Shown here piece after piece: positions 1-64,000 of a stretch of DNA of 64,000 bases (position 1 is the first letter of the stretch; each line of letters opens with the position of its first letter). The DNA comes from Candidatus Latescibacterota bacterium (GTDB lineage Bacteria; Latescibacterota; UBA2968; GCA-2709665): contig OZ244937.1 in NCBI GenBank assembly GCA_965222075.1, positions 2,304,001-2,368,000 on the forward strand, read 5' to 3'. The position numbers and the translations under genes are program-made. Below the pieces are notes generated by a model that was not told the DNA's origin, did no database searches, and was given only the letters and a program-made list of their open reading frames with translations.

Positions 1-1
1 G

Positions 2-3000
2 CCGACCGCTGAGCTCGTCTCGTCGCCGGCCTATCCGGCAGGCACGGCAGGAGTGCCCATCCAGCTCAGGGTTGGCGACAGGGTTGGCGATTCGGAAGGG
101 CTTCACCAGGTGATCTTGTTCGCTGTCACGAGGGATATAGGCATTACTGCGGGGGGATCCGAAATCAAGGCGTGTCATGGGTTGGCGGGTGAGAAAGATG
201 AGCTCGTTGACTTCGAGTATGACGGCACGATTCCATCCTCCTTTGTCTCAAGTCTCTCCGATCCGATTGCGCATCCGATCCACGTGCAGGTGGTCAATTC
301 CGAGGGAGATGCGGGTTGGACGGATTTCGTGCTTTCGGAGATCTCCCCACACCTGGTTGCCACTCTGGAAGGCCATACGAGTGAGGTCAATTCGTTGGCC
401 TTTTCTCCGGATGGGGCCACGCTGGCTTCTTCGGGGTCATGGGACAATGAAATCAAGCTGTGGCACTTGAAGGCCAAGAAACCATTCGTGATCGCCACGC
501 TGAGAGGGCACACGGATGCGGTCAGTTCGGTCTCCTTTTCCTCTCCGGACGGCGCTACTCTCGCCTCCGGGTCCTGGGATCGCACGATCAAGTTGTGGGA
601 CGGGAAGTCCGGTGGACTGATCGCTACTCTGGAGGAGCATGCGGATGGGGTTACGTCCGTGTCGTTTTCTTCTGGCGGAACCACTCTGGCCTCCGGGTCG
701 AGGGATGGCACGATCAAGCTGTGGGACGTGCGGACCCGGGAAGAGATCGGCACACTCGAAGGGCATACGGGTGAGGTCACGTCAGTGTCGTTTTCCCCCG
801 ACGGCGCGCTACTGGCCTCGGCAGGTGGATGGGGTGATCGCACGGTCATATTGTGGGACGTTGAGACTCTGAAACAGATCGGCACCCTGGAGGGGCATAC
901 GGGTGAGGTCACGTCAGTGTCGTTTTCCCCCGACGGCGCGCTACTGGCCTCGGCAGGTGGATGGGGTGATCGCACGGTCATATTGTGGGACGTTGAGACT
1001 CTGAAACAGATCGGCACCCTGGAAGGCCATGCGTCCAGGATCAACTCGCTGTCCCTTTCTGCCCCGGACGGCGCTCTCCTGGCGACCGGCTCAGGGGATG
1101 GCACGGCCATTGTCTGGGATCTTCTGACCCGGGAGAAGATCGCCGCCTTCGGACACACGAAGGAGGTCCTCTCCGTGTCCTTGTCGCCCGGTGACGCCAC
1201 GCTCGCCGGTGGGGGACGGGATGGAGCGATCCTGCTGTGGGACGTGTCGGAGTGGACGGGGGCCCGTGCTTTCGCGCTGGAGATCGTCTATGGCGACGGT
1301 CAGCAGGGCGCCCCCGGAACGGGGCTGGCCCAGCCCCTGGTGGTGGAAGTGCGGGATCAGTACGGCGATCCCCTGTCCGATGCGGCCGTCACCTTCACGG
1401 TCACCGCCGGCGAAGGGAAACTCAGCGGCCGGTTTGCAGTGGAGCACGCCACCACCGATGTCAACGGCCGGGCAGAGCTGCCCCTTACCCTGGGCCTTCA
1501 CCCGGGTCCGAACACCGTGGGTGTCTCCATCGGGGGCCGCGAGTTGGCGACGTTTACCGCACAGGGCGTGGGCACGGCGGTGGCGGAGCTGGAGGGGGAC
1601 TACCGGACCTGGCATCTGCCCAGGGCGGCGACGGTGCGTCTGGGAAAGGGCGCCCTGGGAGAAAGCGACCGGGCGGTGGCCCTCTCGGCGGACGGCCGCT
1701 GTCTGGCCGTGGCCAGCGCCCTCGGCGTGTGGCTGTACGAGGCGGCCACGTCCCGTGCCCTGGCGCTGCTGCCGACTGAGAGTCCGGTCCATTCGGTTGC
1801 GTTCTCCCTCGACGGCACCCTGGCTGCGGGGCTGGACAACGGCCAGGTCGAGCTATGGGAGGTGGAAACCGGGGAGCGCATCGGCACGCTGAGGCATGCG
1901 GATTGGGGCGGGGTCGCGGTGGTTTTTTCTCCGGATGGAACTCGCTTAGCTTCCGGGTCGTCGGATCAGGTCATCAAGGTGTGGGATGTAGAGACCAGGC
2001 GCGAGGTCGGAACCTGGGAGGTGCCACGGGAAGGCAATTTTCTTTGGCCCCTCTCGGTGGCCTTTTCGCCGGATGGGACGAGGCTGGTATCGGGGTTTCA
2101 AGATGGCACGGTCAGGCTGTGGGACATAGCGACACAGACGGAGTTGGCCACGCTGGAAGGACATACGGATCGGGTCACATCGGTGTCGTTTTCGCCCGAT
2201 GGCGGCTTGCTGGCTTCGGCCGGGGGGTGGAGTGATCCCACGGTCCGGCTGTGGGACGCGGCCACACAGGCGCAGGTCGCCATGTTGAGAGGACACAGGA
2301 GCGAGGTCCGTTCGGTGTCGTTTTCCTCCCCTGACGGCGCCACCCTGGCTTCCGGGGCATGGGACCGCACCGTCCGGCTGTGGGACGTGGCGACGAGAGA
2401 GTTGATCAACACTCTGGAAGAGCACACGGGTCCGGTCCATTCGGTGACGTTTTCCCGCGATGGCGCCACCCTGGCTTCCGGGGCCGCGGACGGCAGGGTG
2501 CTGCTGCGGGATCTGGAGTCCAGGAATGCCGCCGGGCTCGCCGGGCATGAGTCCTCTTCATCCATGGTGTTTTCCCGCGATGGCGCGCTCGTGGCTTCGG
2601 GTTCTCAGGACGGCACCATCAAGCTGTGGGACGCGGTGACGCAAACCCAGATCGCCGTTCTGGAAGGGCATACAGCTCGGGTCGCTGCAGTGTCGTTTTC
2701 ACCCGATGGCGCGCTCCTGGCTTCAGCCGGGGGCTGGGATGATCCGGTCAAGCTGTGGGATGTGGCGACACGAACACAGATCGGCACTCTGGGGCACTCA
2801 CGGCGGATCAATGCCATGTCCTTCTCCTCTCCAGACGGCGCCCGGCTGGCTAAAGGATCGTCGGACGGCACGATCACGCTGTGGGACGTGGCCACACGAG
2901 AACAGATCGGCACCCTGGAAGGACACATGGATGGCGTCCGTTCGATGTCCTTTTCTCCCGATGGTGCCACCCTGGCCTCGGGAGGGGGCCATGAAGACAA

Positions 3001-5758
3001 GACGGTCAAACTGTGGGACGTGGGGACCCGAGAGCTGATCGGCACCCTGGAAGGGCATGAGTATGAGGTCAATACAGTGGCCTTTTCGCCCAGGGGCAGG
3101 ATGCTCGTTTCCGGGTCGCACCGCACGGTCAAGCTGTGGGACGTGGAGACCCGAGAGCCGATCGGCGCCCTGGAAGGTGTGGGGGCCAACGCCGTTTCGT
3201 TCTCGCGCGATGGGACGATGCTTGTTTCCGGGTCGCACCGCACGGTCAGGCTGTGGGATGTGGCAACAAGACGGATGATCACCACCCTGGAAGGACATGC
3301 TCGTTCGGTGAATCATGTGGCGTTGTCTCGCGATCAAATGAACCTGATTACTGGATCGGACGACGGCACGATTCTGCTGTGGGACATCTCGGAGTGGACG
3401 CGGCCCCGTCCCTCCGCGCTGGCGGTCATCTCCGGCGACGGGCAGCAGGGCGAGCCCGGTGCGGCGTTGACCCATCCCCTGATCGTGGAAGTGCGGGACC
3501 AGTACGGCGATCTCCTGCCGGAGGCCACCGTCGCCTTCACGGTTACTGCCGGGGAGGGCCAGCTCAGCGACCGTTTCACGGTGGAGCACATCACCACCGA
3601 TGCCAACGGCCGGGCGGAGCTGATCCTTACCCTGGGTCCTCAACCGGGGCAGAATATCGTGGGCGTGACCCTCGGGGGGCACGAGCTGGCGACGTTTACC
3701 GCACAGGGCGTGGGCACGGCGGTGGCGGAGCTGGAAGGGGACTACCGGACCTGGCATCTGCCCACGGCAGCGACGGTGCGTCTGGGAAAGGGCGCCCTGG
3801 GAGAAAGCGACCGGACGGTAGCTCTCTCGGCCGACGGCCGATGTCTGGCCGTGGCCAGCGGCATCGGCGTGTGGCTGTACGAGGCGTCCACGTCTCGTGC
3901 TCTGGCGCTGCTGCCGACGGAGAGTCCGGTCCATTCGGTGGCGTTCTCCCTCGACGGCACCCTGGCTGCCGGACTGGACAATGGCCAGGTCGAGCTGTGG
4001 GAGGTGGAAACAGGGGAGCGGACCGGCACGTTGAGGCATGCAAATTGGGGCGGGGTCGCGGTGGTTTTTTCTCCGGATGGGACGAAGCTGGCTTCCGGGT
4101 CATTGGAACAGGTCATCAAGCTTTGGGATATCGAGACCAGGCGTGAGGTGGGCACGTGGGAGGTGCCGCGGGACAGCGATTTTTACTGGGACATCTCGGT
4201 GGCCTTTTCGCCGGATGGGTCGAGGCTGGTATCGGGGTTTCAGGATGGCACGGTCCGGCTGTGGGACATAGCGACACAGACGGAGTTGGCCACCCTGGAG
4301 GGGCATACGGATCGGGTCACATCGGTGTCGTTTTCGCCCGATGGCGGCTTGCTGGCTTCGGCCGGGGGGTGGAGTGATCCCACGGTCCGGCTGTGGGACG
4401 CGGCGACCCAAACGGAGGTGGCCACGCTGAGGGGGCATACGGACGAGGTCCGTTCGGTGTCGTTTTCTTCGCCTGACGGCGCCACCCTGGCTTCCGGGGC
4501 ATGGGACCGCACGGTTCGACTGTGGGACGTGGCCACACAAGAGGAGGTGGCCACCCTGGAAGAGCATAGTGGTCCGGTCCATTCCGTGTCGTTCTCGCGA
4601 GATGGCGCGACCCTAATCTCCGGGGCCGCGGACGGCAGGGTGCTGCTGCGGGATGTGGAAACGGGCAATGTCGCAGGGCTCTCCGGTCACGGATCCTTGT
4701 CCTCGATGGCGCTTTCGCCCGATGGGACACTCCTGGCTTCGACAGGGGGCTGGGGAGATGAGACGGTCACTCTATGGGACGCGGCGACTCGGACACGGAT
4801 TGCCACTCTTGAGGGGCATACGAGTAGCGTCACTTCGGTGTCTTTTTCTTCGGATGGCGCTCTCCTGGCTTCCGGGTCGTGGGATCGCACGGTCAAGCTG
4901 TGGAACGTGGGAACCCGAGAACTGGTCGGGACGCTGGAAGGGCATACGTCTGGAGTCAACGCAGTGGCGTTTACGTCCGATGGCGCCACCCTGGCTTCAG
5001 CCGGGGGTCGGAATGATGCCACCGTGAGACTGTGGGACGTGGGGGCTCACGAGCTGATCGGCACTCTCGAAGGGCATACCAATGAGGTCCGTTCGGTGGC
5101 GTTTACGTCCGATGGCGCCACCCTGGCCTCGGCAGGAGGCGATGAAGACAACACGGTCAAGCTGTGGAACGTAGGAACCCGAGAAGAGATAGGCACCCTC
5201 GAAGGGCATACGGAGGGGGTCAATTCCGTGGCGTTTTCGCACGACGATGCCCTCCTGGCCTCCGGGTCATGGGACGGCACGGTCAAGCTGTGGAACGTGG
5301 CGACCCGAGAAAAGATAGGCACCCTCGAAGGCGCGGGGGGCGATGCGGTGGCGTTTTCGTCGGATGGGGCATTGCTCGTTTCCGGTTCCTGGCACACGGT
5401 CAGCCTATGGGACGTAGAGACATGGGAACAGCTCGCCACCCTGGAGGGGCATTCAGGTTCAGTTCATTCCGTGGCGTTTTTGAGCAACGGCACCGCCCTC
5501 GCGTCCGGCTCATGGGATGGCACGATGCTGCTGTGGGATATCTCGCCGTATACTACCGCCCAATCTCGCAAGCCCGACTTCGACGGCGACGGGACCGTTG
5601 GCTTTGCCGATTTTGTGCAGTTTGCGGCACAGTTCGGGTTAAGCCAGGGCGACGCGGGGTATGATGCGCGGTACGACCTGGATGGGGATGGCACCATCGG
5701 GTTTGGCGACTTTGTGATCTTTGCCAACGCCTTTGGGAAAGGAACTTCGTCGCTCTGA
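2..5758 (+). CDS. WD40-repeat surface protein with two Ig-like (Big-1-like) linker modules and a C-terminal paired EF-hand/dockerin-like domain; 5' truncated by the window edge
   Basis: The frame is open from base 2 (PTAELVSSPAYPAG..., homologous to PTVEITSPTRYQPG in the 9386 paralog). Dozens of GH...WD repeats, two GDGQQG.PG..L..PLVVEVRDQYG modules, and C-terminal DFDGDGTVGFADF...YDLDGDGTIGFGDF. Confidence 0.9.
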   Translation, partial: PTAELVSSPAYPAGTAGVPIQLRVGDRVGDSEGLHQVILFAVTRDIGITAGGSEIKACHGLAGEKDELVDFEYDGTIPSSFVSSLSDPIAHPIHVQVVNSEGDAGWTDFVLSEISPHLVATLEGHTSEVNSLAFSPDGATLASSGSWDNEIKLWHLKAKKPFVIATLRGHTDAVSSVSFSSPDGATLASGSWDRTIKLWDGKSGGLIATLEEHADGVTSVSFSSGGTTLASGSRDGTIKLWDVRTREEIGTLEGHTGEVTSVSFSPDGALLASAGGWGDRTVILWDVETLKQIGTLEGHTGEVTSVSFSPDGALLASAGGWGDRTVILWDVETLKQIGTLEGHASRINSLSLSAPDGALLATGSGDGTAIVWDLLTREKIAAFGHTKEVLSVSLSPGDATLAGGGRDGAILLWDVSEWTGARAFALEIVYGDGQQGAPGTGLAQPLVVEVRDQYGDPLSDAAVTFTVTAGEGKLSGRFAVEHATTDVNGRAELPLTLGLHPGPNTVGVSIGGRELATFTAQGVGTAVAELEGDYRTWHLPRAATVRLGKGALGESDRAVALSADGRCLAVASALGVWLYEAATSRALALLPTESPVHSVAFSLDGTLAAGLDNGQVELWEVETGERIGTLRHADWGGVAVVFSPDGTRLASGSSDQVIKVWDVETRREVGTWEVPREGNFLWPLSVAFSPDGTRLVSGFQDGTVRLWDIATQTELATLEGHTDRVTSVSFSPDGGLLASAGGWSDPTVRLWDAATQAQVAMLRGHRSEVRSVSFSSPDGATLASGAWDRTVRLWDVATRELINTLEEHTGPVHSVTFSRDGATLASGAADGRVLLRDLESRNAAGLAGHESSSSMVFSRDGALVASGSQDGTIKLWDAVTQTQIAVLEGHTARVAAVSFSPDGALLASAGGWDDPVKLWDVATRTQIGTLGHSRRINAMSFSSPDGARLAKGSSDGTITLWDVATREQIGTLEGHMDGVRSMSFSPDGATLASGGGHEDKTVKLWDVGTRELIGTLEGHEYEVNTVAFSPRGRMLVSGSHRTVKLWDVETREPIGALEGVGANAVSFSRDGTMLVSGSHRTVRLWDVATRRMITTLEGHARSVNHVALSRDQMNLITGSDDGTILLWDISEWTRPRPSALAVISGDGQQGEPGAALTHPLIVEVRDQYGDLLPEATVAFTVTAGEGQLSDRFTVEHITTDANGRAELILTLGPQPGQNIVGVTLGGHELATFTAQGVGTAVAELEGDYRTWHLPTAATVRLGKGALGESDRTVALSADGRCLAVASGIGVWLYEASTSRALALLPTESPVHSVAFSLDGTLAAGLDNGQVELWEVETGERTGTLRHANWGGVAVVFSPDGTKLASGSLEQVIKLWDIETRREVGTWEVPRDSDFYWDISVAFSPDGSRLVSGFQDGTVRLWDIATQTELATLEGHTDRVTSVSFSPDGGLLASAGGWSDPTVRLWDAATQTEVATLRGHTDEVRSVSFSSPDGATLASGAWDRTVRLWDVATQEEVATLEEHSGPVHSVSFSRDGATLISGAADGRVLLRDVETGNVAGLSGHGSLSSMALSPDGTLLASTGGWGDETVTLWDAATRTRIATLEGHTSSVTSVSFSSDGALLASGSWDRTVKLWNVGTRELVGTLEGHTSGVNAVAFTSDGATLASAGGRNDATVRLWDVGAHELIGTLEGHTNEVRSVAFTSDGATLASAGGDEDNTVKLWNVGTREEIGTLEGHTEGVNSVAFSHDDALLASGSWDGTVKLWNVATREKIGTLEGAGGDAVAFSSDGALLVSGSWHTVSLWDVETWEQLATLEGHSGSVHSVAFLSNGTALASGSWDGTMLLWDISPYTTAQSRKPDFDGDGTVGFADFVQFAAQFGLSQGDAGYDARYDLDGDGTIGFGDFVIFANAFGKGTSSL
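761..1023 (+). repeat. Exact in-frame tandem duplication of one 44-codon WD40 blade (132-bp period)
   Basis: 761-891 and 893-1023 are identical at the nucleotide level. Confidence 0.9.
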
Positions 5759-5911
5759 CTCTCTGGACGGTTTGAAATCGAAGGCGTTTTACGAGACAGG
5801 TTGTCCGCTTACGGGCACCTGTCTCTGACCATGACGCCGTAATGCAGGACGCCGACGCATCCGGCGATCAAGACGGTAGGATGGCCGTTTCTGGGTAAGG
5901 TGGATAACACC

Positions 5912-8900
5912 ATGAAACCTCCCGTTCTTCGTTTCACTCTATTGGCGATGCTCGGCGTCTTTCTCTGTCCGCCGGTAGCCGGCCATGCGTCGTCCCCTCC
6001 TGCCGACAGCACGCATTTCTGCGTGCCCTTCGATTACGAGCAGTGGCGGCGCGATCACCCCCGCCCGGCGGCCAAGCCGCTGGCGGATCTGAACGCGGGC
6101 GAACCACGCACGGTGCGTCTGATTCTCTTCTTGCCTAACGATCGTCCGTTTCGCGTCGGGTTGGTCGATTCGATAAAGACGGCGATCAAGCAGAGTCAAA
6201 CCTTCTTTGCCGAGCAGATGCAGGCGCACGGCTACGGCTACAAGACCTTCCGAATTGAAACCGATGCGCTGGGTGAGCCGCTGGTGCATCGCGTCGATGG
6301 TCAACACCCGGAGAGCCACTATTTCGAAAAGACCCCAGGCGTCCAGCATGAGCATTGGACGAGAGAAATCGAACAGGTGTTTGATCTTGAGGAGAACGTC
6401 TATGTCATCTACAGAGACATCACCAAGTACACCGGACCGGCCAACGGATACAGGTACACAAAAAAGCGAGGCACGGCGAACTTGCCAACGTCTGCGCGAT
6501 GGGGAGTCTTGGCCCATGAATTGGCTCACGCCTTCGGCCTCCCGCACGACTACCGGGATGGCGCGTACATCCTGTCCTACGGTGGACCGAGCCAATTCCC
6601 GGGTGCAAGCACCTGGGATCGAATCTCCGCGTGCGCTGCGGAATTCCTGTCCGTTAGTCCCTACTTCGATTCCGCTATCCCGATTGAAGAAGCCTCCCCA
6701 CCAACCATCAAACTCATTTCACCGAGCAAATACCCGGGTGGCTCAAAAAGCGTTTCCATCGAATTCGAAGTGAGTGATACCGAAGGACTTCATCAAGTGT
6801 TGCTATACACAAGCAGTGCTTACGGGTACAAGGGACTGAGGGAATGTCGTACGGTCGAGAGTCGAAGAGATGCTATCGTTGAGTTCGAATATGACGGGTC
6901 GTCGACGGCCGCCAATCCTGAATACGCCATAACAAGCCTTTCGGACTCTCTCCATTCGGTTGACGTGAGGGTAGTCGATACGGATGGAAACGTGACCGCG
7001 CTGGAGTTTGACCTTGTTCCGGACCAAGTGACCGATGCCCTCAAAGGACATACCGACTCCGTCAATACGGTGGCGTTTTCCCCCGATAGGACGACCCTGG
7101 CCTCGGGGTCGTCGGATGGCACGGTCAAGCTGTGGAACGTGTCACGCCGGGAGCTGCTTGGGACCCTGGAAGGACATGCACATCCGGTCAGGACGGTTGC
7201 ATTCTCCCGGGACGGGACCCTCGCTTCCGGGTCATTGAATGGCATCAGACTGTGGGACGTGACGACACAAAGCGAGATCGCTGTCCTGGAGGGGACCGCT
7301 CCGGTGGCGTTTTCCCCCGATGGGACTCTGCTTGCCTCCGGATCGGGGAACCGCACGATTGCGCTTTGGGACGCGAGGACACTCGAAAAGGTCGCCACCC
7401 TTGAAGGTCATACGGAGCAGATCAATACGGTAGCGTTTTCCCCTGATGGGACTCTGCTCGCCTCGGGGTCAGGGAACTTTGGTTCAGAGGATCAAACGGT
7501 CAGGCTGTGGGACGTAGCGAGACGCGAAGAGATCGCAACCTTTGAGCATACCGGGGCGATCTGGTCCGTGGCGTTTTCTCCCGATGGAGCCGTCCTCGCC
7601 TCGGCAGTGGGATCACCGGAAAATGTGGTCTGGATGTGGGACATGAGGACACGTAGAGAAGTAACCAGGCTCTGGCATTCTGGGGCGGTCTTGTCCGTGG
7701 CGTTTTCTCGCGGCGCATCCATCCTTGCTTCCGGATTCATTTCCGATCGGGGGGATGGCAAGGTCAGGCTATACGATCCCCTGACCCTGGATCTCATCGG
7801 CACCTTCCTGCCGTTCCAACCGCGCCGTGGCGGGGTCCGCTCGCTGGCGATTTCCCACGATGAGACCACCCTCGCCGCCGGGACAGAGTATCATACGATA
7901 GAGCTGCGAGATGTCTCCAAGTGGAAGCGGCCGCCCTTCCCATTCCGCCTGGAGGTCATCTCCGGCGACGGCCAGCAGGGCGCGCCCGGGGCGGCGTTGG
8001 CCCATCCCCTGATCGTGGAAGTGCGCGACCAGTACGGAGATCCCCTGCCGGACGCGTCCGTCACCTTCACGGTCACGGCTGGCGGGGGAACGCTGTCCGT
8101 AGAGACCGCCGCCACCGATGCCAACGGCCGCGCCGCCACCCTGCTGACTCTGGGGAGCCAGCAGGGGAAGAACACCGTTGTCGCAACGGTAGCCCATCTC
8201 GAGCCGGAGACGTCCACCGCGACTGCCAAAGCCGATCCCGACTTCGACGGCGACGGTACCGTTGGCTTTGCCGATTTTGTGCAATTTGCAGCACAGTTCG
8301 GGTTAGGTCAAGGCGATGCGGGATACGATGCACGGTACGATCTGGATGGGGATGGCGCCATCGGGTTCGGCGACTTTGTGATCTTTGCCAACGCCTTTGG
8401 AAAGAATCAGGCGGACGGCCCGAATCAGGCACCGAGGGCGGTAGAAAACATCGCCGACCAGGACATGATCCAGGGAGAGGGTGACGCTGTGTTGGATGTA
8501 TCCCCGTACTTCCGGGACGGAGATGGAGATGAGTTGACGTTCGCAGCGACGTCGAGCGACGAATCGGTAGCGACGGTCGCGGTATCCGGTTCGACGGCGA
8601 CAATCAAACCTGTATCGCCGGGCAATGCCACGGTGACGGTGAAAGCAACGGACCCGGGAGGATTGAGCGCCACGCAGCGTTTCCGGGTGAATGTGGAAGC
8701 CCCCGGCCCCCCACTGCCAGGCCCCTATGAACCGCTGGAATGGATCAGCGTCTCTCCCGGCCGGATCGTGTGGCGGCCCGTCTCCTTCATTCCCTTCAGG
8801 TGCCTCGGTTGGTCGGTTGCCACCGTAAACGGCGTTACGTACGAAATCCACTTTTCTCAGTGGCAGAGGAGAGACAACTCAAGAAGCCCCTGGACCGATA

Positions 8901-9070
8901 TCCCCGGTACGAGAAAAGCCAGAAAAATGTGCGGCTACACCCCTGACACATCGGGTGAATACAGACTCGTTATGGAGCTATCGATCAACGGAATCCGGGG
9001 ACGATACGCCAGTTCGAACACGATTACCGCGATATGCGATGGCGGAGAGTGTCGATTTTTCCAGCTATAG
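5912..9070 (+). CDS. Secreted metzincin-like zinc metallopeptidase / WD40 / Ig-like / EF-hand-dockerin-like / cadherin-like multidomain protein
   Basis: Signal peptide MKPPVLRFTLLAMLGVFLCPPVAGHA; HELAHAFGLPH zinc motif; about 7 WD40 repeats; internal dockerin-like pair; NQAP...DGDGDELTF...ATDPGGLSATQRF Ig/cadherin-like domain. The ATG at 5912 is preferred to the GTG at 5900. Confidence 0.85.
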   Translation: MKPPVLRFTLLAMLGVFLCPPVAGHASSPPADSTHFCVPFDYEQWRRDHPRPAAKPLADLNAGEPRTVRLILFLPNDRPFRVGLVDSIKTAIKQSQTFFAEQMQAHGYGYKTFRIETDALGEPLVHRVDGQHPESHYFEKTPGVQHEHWTREIEQVFDLEENVYVIYRDITKYTGPANGYRYTKKRGTANLPTSARWGVLAHELAHAFGLPHDYRDGAYILSYGGPSQFPGASTWDRISACAAEFLSVSPYFDSAIPIEEASPPTIKLISPSKYPGGSKSVSIEFEVSDTEGLHQVLLYTSSAYGYKGLRECRTVESRRDAIVEFEYDGSSTAANPEYAITSLSDSLHSVDVRVVDTDGNVTALEFDLVPDQVTDALKGHTDSVNTVAFSPDRTTLASGSSDGTVKLWNVSRRELLGTLEGHAHPVRTVAFSRDGTLASGSLNGIRLWDVTTQSEIAVLEGTAPVAFSPDGTLLASGSGNRTIALWDARTLEKVATLEGHTEQINTVAFSPDGTLLASGSGNFGSEDQTVRLWDVARREEIATFEHTGAIWSVAFSPDGAVLASAVGSPENVVWMWDMRTRREVTRLWHSGAVLSVAFSRGASILASGFISDRGDGKVRLYDPLTLDLIGTFLPFQPRRGGVRSLAISHDETTLAAGTEYHTIELRDVSKWKRPPFPFRLEVISGDGQQGAPGAALAHPLIVEVRDQYGDPLPDASVTFTVTAGGGTLSVETAATDANGRAATLLTLGSQQGKNTVVATVAHLEPETSTATAKADPDFDGDGTVGFADFVQFAAQFGLGQGDAGYDARYDLDGDGAIGFGDFVIFANAFGKNQADGPNQAPRAVENIADQDMIQGEGDAVLDVSPYFRDGDGDELTFAATSSDESVATVAVSGSTATIKPVSPGNATVTVKATDPGGLSATQRFRVNVEAPGPPLPGPYEPLEWISVSPGRIVWRPVSFIPFRCLGWSVATVNGVTYEIHFSQWQRRDNSRSPWTDIPGTRKARKMCGYTPDTSGEYRLVMELSINGIRGRYASSNTITAICDGGECRFFQL

Positions 9071-9161
9071 GCGGATGCGACGTGTACCTGCTCATTTCCC
9101 GCCAGCCGTTTCCGGGCACAAGATGACCTGAAATGAACATGATTTGGAGCAACCTGAACCC

Positions 9162-9260
9162 ATGAAAACCTCCGTTCTCCAATCCGCGTTTCCTGCCTTA
9201 ATGGCATTCGTACTCTCGCTCCCGACCGTCGGCTATGCCTCTTCCTCCGCATTCGAGTGG
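9162..9260 (+). pseudogene. Orphan signal-peptide remnant of a further paralog
   Basis: MKTSVLQSAFPALMAFVLSLPTVGYASSSA parallels the 5912 signal peptide (DNA ccatgaaaacctccgttctcc vs ccatgaaacctcccgttcttc), after which similarity is lost. Confidence 0.55.
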
Positions 9261-9385
9261 CTGCTCCTCTACCGACACGCAGGAAGAGATTGTGAAAATT
9301 GTCTCCGCGCCGGTAGAAGAGCGCACCCTCGCGTAGCCGAACCGGGGCCGCCGAGATTTAGCATCCGGGTAAAGAGCAGGGGCCA

Positions 9386-12300
9386 ATGAAAAAAAGGGTA
9401 GTTAATCAGGTCACCCCGCTGTTGCCGCTGGCGACGTGCTTCTTCGCATTGTTCTGCCTCCCTTCTGTCAGTTCTGCGTCGCCCCCTCCTGCCGACAGCA
9501 CGCATTTCTGCGCCTTCGACGACTACGAGCAGTGGCGGCGCGATCACCCCCGCCCGGCGGCCAAGCCGCTGGCGGCTCTGAACGTGGGCGAACCGCGCAC
9601 CGTGCGGATGATCTACTTCCTGCCCAGCGACTGGCCGTACCGCGCCGATGTGGTCGATTCGATGAAGACGGTGATCAAGGAGAGCCAGACCTTCTATCGC
9701 GAGCAGATGCAGGCGCATGGCTACGGCGACTGGACCTTCCGCATCGAAACCGATGCGCAGGGCGAGCCGCTGGTGCATCGCGTGGACGGACAGCATCCCT
9801 TCAGCCACTACGACAACACCCTCGGTAGGGCGGTGGTCGACGAGCTTGGACAGACGTTCGACCGCGATGGGAACATCTATTTCATCGTCCTGGGTACTGA
9901 TGCGCTTCGTCAGGGCAATGGTCAGCCTGCGGGAGGGGTCGGACGGCGGCGCACGAAGAACGGCGGTGTGCTGGTGGTGCCGGATGACTTCAGTTTCTTC
10001 ACGGTTGCCCATGAACTCGGACATACCTTCGGCTTGTATCACGACTTCAGGGACAACCGGTACATCATGTCGTATGGATTTGATCAACGCGGGGTCCTGT
10101 CTGCGTGTGCCGCCGAATTTTTGTCCGTGCATACCTACTTCAATCCCGCCAGTCCGATTGAGGAGGGAACGCCGCCAACCGTCGAGATCACTTCGCCCAC
10201 GAGATATCAGCCAGGCACGACAAGCGTCCCGGTTCAACTTCAGCTCAGCGATCCAGAGGGACTTCATCAGGTGAGCCTGATTGCCAACGCGAAGCCGTGT
10301 CATGGATTGGCGGGACAAAAAGACGCTGTCGTAGAGTTCGACTTTGACGGCAGCTTCCGGCAACGCGGATTTACGAATCTTTCCGACCAGCCCATACATT
10401 ACCTTCTCATCGTCGCCGTCGATGCGGAAGGGAACGTAAGCGAGACGAATTCGTTCCTTGCCGAAAGCTCTCCCTATGAGATCGCTGTCCTGAGGGGAGA
10501 TGCGGACCACGTCGGGTCCGTGGCGTTTTCGCCCGTCGAATCCATTCTGGCTGCCGGGCCGGCGGGTTCTGGTTCGTTCATTCTGTGGGACGTGAGCACA
10601 CGCGAACGGATCGGGACTCTGGAAGGCGCGGGGGGCGCGGTTCCGTTTTCGATTGCGTTTTCACCCGAGGGAGCCATGCTCGCCGCGCCACGGGGTTTAG
10701 CGATCCAGCTGTGGGACGTAAGGAACCGGGAACTGATCGGCGCCTTCGAAGGACATACGAGTCGAATCAGATCCGTGGCGTTTTCCGCCGACGGGGCTCT
10801 ACTGGCTTCCGGGTCGGACGATCCCACGGTGAGGCTGTGGGACGTGGCACACCGACAGGAGATCGCTACCCTGGAAGGACATGCGGCGGAAGGACATGAG
10901 GCTCAGATCAATGCGGTGGCTTTTTCGCCCGATGGGACGCTGCTCGCCTCCGTGTCAGGCAATCATTCAGGCGATTATACGAAACCCGACGAAGGCACCG
11001 TCAGGCTGTGGGACGTGGAAAGCCGAGCAGAAATCACCATCCCTGAGCGCACACGGGGGGCGGTAAGGCAGGTAGCATTTTCGCCCGATGGGAAAAGGCT
11101 CATCTGGGCTTCGTCGCCAGATGACCAGGTCACGCTGTGGGACGTGGAGAGTCGGGAACCGATAGCGGCCTTTGAGGGGTCGAGCTTCGCGTTGTCCCCC
11201 GATGGCGCCATCCTGGCTTGCTTTTCGGGGACGATCACACTGTGGGAGGTGGGGACGGGAAGACAGATCGTCACTCTGCCAGATGCATTTCTCAGTGAGA
11301 GCTTGTCCTTTTCGCCCGACGGCGCGATTCTCGCCGCCGGGTCGTGGTCGTACGGCACGATCACGCTGTGGGACGTGTCGGAGTGGACGGGGCCTCGTCC
11401 CTCGGCCCTGGAGATCATCTCCGGCGACGGCCAGCAGGGCGCGCCCGGCGCCGCGTTGACCCGGCTCCTGGTGGTGGAGGTACGGGATCAGTACGGCAAC
11501 CTCCTGCCCGATGCGGCGGTCACCTTCACGGTCACCGCCGGGGAAGGCCAGCTCAGCGGCCGGTTCACGGTGGAGCACATCACCACCGATGCCGACGGCC
11601 GGGCGGAGCTGATCCTTACCCTGGGTCCTCAACCGGGGCAGAATATCGTGGGCGTGACCCTCGGGGGGCACGAGCTGGCGACGTTTACCGCCGAGGGTGT
11701 GGGCACGGCGGTGGCGGAGCTGGAGGAGGACTACCGGACCTGGCATCTGCCCACGGCAGCGACGGTGCGTCTGGGAAAGGGCGCCCTGGGAGAAAGCGAC
11801 CGGGCGGTAGCTCTATCAGCGGACGGCCGATGTCTGGCCGTGGCCAGCGGCATCGGCGTGTGGCTGTACGAGGCGTCCACGTCTCGTGCTCTGGCGCTGC
11901 TGCCGAGTGAGAGTGCGGTCCATTCGGTGGCGTTCTCCCTCGGCGGCACCCTGGCTGCAGGACTGGACAACGGCCGGGTCGAGCTGTGGGAGGTGGAGAC
12001 CGGTGAGCGGACCGGCACGCTGAGGCATGCGGATTGGGGCCGGGTCACGGTGGTGTTCTCGCCGGATGGGACGAGGCTGGCTTGCGGGTCATTGGAGCAG
12101 GTCATCAAGCTGTGGGATGTGGAGACCAGGCGCGAGGTGGGCACCTGGGAGGTGCCGCGGGAAGGCAATTCAGTTTGGCCCCTCTCGGTGGCCTTTTCGC
12201 CGGATGGGACGAGGCTGGTATCGGGGTTTCAGGATGGCACGGTCAGGCTGTGGGACATAGCGACACAGACGGAGTTGGCCACCCTGGAGGGGCATACGGA

Positions 12301-13726
12301 TCGGGTCACATCGGTGTCGTTTTCGCCCGATGGCGGCTTGCTGGCTTCGGCCGGGGGGTGGAGTGATCCCACGGTCCGGCTGTGGGACGCGGCGACCCAA
12401 ACGGAGGTGGCCACGCTGAGGGGGCATACCAGTGAGGTGCGTTCGGTGTCGTTTTCTTCGCCTGACGGCGCCACCCTGGCTTCCGGGGCATGGGACCGCA
12501 CGGTTCGACTGTGGGACGTGGCCACACAAGAGGAGGTGGCCACCCTGGAAGAGCATAGTGGTCCGGTCCATTCCGTGTCGTTCTCGCGCGATGGCGCGAC
12601 CCTAATCTCCGGGGCCGCGGACGGCAGGGTGCTGCTGCGGGATGTGGAAACGGGCAATGTCGCAGGGCTCTCCGGTCACGGATCCTTGTCCTCGATGGCG
12701 CTTTCGCCCGATGGCGACCTTCTGGCTTCGGGGTACCAGGACGGCACGGTCCGGCTGTGGGATGCGGCGACACGGACACGGATCGCCACTCTTGAGGGGC
12801 ATACGTCCGGGGTCGGTTCGGTGTCTTTTTCTTCGGACGGCGCCACCCTGGCTTCCGGGGCATGGGACCGCACGGTCAAGCTGTGGAACGTGGGAACCCG
12901 AGAACTGGTCGGGACGCTGGAAGGGCATACGTCTGGAGTCAACGCAGTGGCGTTCTCGCCCGATGACGCCACCCTGGCTTCAGCCGGGGGTTGGAATGAT
13001 GCCACCGTGAGACTGTGGGACGTGGCGACACGGACGGAGATCGCCACCCTCGAAGGGCATACGCATTCGGTCCTTTCGGTGGCGTTTTCGCACGATGGCG
13101 CCACCCTGGCTTCGGGAGGGGGCTATGAAGACAACACGGTCAAGCTGTGGAACGTGGCGACCCGAGAAGAGATAGGCACCCTGGAAGGGCATGAGTACGA
13201 GGTCAATACAGTGGCGTTTTCGCCCGACGGGACCACCTTGGCCTCCGTCTCGTGGGATGGCACCAGACTATGGACTGTAAGGACCCGAGAACCGATCGCT
13301 AACCTTGAAGACGCGGGGGGCCAATCGGTGGCCTTCTCGTCGGATGGAGCATTGCTCGTTTCCGGTTCCTGGGGGACGGTCAGCCTATGGGACGTAGAGA
13401 CACGGGAACAGATCGTCACACTGGAGGGGCATTCAGGTTCAGTTCATTCCGTGGCGTTTTTGAGCGACGGCACCGCCCTCGCGTCCGGGTCAGAGGACGG
13501 CACGATGCTGCTGTGGGATATTGCGCCGTACACCGCCGCTCAAACCTCCAACCCCGACTTCGACGGCGACGGGACCGTTGGCTTTGGCGATTTTGTGCAG
13601 TTTGCAGCACGGTTCGGGTTAAGTCAAGGCGACGCGGGATACGATGCGCGGTACGATCTGGATGGGGATGGTACCATCGGGTTCGGCGATTTCGTGATTT
13701 TCGCCAACGCCTTTGGGAAGAATTAA
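9386..13726 (+). CDS. Secreted metzincin-like metallopeptidase / WD40 / Ig-like / EF-hand-dockerin-like protein
   Basis: Signal peptide; HELGHTFGLYH plus Met-turn YIMSYG; about 20 WD40 repeats; C-terminal DFDGDG...YDLDGDG pair. Confidence 0.9.
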   Translation: MKKRVVNQVTPLLPLATCFFALFCLPSVSSASPPPADSTHFCAFDDYEQWRRDHPRPAAKPLAALNVGEPRTVRMIYFLPSDWPYRADVVDSMKTVIKESQTFYREQMQAHGYGDWTFRIETDAQGEPLVHRVDGQHPFSHYDNTLGRAVVDELGQTFDRDGNIYFIVLGTDALRQGNGQPAGGVGRRRTKNGGVLVVPDDFSFFTVAHELGHTFGLYHDFRDNRYIMSYGFDQRGVLSACAAEFLSVHTYFNPASPIEEGTPPTVEITSPTRYQPGTTSVPVQLQLSDPEGLHQVSLIANAKPCHGLAGQKDAVVEFDFDGSFRQRGFTNLSDQPIHYLLIVAVDAEGNVSETNSFLAESSPYEIAVLRGDADHVGSVAFSPVESILAAGPAGSGSFILWDVSTRERIGTLEGAGGAVPFSIAFSPEGAMLAAPRGLAIQLWDVRNRELIGAFEGHTSRIRSVAFSADGALLASGSDDPTVRLWDVAHRQEIATLEGHAAEGHEAQINAVAFSPDGTLLASVSGNHSGDYTKPDEGTVRLWDVESRAEITIPERTRGAVRQVAFSPDGKRLIWASSPDDQVTLWDVESREPIAAFEGSSFALSPDGAILACFSGTITLWEVGTGRQIVTLPDAFLSESLSFSPDGAILAAGSWSYGTITLWDVSEWTGPRPSALEIISGDGQQGAPGAALTRLLVVEVRDQYGNLLPDAAVTFTVTAGEGQLSGRFTVEHITTDADGRAELILTLGPQPGQNIVGVTLGGHELATFTAEGVGTAVAELEEDYRTWHLPTAATVRLGKGALGESDRAVALSADGRCLAVASGIGVWLYEASTSRALALLPSESAVHSVAFSLGGTLAAGLDNGRVELWEVETGERTGTLRHADWGRVTVVFSPDGTRLACGSLEQVIKLWDVETRREVGTWEVPREGNSVWPLSVAFSPDGTRLVSGFQDGTVRLWDIATQTELATLEGHTDRVTSVSFSPDGGLLASAGGWSDPTVRLWDAATQTEVATLRGHTSEVRSVSFSSPDGATLASGAWDRTVRLWDVATQEEVATLEEHSGPVHSVSFSRDGATLISGAADGRVLLRDVETGNVAGLSGHGSLSSMALSPDGDLLASGYQDGTVRLWDAATRTRIATLEGHTSGVGSVSFSSDGATLASGAWDRTVKLWNVGTRELVGTLEGHTSGVNAVAFSPDDATLASAGGWNDATVRLWDVATRTEIATLEGHTHSVLSVAFSHDGATLASGGGYEDNTVKLWNVATREEIGTLEGHEYEVNTVAFSPDGTTLASVSWDGTRLWTVRTREPIANLEDAGGQSVAFSSDGALLVSGSWGTVSLWDVETREQIVTLEGHSGSVHSVAFLSDGTALASGSEDGTMLLWDIAPYTAAQTSNPDFDGDGTVGFGDFVQFAARFGLSQGDAGYDARYDLDGDGTIGFGDFVIFANAFGKN

Positions 13727-13815
13727 AGAATCAGGGAAAACGAGAAGCCTGCGATCATGAACCTGAAGACACTCTGTCATCGCGGTTTGATCAAAGGCGG
13801 TGGTGAGGAGCCGTT

Positions 13816-14715
13816 TCACATTTCACGGTTTCCGGACATGGCGAATCGGATCGCCCCGGGCAGCGCCTCCACATCCAGGGTTGCATCGCCCGCCACCGCC
13901 TCTCCGTCCACCTGCAACGGACCGGGTGCCGGCTGCACGATCCGAAGCGCCCGCGTCCGGAACAACCGTACACCCGACATCCTATCGACCGTACCGGTGA
14001 AAAGCCGGGGGATGTGCCCTAAGGCCCGCAGCGGCCCCACGTCTTCGATCACACACAGGTCGAGCAGGCCGTCGTCCGGACGGGCCCCCGGAGCAATAAT
14101 CACGCCGTTGCCGTACTGTGCCGTATTGGCCACCGTCAAAATCGCAGGTCGCGTCCGAACCGTCGCCCCCCCATCTAAGATAACCTCCACCTCTTTGGGG
14201 GTATATGACCAGAACGCCGCCACACTCAGTGCCACATAAGGCAAAAGCCCGCGGCGGCCCGACCTGTTGTTGTAGCGCCAACACACCTCCGCATCCAGCC
14301 CCACGCCGGCCGTTGAAAAAAAAATCTTATCCCCAATCCGGCCCACATCCATCGGTCGGACATCGGCCTGGAGCAGTGCCCTGCAGGCCTGCGCCGGATC
14401 AAGAGAGATGCCCAGCGCACGGGCAAGCGCATTTCCCGACCCCAGCGGCAGCAGGCCCAGCGCCGTCTCCCGTTCCACCAGCCCCCTGCCCACTTCGTTC
14501 AGCGTCCCATCTCCCCCCACAGCCACCACCAGCCCGACCCCCTCATCGGCCGCCTCCCGGGCCAGCACCGTCCCGTGTCCGCGGTACGCTGTACAGACCG
14601 TCTCAAATACAATGCCCGTCCCGCTCAATACCCCCCGGATGACGGCCTCCACATCCCCGCGCCGGTTCCCCGCCAGAGGGTTCTTGATAAAACACATGCT
14701 CGAAAATCGGTTCAC
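13816..14715 (-). CDS. Diacylglycerol/lipid kinase family protein (YegS/DagK-like)
   Basis: NPLAG, GGDGTLNEV, PLGSGNALAR, GVGLDA, YGNG, DDGLLD and QVDGE motifs. Confidence 0.92.
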   Translation of the reverse strand: MNRFSSMCFIKNPLAGNRRGDVEAVIRGVLSGTGIVFETVCTAYRGHGTVLAREAADEGVGLVVAVGGDGTLNEVGRGLVERETALGLLPLGSGNALARALGISLDPAQACRALLQADVRPMDVGRIGDKIFFSTAGVGLDAEVCWRYNNRSGRRGLLPYVALSVAAFWSYTPKEVEVILDGGATVRTRPAILTVANTAQYGNGVIIAPGARPDDGLLDLCVIEDVGPLRALGHIPRLFTGTVDRMSGVRLFRTRALRIVQPAPGPLQVDGEAVAGDATLDVEALPGAIRFAMSGNREM

Positions 14716-15305
14716 CTCACACCCAGCCGTTTCACCAAAACCTGGCCGATATCCATCAGGATCTTGTAGGCAACCTGGGAAACATCGACGGTCTGAATCA
14801 ATCTTTCGGGATAGTGCGCCAGGGTCTCCCCGGTCTGCTGGTCGTAAACCTTGAACCGGTTGCGAATAACCTCCTCGTTGGCATCATCTTCCCGGCCCTC
14901 CACCACCGCACGCCCCTGCAGGCGCCTGATCAGAATGTCCCGATCCGGACAGTCCAGAGAGAGAATCAACACAACCCCTAAGTCGTCCTTCACCATCCTG
15001 GCCTGAGCCCGGGTGCGCGGCAGACCGTCCAGCACCAGGTGCTGCTCATCCGGTTTAAAATCTCCAGACGCAATCAACGTCTGCATATATTCGCGCCAGA
15101 GGGCCACGGCATGTTCGTCAGGGACCAGCTCTCCCTTGCGAATGTAGGAAAGGGCGAGTTGCCCCACTTCGCTGGTCGGCGTCAGCCCCCGAAACATGTC
15201 GCCTGTGGACACATGGGAAAAGCCCGGAACCTTTCCCAGAATATCGCCCCAGGTTCCCTTGCCCGATCCGGGCGGTCCAAAGAGTAAAATCGTCTGGTAG
15301 GCCAT
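14712..15305 (-). CDS. adk: Adenylate kinase family protein (short-LID type)
   Basis: GPPGSGKGT, STGDMFR, GELVPD, LDGLPRT and GREDD motifs; start reassigned to MAYQTILL at 15305. Confidence 0.88.
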   Translation of the reverse strand: MAYQTILLFGPPGSGKGTWGDILGKVPGFSHVSTGDMFRGLTPTSEVGQLALSYIRKGELVPDEHAVALWREYMQTLIASGDFKPDEQHLVLDGLPRTRAQARMVKDDLGVVLILSLDCPDRDILIRRLQGRAVVEGREDDANEEVIRNRFKVYDQQTGETLAHYPERLIQTVDVSQVAYKILMDIGQVLVKRLGVR

Positions 15306-15488
15306 CTGCACTCCGATGATCAGGGTTGAACACAACACCGCTAACAGCGAAACATTATCATTTCGCGCAAGAAAATCAAGCCCTTTTTGAACCCGGGTGG
15401 GGAGACGATCCGGTGAGCCGGAGGCAGGCGTGAGCCAATCGTCCGGGGTAGGGTAGACGCAGAGAGTGCGGAGAGATGTATTTTGGCC

Positions 15489-15517
15489 TTGACTGCTGAC
15501 CATCCGTGCAGTATATT
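15489..15517 (+). promoter_or_regulatory. Sigma70-type promoter TTGACT-17-TATATT for the HD gene
   Basis: Direct motif match 55 bp upstream of ATG 15572. Confidence 0.65.
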
Positions 15518-15571
15518 AACCGGTGGCCAAGCCCTGCAAATTGGTTCACCGGACCTTGAAAGGACGCTCAA

Positions 15572-16804
15572 ATGGTCATTCGGGACCCCGTCCACGGAGA
15601 CCTCCGCTTCACCGATGCGGAACGCCGCGTTATGGACACCTACCAGATGCAGCGCCTGCGGGGCATCCGGCAGACCGGCACGGCCTACCTGGTCTACCCG
15701 GGGTGTGTGCACACCCGATTCGAACACTCGCTGGGGACCTCTGCAATGGCCAGGCGCATCGTCTGCGCCCTCCGGGACAACGGCGTGGCGGTTCGCGCCG
15801 AGCAGGAGGCGGTTGTGGTGCTCGCAGCGCTCGTCCACGACATTTCCCACCTTCCTTTCGGCCATACCTTCGAAGACGAGCGCAAACTCTTCCCCCGGCA
15901 CGATACGGTGGAACGCCTGCGGCACTTCCTGTCTCAGGACGAACTGGCAGATGCTCTGAAGGCCTCGGGATTTCCAGATGAAGTCTTCGCCCTGCTGACC
16001 GACCGTCGGTTCGATCCCCCCTGGATGCGGCAGATCATCTCCAGCACCGTTGACGCCGACCTGCTCGACTACCTCCGCAGAGACGCTTATTTTGCAGGAC
16101 TGCGGCAGGACTACGACGACCGGATCTTCAGCACCTTTACCGTTGCAGAGGGAAACCTGGCCATCAACATGGCCAGGCTGAGCACGCGCACCGAATTGCT
16201 GCACCTGCTCCGCCTCCGCTACTTTTTAACCGAACGGGTCTACTACCACCACGCCAAAGTCGTCTCCGGGGCCATGATCGCCAAGGCCGTGGAACTGGCA
16301 GTGGAAGGAGGACTAACCGAAAAGGATCTCTACGACCTGACGGACGACGCCCTGCTGCGGACCCTCATAGGACGGGGAGAGGCACGCATCGAACGCCTCA
16401 TCAAAGGGGTCATGCACCGCAAGCTGCTCAAACGCGCCTACCTCATCTCCGCAGCCGAAGTGGGCCGCCGGGACCGCGACGAACTGATTGCCACCTACAA
16501 CCGATCGGTGGAGGCCCGGAAGCGGACCGAGCGGGAAATCGCCGACGCAGTCGTCCTCGACCCCGACCAGGTCATCCTCTACTGTCCCGATATCTCCTCG
16601 ATCAAAGAGGCCAGGGTATTTATCGAAACCCGCGACGGACTGCGACGCCTCAACGAACCCCTCGACAGCCCCCCATTCGACGTCAAGGCCGTGGAGGACC
16701 AGTACGAGAGACTCTGGAAACTCTACGTATTCGCACCTGAAGGCTACCGCGAGCGGGTGGGAAAGATCTGCGAAAGGATCTTTGGTGAACCCAACGCACT
16801 CTAG
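15572..16804 (+). CDS. HD-domain phosphohydrolase (dNTP triphosphohydrolase/SAMHD1-like family)
   Basis: IRDPVHG, QRLRGIRQTG, HTRFEHSLG, VHDISHLPFGH, DADLLDYLRRD and VYYHH motifs. Confidence 0.92.
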   Translation: MVIRDPVHGDLRFTDAERRVMDTYQMQRLRGIRQTGTAYLVYPGCVHTRFEHSLGTSAMARRIVCALRDNGVAVRAEQEAVVVLAALVHDISHLPFGHTFEDERKLFPRHDTVERLRHFLSQDELADALKASGFPDEVFALLTDRRFDPPWMRQIISSTVDADLLDYLRRDAYFAGLRQDYDDRIFSTFTVAEGNLAINMARLSTRTELLHLLRLRYFLTERVYYHHAKVVSGAMIAKAVELAVEGGLTEKDLYDLTDDALLRTLIGRGEARIERLIKGVMHRKLLKRAYLISAAEVGRRDRDELIATYNRSVEARKRTEREIADAVVLDPDQVILYCPDISSIKEARVFIETRDGLRRLNEPLDSPPFDVKAVEDQYERLWKLYVFAPEGYRERVGKICERIFGEPNAL

Positions 16805-16977
16805 TGTAAGAGTGCCCCACCCCACGACTCACCACGCTTCAACGCCGCCACCCGCCGGCGCGCCTTCCCGTTCGTCCGTCTCACATCGCCCCTCCAATTG
16901 CTGACCACTCAAAAAAACAAAAGCCCTTCCTTCGCAGAGAAAGAAAGGCCTCTTTCTTCGCCATTTCGAAGTTCCCC

Positions 16978-17532
16978 TCAAACCTCGCCTTCGGCTTCCA
17001 ATCGCTGTCCGGGATGCTTCATCCGCCCAAACAGGGGCAGGCGGGCGCGTCCTTCTTCCTCCAGCTTCTTGTGGCACGACCGGCAGACCGAAATCAGGTT
17101 GCTCAACACATTGGCGTCCGATGCCGAGGCGAACATCCGCACAGGCGTCAGGTGATGCACATCCAGCTGGCGTTTCAACGCTTCCTCCGTAACGCCGCAG
17201 GCCCGGCAGCGGTACCCGTCCCGCTCGCGGGCCCGGGCCGCCTGAGCCGCCCAGTTGCCCCCCCGGTACTCCGGGCGCCCCTCCAGACGCAGCCGAAACG
17301 GTTCATCCGTCTGTTCCTCCTCCCACGCCGCCCGGCACGCGTCGCTGCAAAAATAGAGCCGCATCCCCTTCTCGGCATACCAGCGGGGCAGGGGAAACCG
17401 CACCCCACACGCCTGGCACCGGACCTGCACCTCCTCCTCCCGGCGCGCCGCTTGCTCATCCGCAAAGGCCAGCCGCATCTGCGGCGACACAGCAGCAGGT
17501 CCTTTCTTACATTCGGATCTTCGTTTCGACAT
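16978..17532 (-). CDS. HNH endonuclease with an N-terminal treble-clef (TRASH/YHS-like) zinc finger
   Basis: CQAC...YFCSDAC finger; RDGYRCRACG...DVHH...N..SNLISVCRSCH HNH core. Confidence 0.85.
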   Translation of the reverse strand: MSKRRSECKKGPAAVSPQMRLAFADEQAARREEEVQVRCQACGVRFPLPRWYAEKGMRLYFCSDACRAAWEEEQTDEPFRLRLEGRPEYRGGNWAAQAARARERDGYRCRACGVTEEALKRQLDVHHLTPVRMFASASDANVLSNLISVCRSCHKKLEEEGRARLPLFGRMKHPGQRLEAEGEV

Positions 17533-17540
17533 CGCAGTTT

Positions 17541-17698
17541 AAAATTGCGGCCTAACCACAACCACCGCACTGTCTCCTGGAGAAGGGCGGCACCCGCACC
17601 GAAACTAAGGCGCTGCCCGTCTCGGTCAGGAAAGCAGGCGCGACCCCCTCAAACGGCTTGCTGGTCCACCCTGACCACACGGCTCAGCTTCCCTTCGT
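17541..17698 (-). ncRNA. Structured 5' leader or small RNA upstream of the HNH gene (family not recognised)
   Basis: Nested minus-strand stems GAAGGG/CCCUUC, GCUG/CAGC, CCGU/ACGG, GGUCAGG/CCUGACC and AGCAAGC/GCCUGCU start just after a promoter; a UGCGGU/GCCGCA hairpin followed by AUUUU lies before the ATG. Confidence 0.45.
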
Positions 17699-17704
17699 CT
17701 TTGG

Positions 17705-17734
17705 AATATAGGGAAGATTGTCAGGGGAAGTCAA
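17705..17734 (-). promoter_or_regulatory. Sigma70-type promoter TTGACT-18-TATATT driving the leader and HNH gene
   Basis: The reverse complement of 17705-17734 carries the same hexamers as other promoters in the window. Confidence 0.6.
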
Positions 17735-18035
17735 CGTCAATCGTTATGCGGCCCTTGCCGCATCTGCGGGAACGGCACTTTTTTCTCAACATCTCTTCCA
17801 AAAACCGTTCACAGTATGGATCTCCTCCACCGTCGTTCGACTAACCTGTTGTCTCTTATTCGGGTTCTGAAGATCTCCTTGCGAACAACTTTTTTGAACC
17901 GAATCCGAACGCCTGCCAAACACGTACCAAACGTTGCTCACGCCTTAAAAAAAATTTTCTGATTCAATGCGCTTAAGTTTCAAGACCTTATCGCATTGAC
18001 GATGAAATTTATGCACATTTTCTCAAAATAAGTCC

Positions 18036-18064
18036 TTGACTCCCTCGCCCTCTGCATATATATT
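18036..18064 (+). promoter_or_regulatory. Sigma70-type promoter TTGACT-17-TATATT with no credible downstream protein gene
   Basis: Direct motif match with an AT-rich upstream region; hexamers identical to the 15489 promoter. Confidence 0.65.
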
Positions 18065-18070
18065 CTATCT

Positions 18071-18881
18071 GGTTGTGCCAATATGGTGAACACTTTTTCT
18101 GCGTATGAGTTCAAGTAAATCAAAGGGTTACAGCCGGACGAACTTTTCTCTTTAAATTCAGCCCACCCCCTGAGTTTGAAGAAAAAGTCGCTGGTTTCAA
18201 ACAGGCTTGTATTTTAACGACTTACCATTTCCAAGCCGTTAAGAACGTACCAAAAAGTGTTCACAGTATTGTCTTGCAAAGAACCATATCAGGCGAATAC
18301 TACGTCTAAGCTCAGATGGAAAAGACCTCGATCCATGGGAAGAGAAGCGGGGATCTGGATCGACGTCACCTTAGACTTGTCGGCTCTTGCTTAATCGAAG
18401 ATCTTCTAAAGCACCCGAGGTCACCTGCCCTCACCAGCAGAACAGGTTCACTTTCTCTTCCAGCGGTCGGAACTACCCGGCGGCTATCCCCCTTTTTTTC
18501 AGATTCTCCAGACGTTAACAACCCCAACCAAACGCTTACTCATCTCAGGTGTCTTCATGCGGTTCCCAGAGCGAGGTCTGTACGTCACAACATCGTGTAG
18601 CCCTCTCTCTACACTCACGCGTTTGGTAGATCCCCAAAGAGATACGGGCGGCATGGAGGTCACCGATGGCTTTATTCGGATAGACCTGACCCGGGGGAGG
18701 TAGACACGTTTCTCTGCGGTCAGCCATAGGATTATTGGGGGAGATAATGCTATGACCTGCACCGATATAACAAGAGAACACAGTTTCCCCTCTGATGCAT
18801 TCCAGTTCTAATCCGAATACCCGGCCTTCACGTACCTCCATCCGCCCTCTTTTTCTCCAGCGGCCCTCCGGGCCGCTTTTT
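18071..18881 (+). ncRNA. Candidate large, highly structured non-coding RNA (core about 18304-18881; family not recognised)
   Basis: Bounded by a promoter and a plus-strand terminator, with no convincing ORF. Many 7-14 bp complementary segments, including long-range and pseudoknot pairings; G-U pairs favour the plus strand. Confidence 0.65.
18859..18881 (+). terminator. Intrinsic terminator, plus strand
   Basis: AGCGGCCC-TCC-GGGCCGCT followed by TTTT. Confidence 0.7.
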
Positions 18882-18891
18882 CTATACCCAT

Positions 18892-18917
18892 AAAAAAACC
18901 GGCCACAAAAGCCGGTT
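18892..18917 (-). terminator. Intrinsic terminator of comEC
   Basis: AACCGGC/GCCGGTT stem with an A7 run on the plus strand (U-tract on minus), 20 bp past the comEC stop. Confidence 0.7.
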
Positions 18918-18936
18918 CTCACGCTCAAGCAGAAAA

Positions 18937-21324
18937 TTACCGCCTCGTGAGCCATCCCTCTGCCCGCATCTCTTCTCCGTCGATCACGATCTGAATCGCC
19001 CCCACTTTGTCCGTCCGGAAGATTGTAAGCCCCATCTGCTCGTATCGGCGGATCACCTCGGGGGCAGGATGTCTGAATTTGTTGTCCACACCGCATGAAA
19101 CGGTTACCAGTTGGGGGCGCACAGCCGCTAAGAAGGCCGCTGTTGAGGAGGTGCGCGATCCGTGGTGGGCCGCCTTCAGCACCTCCGCCCGGAGCCGCTC
19201 TTCCCACCTCAGCAAATCCCGGTCGGTCTCGTGTTCGATATCTCCAGTCAAAAGAACCGCCTTCCCCCCAAAGGTAATCCGCAACACCACCGACCCGTTG
19301 TTCAGCCCGTGCGGGGCCTCCCCATCCATTGAGACATAAGCAGGCGTGGGATGGAGCACCAGCGCCCCTGCTCCCCCCAGGCCAACCAGGCTGTCCCCTG
19401 CGGCCACCGCCTGATATGCAATGCCCCGCTCCCGGATCAACGTCCGAATCCGCCGGGCGGTCCACGACCCATAGGTCTGTCCCCCATCCAGGTAGTGCCC
19501 CACCTCGAACCGCTCCAAAAGCGTCACCAGTCCTCCGATGTGGTCGCTGTGTGGATGAGACGCCACGACAATGTCGATTCGTCGGATGCCGCGTTCCCTC
19601 AGAAACGGCACCAGCACCCGTTCCCCCACATCGATCCCCACCGTCCGCAAGCCCCCATCAACCATCATCGTCCGCCCGTTGGGGAACCTCAGGAAAACCC
19701 CATCCCCCTGGCCCACATCCAGCACCACGACCTCTAAGCCGGAAGGCCTCTGAAAAATACCGCTCCAAACCCACAGGTTGGCCAGTCCCAGACAGCAGAA
19801 GACCAGATATCGCCCGGCAGTTTGCCGACGTACCTCCGGCACAATCAACATCAGCAAACAGAAGTAGAGGCCGGTGCCAACCCACGCCGGCTTCGGCACC
19901 TCCACAAAGGCCCAGGTCGGCCTGGACAGGAGGTCTGCCGCACCGATCGCTCCCTTCAAAACAGCCCAGTTCGCCCCGTTAAACAGCGTGGCGATCGGCT
20001 CTAAGAAAACCGAATAACAGAGGACCGAAAGCAACCCCAGCGCAACAGCGGCTCCCATCAGCGGCACAACGATCAGATTGGCCAGAAGTGAAATGGACGC
20101 TAAGTGTCCAAAGTAGGTGGCCACAAACGGCGCCGTCCCCGCCTGCGCCGCCAGAGAGACCGCTAAGGGCGTACAGATCCACTTCCCCCACAGCCCCCTG
20201 TCACTGCCCGGCATCCACGCCCGTATCGGTCTGTAAAAAAGGAGAATCGCCCCGGTCGCTGCAAAAGAGAGCTGAAACCCCACATCGAACAGATCCTGCG
20301 GCCGAACGGCCAGCAGCACCAACCCCGCGGTTCCCAGCGTATTCAACCCCTCTCCCTCCCGGTCCCCCAGCGTCCCCAAAATGGCGATAGACCCCATCGT
20401 CGACGCCCGAATGACCGAAGGCGGCAATCCCGTCACCAGCGCATACATCAACAGCGCCCCCACCGTGGTCAGGCTGGTGCCCCGCCGACCGATCCCCAGA
20501 GTCCGCAAACCAAAGAAAACCGACGCGGCAATCAGGCCCACGTGCAGCCCCGAAACGGCAAGGACGTGGTTTACCCCAGACCGTGTAAACGCCTCTCGAA
20601 CCTCTTCCGGAATGCCCCGTTTCTCCCCCAGCAACACCCCCTTTAAAAGCCCCGCCGGCCCGCCCGAAAGGTTCAGGTCAACCGCCCGACGCACGGCCCG
20701 GCGAACCGGTAACACCACCCCCTTCCAAAACCCGTTCCCTCCCCCCCGCACCACCTCCAGAATCTGCTCTGGATGCCGCACCCTGCCCATCCCGTAAATC
20801 CCCTTTCGTTTCAAATAGTCCCGATAGTCGAACGCTCCGGGGTTCCGGGCCGGGGAGGGCCGCCGAAGCCGAAGCCGCAGGCGTACCCAATCTCCATAAT
20901 CCAGCTTTGGATTCACCTTTCGGAAACGGATCAACGCCTCCCCACAACTCGCAAAAACCGAATCGCCCACAACCACCTGCTCAACCGACAGCAGGACCCT
21001 CAGATCCTCCCGAACCCACTCCGGCTCCCCGGCAACGGCGCCCGCCACCTCGACGTTGCCTTCCCGCCCGGTAAACCGTATGAGGTGATGCACCGGTAAC
21101 CTCTGGGTGACGATCTCGTAACGCATCGTCCCCAGCACGCAAAACAAACATCCCAACAGCTCCCCCATTCGTCGATGCCCCCATCCCCCCCAAATGCCCA
21201 TCACAGCAACCAGAAAAAGCATCCCGGCACCCCCCAGGAGCAGTTCCGCCGGAAGGCTCCACCGGTGCCCGATGAGCACCCCTGTCGCAAAGTACACCGC
21301 CGCTGCCAGAGCCGGACGCCGCAT
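18937..21324 (-). CDS. comEC: DNA internalisation competence protein ComEC/Rec2
   Basis: RNPGAFDY, GVNHVLAVSGLHVG, GFQLSF, LDVGQGD, SHPHSDHIGG and HHGS motifs; ATG 21324 has a GAAGGGGAG Shine-Dalgarno. Confidence 0.95.
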   Translation of the reverse strand: MRRPALAAAVYFATGVLIGHRWSLPAELLLGGAGMLFLVAVMGIWGGWGHRRMGELLGCLFCVLGTMRYEIVTQRLPVHHLIRFTGREGNVEVAGAVAGEPEWVREDLRVLLSVEQVVVGDSVFASCGEALIRFRKVNPKLDYGDWVRLRLRLRRPSPARNPGAFDYRDYLKRKGIYGMGRVRHPEQILEVVRGGGNGFWKGVVLPVRRAVRRAVDLNLSGGPAGLLKGVLLGEKRGIPEEVREAFTRSGVNHVLAVSGLHVGLIAASVFFGLRTLGIGRRGTSLTTVGALLMYALVTGLPPSVIRASTMGSIAILGTLGDREGEGLNTLGTAGLVLLAVRPQDLFDVGFQLSFAATGAILLFYRPIRAWMPGSDRGLWGKWICTPLAVSLAAQAGTAPFVATYFGHLASISLLANLIVVPLMGAAVALGLLSVLCYSVFLEPIATLFNGANWAVLKGAIGAADLLSRPTWAFVEVPKPAWVGTGLYFCLLMLIVPEVRRQTAGRYLVFCCLGLANLWVWSGIFQRPSGLEVVVLDVGQGDGVFLRFPNGRTMMVDGGLRTVGIDVGERVLVPFLRERGIRRIDIVVASHPHSDHIGGLVTLLERFEVGHYLDGGQTYGSWTARRIRTLIRERGIAYQAVAAGDSLVGLGGAGALVLHPTPAYVSMDGEAPHGLNNGSVVLRITFGGKAVLLTGDIEHETDRDLLRWEERLRAEVLKAAHHGSRTSSTAAFLAAVRPQLVTVSCGVDNKFRHPAPEVIRRYEQMGLTIFRTDKVGAIQIVIDGEEMRAEGWLTRR

Positions 21325-21567
21325 GACCACTCCCCTTCTTCCCATCCCCACCCCAGGTGCGAGTTGTGAGCAGCAAGTTCAAGTTGAATGCGGTGGGATG
21401 GGGTGGGGTGGGATGGGATACGCGTAACTCCTCACTCGCTGCAATCCCGTGCAATTTCCATACCGTCCTCCTAAAGCCTCAAAAATGGCCTCCAGATCCT
21501 CTCAGAGGAGAACATTCCGTTCACTTCACAGAACGGATCTTTCACCGTCCACCCTCCCAATATTTGT

Positions 21568-21596
21568 TTGACAATAGATACATGAGATGGTATATT
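21568..21596 (+). promoter_or_regulatory. Sigma70-type promoter TTGACA-17-TATATT with extended -10 TG
   Basis: Near-consensus match upstream of the ecfT remnant and truA operon. Confidence 0.7.
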
Positions 21597-21652
21597 CTCA
21601 AAGCTCAACTGGTTGCTTTTCAGGGAGGTTAGAAGGTTATAGGCTCTGTAAC

Positions 21653-22010
21653 TTGCCAATTTTAAAGGACATCCCTCCGGGGCGGTACATCCCGGGAAAA
21701 TCACCGCTTCACCGTCTGGATACCCGGGTCAAAATTGTAGGTGCCGCAGCCTTTATGGGGTGCTATTCGGGTGCGGCGCTGGCCGGTTTTCTCACCCTGT
21801 TGAGCCTGCTTGGCAGATCCTGCGGATTTGCAGCTCCTGGTGGGCAACCTGAAGCCGCTTGTGCCCCTCCTCACTTCTCACCCTTGGGCTCAACGCCCTC
21901 ATAACGCCGGGAACGGCGGCTTACCTCCTGGGCCTGGATGAACGGACCTGGGAAGGCATCGACTATGCCGCGCTGATCGCCACGCCCCTGGCCGCCGGCC
22001 TGATCCTGAG
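21653..22010 (+). pseudogene. ecfT: Degraded energy-coupling factor transporter T component (EcfT/CbiQ)
   Basis: LKDIPPGRYIPGKSPLHRLDTRVKI matches the EcfT N-terminus; LLVGNLKPLVPLL and LNALITPG continue in shifted frames; it precedes truA as in known ecfT-truA synteny. Confidence 0.7.
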
Positions 22011-22036
22011 TGCGGGCCGTTTCTGATTCCACCGGT

Positions 22037-22786
22037 ATGCAACGCAACATTCGGCTTATTCTGGAATACGACGGCACAGATTTCAAGGGCTGGCAGGTAC
22101 AGCCCGACCAGCGCACGGTTCAGGGGGAACTTGAAGCCTGTCTTCACCGCCTTTTTGGAACGCCCATTCGTACAATTGCCGCTGGCCGCACCGATACGGG
22201 CGTTCACGCCCTGGGGCAGGTGGCCAACTTTATAACCGTCAATCCCCTCAGCGTTGAGCATATTCAGAATGCCCTCAACAGCATGCTCCCTGCAGATAGT
22301 GCGGTGCGCCATGCCAATGAGGTTCCCCTAAGATTTCACGCCCGTCGGGATGCCAGACGGCGAGAGTACGTTTATCGGATTGAATACGGACGCCGTGCAA
22401 TAGGTCGTCAATATGCCCTGTGCATCCGCTCTCGGCTCGATCTTGAGGCCATGCAGGATGCCGCTGCCAGGCTGCTTGGCCACCACGACTTCACCTCGTT
22501 CTGTGTGGCCGCCTCCGAACGGGAAAACCGGGCGTGTCACCTCTTTGAATCTACCTGGCAGCAGTCGGGAGATGGTGTCCATTTCCACATTGCGGCCAAT
22601 CGCTTCTTGCGGGCGATGGTCCGCAGCATCGTTGGCACCCTGATCCAGGTGGGCAGGGGAGGCCGGTCTGCCGATGATATCACAAAAATCCTGGAGGCCC
22701 GGGACAGACGGTGCGCAGGACCGTCTGCGCCTCCCCACGGCCTCTTCCTGAAGCGGGTCACCTATGAGGACCTGCCAGGAGGGTAG
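22037..22786 (+). CDS. truA: tRNA pseudouridine(38-40) synthase
   Basis: EYDGTDFKGWQ, AGRTDTGVHA, FHAR, HDFTSF, FLRAMVR and APPHGLFL motifs. Confidence 0.96.
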   Translation: MQRNIRLILEYDGTDFKGWQVQPDQRTVQGELEACLHRLFGTPIRTIAAGRTDTGVHALGQVANFITVNPLSVEHIQNALNSMLPADSAVRHANEVPLRFHARRDARRREYVYRIEYGRRAIGRQYALCIRSRLDLEAMQDAAARLLGHHDFTSFCVAASERENRACHLFESTWQQSGDGVHFHIAANRFLRAMVRSIVGTLIQVGRGGRSADDITKILEARDRRCAGPSAPPHGLFLKRVTYEDLPGG

Positions 22787-22792
22787 ATCGCT

Positions 22793-23932
22793 GTGCTGCG
22801 CTTCCTGCCGGTCTTTCTCTCGGGCATCTTCCTTGGCATCGTCATCTATTCGGTGGTCTGGAATTGGACGGGCGGTCCGGAACCGTCGCCGCTGTTGACG
22901 GTCACGGCAGACGACATCGCCCCATCCCGGCGCAACGCCATCGTTCGGGCCGTGGAGAAGGTTTCACCGGCGGTCGTCGGCGTTCATACAACCTTTTTAA
23001 AAGAATACCAGGGATATTATCGGGACCCGTTCTGGAGTTTCTTCTACTATCCCGGCATCGTCCAGGAAAAGACCCCCGGCCTCGGTTCCGGATTTGTCAT
23101 CCGCAGCGACGGTCATATCCTCACCAACCATCACGTGGTGAAGGGCGCCCGGGAGATCTCCATCGTCTTCCCGGATGGCCGACGGTTCAACGTGACAGAT
23201 ATCAGGAACAACGTCCTGATCGACTGGGAAACGGACCTGGCCGTTATTCACATAGACGCTGACGGGCTGCCAGTTGTAGACCTGGGAAATGCCGATGATG
23301 CGATCATCGGCGAATGGGCTATTTCCATTGGAAACCCCTTTGGACTGGAGATTGAGGACCCCAAACCGACGGTCACGGTCGGTGTGATAAGCGCTATAGG
23401 ACGCAACTTCCAATCCGAGGCTGATGGACGTGTCTACCAGGACATGATCCAGACCGATGCGTCCATCAATCCGGGCAATAGCGGGGGGCCGCTCGTCAAC
23501 AGCCTCGGGGAAGTCATTGGCGTCAACACCTTTATCTTTTCCAAAAGCGGTGGCTCCCTCGGCATCGGATTCGCCATCCCGATCTACCGTGCGGTGGAAG
23601 TCGTCCGGCGGCTCATTGAGGGAGGCGATTTTTGGACGGGGTTCGTTCTCCACCCCAAACTTACCCCGTGGGTGGCGGGCGCGATTGGTCTGGCCACCTA
23701 TGAAGGGGCGCTTATTACCCGCGTGGAAGACAACAGCCCGGCAGCCCGTGCAAAACTCAATCCGGGCGACCTCATTATAAGGATAAATGACCGTCAGGTA
23801 AAAAGCAGGAACGACGCCGAAGAGGCCTTTCGTGAAGGGCGGATAGGCGAGGTCTTCTCCCTGCGGATCCTCCGGGGGCGGCGGCGCTTAAAAACCGAAC
23901 TGGTCCTTGAACAGGCCCCTTTAAATCGGTAG
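22793..23932 (+). CDS. HtrA/DegP-family serine protease with one PDZ domain
   Basis: N-terminal TM; TNHHVV, DLAV and INPGNSGGPL triad motifs; C-terminal PDZ. Confidence 0.93.
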   Translation: MLRFLPVFLSGIFLGIVIYSVVWNWTGGPEPSPLLTVTADDIAPSRRNAIVRAVEKVSPAVVGVHTTFLKEYQGYYRDPFWSFFYYPGIVQEKTPGLGSGFVIRSDGHILTNHHVVKGAREISIVFPDGRRFNVTDIRNNVLIDWETDLAVIHIDADGLPVVDLGNADDAIIGEWAISIGNPFGLEIEDPKPTVTVGVISAIGRNFQSEADGRVYQDMIQTDASINPGNSGGPLVNSLGEVIGVNTFIFSKSGGSLGIGFAIPIYRAVEVVRRLIEGGDFWTGFVLHPKLTPWVAGAIGLATYEGALITRVEDNSPAARAKLNPGDLIIRINDRQVKSRNDAEEAFREGRIGEVFSLRILRGRRRLKTELVLEQAPLNR

Positions 23933-24005
23933 CTGCAAGAACTTTTCCAGCGAACCACAGCTTGCTTTCCACATTCAGTAAAACCGTTATCGGAGCGATT
24001 CCGTC

Positions 24006-24728
24006 ATGAGAACACGATCTGCATTGCCCAGCCTGTTCACCGTAGGCAACCTCTTCTGTGGCTTCCTCTCGATCTTCTATGCCACTCAGGGGCGCCTGGT
24101 GCCGGCTGCCTGGCTCATCGTCATTGCCGGTTTCTTAGATGCTTTCGACGGAAAAATCGCCCGCCTCATCAACGTTCCCAGCCAGTTCGGGATGCACTTC
24201 GACTCGCTCGCCGACATCTGTTCTTTCGGCGTGGCGCCTGCGGTGCTGATGTTCCAGTATTACCAGGACCTCATGCTGGTCCTCTGGCTCCCCTTTGCGG
24301 CCTGTTTCCTCTTCCTCCTGTGTGGAACGCTGCGCCTGGCGCGGTTTAACACGCAGCACAAGGGGCCCGAAAAGGAAGACTTCTCGGGCCTGCCCATTCC
24401 TTCCTCGGCCGCAACGCTTGCCGCCTATATCATTTTTACCCAGCGCGTCTGGGAGAGTACCCGCGAGCCCCAAATCGCCATCTCCCTGTGCGCGATGCTC
24501 TCCTTCTTAATGATCAGCCCGTTCGAATACCCGGCCTTCCCCAGATTCACGTTTGACACAAATAAGGACCGTGTGAGGCTGGCCCTCTCCTTTGCAGCGC
24601 TGCTCCTGGTGGTCATTTATACGGAGGAGGCCTTCTTCCCCATTGTCCTTGCCTTTTCAGTCTCCGGCGCTGCTCGCTGGCTGTTCAACCTGATCACCGA
24701 TCGGGAAGTAGCCGACATCCGAAACTAA
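24006..24728 (+). CDS. pssA: CDP-diacylglycerol--serine O-phosphatidyltransferase
   Basis: DAFDGKIAR...G..FDSLADICSFGVAP, RLARFN and FSGLPIP motifs. Confidence 0.9.
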   Translation: MRTRSALPSLFTVGNLFCGFLSIFYATQGRLVPAAWLIVIAGFLDAFDGKIARLINVPSQFGMHFDSLADICSFGVAPAVLMFQYYQDLMLVLWLPFAACFLFLLCGTLRLARFNTQHKGPEKEDFSGLPIPSSAATLAAYIIFTQRVWESTREPQIAISLCAMLSFLMISPFEYPAFPRFTFDTNKDRVRLALSFAALLLVVIYTEEAFFPIVLAFSVSGAARWLFNLITDREVADIRN

Positions 24729-24753
24729 CGTTCAAACCGGAAGAAGGCGGACT

Positions 24754-25035
24754 ATGGGAAAAAGGAGCATCGGCTTCCTGATTGTTGCAACCTTTGTTGG
24801 CATCCTAACTGGAAATATTGTAGGCGAGGTCCTAAATGTGATCTTTGGAAGCCTGGGCCTCCAGGACAACGTGGTTCAGAAAGTCCTGGTGGATCCCCTT
24901 GTAAAATACGAGTTCCTTCCCCTTCAGCTCAACTTGATCGTGATGACGCTTACCTTTGGATTTTCCCTCAATTTCAACGTCATCAGTCTCCTGGGTATCG
25001 GCACGGCGTGGTACTATGTGAAGTATTCGTATTGA
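24754..25035 (+). CDS. Small membrane protein, DUF4321-like
   Basis: Two hydrophobic segments; G..VGEVL and FGFSLNFNVISLLG pattern. Confidence 0.6.
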   Translation: MGKRSIGFLIVATFVGILTGNIVGEVLNVIFGSLGLQDNVVQKVLVDPLVKYEFLPLQLNLIVMTLTFGFSLNFNVISLLGIGTAWYYVKYSY

Positions 25036-25117
25036 TCTGTATTTTTACCTTCAGGTCCTCTCTGGAGAATACAGGGAATCGTTGGGTGAATGTCTTGCCC
25101 TGAAGGAGGTGAACCAG

Positions 25118-25384
25118 ATGTTTCAAGGAATCGGACCCTGGGAAATTCTTCTGATCTTCCTGGCTTTACTGCTTATGTTTGGGGCCAAACGGATTCCGGA
25201 AATCGCCAGAGGTCTGGGCAAGGGAGTCACGGAATTCAAAAACGCGCTTCAGGATGTCAAAAGCGGGATCGAAGCCACCCCCGAAGACTCGCCGGAGTCT
25301 CCTCCACCTGGCCAAACGGCATCCAGCTCCACACCGTCCAATTCGGCATCCAATGTGGAAACAACGGAAAATCGTAAAGGGTGA
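25118..25384 (+). CDS. tatA: Twin-arginine translocase TatA/E subunit
   Basis: [10 protein letters not shown]...[21 protein letters not shown]; AAGGAGGTGA Shine-Dalgarno before ATG 25118. Confidence 0.93.
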
Positions 25385-26844
25385 TGGCAGGTTTCATGAG
25401 GCGCTTGAACGAACGGTCTGCCCACGAACTGATGGGTGGAATCAAAGCAGGGGAAATTACAGCCCGGCAGGTGACCGAGGCCGTTTTTGAGCGTATTCAG
25501 GAACACGATTCAAACATCAATGCCTATATTACCCTGAACGAACCGGGCGCCCTGCAAAAAGCCGATGAGATCGACCGCAAGATTGCCGCCGGGAAGCCCC
25601 TGGGTTCCCTGGCCGGAATACCGGTAGCTCTGAAAGACCTCCTCTGCACCCGGGGTCTCCGCACCACCTGCGCCTCCCGCATTCTGGACACCTTCATCCC
25701 CCCCTACGACGCCACCGCCGTTGCCCGCCTGCGCCAGTCCGACGCCATCCTGATAGGCAAACTCAACATGGACGAGTTTGCCATGGGCTCTTCCAACGAA
25801 AATTCCGCCTACGGTCCTGCCCGCAACCCGCACGACCCCGAACGGGTTACCGGAGGATCCAGCGGGGGATCTGCCGCCGCCGTGGCCGCCGGTGAAACCG
25901 TCCTGGCCCTTGGCTCCGATACGGGGGGCTCCATTCGCCTGCCCGCCTCTTTCTGCGGTGTGGTAGGCCTCAAACCCACCTACGGCCGCGTCTCCCGCTA
26001 CGGTCTGGTCGCCTACGCCTCCTCTCTCGACCAGATCGGCCCCCTGGCTCGAAACGTCCGGGACGCCGCCCTGCTTTTGCACGTCATCGCCGGACACGAC
26101 CCCAACGACTCCACATCCGCCGACCTCCCTGTACCGGACTACGCCGCCTCCCTTGAAACCGGCGTGGAGGGCCTTACCGTCGGCATCCCCGGTGAATACT
26201 TTGCAGAAGGGCTCGACCCTGAAGTTCGAGAAGCCGTTATGCAGGGCGTTGGCCTCCTTGAAAACGCGGGTGCCCGGATTCGGGAGGTCTCTCTCCCCGT
26301 GGCGGGCCATCCCGCCTACACCATTGCATCTTACTACATCATCGCCACGGGTGAGGCCTCGTCCAACCTCGCCCGGTACGATGGCGTCAAATACGGCCTC
26401 CGGGTCGAAGCAGACGACCTGATCGACATGTACTGCAAGACCCGCAGCAGGGGATTCGGCGCCGAGGTCAAGCGCCGGATCATGCTGGGCACCTACGTCC
26501 TCAGCGCAGGCTACTACGACGCCTACTACCTCAAGGCCCAGCGGGCGCGCACCCTCATCAAAGCGGACTTCGACCGCGCCTTTGAAACCTGCGACCTGCT
26601 GGCCGCGCCCGTTTCGCCCACCCCGGCCTTCAAGATTGGAGAAAAAATCGGCGATCCCCTGCAGATGTACCTCTCAGACATCTATACTGTTTCTGTAAAC
26701 CTCGCCGGCATCCCGGGCATCTCCCTACCCTGCGGCGCCTCTTCAGACGGGCTCCCCATTGGCCTGCAGCTCCTCGGCCGGGCCTTCGAGGAACAGACCC
26801 TGTTGCGCGCTGGCTACGTTGTAGAACAGGGACAGGTCCCATGA
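25384..26844 (+). CDS. gatA: Asp/Glu-tRNA amidotransferase subunit A
   Basis: [39 protein letters not shown] and [22 protein letters not shown] motifs. Confidence 0.97.
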
Positions 26845-28289
26845 ACTACGAACCCGTCATCGGCCTGGAAGTCCACGCTCAGCTTGCCACCCAGACCAAA
26901 ATCTTCTGCGCGTGCAGCGCGGAATTCGGCGCCGATCCCAACACCCACGGCTGCCCCGTCTGCCTCGGCCTGCCCGGCGCCCTCCCTGTTTTGAACCAGC
27001 AGGTCGTTGAACTGACCATGCGCATCGCCCTGGCGGTGGGGTGTAGCATCCAGCCCCGCAGCCGGTTCCTGCGAAAAAACTACTTCTATCCCGATCTGCC
27101 CAAGGGCTACCAGATCTCTCAGTTCCACTCCAATGAGGAAGTGCCCTTAGCCACCGACGGCGGCATCCGGATCCCCACGAAAAACGGCGCCAAAACGATC
27201 CGTCTCGTGCGCATCCACACCGAAGAGGACGCCGGCAAGAGCATCCACGACGAGGCCTTCGTGGCCGCGGGCGAATCCTTAGTCGACGTCAACCGCTGCG
27301 GCGTCCCCCTCATCGAAATCGTCAGCGAGCCGGACATCGCCTTCCCCGGTGAGGCGTTCGACTACCTCACCCGGCTGCGGCAGATCCTCATCTACACCGG
27401 CGTTTCCGAAGGCGACATGGAAAAGGGCCACATCCGCATCGACGCCAACATCTCCATCCGGCCGGCCGGCTCGACCAGGCTCGGTGTCAAGGCCGAAATC
27501 AAAAACATGAACTCCTTCCGCAACTGCCAGCGGGCGCTGGAGGCTGAAATCCGGCGTCAGACCGACATCCTGGAGACCGGCGGCGAAATCGTCCAGGAAA
27601 CCCTGCTCTACGATCCCGACCGCGACACCGTGCGCCCCATGCGCAGCAAAGAATTCTCCGACGACTACCGGTACTTTCCCGACCCCGACCTGGTCTCCAT
27701 CGTGGTTGACGAGGCCTGGATCGAACGGGTCCGCTTGGAAATACCCGAACTGCCCGAAGCCAAACGCGCCCGCTTCCAGTCCGACTACGGCCTCACCCCC
27801 GACCAGGTGGATGTCCTGACCGCCTCCCGTGAAGTCGCCGACTACTACGAAGCCGTCACTGCCGCGGGCGCTTCGCCCATTCCGGCTGCCAACTGGGTGC
27901 AGGGTTCTCTGATGCGGATGCTGAACAAGCAGAAAATTCAGGTGGCCGACCTCAACATCACCCCCGAAAACCTGGCCGCCCTCCTCAAAATGATCGATGC
28001 AGGCACCATCAGCGGCAGCATCGCCCAGACCGTCTTCGTCGACATGGCCCAATCCGGCGAGGCCCCCGACGCCATCGTCGAAAAGAAAGGCCTCGTCCAG
28101 ATCAGCGCCGAAGGCGCCCTCGACAGCGTCGTCGACAAGGTCATTTCGGAAAACCCAGGCGAAGTCGAACGCTATCGGTCGGGCAACAAAAAGCTCCTCG
28201 GTTTCTTCATGGGTCAGATCATGAAAAAAACCCAGGGCAAGGCCAATCCCCAACTGGCCAACCAGCGCCTGCGAGAAAAGCTGGCGTGA
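26841..28289 (+). CDS. gatB: Asp/Glu-tRNA amidotransferase subunit B
   Basis: [42 protein letters not shown] and GFFMGQIMK motifs. Confidence 0.97.
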
Positions 28290-28353
28290 TGGTATACACG
28301 TTTCCGCAGCATTTTTTTTCATAAGCCGAATAACCGGCTGGAGGATGACGCAC

Positions 28354-29640
28354 ATGGAAAAATCCGTTTTGGCAATTGACAGAGGCCCCACCGCCGTCAC
28401 CGCTTCCATCAGCGACGCCTGGCAGGAGATCTCCGACCTCGAGCGGGAGTTCGTCAACCAGGTACTCGACGACTTCGGCGACGCCTATGCTCAGCTCGAC
28501 CGATTCGAAGAAGTGTTTCGGGCCTTTGTCGGCGCGAAACACGCCCTTTGCATGTGCAACGGCACCTCCACCCTGCATTCGGCCATCTTCGCCACAGGCG
28601 CGCGCGAGGGGCGGGAAGTCATCGTACCCTCCCTCACCTGGCATGCCAGCATCACGCCGATTCTGCACTGCAACGCAACCCCGGTCTTCTGCGAGGCCGA
28701 TCCCGAAACCTTCTGCGCCGATCCGGAAGATGTCAGAAAACGGATCACGGACCGCACGTGCGCCATCGTGGTCACGCACGTATACGGAAACCCTGCGAAC
28801 ATGGATGCGTTCCTCGATATTGTCAAAGGCACCGACATCAAACTCGTCGAAGACGCCTCCCATGCGCACGGCGCGCTCTGGAGTGGCAAGCCGGTCGGCG
28901 CGGTCGGACACATCGGCTGCTTCAGCCTCCAGCAGAGCAAGCCCGTAAACGGCATCGAAGCGGGCGTGGCAACCACAAACGATGACGAGCTGTACGACCG
29001 CATGCTCGCACTTGGCCACTACGGCCGGTGTGGGAAACTGTGGACCACGGAACGGTTCAAGAGCCTCCGCAACATGGGCCTCGGCGTCAAGTACCGGGCA
29101 AACCCCCTGGGCATCGCCTTAGCGCGTGCCCAGCTCCAGCGCCTGCCCGAGCTCAACGAAAAGCGGCGCAGCTGGTTCGACCGGCTCGACAGCCTCCTCG
29201 ACCCCATCAAAGGCATCTCCCCTCAGAAAGCCTATCCCGAGGCGGTCCGGGGCGGCCTCCTGCTCTACACCGGGCGCATCGATCCAGACGAGATCGGGGC
29301 CCCCGTCTCGATCATCTTAGAAGCCCTGGTTGCCGAAGGGGTGAAAACCACACCGGCCATCACCCCCTTCGGTTACGGCGTGATGCACCTGGAACCGCTC
29401 TTCAACGACTTCTCTTTCGACGACCTGGGAGGCCCCTGGGCGGACCTGCCCCCGGGCGCGCGGCAGTGCATGGAGCGCGGCTCCCTGCCTGTGAGCGAAC
29501 GCATCCACGACACCTGCTTCTGGCTCTCCACGCCGGTCGATCCCAGTCCCGAATGGGTGGACCAGACCGCAGAAGCCTTCCGGAAAGTGGCCGCCAGCGG
29601 CGAACGCCTGTCGGAAATCGCCGGAGAGGTGGCAGAATGA
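28354..29640 (+). CDS. DegT/DnrJ/EryC1/StrS family PLP-dependent aminotransferase
   Basis: NGTSTLH, VTHVYGNPA, EDASHAHGA and FSLQQSK (PLP lysine) motifs. Confidence 0.9.
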   Translation: MEKSVLAIDRGPTAVTASISDAWQEISDLEREFVNQVLDDFGDAYAQLDRFEEVFRAFVGAKHALCMCNGTSTLHSAIFATGAREGREVIVPSLTWHASITPILHCNATPVFCEADPETFCADPEDVRKRITDRTCAIVVTHVYGNPANMDAFLDIVKGTDIKLVEDASHAHGALWSGKPVGAVGHIGCFSLQQSKPVNGIEAGVATTNDDELYDRMLALGHYGRCGKLWTTERFKSLRNMGLGVKYRANPLGIALARAQLQRLPELNEKRRSWFDRLDSLLDPIKGISPQKAYPEAVRGGLLLYTGRIDPDEIGAPVSIILEALVAEGVKTTPAITPFGYGVMHLEPLFNDFSFDDLGGPWADLPPGARQCMERGSLPVSERIHDTCFWLSTPVDPSPEWVDQTAEAFRKVAASGERLSEIAGEVAE

Positions 29641-29667
29641 TACAGCTCCCACATAAGAGGGCATGAT

Positions 29668-30702
29668 TTGCGACCCCTATCTTTCGAAGACGACCTCTCC
29701 CGGCTCATCGACCAGGCACAACCCTCAATGTATTTTGAAGGGACCACCCCGGACGACCTCCACACCTGGCAAAACCGGTTTCGAGAAATCCTCACCGGCC
29801 TGCTCGGCATCCTCCCCGAACGCGCCGACCTCTGTCTTGAATTCCAGGATGAGACCGCCTGCGGTTGCTTCGTGCGCCATCGGGTCCGGTACCAGACGGA
29901 GCCCGGCGTCTACGTACCGGCCTACCTGCTGGTGCCCAAAGACCTGCACCCGGACAAACGGGCGCCGGGACTCCTGTGCCTGCACGGCCACGGTCATTTT
30001 GGAAAAGACAGCGTCGCAGGCATCAACAATACGCCTGAGCGGCAAGCAGAAATCGACAAACACAGCTACAACTTCGGCCAGAAATTTGCAGAGGCGGGAT
30101 ATGTCGTCCTCGTCCCCGACCTCCGGGGCTTCGGAGAGCGCCGGCCCGGATATCCCGGCCCTCGAACCGACAACTGCCCCCGAAACTACATGTGCGCCAC
30201 CCTGCTTGGCACCACGGTTGTGGCGCTCCACCTCTGTGACCTCCAGGCGGCCCTCGATGTCCTGCAAACACTCGACTTCGTCGACAGCGAAAAGCTCGGG
30301 TGCGCGGGCCTCTCACTCGGTGGCCGGATGACCATGATGATCACCGCTCTGGATCCGCGCATCAAAATTTCCGTACCGTCGGGGTGCATGAACCTCTATC
30401 AGGAAAGGTACCAGGCGCTGCGCCAGTGCGGCGCCCAACTCATCCCCGGCCTCCTCCGCTATGGCGACACACCGGAAATCTTCTCCCTGATCGCTCCCCG
30501 GCCCATGGTTCTGGAAATCGGCCTGCAAGATCCGCTCATTCCCCACGACTGGGCCGAACGCGGCCTCAAGCGCATCCAAAGGGCGTATGATGCGTCAGGC
30601 GCGCTGGACAGCCTGTTTGTGGACCGTTTCGACGGCGGGCATCACTTCCACTTCCAAGTCGCTCAGAAAGTCCTGGAACGGTGGCGCAATAGCGCCTTAT
30701 GA
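29668..30702 (+). CDS. Alpha/beta hydrolase (dienelactone hydrolase/acetylxylan esterase-like)
   Basis: LCLHGHG, DLRGFGER, nucleophile GLSLGG, LIAPRP, D and GGHHF triad positions. Confidence 0.85.
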   Translation: MRPLSFEDDLSRLIDQAQPSMYFEGTTPDDLHTWQNRFREILTGLLGILPERADLCLEFQDETACGCFVRHRVRYQTEPGVYVPAYLLVPKDLHPDKRAPGLLCLHGHGHFGKDSVAGINNTPERQAEIDKHSYNFGQKFAEAGYVVLVPDLRGFGERRPGYPGPRTDNCPRNYMCATLLGTTVVALHLCDLQAALDVLQTLDFVDSEKLGCAGLSLGGRMTMMITALDPRIKISVPSGCMNLYQERYQALRQCGAQLIPGLLRYGDTPEIFSLIAPRPMVLEIGLQDPLIPHDWAERGLKRIQRAYDASGALDSLFVDRFDGGHHFHFQVAQKVLERWRNSAL

Positions 30703-30732
30703 AGTCCCCCCTTCACGAAGAGAAAATACCTT

Positions 30733-32967
30733 ATGTCAATTTCAGCAGCACGCGAAATATACGGCCATGCCACCCTTGCTCCGGACGCCGAGATCGTTGC
30801 AGGCAGCCACGGCACCTGGAAACTGACCTATACGGCCGGCTTGAAAGGGGTGGCCCCCGGCGGACGCATCCGGGTCTACACCGAATCCGACACCGACTGG
30901 GGCATCCCCCAGTTTCAGGACCCCGCCGGCGCCGACTACATGACGGTTGAAGCGCCGGAAAAAGCGCGTGTGGGCGTTCTTACCCAGAGCGTCACCTCCC
31001 TGGTCGTACTCGTGCGCGGGCAGGGACTCAAGCCCGGCGAAAAGGTCATCCTGACCTATGGGGACCGCAGCGGCGGCGGACCGGGCTCCCGCGCGCAGAC
31101 CTTCTTGGAGGCGAAGCACTTCTTCTGGGTCGCCGTGGACGCCGACGGCAGCAGCGCCTACACCAGACTGCCCGACCCGCCCTGTGTTTCCATCGTAGGC
31201 GGACCAGCCGACCAGCTGGTCGTAATCGCGCCTTCAACAGCGTCTGTTGGAAACCCGTTTCGCCTGATGGTCAAAGCGGAAGACGCCTGGGGAAACCCAT
31301 CCGCCGAATACACCGGAACCGTGGAACTCCTTGCGGATGGCGTGGAAATCCCCGAACAATCCCTCAGATTCGACCGCGGGCACAACGGGGTCCGCTGGAT
31401 CGAGGGATGCGCCCCTTCACAGCCCGGTGTATACAGAATCACCGCAACGGACACCCGGTCCAAACTGGAAGCGCAGAGCAATCCAATCGTCTGCGGAGAG
31501 CAGCCCGAACCCTACGGCCTCTACTGGGGAGACTACCACGGAGGCCAGGTGGCGATGGCCGGGAAAATCTCCGACTTCTTCCGCTACGCCCGGGACGTGG
31601 CCGCCATCCAGTTCGCCAGTTACCAGCGCAACGACCACGCCGTCTCGAAATCCGACTGGGAGCTCCAGCAGCGGGCCGAATGCGAATTCCACCAGCCCGG
31701 CCGGTTTATTGCCATCCCGGGATTCGAATGGTCTCCCCCGACCAGGGCGGGCGGCCATCACAACGTCTACTTTCGGCGGCACAACCAGCCGATTCGCCGC
31801 TCCAGCCACTTGGCCGTGCAGAACCAATCGGACATTGACACGGACCTCCCGTACATCACAGACCTCTATCGAACCTACCGCAACACCGACACCGTCATCA
31901 CCCCCCACGTCGGCGGCGAACACGCCGACCTCACCCACCACGAGCCTGCCCTGGAACCGGCCGTGGAAGTCACCTCCACCCACGGCAGCTTCGAGTGGTT
32001 CTTACAAGAAACCCTGGAGCACCGCTACAAACTCGGCTTCTTCGGGGGCAGCGACAGCCACACCGGCCGGCCCGGCGACGACCGTCCGGGCCACCAGCAC
32101 CGACGCTACGCCAAGGCGGGACTCGCAGCTGTTTACGCCACCGAGGTGAGCCTGAAAGCCTTCCTGGAAGCCCTGAAGGCCCGCCGCTGCTATGCCACGA
32201 CCGGCGCACGGATCGTCCTGCGCACCGAAGCGGACGGCCACCCGATGGGCAGTGAACCCACGACCGACTCCCCTCCCGAGATCTCGGCCTCCGTAATCGG
32301 CACCGCGCCCCTGGAATCGGTGGAGCTTTTCCGCGGGTTGGAAAAACGCTACACGCACCCCCTCCAGGCAGCGCCCGCCGGCAACCGGGTGCGCATCCTC
32401 TGGGAAGGGGTCAGTCGAAAAAGCAGCTACTCGGGCGTCATCTGGGACGGCAGCCTGAACCTGGCCGGAGGCAAAATCACGGCTGTGGAAAAGCTGCGCT
32501 TTGACAGCCCGCGCTCCGACATTGTGGACCGCAGCGAAAGCAGCCTGCGCTGGCACTCGGTAGCCTGCGGGTACCGCAGCGGCGTCATCCTGGACCTGAA
32601 TGCGGAACCCGACGCCGAGCTGCAGCTTGCGATCCACACCTCGCTCATTACAGGCCCCACCTACGGCGGCCACGGCGAAATCGGCCCCAGGCGGATGTCC
32701 TACGCCCCCGCCGAAAGCGTAAGCTTCAGCGTGAGCCTTCAAGAACTGGCCGAAGAACCCGTGGAAATGGACATCGGCCTCCTCAACCGCAAAGTCACGG
32801 TCTCCCTCGCGCCTGAGCAACCCTTAGCGGACACCGCCGAATTCACCTTCACCGACCCCTCGCCCGAGCCGGGCGTGAACCCCTACTGGGTGCGCGTGGT
32901 GCAAACCGACATGGAAATGGCCTGGTCCAGCCCCATCTTTGTGGATTACGTATCGTCAGGCGAATAA
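30733..32967 (+). CDS. DUF3604-like PHP-fold metallohydrolase
   Basis: YWGDYHG, NDH, GFEWS, GHHNVY, PHVGG, EVTSTHG, GGSDSH, RRCYATTG and YWVRVVQ..AWSSPIFV motifs. Confidence 0.75.
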   Translation: MSISAAREIYGHATLAPDAEIVAGSHGTWKLTYTAGLKGVAPGGRIRVYTESDTDWGIPQFQDPAGADYMTVEAPEKARVGVLTQSVTSLVVLVRGQGLKPGEKVILTYGDRSGGGPGSRAQTFLEAKHFFWVAVDADGSSAYTRLPDPPCVSIVGGPADQLVVIAPSTASVGNPFRLMVKAEDAWGNPSAEYTGTVELLADGVEIPEQSLRFDRGHNGVRWIEGCAPSQPGVYRITATDTRSKLEAQSNPIVCGEQPEPYGLYWGDYHGGQVAMAGKISDFFRYARDVAAIQFASYQRNDHAVSKSDWELQQRAECEFHQPGRFIAIPGFEWSPPTRAGGHHNVYFRRHNQPIRRSSHLAVQNQSDIDTDLPYITDLYRTYRNTDTVITPHVGGEHADLTHHEPALEPAVEVTSTHGSFEWFLQETLEHRYKLGFFGGSDSHTGRPGDDRPGHQHRRYAKAGLAAVYATEVSLKAFLEALKARRCYATTGARIVLRTEADGHPMGSEPTTDSPPEISASVIGTAPLESVELFRGLEKRYTHPLQAAPAGNRVRILWEGVSRKSSYSGVIWDGSLNLAGGKITAVEKLRFDSPRSDIVDRSESSLRWHSVACGYRSGVILDLNAEPDAELQLAIHTSLITGPTYGGHGEIGPRRMSYAPAESVSFSVSLQELAEEPVEMDIGLLNRKVTVSLAPEQPLADTAEFTFTDPSPEPGVNPYWVRVVQTDMEMAWSSPIFVDYVSSGE

Positions 32968-32984
32968 TACAGAACACCATGGCC

Positions 32985-33011
32985 GCAGGGGCGGGGTTCC
33001 CGCGCCTCTGC
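32985..33011. repeat. Isolated REP-like palindrome
   Basis: GCAGGGGCGGGGTTCCCGCGCCTCTGC forms a hairpin resembling GTAG-family REPs. Confidence 0.4.
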
Positions 33012-33037
33012 AGTGATTTTGTACTGGCGGAAAAACC

Positions 33038-33718
33038 GTGAGCGCCTGCCTCGTCACCTTTGTCAAAAACCCCGTTCCCGGCGCTGTCAAAACGCGCCTG
33101 CAGACCCGCTACACCCCAACACAGGCCGCCGCCCTCTACTGCGCCTTTGTCCTGGACTGCCTGGTCACCTACCGCTTGGTCGCTGCCGACCGTTACGTCG
33201 TCGCCTACGATCCCCCGGATGCGCAGGCCCAGATCAAGCGCCTTGTCGGCCCCGGCTGGGACCTCCATCCGCAGGCCCAAACCGACCTGGGCGGCCGGAT
33301 GGCCGAAGCTTTCGAATGGAGCTTCCGGGAGGGCGCCACCCGCACCGTGCTCCTGGGCACAGACATCCCCACCCTGCCCGCCGAACACGTCCGGCAGGCA
33401 TTGTGCCTGCTCCGCGAAAAAGACCTCGTCCTGGGTCCCGGCACCGACGGCGGCTACTACCTGATCGGCCTGTCTAAACCCTTTCCGGAGGTCTTCCGGG
33501 ACATCGACTGGAGCACCGAGCGGGTACTCGCCCAGACCCTGGATCGCGCCAGCGGCGTCTCCCTGGGCCTCATCCCCCCCTGGTACGACGTAGACACCCC
33601 CGCTGAACTCGACGTCCTCCTGGCCCATGCAAAGGCTCTGGACCTGTCGGGCACCCCGGCAGCCCTGGACCACACGCGGCAGTGCCTGTCAACACTGGAA
33701 GCTCGACCGTCGCAATAA
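33038..33718 (+). CDS. TIGR04282/DUF2064 family glycosyltransferase-like protein
   Basis: FVKNPVPGAVKTRL, Q...DLGGRM, GTDIP, VLGPGTDGGYYLIG and WYDVDTP motifs. Confidence 0.88.
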   Translation: MSACLVTFVKNPVPGAVKTRLQTRYTPTQAAALYCAFVLDCLVTYRLVAADRYVVAYDPPDAQAQIKRLVGPGWDLHPQAQTDLGGRMAEAFEWSFREGATRTVLLGTDIPTLPAEHVRQALCLLREKDLVLGPGTDGGYYLIGLSKPFPEVFRDIDWSTERVLAQTLDRASGVSLGLIPPWYDVDTPAELDVLLAHAKALDLSGTPAALDHTRQCLSTLEARPSQ

Positions 33719-33864
33719 GCTGAGAGGGTAAACCGCTATGGAAACCCACGGATTTGCAGTCACCTCTCTTGAACCCCACATCCAGCACCGGCCGCTCACC
33801 ACACGACCAGCGCGAACAATCACTGGTATGGGATGGTCGAGGCGGTAAAACCATAAGAGTCCAC

Positions 33865-35262
33865 TTGACAGACACGACCCGAAACTTCCGCACCCAGCAC
33901 CCTCAGAACGATCCGGCCGCCACAGGGAAATTCGACCTCTCCCGCCGGATCATCCATCTCGCCCTGCCTTTACTCCTGACCAGACAGCTGGAAAACCTGG
34001 TCGGTTTCGCCGACATCTACATGGTCGGAAAGCTCGGTCCCGAGGCCATCTCCGCCGTGGGCATCTCCCGGCAGCTCGTCATGGTTATCAGCGTCACCAT
34101 GATCGCCGTCACCACAGGCACCTTTGCCATGGTCGCCCAGGCCATCGGCGCCGAATCCCGGGGGGACGCCAGCGCCACCGCCAAGCAATCCATCACCCTG
34201 CTCAGCCTCCTCAGCATCGGCATCAGCCTGTTCGGCCTTGCAGCCGCCCCGGCTTTCCTCGTGGCCCTCAGCCTCAGCACCGAGGTCATTGCCCTGGGCG
34301 TCCCCTACCTGCGGGTTTTCTTCTCGGGCATCGTCCTGATGACACTCAACTTCTCCATCACCAACTGCCTCCACGGCGCCGGCGATACCCGCACGCCATT
34401 CTACATCAGCCTTTTCAACCACACCGTCAAAATCGGTATCAGCTACCTCCTCATCTTCGGCATCTGGGGCTTGCCTCGCCTCGGGGTCACCGGGGCGGCG
34501 TTCGGCGACATCGTCGGCCGCCTCTGCGGCGTCTGCATCGGGTTCTGGGCGCTCTACAGCGGGCGCTTCGGCATCACCCTCCTCCCGGACACATCCTACC
34601 GTCCAAATTGGGCGCTGACCCGCCGCATCCTCAAAATCGGCGTCCCCTCGGCCCTGCAGGGGCTCTTCCGAAACGGCTCCAACCTCGTCTTCGTCAAACT
34701 CGTCGCCCTCACCGCCTCTTCCACAACCGCCGTGGCCGCCTTCTCCATCGGCAACCAGGTGGAGCGCCTCCTCCGCCGCACCTCCCTCGCATTCGGCACC
34801 GCAGCCACCGCCCTGGTTGGCCAGAGCCTCGGCGCAGGCAATCCCGATGCTGCCGAACAACGCGGCTGGACCACCCTGCTCATCGCCGTTCTGTTCACCG
34901 CTGTTCTGGGCATACCCATTGCCCTCTTTGCACAGCCAATCCTGGCCTTCTTCACCGATGCCCCGGACGTCATCCAGATTGGCATCGTCTACCTCTACGC
35001 CGTCATCCTGGCAGAGCCTTTTATGTGCGCCGCCATCACAAGCGGCGGCGGCCTCCGGGGCGCCGGCGACACCCTGCCCGGCCTCTACTACACCCTCATT
35101 GCCCAGTGGCTCATCCGCCTCCCGGCTGCCTACCTCCTCGCCTTCACGCTTGGCTACGACATCATCGGCATCTGGGCCGCGCTCGTCATCTTCAGCGCCC
35201 TCCAGGGCGCCCTCACCGTCCGGAAATTCGGCAAAGGGGAGTGGAAGCAGCGGAAGATCTAA
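33865..35262 (+). CDS. MATE family efflux transporter (start uncertain, 33754-33865)
   Basis: LALP, D..MVGKLG, GAGDTRTP, LGVTGAA, VGQSLGAG and RGAGDT motifs; 12-TM pattern. Confidence 0.9.
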   Translation: MTDTTRNFRTQHPQNDPAATGKFDLSRRIIHLALPLLLTRQLENLVGFADIYMVGKLGPEAISAVGISRQLVMVISVTMIAVTTGTFAMVAQAIGAESRGDASATAKQSITLLSLLSIGISLFGLAAAPAFLVALSLSTEVIALGVPYLRVFFSGIVLMTLNFSITNCLHGAGDTRTPFYISLFNHTVKIGISYLLIFGIWGLPRLGVTGAAFGDIVGRLCGVCIGFWALYSGRFGITLLPDTSYRPNWALTRRILKIGVPSALQGLFRNGSNLVFVKLVALTASSTTAVAAFSIGNQVERLLRRTSLAFGTAATALVGQSLGAGNPDAAEQRGWTTLLIAVLFTAVLGIPIALFAQPILAFFTDAPDVIQIGIVYLYAVILAEPFMCAAITSGGGLRGAGDTLPGLYYTLIAQWLIRLPAAYLLAFTLGYDIIGIWAALVIFSALQGALTVRKFGKGEWKQRKI

Positions 35263-35416
35263 AAAACTTGTAAAGCAGGTCTCTTCATCGAAGAAGGTGA
35301 CGCGTCGAAGGGGCAGGCGATAGATCAGGTGAATAAGGATTCTTGATATTATACCTGAGAGTCGTATATTATAGCCGATTCAAAGTCGTCAGGCGCTTGA
35401 CGGATAGGGAAGGCTC

Positions 35417-36268
35417 ATGAGCAGGTTTTGGAATAGCACGGCCGCCAGACAAAAAGACCAGAAACGCCAGTGGCAGGGCATTCTACACGAAATAATCTTT
35501 GAAGCAGACACCCCGGCGGGCAAATGGTTCAATATCATATTGATCGTGAGCATCATGCTGAGCGTCATCGCGGTGATGCTCGACAGTGTAAGCGTCATCA
35601 GAGCAGCACACGGCGATCTCCTCAATTTGGCCGAATGGTTTTTTACCATTCTATTCACAGCAGAGTACCTTTTACGGTTGGTCTGTGTTGGGCGTCCGGT
35701 GCTCTACGCAGCCAGTTTTTTCGGAATCGTGGATCTGATGGCCATCGCCCCGACGTATCTCAGTCTGCTGTTTCCGGGCAGCCACTACCACCTGCTGGCC
35801 ATTCGGCTTCTACGCGTCCTGCGCATCTTCCGTGTCCTCAAACTGGTTCAATATCTCGGTGAGGCCAATCTGCTCATCCAGGTGCTGCGTTCGTGCCGCC
35901 GCAAGATCACCGTATTTCTGTTTACAATCTTGACCCTGGTGGTTATCCTGGGCTCACTCATGTACGTGATCGAAGACGAACAGGACGGGTTTACGAGCAT
36001 ACCCAAAAGTATCTACTGGGCGATCGTGACCCTCACCACCGTAGGCTATGGAGACATATCGCCAAAAACAAATATCGGTCAGGCATTGGCGGCCGTGGTG
36101 ATGCTCCTGGGATACAGTATGATAGTGATCCCAGCAGGGATTGTAACGGCGGAATTTACCCAGGCCCTCACGCGACAGAACATAACATTCCGGGTGTGCG
36201 CCGAATGCAGCGCCGAAGGCCACGACAGTGACGCGGTATACTGTAAACAGTGTGGTACGAAGCTCTAA
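35417..36268 (+). CDS. Voltage-gated potassium channel family protein with C-terminal zinc ribbon
   Basis: S4 RLLRVLRIFRVLK, filter TTVGYGD, CAEC...CKQCG; candidate promoter TTGATA-16-TATATT at 35343-35370. Confidence 0.92.
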   Translation: MSRFWNSTAARQKDQKRQWQGILHEIIFEADTPAGKWFNIILIVSIMLSVIAVMLDSVSVIRAAHGDLLNLAEWFFTILFTAEYLLRLVCVGRPVLYAASFFGIVDLMAIAPTYLSLLFPGSHYHLLAIRLLRVLRIFRVLKLVQYLGEANLLIQVLRSCRRKITVFLFTILTLVVILGSLMYVIEDEQDGFTSIPKSIYWAIVTLTTVGYGDISPKTNIGQALAAVVMLLGYSMIVIPAGIVTAEFTQALTRQNITFRVCAECSAEGHDSDAVYCKQCGTKL

Positions 36269-36295
36269 CCAGCACAACAGGAGGCCTGACCGCCA

Positions 36296-37300
36296 GTGCC
36301 CAAACGCGTCACCATACCCGTGCTCATCGCCCTTCTCCTTGCGGGCATCGGCTATTTCCGGATGTCCGCTACATCTCCTTCCCAGCAGGCGGCGGCCCTC
36401 TGCATAGAAGGGGATGAGGCCCTGCTCAGAGCGGATGACGAAGGGGCACTGGCCGCTTATCGGAAGGCAAGAGACAAAGATCCCGATAACCCCCAAAGCC
36501 ACCTCGGTATCGCCCGGGTGCAGATCCGGCGCCGGCAGTTTGTCCAGGCTGCACGCACGCTCAGATCGGTGGTCTCCCTGGCGGGGGACGATGCGGAAAC
36601 CTGGATTGCGCTTGCCCGGGTCTTCCGGGATGCCAGAGCTTTCGAGCAGGGCATCTCTGTGTACTCAAAGGCCATTGAACTGGCCCCGGAACAGACCGAA
36701 CTCCTGATCGAACTTGGCAACCTCTACAGCTCGTGGGGGCACAAAGGCCTGCACGAAGTTGAGGCCGAAAAGTGTTATCGCCAGGCAGAGGCCCTGTGGC
36801 CGGACGATCCCCGAATTCACGCCGGCCTGGGGCGTCTCTTTTCCCTCCAGAGCGCTTACGACTCCGCGGCCGTTCGCCTGAGACAGGCCCTCCGACACAA
36901 ACCGGAAGACCCCGAACTCCTCACCGACTTCGCGGAGGTCGCCATCCTTCGGGGAACGCCCCAGAAGGCCCCACCCTACCTCCGGCAGGCCTTAACGGCT
37001 GACCCCTACCACCCCAGGGCCCGCTACTTCCTGGGAAGGACCTACCTGATGGTCGGTCAGAAAGCAGAGGCAGACCGGGAATTCGCCATCTTTAAGCGCC
37101 AAAAAAAGGTGTGGGATCAGATCCAATCCCTGGAAAAATCCGCAGCCGAACGCCCCACCGCCGAAGCCTACCAGATGCTGTCGCACCTCTACGCCCGGAT
37201 GGATCGGGACAGCCTCGCCGCCGAACGCCTCAGACGGGCGACGGCCCTGGACCCGATGGTGACCATCCCGCAGGAAGTAGACCAGACGGGCGCGTTCTAA
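36296..37300 (+). CDS. Membrane-anchored or exported tetratricopeptide repeat protein
   Basis: N-terminal hydrophobic segment and repeated A...DP....A...LG helical repeats. Confidence 0.8.
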   Translation: MPKRVTIPVLIALLLAGIGYFRMSATSPSQQAAALCIEGDEALLRADDEGALAAYRKARDKDPDNPQSHLGIARVQIRRRQFVQAARTLRSVVSLAGDDAETWIALARVFRDARAFEQGISVYSKAIELAPEQTELLIELGNLYSSWGHKGLHEVEAEKCYRQAEALWPDDPRIHAGLGRLFSLQSAYDSAAVRLRQALRHKPEDPELLTDFAEVAILRGTPQKAPPYLRQALTADPYHPRARYFLGRTYLMVGQKAEADREFAIFKRQKKVWDQIQSLEKSAAERPTAEAYQMLSHLYARMDRDSLAAERLRRATALDPMVTIPQEVDQTGAF

Positions 37301-37323
37301 TTCCCCAAAAAGACCACAAACAC

Positions 37324-39318
37324 ATGGCGGAAAAGCAAAGGAGCTGGGTTGTAGCAGGCGAAACGATGCCGCAGGAGCGTGGGGTAACGCTTCGGTCAAT
37401 CGCCTTTGGGCTCTGCCTTTCAGTCGCCGTCGGCCTGCTGGGCAACTGGGTCCGCTTCGTCCTGTCCGGGTCCTTCATGTCCTACAGCCACATGCCGATG
37501 GGCAACCTCATCCTCTTCCTGCTGTCCATCCTCATCTGCGCCCCTCTGGCCTGGGGGCTGGGCCGCCGGTTTGTCTTCTCTCCTACCGAGTGGGTCACCA
37601 TCTTCTGCATGGGCTTCATCGGTTCTCTCGGTCCCACCTATGGCAGCAGCGGCGACCTTGTCGGTTTTATGGTCGCCCCCCACTACTTTGCAACCCCCGA
37701 GAACGAGTGGGCTGCGTTTCTCCATCCCTACATGCCCGGCTGGCTGATCCCCAAAAACGAAGGCGACGCAATGGTCTGGTTCTACAAGGGGGTGCCACAG
37801 GGGGCCTCCATCCCCTGGGGCGTCTGGGCCGTCCCCCTCGTCTGGTGGTTCCTCTTTATTTGCGCCGTCGGATTCGCCTGCGTCTGCGTCTCCACCCTCT
37901 TCCACCGGCAGTGGTCCGAGAACGAGAAACTCGTCTACCCTGCCCTGGCCCCCATTGTGGACATGACGACCCGCGTGGGCTCGGGCAAATGGTTTTTCCC
38001 GGAATTTATGCGGGGAAAGGCGTTCTGGGCCGGATTCGGGCTCACCGCCTCCGTCCTCGGGTGGAACATGGTCTCCTGGTTCTACCCGCTCTTTCCCAGC
38101 ATCCCCTTAGGCCCCAAGACCTGGGTCGCTTTCTCGCGTCACGACCCCTCCATCTACATCTTCCTCAGCACGGTCGTCATCTCATTCTCCTATTTCGCTA
38201 CCCTGGAAATCCTCTTCAGCATCTGGTTCTTCGACCTCCTCTTTGTCATCGAAGGGGGTGTCCTGAACCGGCTGGGGCTCAACATCATTTACAAAAACCA
38301 CTACGGAGGCGGGCACTACGCCTGGCAGACGGCCGGCGCCTTCCTTTCCCTGGGCCTCTGGGGAGTCTGGATCGCCCGTCTGCACCTCCGCGGCGTCATC
38401 CAAAAAGCCCTGAATCCCCCAAAATTCGCCCCCGACGGCGGCAATGATCTGCTCTCCTATCGGGCGGCGTTCATCGGCCTGATCGTGAGCTGCCTCTACA
38501 TGGCCGTCTGGCTCGGGCGGGCGGGCCTGGAGGTCAAAGTCATCCTCCTGCTGATCCCGTCCATGCTCCTTGTTTACATCACCCTGGCCAAGTTCGTGGC
38601 CGACTCGGGCCTGATCTACCTCGACCTGCCGACCTCCACGCTGAGGCTCCCCCTGATGGTCCTGGGAGGCGCGAATGCCCTGCAGGCCTCCTCGCACGCG
38701 GTCCTGGGCATCTCATCCCGCATCGTCAGCCACCACAACGGATTCGCAATGCCCGTGATGGCCCACATCAACCGCCTCGGGGAACGTATTTCCAATAACA
38801 AGCGCCGGTTCTTCTGGAGCGTCTGCGCAGCATTCGTCACCGGCCTGGTCACCTCCACGCTCTTCCTCATCTGGCTCGCCTACACCAGAGGGGCCGACAG
38901 CTTCGGTCCCAACTTTCTGATCCAGTACGCAGAACGCGTGGCGCTTGAAAGGGTCGTGACCAACATCAAAGGCGCCAAACCGATCGCATTGACCGACTAC
39001 GGATTCTTCCTCATCGGAGCAGGCGCCATGGCCTGCTTAAACCTGATGCGCTACCGCTTCGTCTGGTGGCCGATTCATCCCATCGGCTTTGCGCTCTCCG
39101 GGAACTATCTGGCCCGGCAGACAAGCTTTACCATCTTCGTCGCATGGCTGCTCAAACTTCTCATGCTCAAACTCGCCGGCGCTGCCTTCTACCGGAAATC
39201 CAGACCCTTTTTCATCGGCCTGCTCATCGGCTACATCCTGGCCGTGGCCGCAGGCGTAATCGTGGACGCCATCTGGTTCCAGCCCCTGGGCCAACAGCAC
39301 CGTCTGGACCCCCTCTGA
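37324..39318 (+). CDS. DUF6785/DUF6784-like multi-pass membrane protein (putative OPT-related permease), copy 1
   Basis: RGVTLRSI, YFATPENEW, WAVPL..W, RQWSENEKLVYP, WWPIHPIGF and PFFIGL motifs; start reassigned to MAEKQ. Confidence 0.7.
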   Translation: MAEKQRSWVVAGETMPQERGVTLRSIAFGLCLSVAVGLLGNWVRFVLSGSFMSYSHMPMGNLILFLLSILICAPLAWGLGRRFVFSPTEWVTIFCMGFIGSLGPTYGSSGDLVGFMVAPHYFATPENEWAAFLHPYMPGWLIPKNEGDAMVWFYKGVPQGASIPWGVWAVPLVWWFLFICAVGFACVCVSTLFHRQWSENEKLVYPALAPIVDMTTRVGSGKWFFPEFMRGKAFWAGFGLTASVLGWNMVSWFYPLFPSIPLGPKTWVAFSRHDPSIYIFLSTVVISFSYFATLEILFSIWFFDLLFVIEGGVLNRLGLNIIYKNHYGGGHYAWQTAGAFLSLGLWGVWIARLHLRGVIQKALNPPKFAPDGGNDLLSYRAAFIGLIVSCLYMAVWLGRAGLEVKVILLLIPSMLLVYITLAKFVADSGLIYLDLPTSTLRLPLMVLGGANALQASSHAVLGISSRIVSHHNGFAMPVMAHINRLGERISNNKRRFFWSVCAAFVTGLVTSTLFLIWLAYTRGADSFGPNFLIQYAERVALERVVTNIKGAKPIALTDYGFFLIGAGAMACLNLMRYRFVWWPIHPIGFALSGNYLARQTSFTIFVAWLLKLLMLKLAGAAFYRKSRPFFIGLLIGYILAVAAGVIVDAIWFQPLGQQHRLDPL

Positions 39319-39435
39319 CCTCTGCCTGCCCGTCCCCATCAGGCTCTGGCAGCGTACATTGTTTTCCCTTGATGATTCGCCCTGGATAGGGTAGATTATG
39401 GTCTGTTGAAATCTCCCATCACAGACGGACACTCT

Positions 39436-42400
39436 ATGCGAACAACCTGGAAAAACATCCTGTCCATTACAAGTATTGTCGTCCTCTTTGTGCCCCTTGT
39501 CGTATTCTCTCCCGAGACCGTGACAAAACACCTGGTCAGATGGTTCAACCTTCACCCTCCGGAGGCACCTCCAGAGCACGCCCCCTCCGGCCAGAAGGCG
39601 CTGGCGGCGGCGGTCCGGGCGTCCATCCTGGAAGCCGACATCAAAGCCCACCTCACCCGTCTCACCTCATCAGGCTCCCGCGTCGTGGGATACCCCGGAC
39701 ACGAGGCGGCTTACCACTACATCAAAGACGCCTTCCAACAGATCGGCCTGGAGCAGGTCACCGTGGAAGCCTACGATGTCACCGCTCCCATCGACAAGGG
39801 ATGCAGCCTCAAGATCCTGGGCGATTCCCGTACCATCCCCCTCTATGCGGTCTGGCCAAACCTGGTGCGGACCTCTACGCTGCCGGGCAAGGGGCTTCAG
39901 GCTCCCCTGGTCGACGGGGGTTCCGGAGAGTTCTCGGACTTCAACGGGAAGGACCTCCAGGGCAGTGTGGTGTTGATGTCATTCAACTCCTGGAACCGCT
40001 GGATGAACGCGTCGATGCTGGGCGCCAAAGCGGTCATCTTCGTCGGGCCAGACTCTACGACCACCGCAGAGGCGGAGCAGAAGTTTTTCCAGGTGCCCCT
40101 CAACGTGCCCCGCTTCTGGATTGGCAGGCAGGAGGGCGAGGCGTTGCGTCGTCGTCTGAGTTTGGGGGAGCGGATCGAGGTGGAAGTGAAGGGTCGGATG
40201 GTGTGGGAGAAACACAAGGCGCACAACGTGTTTGGCCGAATAACGGGACGGCATCCCAGGTTGAAGGACGAGATTGTCCTCTTCGACGCCTACTACGACG
40301 CGATGTCTGTGGTTCCCGCGCTGGCGCCTGGTGCGGAGCAGGCCTCGGGTCTGGTCGCCCTGCTCGAACTCGCGGAATATTTGAAAGCCCATCCGCCTGC
40401 CCACACCGTCCTGTTCCTGGCCACGTCTGCGCACCACCTGGGGTTCCGGGGGGTGTGCGACTTTCTGGGTCGCCACGCGCGCAAGGAGGAGCACTTTGCT
40501 CCGCTGATGACCGATCCCATCGACATCCGGCTCTGGGTCTCCCTGGACCTCTCCTCGCACACCGACCAGATCGGCGTCCTGGGCTTCCAGTCCTTCCTCG
40601 CCCCGCTCGGCAGGCTGTTCTCCGAACTCGGCCGGCAACTCGCTCCCGCGCTCGACCTCAACGCCGACGGATCGCTGGTTGATGGCATCACGCCCCCTAC
40701 GGGCATGAGCTGGGACATGTTCATCCCCGGCGAAAACATTAAGACCGATGCCCAGGTCGTCCGAAGCGCGGGCATCCCTGCGCTCGCATTCGTAACCATC
40801 AACGACGGCCGGTTCCGGGTCGACACCCCCTTCGATAGGGTGGGTAGCGTCAACACCTCCAACCTGACAAAACAGATTCAACTCCTCACAGGGGTCTTCA
40901 ACAAGGTCCTCGACGACCCTCGTCTCCTCCTTGGCCAGCCCGCCAACCTGCGGGATGGGATGCGTGCTCTTAAGGGACGCATCCTTACCTTTCCCCGCCG
41001 CAGCCTGGTCCCCGACAAACCGCGCAGCGGGGCCATCGCCGCCCTCCGGATGACCACCGAGAAATCGGTGAAGGGAGTACGCGCCATCTTCTACGATCTC
41101 GCCGACGAAAAGGGAGAAATCTACATCCCCGGCCTGGCCGCGGACAAAGTGGCCTTAGAGGCCTACTACCTGGACCCGGAAACCGGCGAGATCACCTATG
41201 CCCCCAACCGGGGGCCCGCGGCCAGCATCTACAAGCTGGAATTCGGAATGGACAACTGGATCACCCGGGCTACCAGCGTCCTCTTCCCGTGCATAACCAC
41301 CGACTTCTACGAAACCGTCGATCCCCGTCACCTGTCCAGGCTCACCGAACTGAGCGTATACGGCGCAGGAAACACCGCGCCTCAGGAATATGGCTACACC
41401 CTCGGCTACGGCCCCAACGAGCCGGTCGGCGTGGTCTTCACCACACCCGGAGAACGGGTGAAATTAATCATGAGCGCCGGACCCATCGGCATCCGGTTCA
41501 TGCTCCTCAACTCGGACGGCCCCGGAAGCGAACAGGCCGCACGGGGCAGCGGGTTCACCACGCTCACGCACGGGGCCATCACCCACACGGCATTCCAGGC
41601 GGCGATAGACATGTGGACGCTGGACGAGGCGCGCATACGCGAACTGAGGGCCTACGGCATCCAGAACCAGCGCCTCAACGCCCTCCACAAGCAGGCCCGG
41701 AACCACCTCGAACGGGCAGAAGAGGCCCGGCGGAACCTGCGGTGGGACCGTTACACCAAGCACGCCCGGGCCGCGCTGGGCGTGGAGTCCCGGGCCTACC
41801 CGGACGTCAAATCGACCCAGAACGACGTCATCCGGGGCGTCGTCTTCACCATGGCGCTCGTCATCCCCTGCGCCTTTTTTGCCGAGCGGCTGCTGATCAC
41901 GGCCGCCGACATCCGATGGCAGGTCATCTGGTTCGCCCTCATCTTTTCGGCAACCTGGATCGTCCTCTCCATCGTCCACCCCGCCTTCAACCTCTCCAAC
42001 CCCATCGTTATTCTCCTGGCCTTCGTCATTCTATCTTTAGCCATCTTCGTCATCACCCTCGTCTTCTCCCGCTTCAACACCCACATGCGCCAGATCCGCA
42101 CCCGGGGAATGGGCATTCACCACGTGGACGTGGGACGCATCAGCGCCTCCATGGCCGCATTCCAGCTTGGCATCGCCAACATGAAGCGGCGAAAATTCCG
42201 AACCGTGCTCACCTTCTCCACTCTGGTCCTGCTGACCTTCACCGTCCTTTCGTTCACCTCCATCAAAACATCGCTCCGATTTCACCAGACCGCAAGCGAC
42301 CATCCGGGCCTGTATCCGGGCCTGCTCATCCGCAGCAAATTCTGGAGCCCGCTTGAAGAATCGGCCCTCGACTACGCCCGGGCGGACTTCGCCGGCGAGG

Positions 42401-43944
42401 CGGTCATCGCACCCCGGAGCTGGTATGCCTCAAAAAGCAAGAAGGCGATCCGGCTCAAGCACGGCCAGCAGTCGGCCAACGCCCTGGGCATCCTCGGCCT
42501 GACCCCGTCGGAGGCCGGAGTCACCCGCATCCAAACCTGCCTCAAGGCGGGGCGCTGGTTCCGGGGTGGAGAGCGGAACGTCTGCGTCGTACCCGAACCC
42601 ATGGCCAGACTGCTCGGCCTCACAGAAGCCGATGTCGGGCGGGCGCAAATCCGGCTCTTCGGAGAACACCTCACCGTCGTGGGCCTGGCCGACCCCGGCC
42701 GGTTAACCGCGCTGGTGGACCTTGACGGCGAACCCCTCACCCCGGCGGACTTCGTATTCACCGAACAAAGCGCGCTTGAGGAAATCGCACAGCAGGAAAA
42801 ACGTGAAAAATCCGGGCTGGAGGAGTCCAGCGTAGACGTGATGGAATTCGTCCACCTCGACCCGGGCAACGTCTTAATCGTCCCCTACCAGACCTTGCGG
42901 GAAGTCAACAGCCCCCTGCAGGCCGTCGCCGTGCGGTTTCACGACCCGAAAGTCGTCAAATCCCGTGTGGAGGACTTCCTCTCACGGCTCTCCGTGGTCC
43001 TCTTCGCCGGCATCCCCCGTCAGACCAGCGACGGACAGATCGAGCGCATCGACGTATCGGTCTACTCCTCCCTCGGGCACACCTCCCTGCGGGGAGTCGG
43101 CAACCTCGGTATCCCCATCGCCATTGCCGTACTCATCGTCCTCAACACCATGATGGGCTCGGTCTACGAACGGCTCCGGGAAATCGGCACCTACTCCTCC
43201 GTGGGGCTGGCCCCGGTCCACATCGCCTTCCTCTTCTTAGCCGAATCCTGTGTCTACGCCGTCCTGGGGGCGGTATCGGGCTACCTCCTGGGCCAGGGAA
43301 TCGCAAAAGCCCTGTTCTGGAAAGGCCACCTGCTGGGACTGACCCTCAATTATTCCTCCCTCTCCGCCATGGCCTCATCAGGGCTGGTTATGGCCGTCGT
43401 GATTCTGTCCACCCTCTATCCCGCCTGGCAGGCCTCCCGGATGGCCGTACCCGACATCACCCGGCGGTGGAACCTGCCGGACCCTGAGGGCGACCGGTGG
43501 CAGATCGCGTTCCCCTTCACCGTGGGAGGGCAGGAGGTCTTCGGGCTGTTCGCCTTCCTCACCCGGTACTTCGACTTCCACACCGAAGGATCGATGGGAA
43601 CATTCTACACCGAAGGCGCCCAACTTTCAACCCTATCGACCGATCGTGGAGAAAGCCACACCATCCAAACAACGATCTGGCTGGCCCCCTTCGACCTCGG
43701 CGTCAGCCAGACCGTACTGCTCAGGTCCAGGCCCACCGGCGATCATAACATCTACGCGCTCGACCTTACCATCGACCGCCTCTCGGGAGACGCCGCCTCT
43801 TGGAAGCGCTGCAACCAGCGGTTCATGAACCTGATCCGAAAACAGTTCCTCATCTGGCGAACGATCAGCCCGGAGGCGAAAGCGTACTACAGAGATGAAG
43901 GCCAGCGGCTCATTGAAAGCCCCTCGATTGTGGCTGTGTCGTAA
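39436..43944 (+). CDS. PA + M28-peptidase-like ectodomain fused to a MacB/FtsX-type permease, copy 1
   Basis: SRVVGYPG, PA-like insert, AYYD...PGAEQASG...LLELA, ANMKRRKFRTVLT and NTMMGSVYERLREIG...FLAES motifs. Confidence 0.8.
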   Translation: MRTTWKNILSITSIVVLFVPLVVFSPETVTKHLVRWFNLHPPEAPPEHAPSGQKALAAAVRASILEADIKAHLTRLTSSGSRVVGYPGHEAAYHYIKDAFQQIGLEQVTVEAYDVTAPIDKGCSLKILGDSRTIPLYAVWPNLVRTSTLPGKGLQAPLVDGGSGEFSDFNGKDLQGSVVLMSFNSWNRWMNASMLGAKAVIFVGPDSTTTAEAEQKFFQVPLNVPRFWIGRQEGEALRRRLSLGERIEVEVKGRMVWEKHKAHNVFGRITGRHPRLKDEIVLFDAYYDAMSVVPALAPGAEQASGLVALLELAEYLKAHPPAHTVLFLATSAHHLGFRGVCDFLGRHARKEEHFAPLMTDPIDIRLWVSLDLSSHTDQIGVLGFQSFLAPLGRLFSELGRQLAPALDLNADGSLVDGITPPTGMSWDMFIPGENIKTDAQVVRSAGIPALAFVTINDGRFRVDTPFDRVGSVNTSNLTKQIQLLTGVFNKVLDDPRLLLGQPANLRDGMRALKGRILTFPRRSLVPDKPRSGAIAALRMTTEKSVKGVRAIFYDLADEKGEIYIPGLAADKVALEAYYLDPETGEITYAPNRGPAASIYKLEFGMDNWITRATSVLFPCITTDFYETVDPRHLSRLTELSVYGAGNTAPQEYGYTLGYGPNEPVGVVFTTPGERVKLIMSAGPIGIRFMLLNSDGPGSEQAARGSGFTTLTHGAITHTAFQAAIDMWTLDEARIRELRAYGIQNQRLNALHKQARNHLERAEEARRNLRWDRYTKHARAALGVESRAYPDVKSTQNDVIRGVVFTMALVIPCAFFAERLLITAADIRWQVIWFALIFSATWIVLSIVHPAFNLSNPIVILLAFVILSLAIFVITLVFSRFNTHMRQIRTRGMGIHHVDVGRISASMAAFQLGIANMKRRKFRTVLTFSTLVLLTFTVLSFTSIKTSLRFHQTASDHPGLYPGLLIRSKFWSPLEESALDYARADFAGEAVIAPRSWYASKSKKAIRLKHGQQSANALGILGLTPSEAGVTRIQTCLKAGRWFRGGERNVCVVPEPMARLLGLTEADVGRAQIRLFGEHLTVVGLADPGRLTALVDLDGEPLTPADFVFTEQSALEEIAQQEKREKSGLEESSVDVMEFVHLDPGNVLIVPYQTLREVNSPLQAVAVRFHDPKVVKSRVEDFLSRLSVVLFAGIPRQTSDGQIERIDVSVYSSLGHTSLRGVGNLGIPIAIAVLIVLNTMMGSVYERLREIGTYSSVGLAPVHIAFLFLAESCVYAVLGAVSGYLLGQGIAKALFWKGHLLGLTLNYSSLSAMASSGLVMAVVILSTLYPAWQASRMAVPDITRRWNLPDPEGDRWQIAFPFTVGGQEVFGLFAFLTRYFDFHTEGSMGTFYTEGAQLSTLSTDRGESHTIQTTIWLAPFDLGVSQTVLLRSRPTGDHNIYALDLTIDRLSGDAASWKRCNQRFMNLIRKQFLIWRTISPEAKAYYRDEGQRLIESPSIVAVS

Positions 43945-43977
43945 AGAGAACGCGTTTTCATTCAAAGGAACAAACGC

Positions 43978-45984
43978 ATGGCGGAAACGCAGGCAAACCG
44001 CGTTAAAACACCAGCCGGGCCAGGCGGGGAAACAGCGCCCCAGGAGCGCGGTGTAACCCTCCGCGCAATCCTCTTCGGGCTCTGCATTGCCACCCTCATA
44101 GGCCCGATGGGCGACGCGGTCCGCTACATCCTGCACGCCTCCTTTATGGCCTACAGCCACATGCCCATGGGCAACCTTATCCTTTACCTGCTGTCCACCC
44201 TCATGCTCGCCCCTCTGGCCTGGTGGTTCGGCAAACGGTTCGCCTTCTCTCCATCGGAGTGGATCACCATCTTCTGCATGGGCTTCATCGCCTCCATGGG
44301 CCCCACCTACGGCATCAGCGGCTACCTCGTGGGCCTGATGGTGGGCCCCTACTACTTTGCAACCCCGGAGAACGAGTGGAGCAAATACCTCCAGCCCTAC
44401 ATGCCCCACTGGCTGATCCCCACCAACGACGGCAGCGTCATGACCTGGTTCTACGAGGGGCTCCCCCAGGGGGTGCCCATCCCCTGGAACATCTGGGCCG
44501 TGCCCCTTTTCTGGTGGTTCACCTTCATCTGCGCCGTAGGATTCGTCTGCGCCTGCGCCGCCATTCTCCTCCGCCGCCAGTGGTCCGAAAACGAAAGGCT
44601 CGTCTATCCGGCCATGGAGCCCATTATCGAGATGACGACCCGTGTGGGCAGGGGGACACGGTTCTTCCCGGAATACATGCAGGGCAAAGCCTTCTGGATC
44701 GGGTTCGCGCTTACCACCTTCGTCTTCGGGTGGAACATGATCTCCTGGGCCTACCCCCAGTTTCCCCGTTTCCCCACCGCATACGCCAGATGGACCTTTT
44801 TCTCGCGGGACTATCCTCCCGCCCTCTTTTTTTTGAGCACGGTCGTCATCTGCTTCTCCTATTTTGCCAGCTTAGAGATCCTCTTCAGCATCTGGTTCTT
44901 CGACCTCCTCTTCATCGTCGAAGGGGGCATCCTGAACCGGCTGGGGGTCAGGGCCATCTCGCCTTATTACGGCACCGGACGCTACTACTGGCAGACATCG
45001 GGCGCCTTCTTCAGCCTCGCCCTTTGGGGCGTGTGGGTCGCCCGTCTGCATTTTGCCGACGTCTTCCGAAAAGCCCTGCACCCCGAAAAATCCACCCTGG
45101 ACGACAGCAAGGAGCTGCTCTCCTACCGGGGGGCGCTCATCGGCCTGATCGTCGGTTGTCTCTACATCGCCGTCTGGCTGAACCGCGTGGGCATGGAACT
45201 CAAAATGATCGCCCTGCTCATCCCGTCCATGCTCCTCGTCTACACCACCGTGGCGAAAATCCTGGCCGATTCGGGGCTGATCTACGTCAACTCGCCGCTT
45301 TCTGGCTGGGGCCTGGCCGTGAGGCTGCTGGGTGGATCGCATACCCTGACGATTCTCACCAGGGCCACCCTGGGTCTTTCGTCCAGAGTCATCAACCACT
45401 ACCGGGGGTTCGCCATGGGCTCACTCGCCCACATCAACCGCCTTGCAGAATTCGTTCCCAGGGACAAGCGCCGGCTCTTCTGGGGCGTCTGTGCGGCCTT
45501 CGTCATCGGCATGGTCACTTCCACACTCTTTACCATCTGGCTGGGATACACCATAGGCGGCTACAACATCCGGCCCAACTGGTTGATCATCCGCTCGGCC
45601 ATGGGGCAGATCGGGGGAATCGCGAACGCCGCCAAGACCCCCTCCTCGCCGATCGAAATCACCAACTACTGGTTTTTCCTCATCGGAGCAGGCGCCATGG
45701 CCTGCTTAAACCTGATGCGCTACCGTTTCGTCTGGTGGCCGATTCATCCCATCGGCTTTGCGCTCTCCGGCACGGCCCTGTCCCGGCTGACAAGCGTCAC
45801 CATCTTCGTGGCGTGGCTGGTCAAACTGGTCATGCTCAAACTCGTCGGCGCTGCCTTCTACCGGAAGTCCAGGGCGTTTTTCATCGGCATGCTCATCGGC
45901 TACATCCTTCAGGTGACCCTCGGATTGGTTGTAGATACCATCTGGTTCCAGCCCCAGGGACACCGGGTGCATAAGTGGTATTGA
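43978..45984 (+). CDS. DUF6785/DUF6784-like multi-pass membrane protein, copy 2
   Basis: Collinear paralog of 37324-39318 with the same motifs. Confidence 0.7.
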   Translation: MAETQANRVKTPAGPGGETAPQERGVTLRAILFGLCIATLIGPMGDAVRYILHASFMAYSHMPMGNLILYLLSTLMLAPLAWWFGKRFAFSPSEWITIFCMGFIASMGPTYGISGYLVGLMVGPYYFATPENEWSKYLQPYMPHWLIPTNDGSVMTWFYEGLPQGVPIPWNIWAVPLFWWFTFICAVGFVCACAAILLRRQWSENERLVYPAMEPIIEMTTRVGRGTRFFPEYMQGKAFWIGFALTTFVFGWNMISWAYPQFPRFPTAYARWTFFSRDYPPALFFLSTVVICFSYFASLEILFSIWFFDLLFIVEGGILNRLGVRAISPYYGTGRYYWQTSGAFFSLALWGVWVARLHFADVFRKALHPEKSTLDDSKELLSYRGALIGLIVGCLYIAVWLNRVGMELKMIALLIPSMLLVYTTVAKILADSGLIYVNSPLSGWGLAVRLLGGSHTLTILTRATLGLSSRVINHYRGFAMGSLAHINRLAEFVPRDKRRLFWGVCAAFVIGMVTSTLFTIWLGYTIGGYNIRPNWLIIRSAMGQIGGIANAAKTPSSPIEITNYWFFLIGAGAMACLNLMRYRFVWWPIHPIGFALSGTALSRLTSVTIFVAWLVKLVMLKLVGAAFYRKSRAFFIGMLIGYILQVTLGLVVDTIWFQPQGHRVHKWY

Positions 45985-46021
45985 GACCTGCAGGGGCGAA
46001 AATCGACATGGAGCAATCACA

Positions 46022-49000
46022 ATGCGACTAACGTGGAAAAACATCACCCTGGCCCTCTTTATCGCCGTCCTCTTTGTGCCCCTCGTCGTATTTTCCCCCG
46101 AGACCGTGACCGACCACCTGGTCGCGTTCTTCAACATCCGGTACCCGGAACCTCCGCCCCAGAAATTCGCCTCCGGCCAGAAGGCGCTGGCGGCGGCGGT
46201 CCGGGCGTCCATCTCGGAAGCCGACGTTAAAGCCCACCTCACCCGTCTCACCTCATCAGGCTCCCGCGTCGTGGGATACCCCGGACACGAGGCGGCTTAC
46301 CACTACATCAAAGACGCCTTCCAACAGATCGGCCTGGAGCAGGTCACCGTGGAAGCCTACGATGTCACCGCTCCCATCGACAAGGGATGCAGCCTCAAGA
46401 TCCTGGGCGATTCCCGTACCATCCCCCTCTATGCGGTCTGGCCAAACCTGGTGCGGACCTCTACGCTGCCGGGCAAGGGGCTTCAGGCTCCCCTGGTCGA
46501 CGGGGGTTCCGGAGAGTTCTCGGACTTCAACGGGAAGGACCTCCAGGGCAGTGTGGTGTTGATGTCATTCAACTCCTGGAACCGCTGGATGAACGCGTCG
46601 ATGCTGGGCGCCAAAGCGGTCATCTTCGTCGGGCCAGACTCTACGACCACCGCAGAGGCGGAGCAGAAGTTTTTCCAGGTGCCCCTCAACGTGCCCCGCT
46701 TCTGGATTGGCAGGCAGGAGGGCGAGGCGTTGCGTCGTCGTCTGAGTTTGGGGGAGCGGATCGAGGTGGAAGTGAAGGGTCGGATGGTGTGGGAGAAACA
46801 CAAGGCGCACAACGTGTTTGGTCGAATAACGGGACGGCATCCCAGGTTGAAGGACGAGATTGTCCTCTTCGACGCCTACTATGACGCGATGTCTGTGGTT
46901 CCCGCGCTGGCGCCTGGTGCGGAGCAGGCCTCGGGTCTGGTCGCCCTGCTCGAACTCGCGGAATATTTGAAAGCCCATCCGCCTGCCCACACCGTCCTGT
47001 TCCTGGCCACGTCTGCGCACCACATGGGGTTCCGGGGGGTGTGCGACTTTCTGGGTCGCCACGCGCGCAAGGAGGAGCACTTTGCTCCGCTGATGACCGA
47101 TCCCATCGACATCCGGCTCTGGGTCTCCCTGGACCTCTCCTCGCACACCGACCAGATCGGCGTCTGGAATGGGTCTTCATCCTTCTACTACCAGCGCTTC
47201 TTTACCCCGCTGGGAAAGATGTTTTCCCAACTCGGGGCGGAACTCGCCCCCGCCTTTGGCCTCAACGCCGCCAGGTCCCTGGTAGACGGCATCAATCCCC
47301 CTTCCGGCATGAGCTGGCGTATGTTTATTCCCGGAGGGAGGATCAAGACCGACTCGGAAGTGGTCCTCACGGCCGGCATGCCCACCCTCGCATTCGTAAC
47401 CATCAACGATGCCCGCTTCAGGGTCGATACCCCTTTCGATACGGTGGAAGGGGTCAACATCCCCAACCTGACAAATCAGACCCAGCTCCTCACAGGAGTT
47501 TTTAGCAAGGCCCTGGACGATCCGTACTTCCTCCCCGACTACAAGGTCGCCATGAAAGACCGCATGCGCGCCCTGAAAGGCCGCATCCTCACCTTCCCCC
47601 GCCGCAGCATCACGCCCGACAGGCCCCGTAAAGGGGCCATCGTTGCCCTCCGGATGTCCCACCAGAAATCGGTGAAGGGCGTGCGCACCTTTTTCTACGA
47701 TGTGGCCGACGAAAACGGCGAGTTCTTCATCCCCGGGCTGGCGGTTCGGTGGGTCGGACTGAGCGCCTACTACCTCGACCCGGAAACCGGAGACATCACC
47801 TATGCCCCCGACCGGGGGCAGGCATCCAGGATCTACAAGCCGGAATTCGGCATGGACTGGTGGATCACCCGGGCAACGCGCATCCTCTTTCCCTGCATCT
47901 CCACCGATTTCTACGACACGGTAGACCCCCGCTACCTCACCAAGCTCTCAAGCCTGAGCGTCTACGGCGACGGAAACGTGGCCCCTCAGGAATACGGCTA
48001 TACCATCGGCTACGGCCGCAACGAACCGGTGGGCGTGGTCTTTACCCGCCCCAACGAAAAGGTCAAATTGGTGATGAGATCGGGGCAAGTCGGCATCCGT
48101 TACCTCCTGATCAACGCCACCGACGCGAGCAGCGAAGAGATTGCGCGCGGCGACGGATTCACCACCATCACCCACGGCGCCATCACCCATACCGCCTTCC
48201 AGGCCGCCAGCGACATGTGGATCCTCAACGAGGCCCGGATGCGCGAACTGAGGGCCTACGGCATCGAAAACTTCCGCCTGAACACCCTCCACGAGCAGGC
48301 CGCAAAGCACCTCGACAGGGCGAGAAGTGGGCGCAAAGACCTGCGGTGGGACGACTTTGTCAAGCATTCCCGGGCAGCGCTCGGTCTTGAATCCCGGGCC
48401 TATCCGGACGTCAAATCCACCCAGAACGACGTCATCCGGGGCGTCGTCTTCTTTATGGCCCTCGTCATCCCCTGCGCCTTCTTCGCCGAACGCCTCATCT
48501 TCACCGCATCCGACATCCGCTGGATGCTCACTGGATTTACCGGAATCTTTGTCGTCATCTGGATCTTCCTGTCCCTGGTCCATCCGGCCTTTGACCTCTC
48601 CAACCCCTTTGTCATCCTCCTCGCCTTCATCCTCCTGGCGCTGGCGTGCTTTGTCATCTCCATCGTCTTCTCCCGCTTCAACGCCAACATGCGTAACCTG
48701 CGCACTGAGGCAGCGGTGATTCACGATGTAGACGTTGGCCGGGTGAGCGCCTCCGTGGCCGCATTCCAGCTGGGCATTGCCAACATGAAACGGAGAAAAC
48801 TCCGAACCGTGCTCACCTTCTCCACCCTGGTCCTGCTGACCTTCACCGTCCTTTCGTTCACCTCCATCAAATCCCTGCTCCGATTCCACCAGATCGCCCG
48901 GGACAACCAGGGGACCTACCCCGGCATGCTCATCCGCAGCAAATACTGGGCGGCGCTTGAAGAATCGGTCCTCGACTATGCCCAGGCCACCTTTGAAGGC

Positions 49001-50581
49001 GAGGCCGTGGTTGCCCCCCGAAGCTGGTACGCGGACAAGTCCAAGAAGACCGTCCAGGTGGAGCACCGGGACAAGGCCGCCAACGCCCTGGGCGTGCTTG
49101 GCCTGTCGGCGCAGGAATCGGAAATTTTCAAAGGATCTCCAACCCGGATTCAGGACTGTCTCTCCGCGGGCCGCTGGTTCCGGGAGGGCGAACGAAAAGT
49201 CGCCGTTGTCCCCGAAGAGATGGCCAAACTCCTCGACATCACCTCCGATGACGTCGGCCGCACCCAGGTCCGCCTCTTTGGAGACCTCTTCACCGTCGTC
49301 GGCATCCTCATCTCGGACCGGATGGAGGAACTGAAAGACCTGGACGGGGAAACCCTGACACCTGCGGATTTCGTAGAAACCGACCGGAACGTCTTCCTGC
49401 AAATGGCCCAGCAGGAACAGCGAGAGAAAGCCGGCCTGGAGGACCCCGATGTGGACATCATGGAATTCGAACACCTCGACCCGGCAAACGTCCTGATCGT
49501 CCCCTACCAGACTCTGCGCGAAGTCAGCAGCCCTCTCCAGGCAATCGCCGTCCGGTTCCGCGATCCCACCGTGGTCGACGCCCGTACAAAAGACTTCATC
49601 TCCCGGCTCTCCGTGGTCCTCTTCGCCGGGATTCCCCAGATAGGCCCCGACGGAGAAATCGGACGCATCCGCGTCTCCGTCTTCTCCTCGCTTGGGCACA
49701 CGTCGCTTCGCGGCATCAGCAACCTCTTCATCCCCATCGCCATCGCCGCCCTCATTGTCCTCAACACCATGATGGGGTCTGTCTACGAACGGTTCCGCGA
49801 AATAGGCATCTACTCCTCGGTCGGACTCGCTCCTGTACACATCGCCTTCCTCTTCCTGGCCGAGTCCTGTGTCTACGCCGTGCTCGGAGCGGTATCGGGC
49901 TACCTCGTCGCTCAGGGCGTCGCCTGGTTCCTCCTCAACCAGGGCATCCTGCAAGGCTTCACCCTCAATTACTCTTCCCTCTCTGCCATGGGCTCCTCCG
50001 GGCTGGTCATGCTCGTGGTTATCGTCTCCACCGTATACCCCGCGCGCCGGGCGTCGCAGATGGCCGTCCCCGACATCACCCGGCGTTGGAAGATCCCCGA
50101 CCCGGACGGCGACCGGTGGCACTTTGAATTTCCCTTTACCATCGCGGGCAGGGAAGTCCTGGGGCTCTTTACCTTCCTGACCCGGTATTTCGACTTCCAT
50201 ACCGAGGGATCGATGGGCAACTTCTACACCGAAGGCGCGCACCTTTCGGTCCTCACCACAGATCAGGGAGAGGGATATACCATAAGCACCACCATCTGGC
50301 TGGCTCCCTTCGACCTCGGCGTCAGCCAGACCGTACAGCTCAGATCCAGGCCGACCGGTGACCACGACATCCAGGCCTTGGACATCACCATCCAACGCCT
50401 GTCGGGCGACGTCTCCTCCTGGAAGCGCTGCAACCAGCGGTTTATGAACCAGATCCGCAAACAGTTCCTCATCTGGAGAACCATCGCCCCCGAGGCCCAA
50501 AGCCAGTACCGGGACGAAGGCCGGCAGCTCATCGAAGCGTCCCCGGGTGAGGAAATGGAGAAGGTAGAGGCAGGAGACTGA
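46022..50581 (+). CDS. PA + M28-peptidase-like ectodomain fused to a MacB/FtsX-type permease, copy 2
   Basis: Collinear paralog of 39436-43944; 46170-47164 is nearly identical to 39584-40578. Confidence 0.8.
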   Translation: MRLTWKNITLALFIAVLFVPLVVFSPETVTDHLVAFFNIRYPEPPPQKFASGQKALAAAVRASISEADVKAHLTRLTSSGSRVVGYPGHEAAYHYIKDAFQQIGLEQVTVEAYDVTAPIDKGCSLKILGDSRTIPLYAVWPNLVRTSTLPGKGLQAPLVDGGSGEFSDFNGKDLQGSVVLMSFNSWNRWMNASMLGAKAVIFVGPDSTTTAEAEQKFFQVPLNVPRFWIGRQEGEALRRRLSLGERIEVEVKGRMVWEKHKAHNVFGRITGRHPRLKDEIVLFDAYYDAMSVVPALAPGAEQASGLVALLELAEYLKAHPPAHTVLFLATSAHHMGFRGVCDFLGRHARKEEHFAPLMTDPIDIRLWVSLDLSSHTDQIGVWNGSSSFYYQRFFTPLGKMFSQLGAELAPAFGLNAARSLVDGINPPSGMSWRMFIPGGRIKTDSEVVLTAGMPTLAFVTINDARFRVDTPFDTVEGVNIPNLTNQTQLLTGVFSKALDDPYFLPDYKVAMKDRMRALKGRILTFPRRSITPDRPRKGAIVALRMSHQKSVKGVRTFFYDVADENGEFFIPGLAVRWVGLSAYYLDPETGDITYAPDRGQASRIYKPEFGMDWWITRATRILFPCISTDFYDTVDPRYLTKLSSLSVYGDGNVAPQEYGYTIGYGRNEPVGVVFTRPNEKVKLVMRSGQVGIRYLLINATDASSEEIARGDGFTTITHGAITHTAFQAASDMWILNEARMRELRAYGIENFRLNTLHEQAAKHLDRARSGRKDLRWDDFVKHSRAALGLESRAYPDVKSTQNDVIRGVVFFMALVIPCAFFAERLIFTASDIRWMLTGFTGIFVVIWIFLSLVHPAFDLSNPFVILLAFILLALACFVISIVFSRFNANMRNLRTEAAVIHDVDVGRVSASVAAFQLGIANMKRRKLRTVLTFSTLVLLTFTVLSFTSIKSLLRFHQIARDNQGTYPGMLIRSKYWAALEESVLDYAQATFEGEAVVAPRSWYADKSKKTVQVEHRDKAANALGVLGLSAQESEIFKGSPTRIQDCLSAGRWFREGERKVAVVPEEMAKLLDITSDDVGRTQVRLFGDLFTVVGILISDRMEELKDLDGETLTPADFVETDRNVFLQMAQQEQREKAGLEDPDVDIMEFEHLDPANVLIVPYQTLREVSSPLQAIAVRFRDPTVVDARTKDFISRLSVVLFAGIPQIGPDGEIGRIRVSVFSSLGHTSLRGISNLFIPIAIAALIVLNTMMGSVYERFREIGIYSSVGLAPVHIAFLFLAESCVYAVLGAVSGYLVAQGVAWFLLNQGILQGFTLNYSSLSAMGSSGLVMLVVIVSTVYPARRASQMAVPDITRRWKIPDPDGDRWHFEFPFTIAGREVLGLFTFLTRYFDFHTEGSMGNFYTEGAHLSVLTTDQGEGYTISTTIWLAPFDLGVSQTVQLRSRPTGDHDIQALDITIQRLSGDVSSWKRCNQRFMNQIRKQFLIWRTIAPEAQSQYRDEGRQLIEASPGEEMEKVEAGD

Positions 50582-50678
50582 GTGGATCAAAAACCCGGTC
50601 ACCGTGTTCATCCCACCACCGCGAACAATACACCCCGACAGGTCAGGCGGTTGAATCGCCAGATAAAGGATTGGAGAA

Positions 50679-51956
50679 ATGGACGCGCTGGGCAGGCACA
50701 TCCTCGTCGAACTCTACGGGTGTCCTCCGTCTGCGCTGAACGATGTCACCCACATCGAGCAGAGCATGGTCAAGGCCGCCCGGGAGGCCGGCGCCACAAT
50801 CATCAACACCACCTTCCACCCTTTCTCTCCCTACGGCGTCTCAGGCACCGTGGTCATCCAGGAAAGCCACCTGGCGGTTCACACCTGGCCCGAATACGGA
50901 TTCGCTGCGGTTGACCTCTTCACCTGCGGCGATAAACTCGACCCCTGGACGTCCTACGGATCCCTGAAAGCATCCTTCCAGGCCACCCACGGGTCGACCC
51001 TGGAAATGCACCGCGGGCAGCTCAATCTGCTGAAGAAGGTGGCCTCAGACACCCGTCCGCCTGATCAATCCAAAAAAAAACAGGATGTCCCGCAGCATTT
51101 CCGGAACATCTGGTTTACGGATAAAAACGAAGACATCGCCCTCTCCCTCAGACACGCCGGTATGCTCTACAGAAAACAATCCTCCTTCCAAAAAGTTGAA
51201 ATTTTTAACACCTACGGGTACGGAAAAATGCTCGTCCTGGACGGCGCTGTAACATGCACGGAAAAAGACGAATACATCTACCACGAAATGATCGTCCACG
51301 TGCCCATGCTCACCCATCCCGGTTCCGAGCGGGCTTTGATCATCGGCGGCGGAGACGGCGGCGCAGCCAGGGAGCTCCTCAAACACGACTGTCTCAGCGA
51401 GGTGGTCCTGGTCGAAATCGACGACGCCGTGGTCGAAGCCTCAAAAGCACATCTACCGTCCCTCGCCTCTGCCTTTGGAGACCCCAGACTCACCCTTAAA
51501 ATCCAGGACGGCGCTGCCTACATCCGGGCCTGTCCGGACGCTGCCTTCGACCTCATCGTCATCGATGCCACTTACCCCATCGGTCCGGCGGAGACCCTCT
51601 TCTCCAGGGAATTCTACGCGCAGGTCCACCGCTGTCTGAAAGCGGACGGCCTCATGGCCGCCCAGACCGAGCCCCCCACGCTTTACAGCCAGACCTTCAA
51701 AGAGATCTATCAACACCAGCGCCACACCTTTGGAGAAGACCGGGTGCACTGCTACCTGGCCTTCATCCCTACCTACACCACGGGCATGTTGAGTTTCTCC
51801 TACGCTTCAAAGGGATATCTGCACCCACTTGAACACTTCGATCCGGAAAAATCCGGGACATTTGCGGCAAAACACCACCTGCGGTACTACAACAAAGAAA
51901 TCCACCAGGCCGCGTTTGCCCTGCCCACTTTCCTCAAAACCCTGCTGGAGGGCTAA
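50679..51956 (+). CDS. speE: S-adenosylmethionine decarboxylase / polyamine aminopropyltransferase fusion (SpeD-SpeE)
   Basis: N-terminal LGRHIL...[14 protein letters not shown]...DLFTCG (pyruvoyl cleavage site); C-terminal [19 protein letters not shown] and VEID. Confidence 0.92.
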
Positions 51957-51959
51957 GCC

Positions 51960-52055
51960 ATACGGCTCACCTTTCTCGGCACAGCGCCCATGTCCGATCG
52001 CAAAAACGTCTCCCTCGCCAATGAAATCCGGCGCATCTACGGAACCGCTGCTTGA
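51960..52055 (+). pseudogene. Remnant of an MBL-fold hydrolase N-terminus
   Basis: ATA-CGG-CTC-ACC-TTT-CTC-GGC-ACA-GCG reads (M)RLTFLGTA, 7 nt after GGAGGG; the frame stops after 31 codons. Confidence 0.4.
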
Positions 52056-52075
52056 AACCATAGGGTGTGTGAACC

Positions 52076-52675
52076 ATGTTCTACCATGCAAAAGAAAACA
52101 GCATGCCCCCGGGCCTGTTGAACAGTTGTGACGTCCCCAGGTCCATCTTCTGGATATCCACACAGAGCCGCGAGGGCATCATCAACCTGGCCCCGTACAG
52201 TTTCTCTTCGGCCGTGGCCTACAAACCGCCGCAGGTCATGTTCGCCGTCACCGGATTGAGAAAGAACCGGCAGGAAGCGGATACCCTCGCCAACATTCGG
52301 GAAACCCGTGAATTTGTCGTCAACTTTCCTCCCTATGCGTTCAGAAACGAAATGAACCAGACCTGTGCATCGGTTGAGCCGGAAGTGGACGAAATGGCGC
52401 TTGCAGGCCTCGAACCCGCGGCATCGGTTCTGGTCAACCCGCCCGGCGTCAGGGAATCCCCCATTCGCTTGGAGTGCCGTCTGTACAGGATATTCGAACT
52501 GCTCGGCGACCACAACACAATGGTCGTGGGTGAAGTCCTGGGCATGCACATTGAAGACCACGTCCTGTCCAATGGCGAGGTGGACTGGTTGAAGTACAGG
52601 CCGATTGCCCGCATGGGCCGCAGCGACGGCTATACCGTCGTAAATACGTTGTTCTCCATGGACCGGCCGGAATAG
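52076..52675 (+). CDS. Flavin reductase-like FMN-binding protein
   Basis: VPR.I.WIST, NLAPYSF, DTLANIRETREFVVN, ESPIRLEC and IARMG motifs. Confidence 0.88.
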   Translation: MFYHAKENSMPPGLLNSCDVPRSIFWISTQSREGIINLAPYSFSSAVAYKPPQVMFAVTGLRKNRQEADTLANIRETREFVVNFPPYAFRNEMNQTCASVEPEVDEMALAGLEPAASVLVNPPGVRESPIRLECRLYRIFELLGDHNTMVVGEVLGMHIEDHVLSNGEVDWLKYRPIARMGRSDGYTVVNTLFSMDRPE

Positions 52676-52706
52676 GGGAAAGCCTCAACAGCGGAAAGGA
52701 GGAACC

Positions 52707-53453
52707 TTGGCAAAAAAGATCCGGGATTATGTCCGCTTTACGCAAAGACTGGAGGCCCTGGCCCGGCCTCACCTGCAGGTAGAAACCATCGGCGTCGTCA
52801 ACGACTATCCCGTACATCGCGTCCTCCTGGGAGAAAACCGGGGCAAGCGCAAAAACGTCCTGGTGACCTCGGGGACGCATGGAGATGAACCTGCCGGTCC
52901 CAAAGCCGTCCTGCATTTTCTGAGACGGGACCTCACAGACCTCCTGCAGCACTTCAACTTCCTCATATTGCCCTGCATCAACCCGTATGGATATGTGCAC
53001 AGCCAGAGGGAAAACCGTGAGGGGGAAGACATCAACCGCGCATTTGAGAAAGAGAATGTCGCCGAGGCCAACATCGTCAAAGAGGCGCTTCGGAAACAGC
53101 GGTTCAGCCTCTTCATCGAATTTCACGAAGACTGGGAAGCGACCGGGTTTTACCTTTACGAGGGTCGGCATGAAACATGTGGGATCGGCCCGGAAATCAT
53201 CCGCCGTGTGGAAAAAATCGGTCCGATTGACACAGAGACATCCGAAAACGACATCCTGGTCTCCAAAGGCGTCTACGGTGTTGATCCGGCCTGGGGCACC
53301 CAGGGGATGGCCTCTTATATCCACCACTTCCATTCCGATCACGTCATCACCTGTGAAACGCCCACAGGCTGGGATCTCGAACGGCGAGCAGACGCTCATC
53401 AAATAGCGCTGGACACCGTCCTGGAACACCATCGGCGCACAGGTCGCTTCTGA
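52707..53453 (+). CDS. M14 family metallocarboxypeptidase / desuccinylase-like protein
   Basis: GTHGDEPAG, PCINPYG, DINRAF, FHED and TCETP motifs. Confidence 0.85.
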   Translation: MAKKIRDYVRFTQRLEALARPHLQVETIGVVNDYPVHRVLLGENRGKRKNVLVTSGTHGDEPAGPKAVLHFLRRDLTDLLQHFNFLILPCINPYGYVHSQRENREGEDINRAFEKENVAEANIVKEALRKQRFSLFIEFHEDWEATGFYLYEGRHETCGIGPEIIRRVEKIGPIDTETSENDILVSKGVYGVDPAWGTQGMASYIHHFHSDHVITCETPTGWDLERRADAHQIALDTVLEHHRRTGRF

Positions 53454-53456
53454 TTT

Positions 53457-54200
53457 ATGCCAACATTCCACACACGCGAAACGCTTGCGCAGGACCTCGG
53501 AACGCTCGGCGTCGAACCGGCGGATATCCTCTTTGTCCACGCTTCCTTCAAAAGCCTCGGTCCTGTCGAATCCGGCGCAGAGACCGTGGTCCGGGCCCTG
53601 GAGGACGCGGTCGGTCCCCAAGGCCTCATCCTGATGCCCTCGTTCAACCTCGTGCCTCCCGACAGAGACGGGCGGGCGGAGCGCTGGAACATCGAAACCA
53701 CCGCGTCCACCGTAGGATGGATCACCGAGTTTTTTCGCCGGATGCCCGGCACGTACCGCTCCGACCACTACTCCCACTCCGTGGCCGCCCGGGGAAAGGG
53801 TGCGGAACACTGGGTGGCCGACCACCTCAGCCGTGAGGGCTACAAATCGCCCTGGGACTGCGAACCGTGGGGCAAGACCTACGGCACGCACTCGCCGATG
53901 TACAGGGCCTATCGGGCCAATGGAAAAATCCTCATGCTGGGCGTGGACTACGAATCTTCCACCTACATCCACCTTGTCGAAGTCCTCTACTGGCACAAAC
54001 TGCGAAACCGGAATCCCGAAGCGCGCTACCCAGGTATAAAACGCCCGGTACTGGGCGCATTCTGGGACCGGGTCGGCACCCTGAGCAGAGGCCTGATAGG
54101 CGATGCCGACTGCCGGCTCTTCCGGGTGAGGGACTACGTCCACACCCTCCTCCACGAAGTTGAAACCAACCCCGATCCATACCTGAGACAGAGGAAGTGA
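53457..54200 (+). CDS. AAC(3)-family N-acetyltransferase
   Basis: LFVHASFKSLG, LMPSF, GWITEFFR, RSDH..HS, LGV...ST.IHLVE motifs. Confidence 0.85.
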   Translation: MPTFHTRETLAQDLGTLGVEPADILFVHASFKSLGPVESGAETVVRALEDAVGPQGLILMPSFNLVPPDRDGRAERWNIETTASTVGWITEFFRRMPGTYRSDHYSHSVAARGKGAEHWVADHLSREGYKSPWDCEPWGKTYGTHSPMYRAYRANGKILMLGVDYESSTYIHLVEVLYWHKLRNRNPEARYPGIKRPVLGAFWDRVGTLSRGLIGDADCRLFRVRDYVHTLLHEVETNPDPYLRQRK

Positions 54201-55162
54201 TGGCTGGCCTGCTCAACGGGGTACGCGCTGCCTGCAAGGCGGTTACCAGCAGAGCGACCCACGTCCGGATTGACTACGATTCCATCCCGTCCTACGCCGC
54301 ATCTCTCCCGCTGGAGCAGATCGCGCATCCAAAGATCGATCCCGACTGCCACTACCTCGGCTGGGGCGACGACACGGTCGCTTTCTTCCTCACCCTGAAC
54401 GCCGTCAACTTCAGCTCCGGCTATTCTCCCTATCTGCGGAAGCGCCCCGGTATGTCCGGATACTTCACCGTGGCCTCTTCCCTCAACGACCACTACAGCA
54501 CCCACGGCCCGCTCTCGGCACAGGACCTGACGCGGCTTTCCACAGACGATTGCACGGCGATATTCGGCCAGGAGCCTGACAACCGCATCGTTCGCGAACT
54601 CCTGCAGCACTTCACCACGGCCCTGAACGACCTGGGCCGGTACCTGCTCGACCGTTTCGATGGAAGCTTTGTCCGTCTGGTTGAAACAGCAGACGCATCC
54701 GCCGAGCGGCTCGTAGAGTTGCTCATCAAAATGCCCTGCTTTAAAGACGTGGAATCCTACGGCGAACTGGAAGTCCCCTTCTACAAACGGGCGCAAATTA
54801 CCGCTGCAGACCTCTCCCTGGCATTCGACGGCCGGGGACCGGGCCGGTTCGACGACCTGGACCACCTCACCATCTTCGCGGACAACCTCGTCCCCCACGT
54901 CCTCCGTCTCGACGGCATCCTGCACTATACGGATACCCTGGCCGCCCGTATCGATGCGGAAAAGGAGATCCCGTTGGGATCTGCCGAAGAAGTTGAAATT
55001 CGGGCGTGCGCCGTCCATGCGGTGGAGGTCCTGGTCGATGAGCTCCGCCAATGTGGGCACAGCGTAGCCGCAAGAGAACTCGATTACCTCCTCTGGAATC
55101 GGGGCCAGGGGCCTGCCTACAAAGCACATCCGCGCCACAGAACGCGAAGCGTCTTCTACTGA
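54200..55162 (+). CDS. Queuosine salvage nucleotide N-glycosylase (QNG1/DUF2419 family)
   Basis: LNAVNF, FYKRAQITAADL, LTIFADNLVPHVL, EVEIRA, LDYLLW and H.TRSVFY motifs. Confidence 0.85.
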   Translation: MAGLLNGVRAACKAVTSRATHVRIDYDSIPSYAASLPLEQIAHPKIDPDCHYLGWGDDTVAFFLTLNAVNFSSGYSPYLRKRPGMSGYFTVASSLNDHYSTHGPLSAQDLTRLSTDDCTAIFGQEPDNRIVRELLQHFTTALNDLGRYLLDRFDGSFVRLVETADASAERLVELLIKMPCFKDVESYGELEVPFYKRAQITAADLSLAFDGRGPGRFDDLDHLTIFADNLVPHVLRLDGILHYTDTLAARIDAEKEIPLGSAEEVEIRACAVHAVEVLVDELRQCGHSVAARELDYLLWNRGQGPAYKAHPRHRTRSVFY

Positions 55163-55250
55163 CCGCTACACCGCTTGACACACCCGGGAGAAAGCTCTAT
55201 TTTTAGTTCGGATTTTACAGAACCCGGAACATCTATTTCGGAGGAATCCC

Positions 55251-55502
55251 ATGACAACAATACAGGCCACAGCGCTCAAAGAGACGCTTGAGGCGATGTT
55301 CGACAGCATCTCCAAAAAAGAGGGCGTTACGGAGCACCTCGTTCAAATCAGCAGGCTCCAGCAGGAAATCGCGCCCACGGCATCCCCTGAACTTTCACAC
55401 TACCTCCAGAACCGCAGCTATACAAAGGCCCTCGAATACCTGAAAACCGGCTTTGTAATCGAGGACCTCAAACGTCCGGACTGCGACGGTGACCACCCAT
55501 AA
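55251..55502 (+). CDS. Small helical hypothetical protein
   Basis: GGAGG Shine-Dalgarno; upstream TTGACA-17-TATTTT at 55175-55203; LSHYLQNRSYTKALEYL motif. Confidence 0.65.
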   Translation: MTTIQATALKETLEAMFDSISKKEGVTEHLVQISRLQQEIAPTASPELSHYLQNRSYTKALEYLKTGFVIEDLKRPDCDGDHP

Positions 55503-55531
55503 AATCCACCTGCACCCACAAGGCTATCCCT

Positions 55532-56299
55532 ATGATCAACAGCATCCGTCAGCGTGTGCTCAACAGCGACCTGCTGGCCGGCACCTTTATCAACCTCGGC
55601 TCCAGTCTCACCGCCGAAATGGCCGCGCAGAGCGGATTCGACTGGGTCTTGATCGACATCGAGCACGGCGCTGGAGACCACGAAAGCCTGGTCCACCAGC
55701 TCCAGGCCGTGGGCGGCACACCGGCTGCGCCCATCGTCCGGATCGCCTCGAACGAACCGCCCCGCTTCAAAAGGGTGCTCGACATGGGCGCATCGGGCGT
55801 CATGGTCCCCTACATCAGCAGCGTGGCCGAAGCCGAGCAGGCGGTCGCCTCCATGCGCTATCCCCCCCGCGGCATCCGGGGAGTGGCCAAACTGAACCGG
55901 GGCAGCGGTTTCGGTGTGGACTTTGAAGACTACTTCGCCCGCTCCCACGAACTGCTCACCACCGTCGTCCAGATCGAAACCCGGGAAGCCCTTGACTGCA
56001 TCGACGGCATCGCGGCCGTGGACGGCGTGGACGTCCTCTTCATCGGACCGCTCGACCTGAGCGTCAACCTGGGCATCCCCGAACAGTTCGACAACCCCAA
56101 ATTCTCAGACGCGCGCCAGAAAGTCGCCAACGCCGCCCGCAGGGCCGGCAAGGCCGCCGGCATCCTCCTCCTGAATCCCGCGCAAATTGAAGCGACCGTC
56201 CAGGCCGGATTCACATTCGTCGCCCTCGGCTCGGACGGCGGCCTTGTTGCGAACGGCATGCAGCAGCTCGCCTCGGCCTTCGAACCCTACAGAAAATAG
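55532..56299 (+). CDS. HpcH/HpaI aldolase family protein
   Basis: FDWVLIDIEHG, KRVLDMGA, RYPPRGIRG, QIET and FIGPLDLS motifs. Confidence 0.92.
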   Translation: MINSIRQRVLNSDLLAGTFINLGSSLTAEMAAQSGFDWVLIDIEHGAGDHESLVHQLQAVGGTPAAPIVRIASNEPPRFKRVLDMGASGVMVPYISSVAEAEQAVASMRYPPRGIRGVAKLNRGSGFGVDFEDYFARSHELLTTVVQIETREALDCIDGIAAVDGVDVLFIGPLDLSVNLGIPEQFDNPKFSDARQKVANAARRAGKAAGILLLNPAQIEATVQAGFTFVALGSDGGLVANGMQQLASAFEPYRK

Positions 56300-56395
56300 C
56301 CCACTATCCCGGCCTGGAACCTGCGATGTGGTCGTCCAGACAACCGACCAGGTCCGCATCGACCGGTTTCTCACTTGTACAAGGAGGTGGAACGG

Positions 56396-57349
56396 ATGGT
56401 CCGGGAAAAACCTGACACCCTCAGAAAAACCTTCAACGCCTGCGGGGTCTATGTCTTTGTGATGACCCCTATGAAAACCACCAGGAACCGGCAGGGGAAG
56501 CACGATATCGACCTGGAAGGCGTTGAAAAGAACATCCGGTATTTTTCCGGCATCACAGGCGAGAAGACCATGGTCCTCTGCGGTGGGTCGGGCGAATTCT
56601 ACGCCCTCTCCCCTGCGGAGGTCAAAGCCATTGCCAAAGCCGCAGTCGTCGGCGCAGAAGGGCGCTGCAAAATCGTCTCCGGCATCGGCGGCCCCACAAA
56701 AACCGCCGTCAAAATGGCCGAAGCCGCTCAGGACGTTGGCTGCGATGCCGTCTTAGTGATGCCCCACGACCCGGTTGTCAAACGCGGGGAGAAAACCATA
56801 TGGGACCACCACCGGGCCATTGCCAGGGCCATCGACATCGGCTTCCTCCCCTTCCGGGCCCCGCGCCAGCTCCTCTCCATCGATCTGGTCAAACGGTTCG
56901 CCAGGGTCAAAAACGTCGTCGCCATCAAAGAGGAAAGCGGCGCCGTGGACTGGGTCAGAACCGGACGCCGCGGAACGGACAACACCGTTCCCTTCATCAC
57001 CGGCGGGGGAGAGAATATGGTCCCCTACTACTACCTGGCCGGCGCGGTGGGCTTTACCACCGGCATGGCCAACCTCTCCCTCTCCATGTCCATCAAGCTC
57101 CACAACGCCGCCATCCAGGGCCACTGGAAAGAGGCCATGCGCTTCCGGGACTATTTTGAGCCCCTCACCGAGATGCGCCGCCAGCTCGGCACCCCTATGC
57201 TCAAGGCGGGCCTGGAAATGATGGGCCTGGCCGGCGGCCCGGTCCGCGACACCCGCGCCCTTTACGCCCCTTCCGCCGGCGGTAACATGCTCGATGCCCC
57301 GAACAGGCGCAGGCTCCGGCGCTTCCTGAAGCAGAAGGGCGTGCTTTAG
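56396..57349 (+). CDS. DHDPS/NAL family class I aldolase or dehydratase (KDG dehydratase-like)
   Basis: MTP, GGSGEFYALS and AIKEESG (Schiff-base lysine) motifs; AAGGAGGT Shine-Dalgarno. Confidence 0.85.
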   Translation: MVREKPDTLRKTFNACGVYVFVMTPMKTTRNRQGKHDIDLEGVEKNIRYFSGITGEKTMVLCGGSGEFYALSPAEVKAIAKAAVVGAEGRCKIVSGIGGPTKTAVKMAEAAQDVGCDAVLVMPHDPVVKRGEKTIWDHHRAIARAIDIGFLPFRAPRQLLSIDLVKRFARVKNVVAIKEESGAVDWVRTGRRGTDNTVPFITGGGENMVPYYYLAGAVGFTTGMANLSLSMSIKLHNAAIQGHWKEAMRFRDYFEPLTEMRRQLGTPMLKAGLEMMGLAGGPVRDTRALYAPSAGGNMLDAPNRRRLRRFLKQKGVL

Positions 57350-57361
57350 CGCTTGTGAGGC

Positions 57362-58180
57362 TTATGTGAGGCGGAAAACCTTCTCCGCATTCTTCCGGGT
57401 AATCCGTTCAAAAGCGTCCCTGGACAGATCCGCCGTCTTGATATAGTCGATAATCGGCGTCTTCTGACCGACCGTCAAATAGTCCGTGGCGAACATCAAC
57501 CGGGACTTCCAACGCTTGAGAAACCCCCGCCCGAACTCAGGGTCCCGTGTGATCGCGTTGTACCCCGAACCGGCCGAAAGGTCGGCGTAGAGATTCGGAT
57601 ATCTCTTGAGCAGCTGATCAACTCTTCCCCCGGAAAGGACCTTCCCCCTTGGATCGGCCTTTGCCACCCTGCCCGAAATCTCCCGCCAGAAATGCGGAGA
57701 ATGCCCGATAAACCGGGTGTTCTTATAGGTCGCCAGCATCTTCTCAAACCCTTTCAGCCCCGGCCTATCCCGGTTGATCCACGAATCGAAATGCATCACA
57801 ACACCCAGCTTCAACCGGTCGCACGCCTCGTAGACCCGCTGCTGCATCGGGTCGTCTACCCGCAGCCCGCAGAGGTTTTCGCCGTAGCCGGCGCACCCCC
57901 GGTCCATATACTCTGCAATAATCGGGTACGGATCAAACCGTCCCGGGTACCGGTGCCGGGGATTGACCGCACACAGGGGAAACAACCGGTCCCGGTGCGG
58001 CCGGGTCATCCGCAGCAGATCCTCGGTGGTCACCAAAAAATCGAGCTCTTCGGGCACCTCTACCGCCATCACCACCGCCTTCTCGACCCCGTGTCGGTCC
58101 ATCCAGCGTAAAAGCTGGTACGGTTTCAATCCCGGATTATTGTAAACGAGCTGTCCCAGGTGCACATGGGTATCAATCAC
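57362..58180 (-). CDS. Amidohydrolase_2 family metallohydrolase
   Basis: IDTHVH, MH, IGH, YPNLYADLS, LMFATDY and NAEKV motifs. Confidence 0.88.
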   Translation of the reverse strand: MIDTHVHLGQLVYNNPGLKPYQLLRWMDRHGVEKAVVMAVEVPEELDFLVTTEDLLRMTRPHRDRLFPLCAVNPRHRYPGRFDPYPIIAEYMDRGCAGYGENLCGLRVDDPMQQRVYEACDRLKLGVVMHFDSWINRDRPGLKGFEKMLATYKNTRFIGHSPHFWREISGRVAKADPRGKVLSGGRVDQLLKRYPNLYADLSAGSGYNAITRDPEFGRGFLKRWKSRLMFATDYLTVGQKTPIIDYIKTADLSRDAFERITRKNAEKVFRLT

Positions 58181-58183
58181 CTG

Positions 58184-59347
58184 TCAGGATCTCCCTTCAC
58201 TTGTGCCTCTGGCCTCTTTTCGAAGCATATCCATAATCTGCAGTGAAATGGTCTGTACAGTCTCATCCAGATCTAAATTCTCAACCGCCGGCACCTGGTG
58301 GACCTCACCGATGTCAAGGATATACTGCTGAACCTTGAGAATCTGGTCCAGATATTTCAAGTACTGGTGTTGAGGCCGCCGGGAGGCCTCCCGGCCCCGG
58401 GTCTCGAAGCGTTCGGCATAGGACTGCACATCCGACAAATAGAGGTTTGTCCAGACAAACAGAACATCTTTTTCATAAGCCTCCAGTCCGGTCAGGTCGG
58501 GCAGCAGGTGGATACCATCCAGAATCAAGCTGACATTCTCTTCAATCGCCCGCTTGATCGTGGCCCGCACCCCTACACACACGCGCGTCGCCTGTTCATG
58601 AAAGGCATGGATCACGGGATCCACAGCATCCGATGGCGGTGCCGTAACATGCTTCCAGGCCATATAAGAAGAGGCGTGGAGGGCCGGCATCAGGTCCGGG
58701 GCGATCATCACACGCATGACCTGGCGGATCTCATCGGTGGAAGCCACCCGGGAAACCCTTAGCAGGTTGGCCAGCGCCACGCCCACCGACGTCTTGCCTA
58801 CGCCGCTGGCCCCGCCGATCAAAACGATCAAAGGTCGCGTCTGCTCGCGGTTGCGAAACCAATTCCAGATCCGATAGCGTTCGGCAAACTCCTCACCGTA
58901 CTCCTTTCTCAGGAGATTCATCGCCGCCTTCCGGATACCGGCCCTGGACACCACCGTCTTTTCTTGCCGAATAAAATCGGCGCCAATCCATTCGGCAATG
59001 CGATAAGCCTGGCCTTCGTCTACGCCCGTAATCGTCAGAGAATGGGAAAGGTGCTCCCTGGAAAAGGGCCTGGTGCCGCGCTCGTCTTCCACCATAATCT
59101 GTTTCGACCCGGGCGCCCAGAAGATCCCGTCTCCGATTGGACGGTCGCCAAACAGGTCCCGCACATGGGAGTGCACCAGGTCGATCATCCTCCTTGAAGA
59201 GACCGTTTTCTGCCTCTGGATACTGCGCCTGATCCGGTCGGCGACCTGGTAGGCCTCCTGAAAAGAAAGCCCCTGCTCGAGCAGATAGTGGGTCAGCATA
59301 CCCCTCAGAAAAGGAACCCGCTTCCGACCGTCTACAATGGTTGCCAT
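58184..59347 (-). CDS. ATP-cone-containing 2-phosphoglycerate kinase-like P-loop protein
   Basis: Two cone-like repeats (PFLRGML...AYQVA; PFSREHL...AYRIA), LIGGASGVGKT, STDEIRQVMR, LHASSY and DGIHLLP motifs. Confidence 0.8.
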   Translation of the reverse strand: MATIVDGRKRVPFLRGMLTHYLLEQGLSFQEAYQVADRIRRSIQRQKTVSSRRMIDLVHSHVRDLFGDRPIGDGIFWAPGSKQIMVEDERGTRPFSREHLSHSLTITGVDEGQAYRIAEWIGADFIRQEKTVVSRAGIRKAAMNLLRKEYGEEFAERYRIWNWFRNREQTRPLIVLIGGASGVGKTSVGVALANLLRVSRVASTDEIRQVMRVMIAPDLMPALHASSYMAWKHVTAPPSDAVDPVIHAFHEQATRVCVGVRATIKRAIEENVSLILDGIHLLPDLTGLEAYEKDVLFVWTNLYLSDVQSYAERFETRGREASRRPQHQYLKYLDQILKVQQYILDIGEVHQVPAVENLDLDETVQTISLQIMDMLRKEARGTSEGRS

Positions 59348-59521
59348 TAAAAACATCCCTCCGGGCAATTGAATAAGGGGAGTACCAAGATAAGCCATCT
59401 CCTGGAAAGGTGTCAACTCAAAGTCTTGTGGTCAAAATAGAACCGCCTCCCCTGCGGAGCGCAAGTCGAAAATTCGTTGCGGGGCCGGTGCGGCCTGCCG
59501 GAGGCCGTACAGATAGCCCTT

Positions 59522-60589
59522 TCATTTTCCATCTGCCTCCCACCGCTTCAGATCCAGCCCGAAATCACGCGCCGCCTCGCAGATCGTCTCCCAGGTTCTC
59601 TCATCCACCTCAATTCCTTCGGCCTCCCGGCTCCTTGCGCTTCTAAACTCCGGCTCCCCGGGCACCAGGATCTCCTCAAACCCCGGGGCCAGTCGGCTCG
59701 ACTTCACGTGCCGGATCAGCGCCTCCACCTCGTCGTAATAAGCGTCCAGATCGGTAAAGTGCTCGATATGGTACACGGTCAACAGCACCCCATTGCTGAT
59801 CATTGCCCGTTCTCCCGCTGCACACCCCTGCCCGCTGAGCACCCCGCCCAGCAACTCCACCATCATACTCATCCCGTAGCCTTTGTGCCCGGCCGTGCCT
59901 CCAAGGGGCAGAATCGCCCCCGGCGGATCGGCTTTGAAATCGTTCGGATCCGTCGTGGGATTCCCCTCCCTGTCGATGAGCCATCCCTCCGGCACCTCCT
60001 CCCCCCGGTTGATGGCGATCCGGATCTTCCCCTCGGCCACAACCGACGTCGTCATATCCACCAGAATCGGATCTGCCCCTCTGCGGGGGGCTGCAAACGC
60101 AATCGGATTCGTGCTCAGTTTCCCGTCGATCCCCCCAAAAGGAGCGATCTGGTAGCCCAGGTGTCCGGCGTTCACAAAGATCTGGCCGATCAACCCCGCC
60201 CGGGCCGCCATCAACGGGTAGGCCCCCACCCGCCCGATGTGGCTTGTATTGCGCAAACCAACCGTGGCAACCCCGTGCTCCCGGGCCTTCTCCACCGCCA
60301 GGTGCGTTGCAAAAGTCGCCCCCACCTGCCCCAGGCCCCCCCGGGCGTCCACCACAGCCGCGCAGGGGCTGTCCCGGACCACCTCCGGTGCGGCCCGGGG
60401 CTGGAACCGGCCCTCATAGATGGCCCTGGCGTACTCGTAGAACCGGATCGCCCCGTGGGAATCGTGACCAAAAAGGTTGGACTCAACCAGGTGATCCACA
60501 ACCGCCCGGGCGTCCTCCAGCGTACACCCGGCCATCTCAAAAAGTGCGTAACCGATCTTGCGCAGTGTTTCCGGTTTAAATCTGGGCAC
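59522..60589 (-). CDS. Ldh_2 family (malate/L-lactate/L-sulfolactate) dehydrogenase
   Basis: GHDSHG, SHIGRVG, TNPIAF, DMTTS, GHKGYG and VPGEPE motifs. Confidence 0.92.
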   Translation of the reverse strand: MPRFKPETLRKIGYALFEMAGCTLEDARAVVDHLVESNLFGHDSHGAIRFYEYARAIYEGRFQPRAAPEVVRDSPCAAVVDARGGLGQVGATFATHLAVEKAREHGVATVGLRNTSHIGRVGAYPLMAARAGLIGQIFVNAGHLGYQIAPFGGIDGKLSTNPIAFAAPRRGADPILVDMTTSVVAEGKIRIAINRGEEVPEGWLIDREGNPTTDPNDFKADPPGAILPLGGTAGHKGYGMSMMVELLGGVLSGQGCAAGERAMISNGVLLTVYHIEHFTDLDAYYDEVEALIRHVKSSRLAPGFEEILVPGEPEFRSARSREAEGIEVDERTWETICEAARDFGLDLKRWEADGK

Positions 60590-60684
60590 AGCGAAATCCT
60601 TTCTAAAATAGGGGTTGCAAGGCAGACAGCCAGCATGTATCTTACCTCAACTTTCAACGACCGACTCCAGGGAGAGGCATATCG

Positions 60685-61725
60685 ATGAAAGCGATGATGT
60701 TGTGGGAACCTGAGAAGATGGAACTGGTGGACCTCCCGGACGAAACGCCCGGGCCGGGAGAGGTCGTCCTGCGGGTGGAGGCCTGTTCCATCTGCGGCTC
60801 GGACCTGGAAGGCTACCACGGCCTGCACCCCACAATGACCCTGCCGCGTGTCATGGGCCACGAAGTCGCCTGCCGGGTCGAATCTCTGGGCCCGGAGGTC
60901 ACAGGTGTGGCCGTAGGAGACCGGGTCGCAGGAACGGGACGGAAGGCCTGCGGGGACTGTTCCCGTTGCCGGGACGGGCGGCCGGACCGGTGCGGACAGC
61001 CCCTGGGACCGGGCTTTAAAGCCCACGGCGCCTATGCCGAGCGAATGACCGTATTGGCGCGTGGGCTGACCCCGATCCCGGACGGCATCAGCTTCGAAGA
61101 GGCCGCCGTCGCCCAGCCCATCTGCATCGCCAACCACGCGGTCGTCACCCGCGCAGCGATCCGCGAGGGCGAAACCGTACTCATCCAGGGCTGCGGCCCC
61201 ATCGGGCTGGCGGCCATGCGCCTCAGCAAGCTTCGGGGTGCCCGCGTGGTCTCCACCGATATCGTCTCCTACCGGCGTCGGTGGGCGTGTAAGCTGGGCG
61301 CGGACCTGGCCCTGAACGCCCACACGGACGATGTCCTGTCGGCCGTTATGGACCTCACGGACGGACAGGGCGTGGACAAAGTCATCGAATGCGTCGGCGG
61401 CGACCAGGACCAGACCTTGCCCCAGGCAATCAGGGTCGTACGCCGGGGCGGTCTGGTGGTCGTGGTCGGCTCCTTTGCCTCCGACCGGGCGACCCTGCCC
61501 ATCGTCGACTTCAAATTCAACGAAAAGCAGGTCATCGGCTCCCAGAGCATGCCCGAAGGCTACGGCCCCATCTTCGACCTCATCCAGTCCGGCAGCCTGG
61601 ACGCAAACACCCTCATCACCCACCGCCTCCCCCTCAAACAGGCCCACAGGGGACTCCAGTTGATGGATGAAAAGGCCGAAGAGGTCATGAAAGTCGTCAT
61701 TCTCCCCGGCCTGGACACCGCGTAA
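60685..61725 (+). CDS. Zinc-binding medium-chain dehydrogenase
   Basis: ICGSD, GHE, C..C..C.......C and GCGPIG motifs; candidate promoter TTGCAA-17-TATCTT at 60615-60643. Confidence 0.92.
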   Translation: MKAMMLWEPEKMELVDLPDETPGPGEVVLRVEACSICGSDLEGYHGLHPTMTLPRVMGHEVACRVESLGPEVTGVAVGDRVAGTGRKACGDCSRCRDGRPDRCGQPLGPGFKAHGAYAERMTVLARGLTPIPDGISFEEAAVAQPICIANHAVVTRAAIREGETVLIQGCGPIGLAAMRLSKLRGARVVSTDIVSYRRRWACKLGADLALNAHTDDVLSAVMDLTDGQGVDKVIECVGGDQDQTLPQAIRVVRRGGLVVVVGSFASDRATLPIVDFKFNEKQVIGSQSMPEGYGPIFDLIQSGSLDANTLITHRLPLKQAHRGLQLMDEKAEEVMKVVILPGLDTA

Positions 61726-61781
61726 AAAAAGGGGTGGGCGACCTGTGTACAAACGCACCTGAATAGTTACAGGAGAACAAC

Positions 61782-62642
61782 ATGGAATGGCACTTTGAAC
61801 GCGTTGTCGGCCCCTTCGACTTTACCGAAGGCCCGGTGTGGAACGGCGAAGCCGTCCTCTTTTCCGACATCCCCAACAACCGGATTATGCGGTATAATCC
61901 GCAAACCGGGGCCTGCGATGAATACCGGACGGGCACCAACAGGGCCAACGGCCTGGTCCTGGACCCGGCGGGCAACCTCTTTGCCTGTGAAACGGAGGGA
62001 CGCCGTATCGCACGGTACGATCCCGGCGGCGAGACCTTCGTCGCAGCCGACACATTCGAAGGCAGCCGGCTCAACAGCCCGAACGACATCGTGGTGGACA
62101 GCAGGGGACGACTCTGGTTTACCGATCCCAGGTACGCAGCCGACCGGTCCGACATGGAACTCGACCACGAATCGGTCTTCCGGCTGCACCCGCAGGAGGA
62201 CGGTACCTGGTCGGTTGTGCGGATGACTTTCGACACCACACGCCCCAACGGCCTGATCGTAACGCCCGATATGAAAACGCTCTACGTGGCCCAGAGTGAG
62301 TATGGAGAGGATAAAAGGCGGGAACTGAGGGCCTACCCGATCTTAGAAAATGACACCCTGGGGGAATACAGCGTCCTGCACAACTTCTACCCCCACCGGG
62401 GGATTGACGGCATGACCCTCGACCTGGAATGGAATATTGTGGCAACCGCAGGCTGGGAAAAAAGCGGGCCGGGGCCGATGATCTACGTCTTTGCCCCTTC
62501 AGGGCGGGTCCTGGAAACCCACCCCATGCCGGTCTCTCCGACCAACTGCACCTTTGGAGATGCAGACCTCCAGAGCCTCTACGTCACCGCCTCCGACGGC
62601 TCTCTCTTCCGCGCCCGCACCCACCGCCGGGGACTCGCATAG
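61782..62642 (+). CDS. SMP-30/gluconolactonase family protein
   Basis: TEGPVW, FSDIP, NSPND, FTDP, PNG, DGM and TNCTFG motifs. Confidence 0.92.
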   Translation: MEWHFERVVGPFDFTEGPVWNGEAVLFSDIPNNRIMRYNPQTGACDEYRTGTNRANGLVLDPAGNLFACETEGRRIARYDPGGETFVAADTFEGSRLNSPNDIVVDSRGRLWFTDPRYAADRSDMELDHESVFRLHPQEDGTWSVVRMTFDTTRPNGLIVTPDMKTLYVAQSEYGEDKRRELRAYPILENDTLGEYSVLHNFYPHRGIDGMTLDLEWNIVATAGWEKSGPGPMIYVFAPSGRVLETHPMPVSPTNCTFGDADLQSLYVTASDGSLFRARTHRRGLA

Positions 62643-62662
62643 AGGCTGGGGGCCGCTCCACC

Positions 62663-64000
62663 TCAATCCGCCCGGCCATCCCTCAGGAGCTCCAGCGGGT
62701 GCCATACCTCCAGGTCCGTCCCTGCCTTCAAGTGGATGCTGCACACACTGCTTTCGGTCACAATCGCCTCTACCCCCGCCTCTTTGAAAGACTGAAAGAG
62801 GGGCTCTCCCACCGCCTGGGAAAGCGCGTACCCCAGCAGCCCCACCTTCAACCCGAACGTCCCCGCCATCCCGCAGCAGGTCCCTGTCTCAATCACCTCC
62901 ACCTCGGCGCCCCGCCCTTCCAGATACGCCATCGCATGTCTGCCCGCTCCCAGTGGGCGCTGGTGACAGGGAATGTGGAACCCGAACCGGCGCCCCTTGA
63001 GGGACTCGACATCCGGGGACGCCTCCCCTTCCACCAGCTCTAAGTACTCGAACAACTCATACGTCCGATTCGCCAGGGCCTTTGCATCCTCCCGCCCGTC
63101 CAGCAGTTTGGGGTAGGAAATCTTGAGGCAATAGCCTGCGGTCGGCTCTGTGGTCACAACATCGTAGCCCTGCTCCACATAGGGCGCCAGGTACCGGACG
63201 TTCTCATCCGCCACCTTCCGGGCCTTTTTTAAATCCCCATACCCGATATAAGGGTAGCCGCACCCCCTCTGCGGCGGCAGCACCACCTCACACCCCCGTG
63301 CCTCCAGGCGCTCTACCGCCGCCATCCCCAGCTCCGGGGCATTGTAATTCGCATACAGATCCACGAAAAAAGCCACGCGTCGAACCGGTTTGGAAACCGG
63401 GGAAGCCCCTCTCTTTCTCATACGTTTCATCAGCGTCTGCCGGTTAAACGGCGGCAGCTCGTGGCCCCGGCCGATCCCTGTGATCTTTTCCATGACCCAC
63501 CGGTATGCCCGACTTTTCAAAAGCCAGTTGGAAACCGGGGCCGTGGCGCTGCCGAATTTCGCAAAAGCCTCGGCCGCCATCAAAATCCGGTTGACCGCAG
63601 GGTGCGGATGCGTTTCGCTGTCCCGGTCCTTCACGGCCGCGATCATCATCGGGATATCGATCTCCGCCGGACAGATCTCCTTGCACAGCCCGCAGGAAAT
63701 GCAAAGCGGAGCGAAATCCCCTGCCAGCTCCAGCCCGTGCACCTCTGCGGTCCAGGGAATCCCGATCGGCCCGGGATAGATGTGCCCAAACGTATGCCCC
63801 CCAACCACCCCGTAGGTGGGACAGATATTCATACACGCCCCGCAGCGGATACAGTTGAGGGCATCCTTGAAGAGGGCATCCTCCCGCATCCGGGTGCGCC
63901 CGTTGTCTAAGATGATAATGTGCGACTCCCTCGGCTCCTCACCCTCTCCCAGAGGCGACCTCCCGCCCATCATCGTCACATAGGTCGTCAGGTGCTGCCC
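62663..64000 (-). CDS. LutB/LldF-like iron-sulfur protein with C-terminal CCG domains; 5' end lies beyond the window
   Basis: The frame is open to the edge (GQHLTTYVT); LDNGR, CIRCGACMNICP, YPGPIG, CISCGLCKEICP and CCGMAGTFG motifs. Confidence 0.88.
   Translation of the reverse strand, partial: GQHLTTYVTMMGGRSPLGEGEEPRESHIIILDNGRTRMREDALFKDALNCIRCGACMNICPTYGVVGGHTFGHIYPGPIGIPWTAEVHGLELAGDFAPLCISCGLCKEICPAEIDIPMMIAAVKDRDSETHPHPAVNRILMAAEAFAKFGSATAPVSNWLLKSRAYRWVMEKITGIGRGHELPPFNRQTLMKRMRKRGASPVSKPVRRVAFFVDLYANYNAPELGMAAVERLEARGCEVVLPPQRGCGYPYIGYGDLKKARKVADENVRYLAPYVEQGYDVVTTEPTAGYCLKISYPKLLDGREDAKALANRTYELFEYLELVEGEASPDVESLKGRRFGFHIPCHQRPLGAGRHAMAYLEGRGAEVEVIETGTCCGMAGTFGLKVGLLGYALSQAVGEPLFQSFKEAGVEAIVTESSVCSIHLKAGTDLEVWHPLELLRDGRAD

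Follow-up and report, generated by a model that had tools for sequence, protein, structure and literature searches.

A rod-shaped, lineage-specific structured RNA gene with a variable leader next to comEC in uncultured Latescibacterota

Between an ORF for an HNH endonuclease (16978-17532, minus strand) and the comEC gene, the chromosome of a Latescibacterota bacterium has an intergenic gap of about 1.1 kb, with a G+C content of 40-53% as compared with about 60% in genes. The locus raises the question of what RNA gene is housed in this gap, and how much of it is the functional RNA. All coordinates refer to the window, which is the whole stretch of 64,000 nucleotides that was analysed. A reading of the letters alone had proposed a large ornate RNA of 0.6-0.8 kb, similar to OLE, ROOL and GOLLD, that is transcribed from its own promoter to its own terminator. 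Comparison with relatives establishes a stand-alone structured non-coding RNA gene of uncultured Latescibacterota whose functional unit is a core of about 200 nt, and the promoter-to-terminator unit of about 810 nt is composed of three different parts rather than being one large ornate RNA. The features of the locus are as follows.

18036-18064, plus strand: sigma-70-type promoter, TTGACT-17-TATATT; with the preceding TA it reads TATATATT, and 10 of 12 positions agree with the consensus
18079-18271, plus strand: MITE-like dispersed repeat of about 195 nt, inside the transcribed leader
18272-18645, plus strand: lineage-variable 5′ domain or leader, about 375 nt, preceding the core
18646-18848, plus strand: conserved core, a rod-like irregular hairpin of about 200 nt and about 60-75 bp that defines the family
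18646-18660, plus strand: 5′ strand of P1, GGGCGG-C-AUGGAGGU; its partner strand is 18834-18847 (ACCUCCAUCCGCCC), and the helix they form closes the rod
Variable region above P1, plus strand: P2, which in family f1 includes the UAUUCGGAU pair
Further up the rod, plus strand: helix beneath a one-sided bulge, the bulge holding RAUGCAY
Rod middle, plus strand: two weaker helices, followed by a CGGU/ACCG helix and then by the apical hairpin
18725-18754, plus strand: apical hairpin P4, with the decaloop YYGGGGGAGA at 18735-18744
18794-18801, plus strand: 3′-side bulge GAUGCAUU, containing UGC at 18796-18798 and unpaired in the minimum free energy (MFE) fold
18849-18882, plus strand: 3′ end region, with a U-rich tract right after P1, a terminator hairpin and a T run; the 3′ end is predicted here
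18859-18877, plus strand: terminator stem-loop of 8 pairs, 7 of them G-C, with the T run next to it
18937-21351, minus strand: comEC (Pfam Competence, DUF4131 and Lactamase_B), the convergent neighbour, outside the RNA

The promoter is present as the sequence-only reading had described it, and is invariant in the source genome (G000), in a relative of the same genus (G001) and in a member of the sister genus g4 (G004). Across the family, 50 of 51 loci have a promoter of the type TTGAC[TG]-N17/18-TATATATT ahead of the core. A pattern scan of 17000-19500 returned four promoter-like sites against a shuffle mean of 1.1, and the 5′ end of the RNA is predicted at about position 18071. The plus-strand terminator is likewise present and its hairpin is kept in G001 and G004, the pattern by itself being at chance level since the same scan returned 1 terminator-like site against 3.0 in shuffles. 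A U tract is found directly 3′ of P1 in g2, g3 and f3, and g6 has a separate terminator hairpin downstream of the core.

The RNA gene is not coding. The longest plus-strand ORF (18316-18600, 94 aa) has no match in a Pfam search, and is scattered over three frames in G001 and two in G004; the longest stop-free stretch across the cores of relatives is 26-70 codons. Broken frames in relatives and short stop-free stretches in cores thus agree with the earlier statement that the unit holds no credible ORF. A small ORF ending at a UAA of the apical loop was considered on the basis of a 15-codon UUG frame seen by eye in g6; the source genome has an in-frame UAG five codons upstream, and since the UAA/UAG/UGA pattern at the loop is also explained by stem covariation, this ORF was rejected. 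Together, the promoter, the lack of a coding frame and the covarying core described below uphold the proposal of an independently promoted structured non-coding RNA gene.

The folding signal of the 811 nt as a whole (z of -5.37 on the plus and -2.15 on the minus strand, 20 shuffles per strand) is local. It is strong in the core (z -5.34, equalled by 0 of 200 shuffles) and in the MITE-like insert (18071-18265, z -4.59, equalled by 0 of 200), and is missing from the 5′ domain (18266-18645, z -0.78), where 23 of 100 shuffles fold equally well. The expectation that the RNA would fold better than its shuffles was therefore borne out for the core and insert and failed for the 5′ domain, and the strong value of the insert is attributable to its inverted ends. 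The division of the unit into three parts is drawn from repeat matches and from the alignments of relatives, and the folding values of the individual parts agree with it.

The distribution of the core was determined with two covariance models, one (R1) built from six sequences of the 3′ part and a second (R2) rebuilt from 49 distinct sequences. R1 gave one match in 49 of the 53 genomes of the order, and R2 located the core in 51 of the 53, comprising the source genome and 19 of 21 others in family f1 and all 31 in family f2, so that homologues near comEC, which the sequence-only reading had suggested collecting, were found throughout the order. The match is full-length and single in 50 of the 51 positive genomes; the remaining genome, G048, has a second match near the other end of the same contig. 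Loss of the RNA was considered for the two genomes without a core, both of which belong to g5, and was rejected. Neither has comEC hits, one has no accA hits, and accA of the other is cut at a contig end; because the neighbourhood is unassembled in both genomes, these absences are not evidence of loss. R2 found the core in 0 of 79 genomes of the other two families of the class and in 0 of 102 genomes sampled outside the order, from the rest of the phylum.

Synteny extends the family further than the model does. Gene order revealed diverged homologues in the two f3 genomes examined, members of a sister order, at the same place: accA, a TTGACTTG...CCTATATT promoter, a rod, a U tract and convergent comEC. 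The f3 rod is 162-168 nt long and reads GGGCUCCG...UUGGGGGAGA...CGGAGCC, and with filters off R2 gives 15.8 bits for one of the two homologues. In f4, nothing comparable follows accA (4 genomes) or comEC (2 genomes). In the public genome collection R1 recognised at least eight true matches among 80 listed loci, seven of the eight being titled Latescibacterota or Latescibacteria. Exact matches to a 20-nt loop motif numbered 8 in metagenome contigs, 5 of them convincing (by R2, 3 strong and 2 moderate), the others being one doubtful short variant (L243) and two probable chance matches in coding sequence; viral contigs gave 0 exact matches to the same motif.

One long irregular hairpin is the structure on which the MFE folds of the representatives and a cluster-weighted ensemble average over all lineages agree. 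In the MFE folds of 21 representatives (the source genome and 20 others) the rods are 139-202 nt long with 44-76 pairs. Support for this predicted fold was measured on a structure-blind MAFFT alignment (A6) of 49 sequences, falling into about 20 clusters at 85% identity, in which 55 pairs were scored. The two partners can pair in 82.6% of the cells as compared with 69.2% in shuffles, a control that overstates significance because the sequences are related and form only about 20 clusters, and none of 500 shuffles reached the observed value. With partners slid along the alignment the figure falls to 39-50%, a comparison that flatters the rod, which was derived from folds of these very sequences. 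Both sides have changed in 44 of the 55 pairs, and the covariation score is 0.473 against 0.255 in shuffles and at most 0.171 with partners slid. A model-fitted alignment of 51 distinct sequences gave similar values (82.8% against 68.7% paired; covariation 0.486 against 0.254). The paired columns hold 406 G-U or U-G cells as compared with 96 A-C or C-A cells, an excess that supports the plus strand as the RNA.

The pairings of P1 and the apical hairpin are solid. The inner part of P1 (helix 1) is paired in 88% of cells with 9 of 11 pairs changed on both sides, and the apical hairpin (helix 7) is paired in 93% with 9 of 12 pairs changed on both sides; the outer part of P1, GGGYGG/CCRCCC, was read by eye since MAFFT shifts f2 by one column there. 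The middle helices of the rod are paired in 69-80% of cells, and a local alternative, CUGACC/GGUCAG, which competes with the rod pairing, is paired in 75.3%; the fold of the rod centre is accordingly tentative. A first model, made by RNAalifold from 6 f1 sequences and consisting of local hairpins, was replaced by the rod because local pairs of the type picked out by eye reached 52.4% paired on the 49 sequences, as compared with 50.3% in shuffles.

All eight complementary pairs picked out by eye in the sequence-only reading sit, on re-reading the sequence, at the coordinates given for them, and they differ in how they fare in comparison. Two of those in the core, GGGCGG-C-AUGGAGGU in P1 and CAUAG-G-AUUAU in the apical hairpin, are well supported. 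The other two are not family-wide or compete with the rod, these being the CUGACC pair and UAUUCGGAU/AUCCGAAUA, which fits f1 by eye and occurs in the MFE fold and which is unaligned across f2, with 29.6% of cells paired. The four pairs in the 5′ domain lack comparative support.

Within the rod, conservation is concentrated in two elements that are single-stranded in the predicted fold. The loop sequence GGGGGAGAU (18737-18745) and UGC at 18796-18798 are each identical in at least 50 of the 51 distinct sequences, as are A18734, the G18729/C18750 pair and CC at 18842-18843. The same decaloop is present in both f3 homologues, though most of their other sequence has diverged, and when other lineages are folded by MFE the UGC bulge turns up again as an asymmetric loop, 8-10 nt long on its 3′ strand and 0-8 nt on its 5′ strand. 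It is probable, with some room for doubt, that the RNA acts in trans and that these invariant elements, held on a rigid rod, dock a partner. The rod would serve as a rigid scaffold displaying the loop and bulge; the decaloop YYGGGGGAGA and the bulged UGC would be the recognition sites, and the partner, most likely a protein and less likely a pyrimidine-rich RNA, may be held or sequestered by the RNA. The gene is convergent with comEC, and there is thus no cis target downstream.

Searches against Rfam 15, which includes OLE, ROOL, GOLLD, HEARO, raiA and 6S, gave no matches at gathering score in the whole 64-kb window, in keeping with the novelty that such a check had been proposed to assess. 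With E values up to 10, positions 17800-19000 gave only 4 matches, of 14.6-18.4 bits against cut-offs of 50-91, and the core alone gave 2 matches of 13.8-14 bits, which is at chance level. Several known kinds of RNA were rejected on other grounds. RNase P RNA, tmRNA and SRP RNA are each located elsewhere in the source genome. A CsrB/Rsm-type sponge is contradicted by the presence of one rod rather than a series of GGA hairpins, and the Pfam CsrA model finds nothing in this genome (97.6% complete, one contig). A cis-regulatory leader or riboswitch was set aside because comEC, the next gene, has the opposite orientation in 30 of 30 loci and a terminator follows the RNA.

The known RNA that the core resembles in outline is 6S RNA, and a divergent 6S RNA of the lineage would be a rod that mimics open promoter DNA, sequesters the sigma-70 holoenzyme and is freed by the synthesis of short product RNA. 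The likeness consists of a length of about 200 nt, an extended irregular hairpin whose 5′ and 3′ ends pair to close it, a single-copy gene with its own strong promoter and a contig in RNA libraries, and possibly a removable 5′ leader; the MFE folds do present a rod of the 180-200-nt kind, with a closing stem and a terminal stem-loop. Precursors of 6S RNA are processed, and the variable leader could be the counterpart of such a precursor. Processing of 6S RNA is the topic of PMC10578484, and PMC8876501 describes the central bubble of 6S, flanked by helical arms, as the mimic of an open promoter. It is this two-sided bubble that the predicted rod lacks: an internal loop of at least 5 nt on each side occurs in only 4 of the 21 representative MFE folds and is missing from the other 17, and the loops that do recur bulge on the 3′ side alone, 6-10 nt facing 0-3 nt. 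Furthermore, the core on its own fails to match the Rfam 6S model at E values as lenient as 10, the gene is not beside ygfA, and the Latescibacterota RNA has an invariant apical decaloop and a one-sided UGC bulge; to our knowledge, an invariant apical loop is not a feature of 6S RNA.

Whether the lineage has a different 6S RNA bears on the same point. The Rfam 6S model has no match in the source genome or in any of the 132 genomes of the class, which would leave the 6S slot unfilled, and no other 6S candidate was found beside the ygfA homologue of the source genome, where the upstream side is filled by ORFs and gives no Rfam match. The silence of the model says little, however, because it detects 6S in only 4-5 of 14 control genomes, and f4, which is without the rod, is also without a detectable 6S. 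On balance, a 6S identity is rather unlikely. The predicted shape is nonetheless unusual, combining a 6S-sized rod with the absence of a bubble and an invariant G-rich loop.

The G-rich loop could alternatively act by base pairing, with the RNA a regulator or decoy whose loop, jointly with a GGAG-type motif of the 5′ strand, would anneal to the anti-Shine-Dalgarno tail of 16S rRNA, to C/U-rich small RNAs or to mRNAs. By eye, the loop sequence GGGGGAG is complementary, with G-U allowed, to CUCCUUU in the canonical 16S 3′ end of the source genome, and visual inspection of the alignments shows a purine-rich GGAG-like motif in the 5′ strand of most lineages. That motif is not strictly conserved (g2 has GGGGGAAG and g10 AGGAAAAA) and is paired within the rod, no target was identified, and in most lineages the loop is no more complementary to the leader than to shuffled sequence, all of which make this mode of action unlikely. 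A pseudoknot between the apical loop and the leader was rejected, the best duplexes failing to beat mononucleotide shuffles for the majority of the 50 loci. A CCUCCCCC site was found in the leaders of g8 and g9 only, with uncorrected p values of 0.003-0.06.

A further suggestion, which we regard as improbable, starts from the invariant G5 loop, the bulge and the rigid rod, and takes the rod as the unit from which a novel RNA-centred particle, either homo-oligomeric or an RNP, would be built; its role would be new to bacteria and confined to one class. Contacts between copies (loop-loop, G-quartet or palindrome) might be mediated by the G5 loop and the UGC bulge, which falls inside the near-palindromic AUGCAU, or these elements might bind a dedicated protein.

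The constancy of the neighbourhood has to be weighed against action in trans. All 30 loci tested have a comEC match downstream in the opposite orientation, as do both f3 genomes, and this convergence persists where accA is no longer adjacent; P1 followed by a U tract also looks terminator-like. Convergent transcription or read-through might then interfere with comEC or run antisense to it, the structure serving mainly for stability and termination. A comEC-side hairpin was also read by eye, and hence two terminators lie between the RNA gene and comEC here, and neither termination nor interference accounts for the apical loop and bulge being invariant. The opposite flank keeps its gene order as well: accA (Pfam ACCA) precedes the RNA gene, in the same orientation, in 9 of the 10 loci looked at (in the source genome accA lies outside the window), and the synteny may be merely ancestral. 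The flanking synteny of accA and comEC does look ancestral rather than functional, and an effect in cis on comEC is very improbable. None of the neighbouring genes hints at a partner.

The part of the unit that precedes the core is variable in both sequence and length. Alignment of the 5′ domain is limited to g1 and g4, with g3 aligning in part, and the 5′ parts of different lineage groups do not align with each other. In an RNAalifold comparison of three sequences (G000, G001 and G004) only 6 of 96 pairs were changed on both sides, and the covariation term was positive, that is, unfavourable. The distance from promoter to core is about 91 nt in most members of g6 and about 200-250 nt in some others of that group, about 262 nt in g2, 318-375 nt in g8, g9, g10, g11 and g3, 416 nt in g4, and 553-603 nt in g1, where the insert is present. 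Leader length thus ranges from about 64 to about 575 nt across the family; in g6, with about 64 nt ahead of the core, the whole RNA would be about 300 nt. The leader appears to be dispensable for the family, being variable in length and tolerant of a MITE.

The MITE-like element itself has 20-nt terminal inverted repeats (18079-18098 and 18252-18271) that are 90% complementary, and sub-stretches of 18071-18272 have 16 further matches dispersed over the source chromosome (BLAST of 18000-18900), with more copies in G001 and G004. Both terminal inverted repeats and several dispersed copies, by which a MITE-like repeat is recognised, are therefore present. With about 190 nt, many copies or fragments and no ORF, the insert is like other MITE-type repeats; it differs from them in its site, the leader of a gene for a structured RNA, with which it is co-transcribed. 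G001 has the insert at the same site, with deletions, and G004 is without it there, its promoter being followed by 36 nt and then by the homologue of 18270 onward. The long leader of genus g1 is thus explained by insertion of the element.

Matches in RNA libraries come from one study, in which 4 runs labelled sponge metagenome each contained 82-85% of sampled words. In all four, a single contig without a differing letter spans from 18084 or 18087 to 18825-18846 (16500-20500 examined), a stretch of about 740-760 nt of the unit that runs from the insert through the 5′ domain into the core, most of which it covers. The comparison covered these 4 runs, with the guessed-RNA runs X5-X8 and X9 (a small share) left out. 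The contigs are consistent with a transcript initiated at the upstream promoter, but assembled contigs are silent on proof of transcription, ends, strand and level, since DNA can occur in RNA libraries, and expression is not proven by this check of RNA data even with most of the unit spanned in 4 of 4 runs; at 18825-18846 the contigs end in unlike letters, and the 3′ end is not placed by them. Word depth was 67-165 for the RNA contig and 2.4-3.9 for flank contigs, with no comEC contig, figures that are not a ranking of levels. A weaker internal promoter (18274-18301), once suggested to define an RNA of about 575 nt, is not needed because the contigs already begin at 18084-18087.

ROOL and GOLLD are associated with phages, and the Latescibacterota RNA shares with them and with OLE the character of a non-coding, lineage-restricted, stand-alone gene of unknown biochemical function that is present in RNA data. 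Published descriptions give OLE, ROOL and GOLLD multi-domain folds of 0.6-0.8 kb, in contrast to the conserved rod of about 200 nt here. That the unit is a single large ornate RNA of this kind, or of a new class of such size, is largely refuted by the relatives and hardly credible, for although the unit is about 810 nt long, is spanned almost throughout by one contig and folds well as a whole, it has no Rfam match, about 195 nt of it are a mobile repeat missing from G004, its 5′ domain is unconserved past sister genera and fails to fold or covary, the g6 RNA is far shorter, the exact loop motif is absent from viral contigs, and the conserved, covarying part is a single rod.

A closer likeness is to the orphan structured RNAs specific to a phylum or order that have been obtained by comparative genomics, of the kind listed in PMC2864571 and PMC8632094. 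The Latescibacterota RNA resembles these clade-specific orphans in its clade-bound covariation and conservation, its own promoter and terminator, and a function that is not known; it differs in coming from a candidate phylum and in not being in Rfam 15. A literature search found no paper on non-coding RNAs of Latescibacterota. The RNA is accordingly classed as a lineage-specific structured RNA of a known kind that forms a family new with respect to Rfam 15.

We know of no well-studied cultured member of the Latescibacterota. For this phylum, the locus provides a testable RNA family with a strong conserved promoter, one copy per genome and a covarying rod, and the two invariant single-stranded elements mark where a partner should bind. 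The MITE insertion shows that a structured RNA gene can tolerate a mobile element in its transcribed leader; with such an element there, the length from promoter to terminator is an unsafe guide to the size of the functional RNA. If the RNA is the 6S equivalent of the clade, the structural range of RNA polymerase-binding RNAs would widen, since the rod lacks the classic bubble; if it is not, uncultured bacteria would have a new regulatory RNA or RNP, one that appears in sponge-metagenome runs.

Diverged homologues of the RNA were found in a sister order, at two loci of family f3:

L229 (genome G053), about 2643-3023, minus strand: diverged homologue of the RNA
L238 (genome G055): diverged homologue of the RNA

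At both loci the gene order accA / RNA / comEC is unchanged and the promoter is related. The rod is 162-168 nt in length, the UUGGGGGAGA loop is identical, and the AUGCA of the bulge is shortened to YGCA. A shorter sequence is carried by the metagenome contig L243 (around 2141-2160, in reverse-complement coordinates), which has GGGCGGAGUUGGGAC at its start and the same apical hairpin as the RNA, and in which a 3′ closing strand could not be recognised; it may represent either a reduced form of the RNA or a copy that has been broken. The two near-identical copies of the RNA on contig 1 (5.94 Mb) of a further genome, G048, lie near opposite ends of that single contig (34472-34688 and 5919672-5919888), and are most simply explained as an assembly overlap remaining from circularisation rather than as a true duplication.

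In the window's own genome, the position upstream of the RNA that is held by accA in other genera is taken by a block of HNH and HD genes, and accA is absent from the window. The features of this upstream region, and the repeat inside the transcribed leader of the RNA, are:

15572-16804, plus strand: HD-domain gene
16978-17532, minus strand: HNH-endonuclease ORF
17705-17734, minus strand: second promoter-like site, TTGACT-18-TATATT
18079-18271: MITE-like repeat with 20-nt inverted ends

The promoter-like site lies upstream of the HNH-endonuclease ORF, and its hexamers are identical to those of the RNA promoter. The MITE-like repeat has 16 further full or partial matches in the same genome (loci L002-L008 are example copies), and copies are also held by a same-genus relative (G001) and by a sister-genus genome (G004). 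The partial matches suggest a modular composition of the repeat, with at least two modules corresponding roughly to 18079-18133 and 18176-18272.

With regard to 6S RNA, the Rfam model had no matches in 132 of 132 genomes of the class, which has either very divergent 6S RNAs or none.

In genera g8 and g9, the leaders (L044, L200, L201, L226) include, some 80-125 nt upstream of the core, CCUCCCCC, which is almost perfectly complementary to the apical loop (p 0.003-0.06 versus shuffles, uncorrected). This complement is not present in the leaders of other lineages, and may represent a lineage-specific long-range contact.
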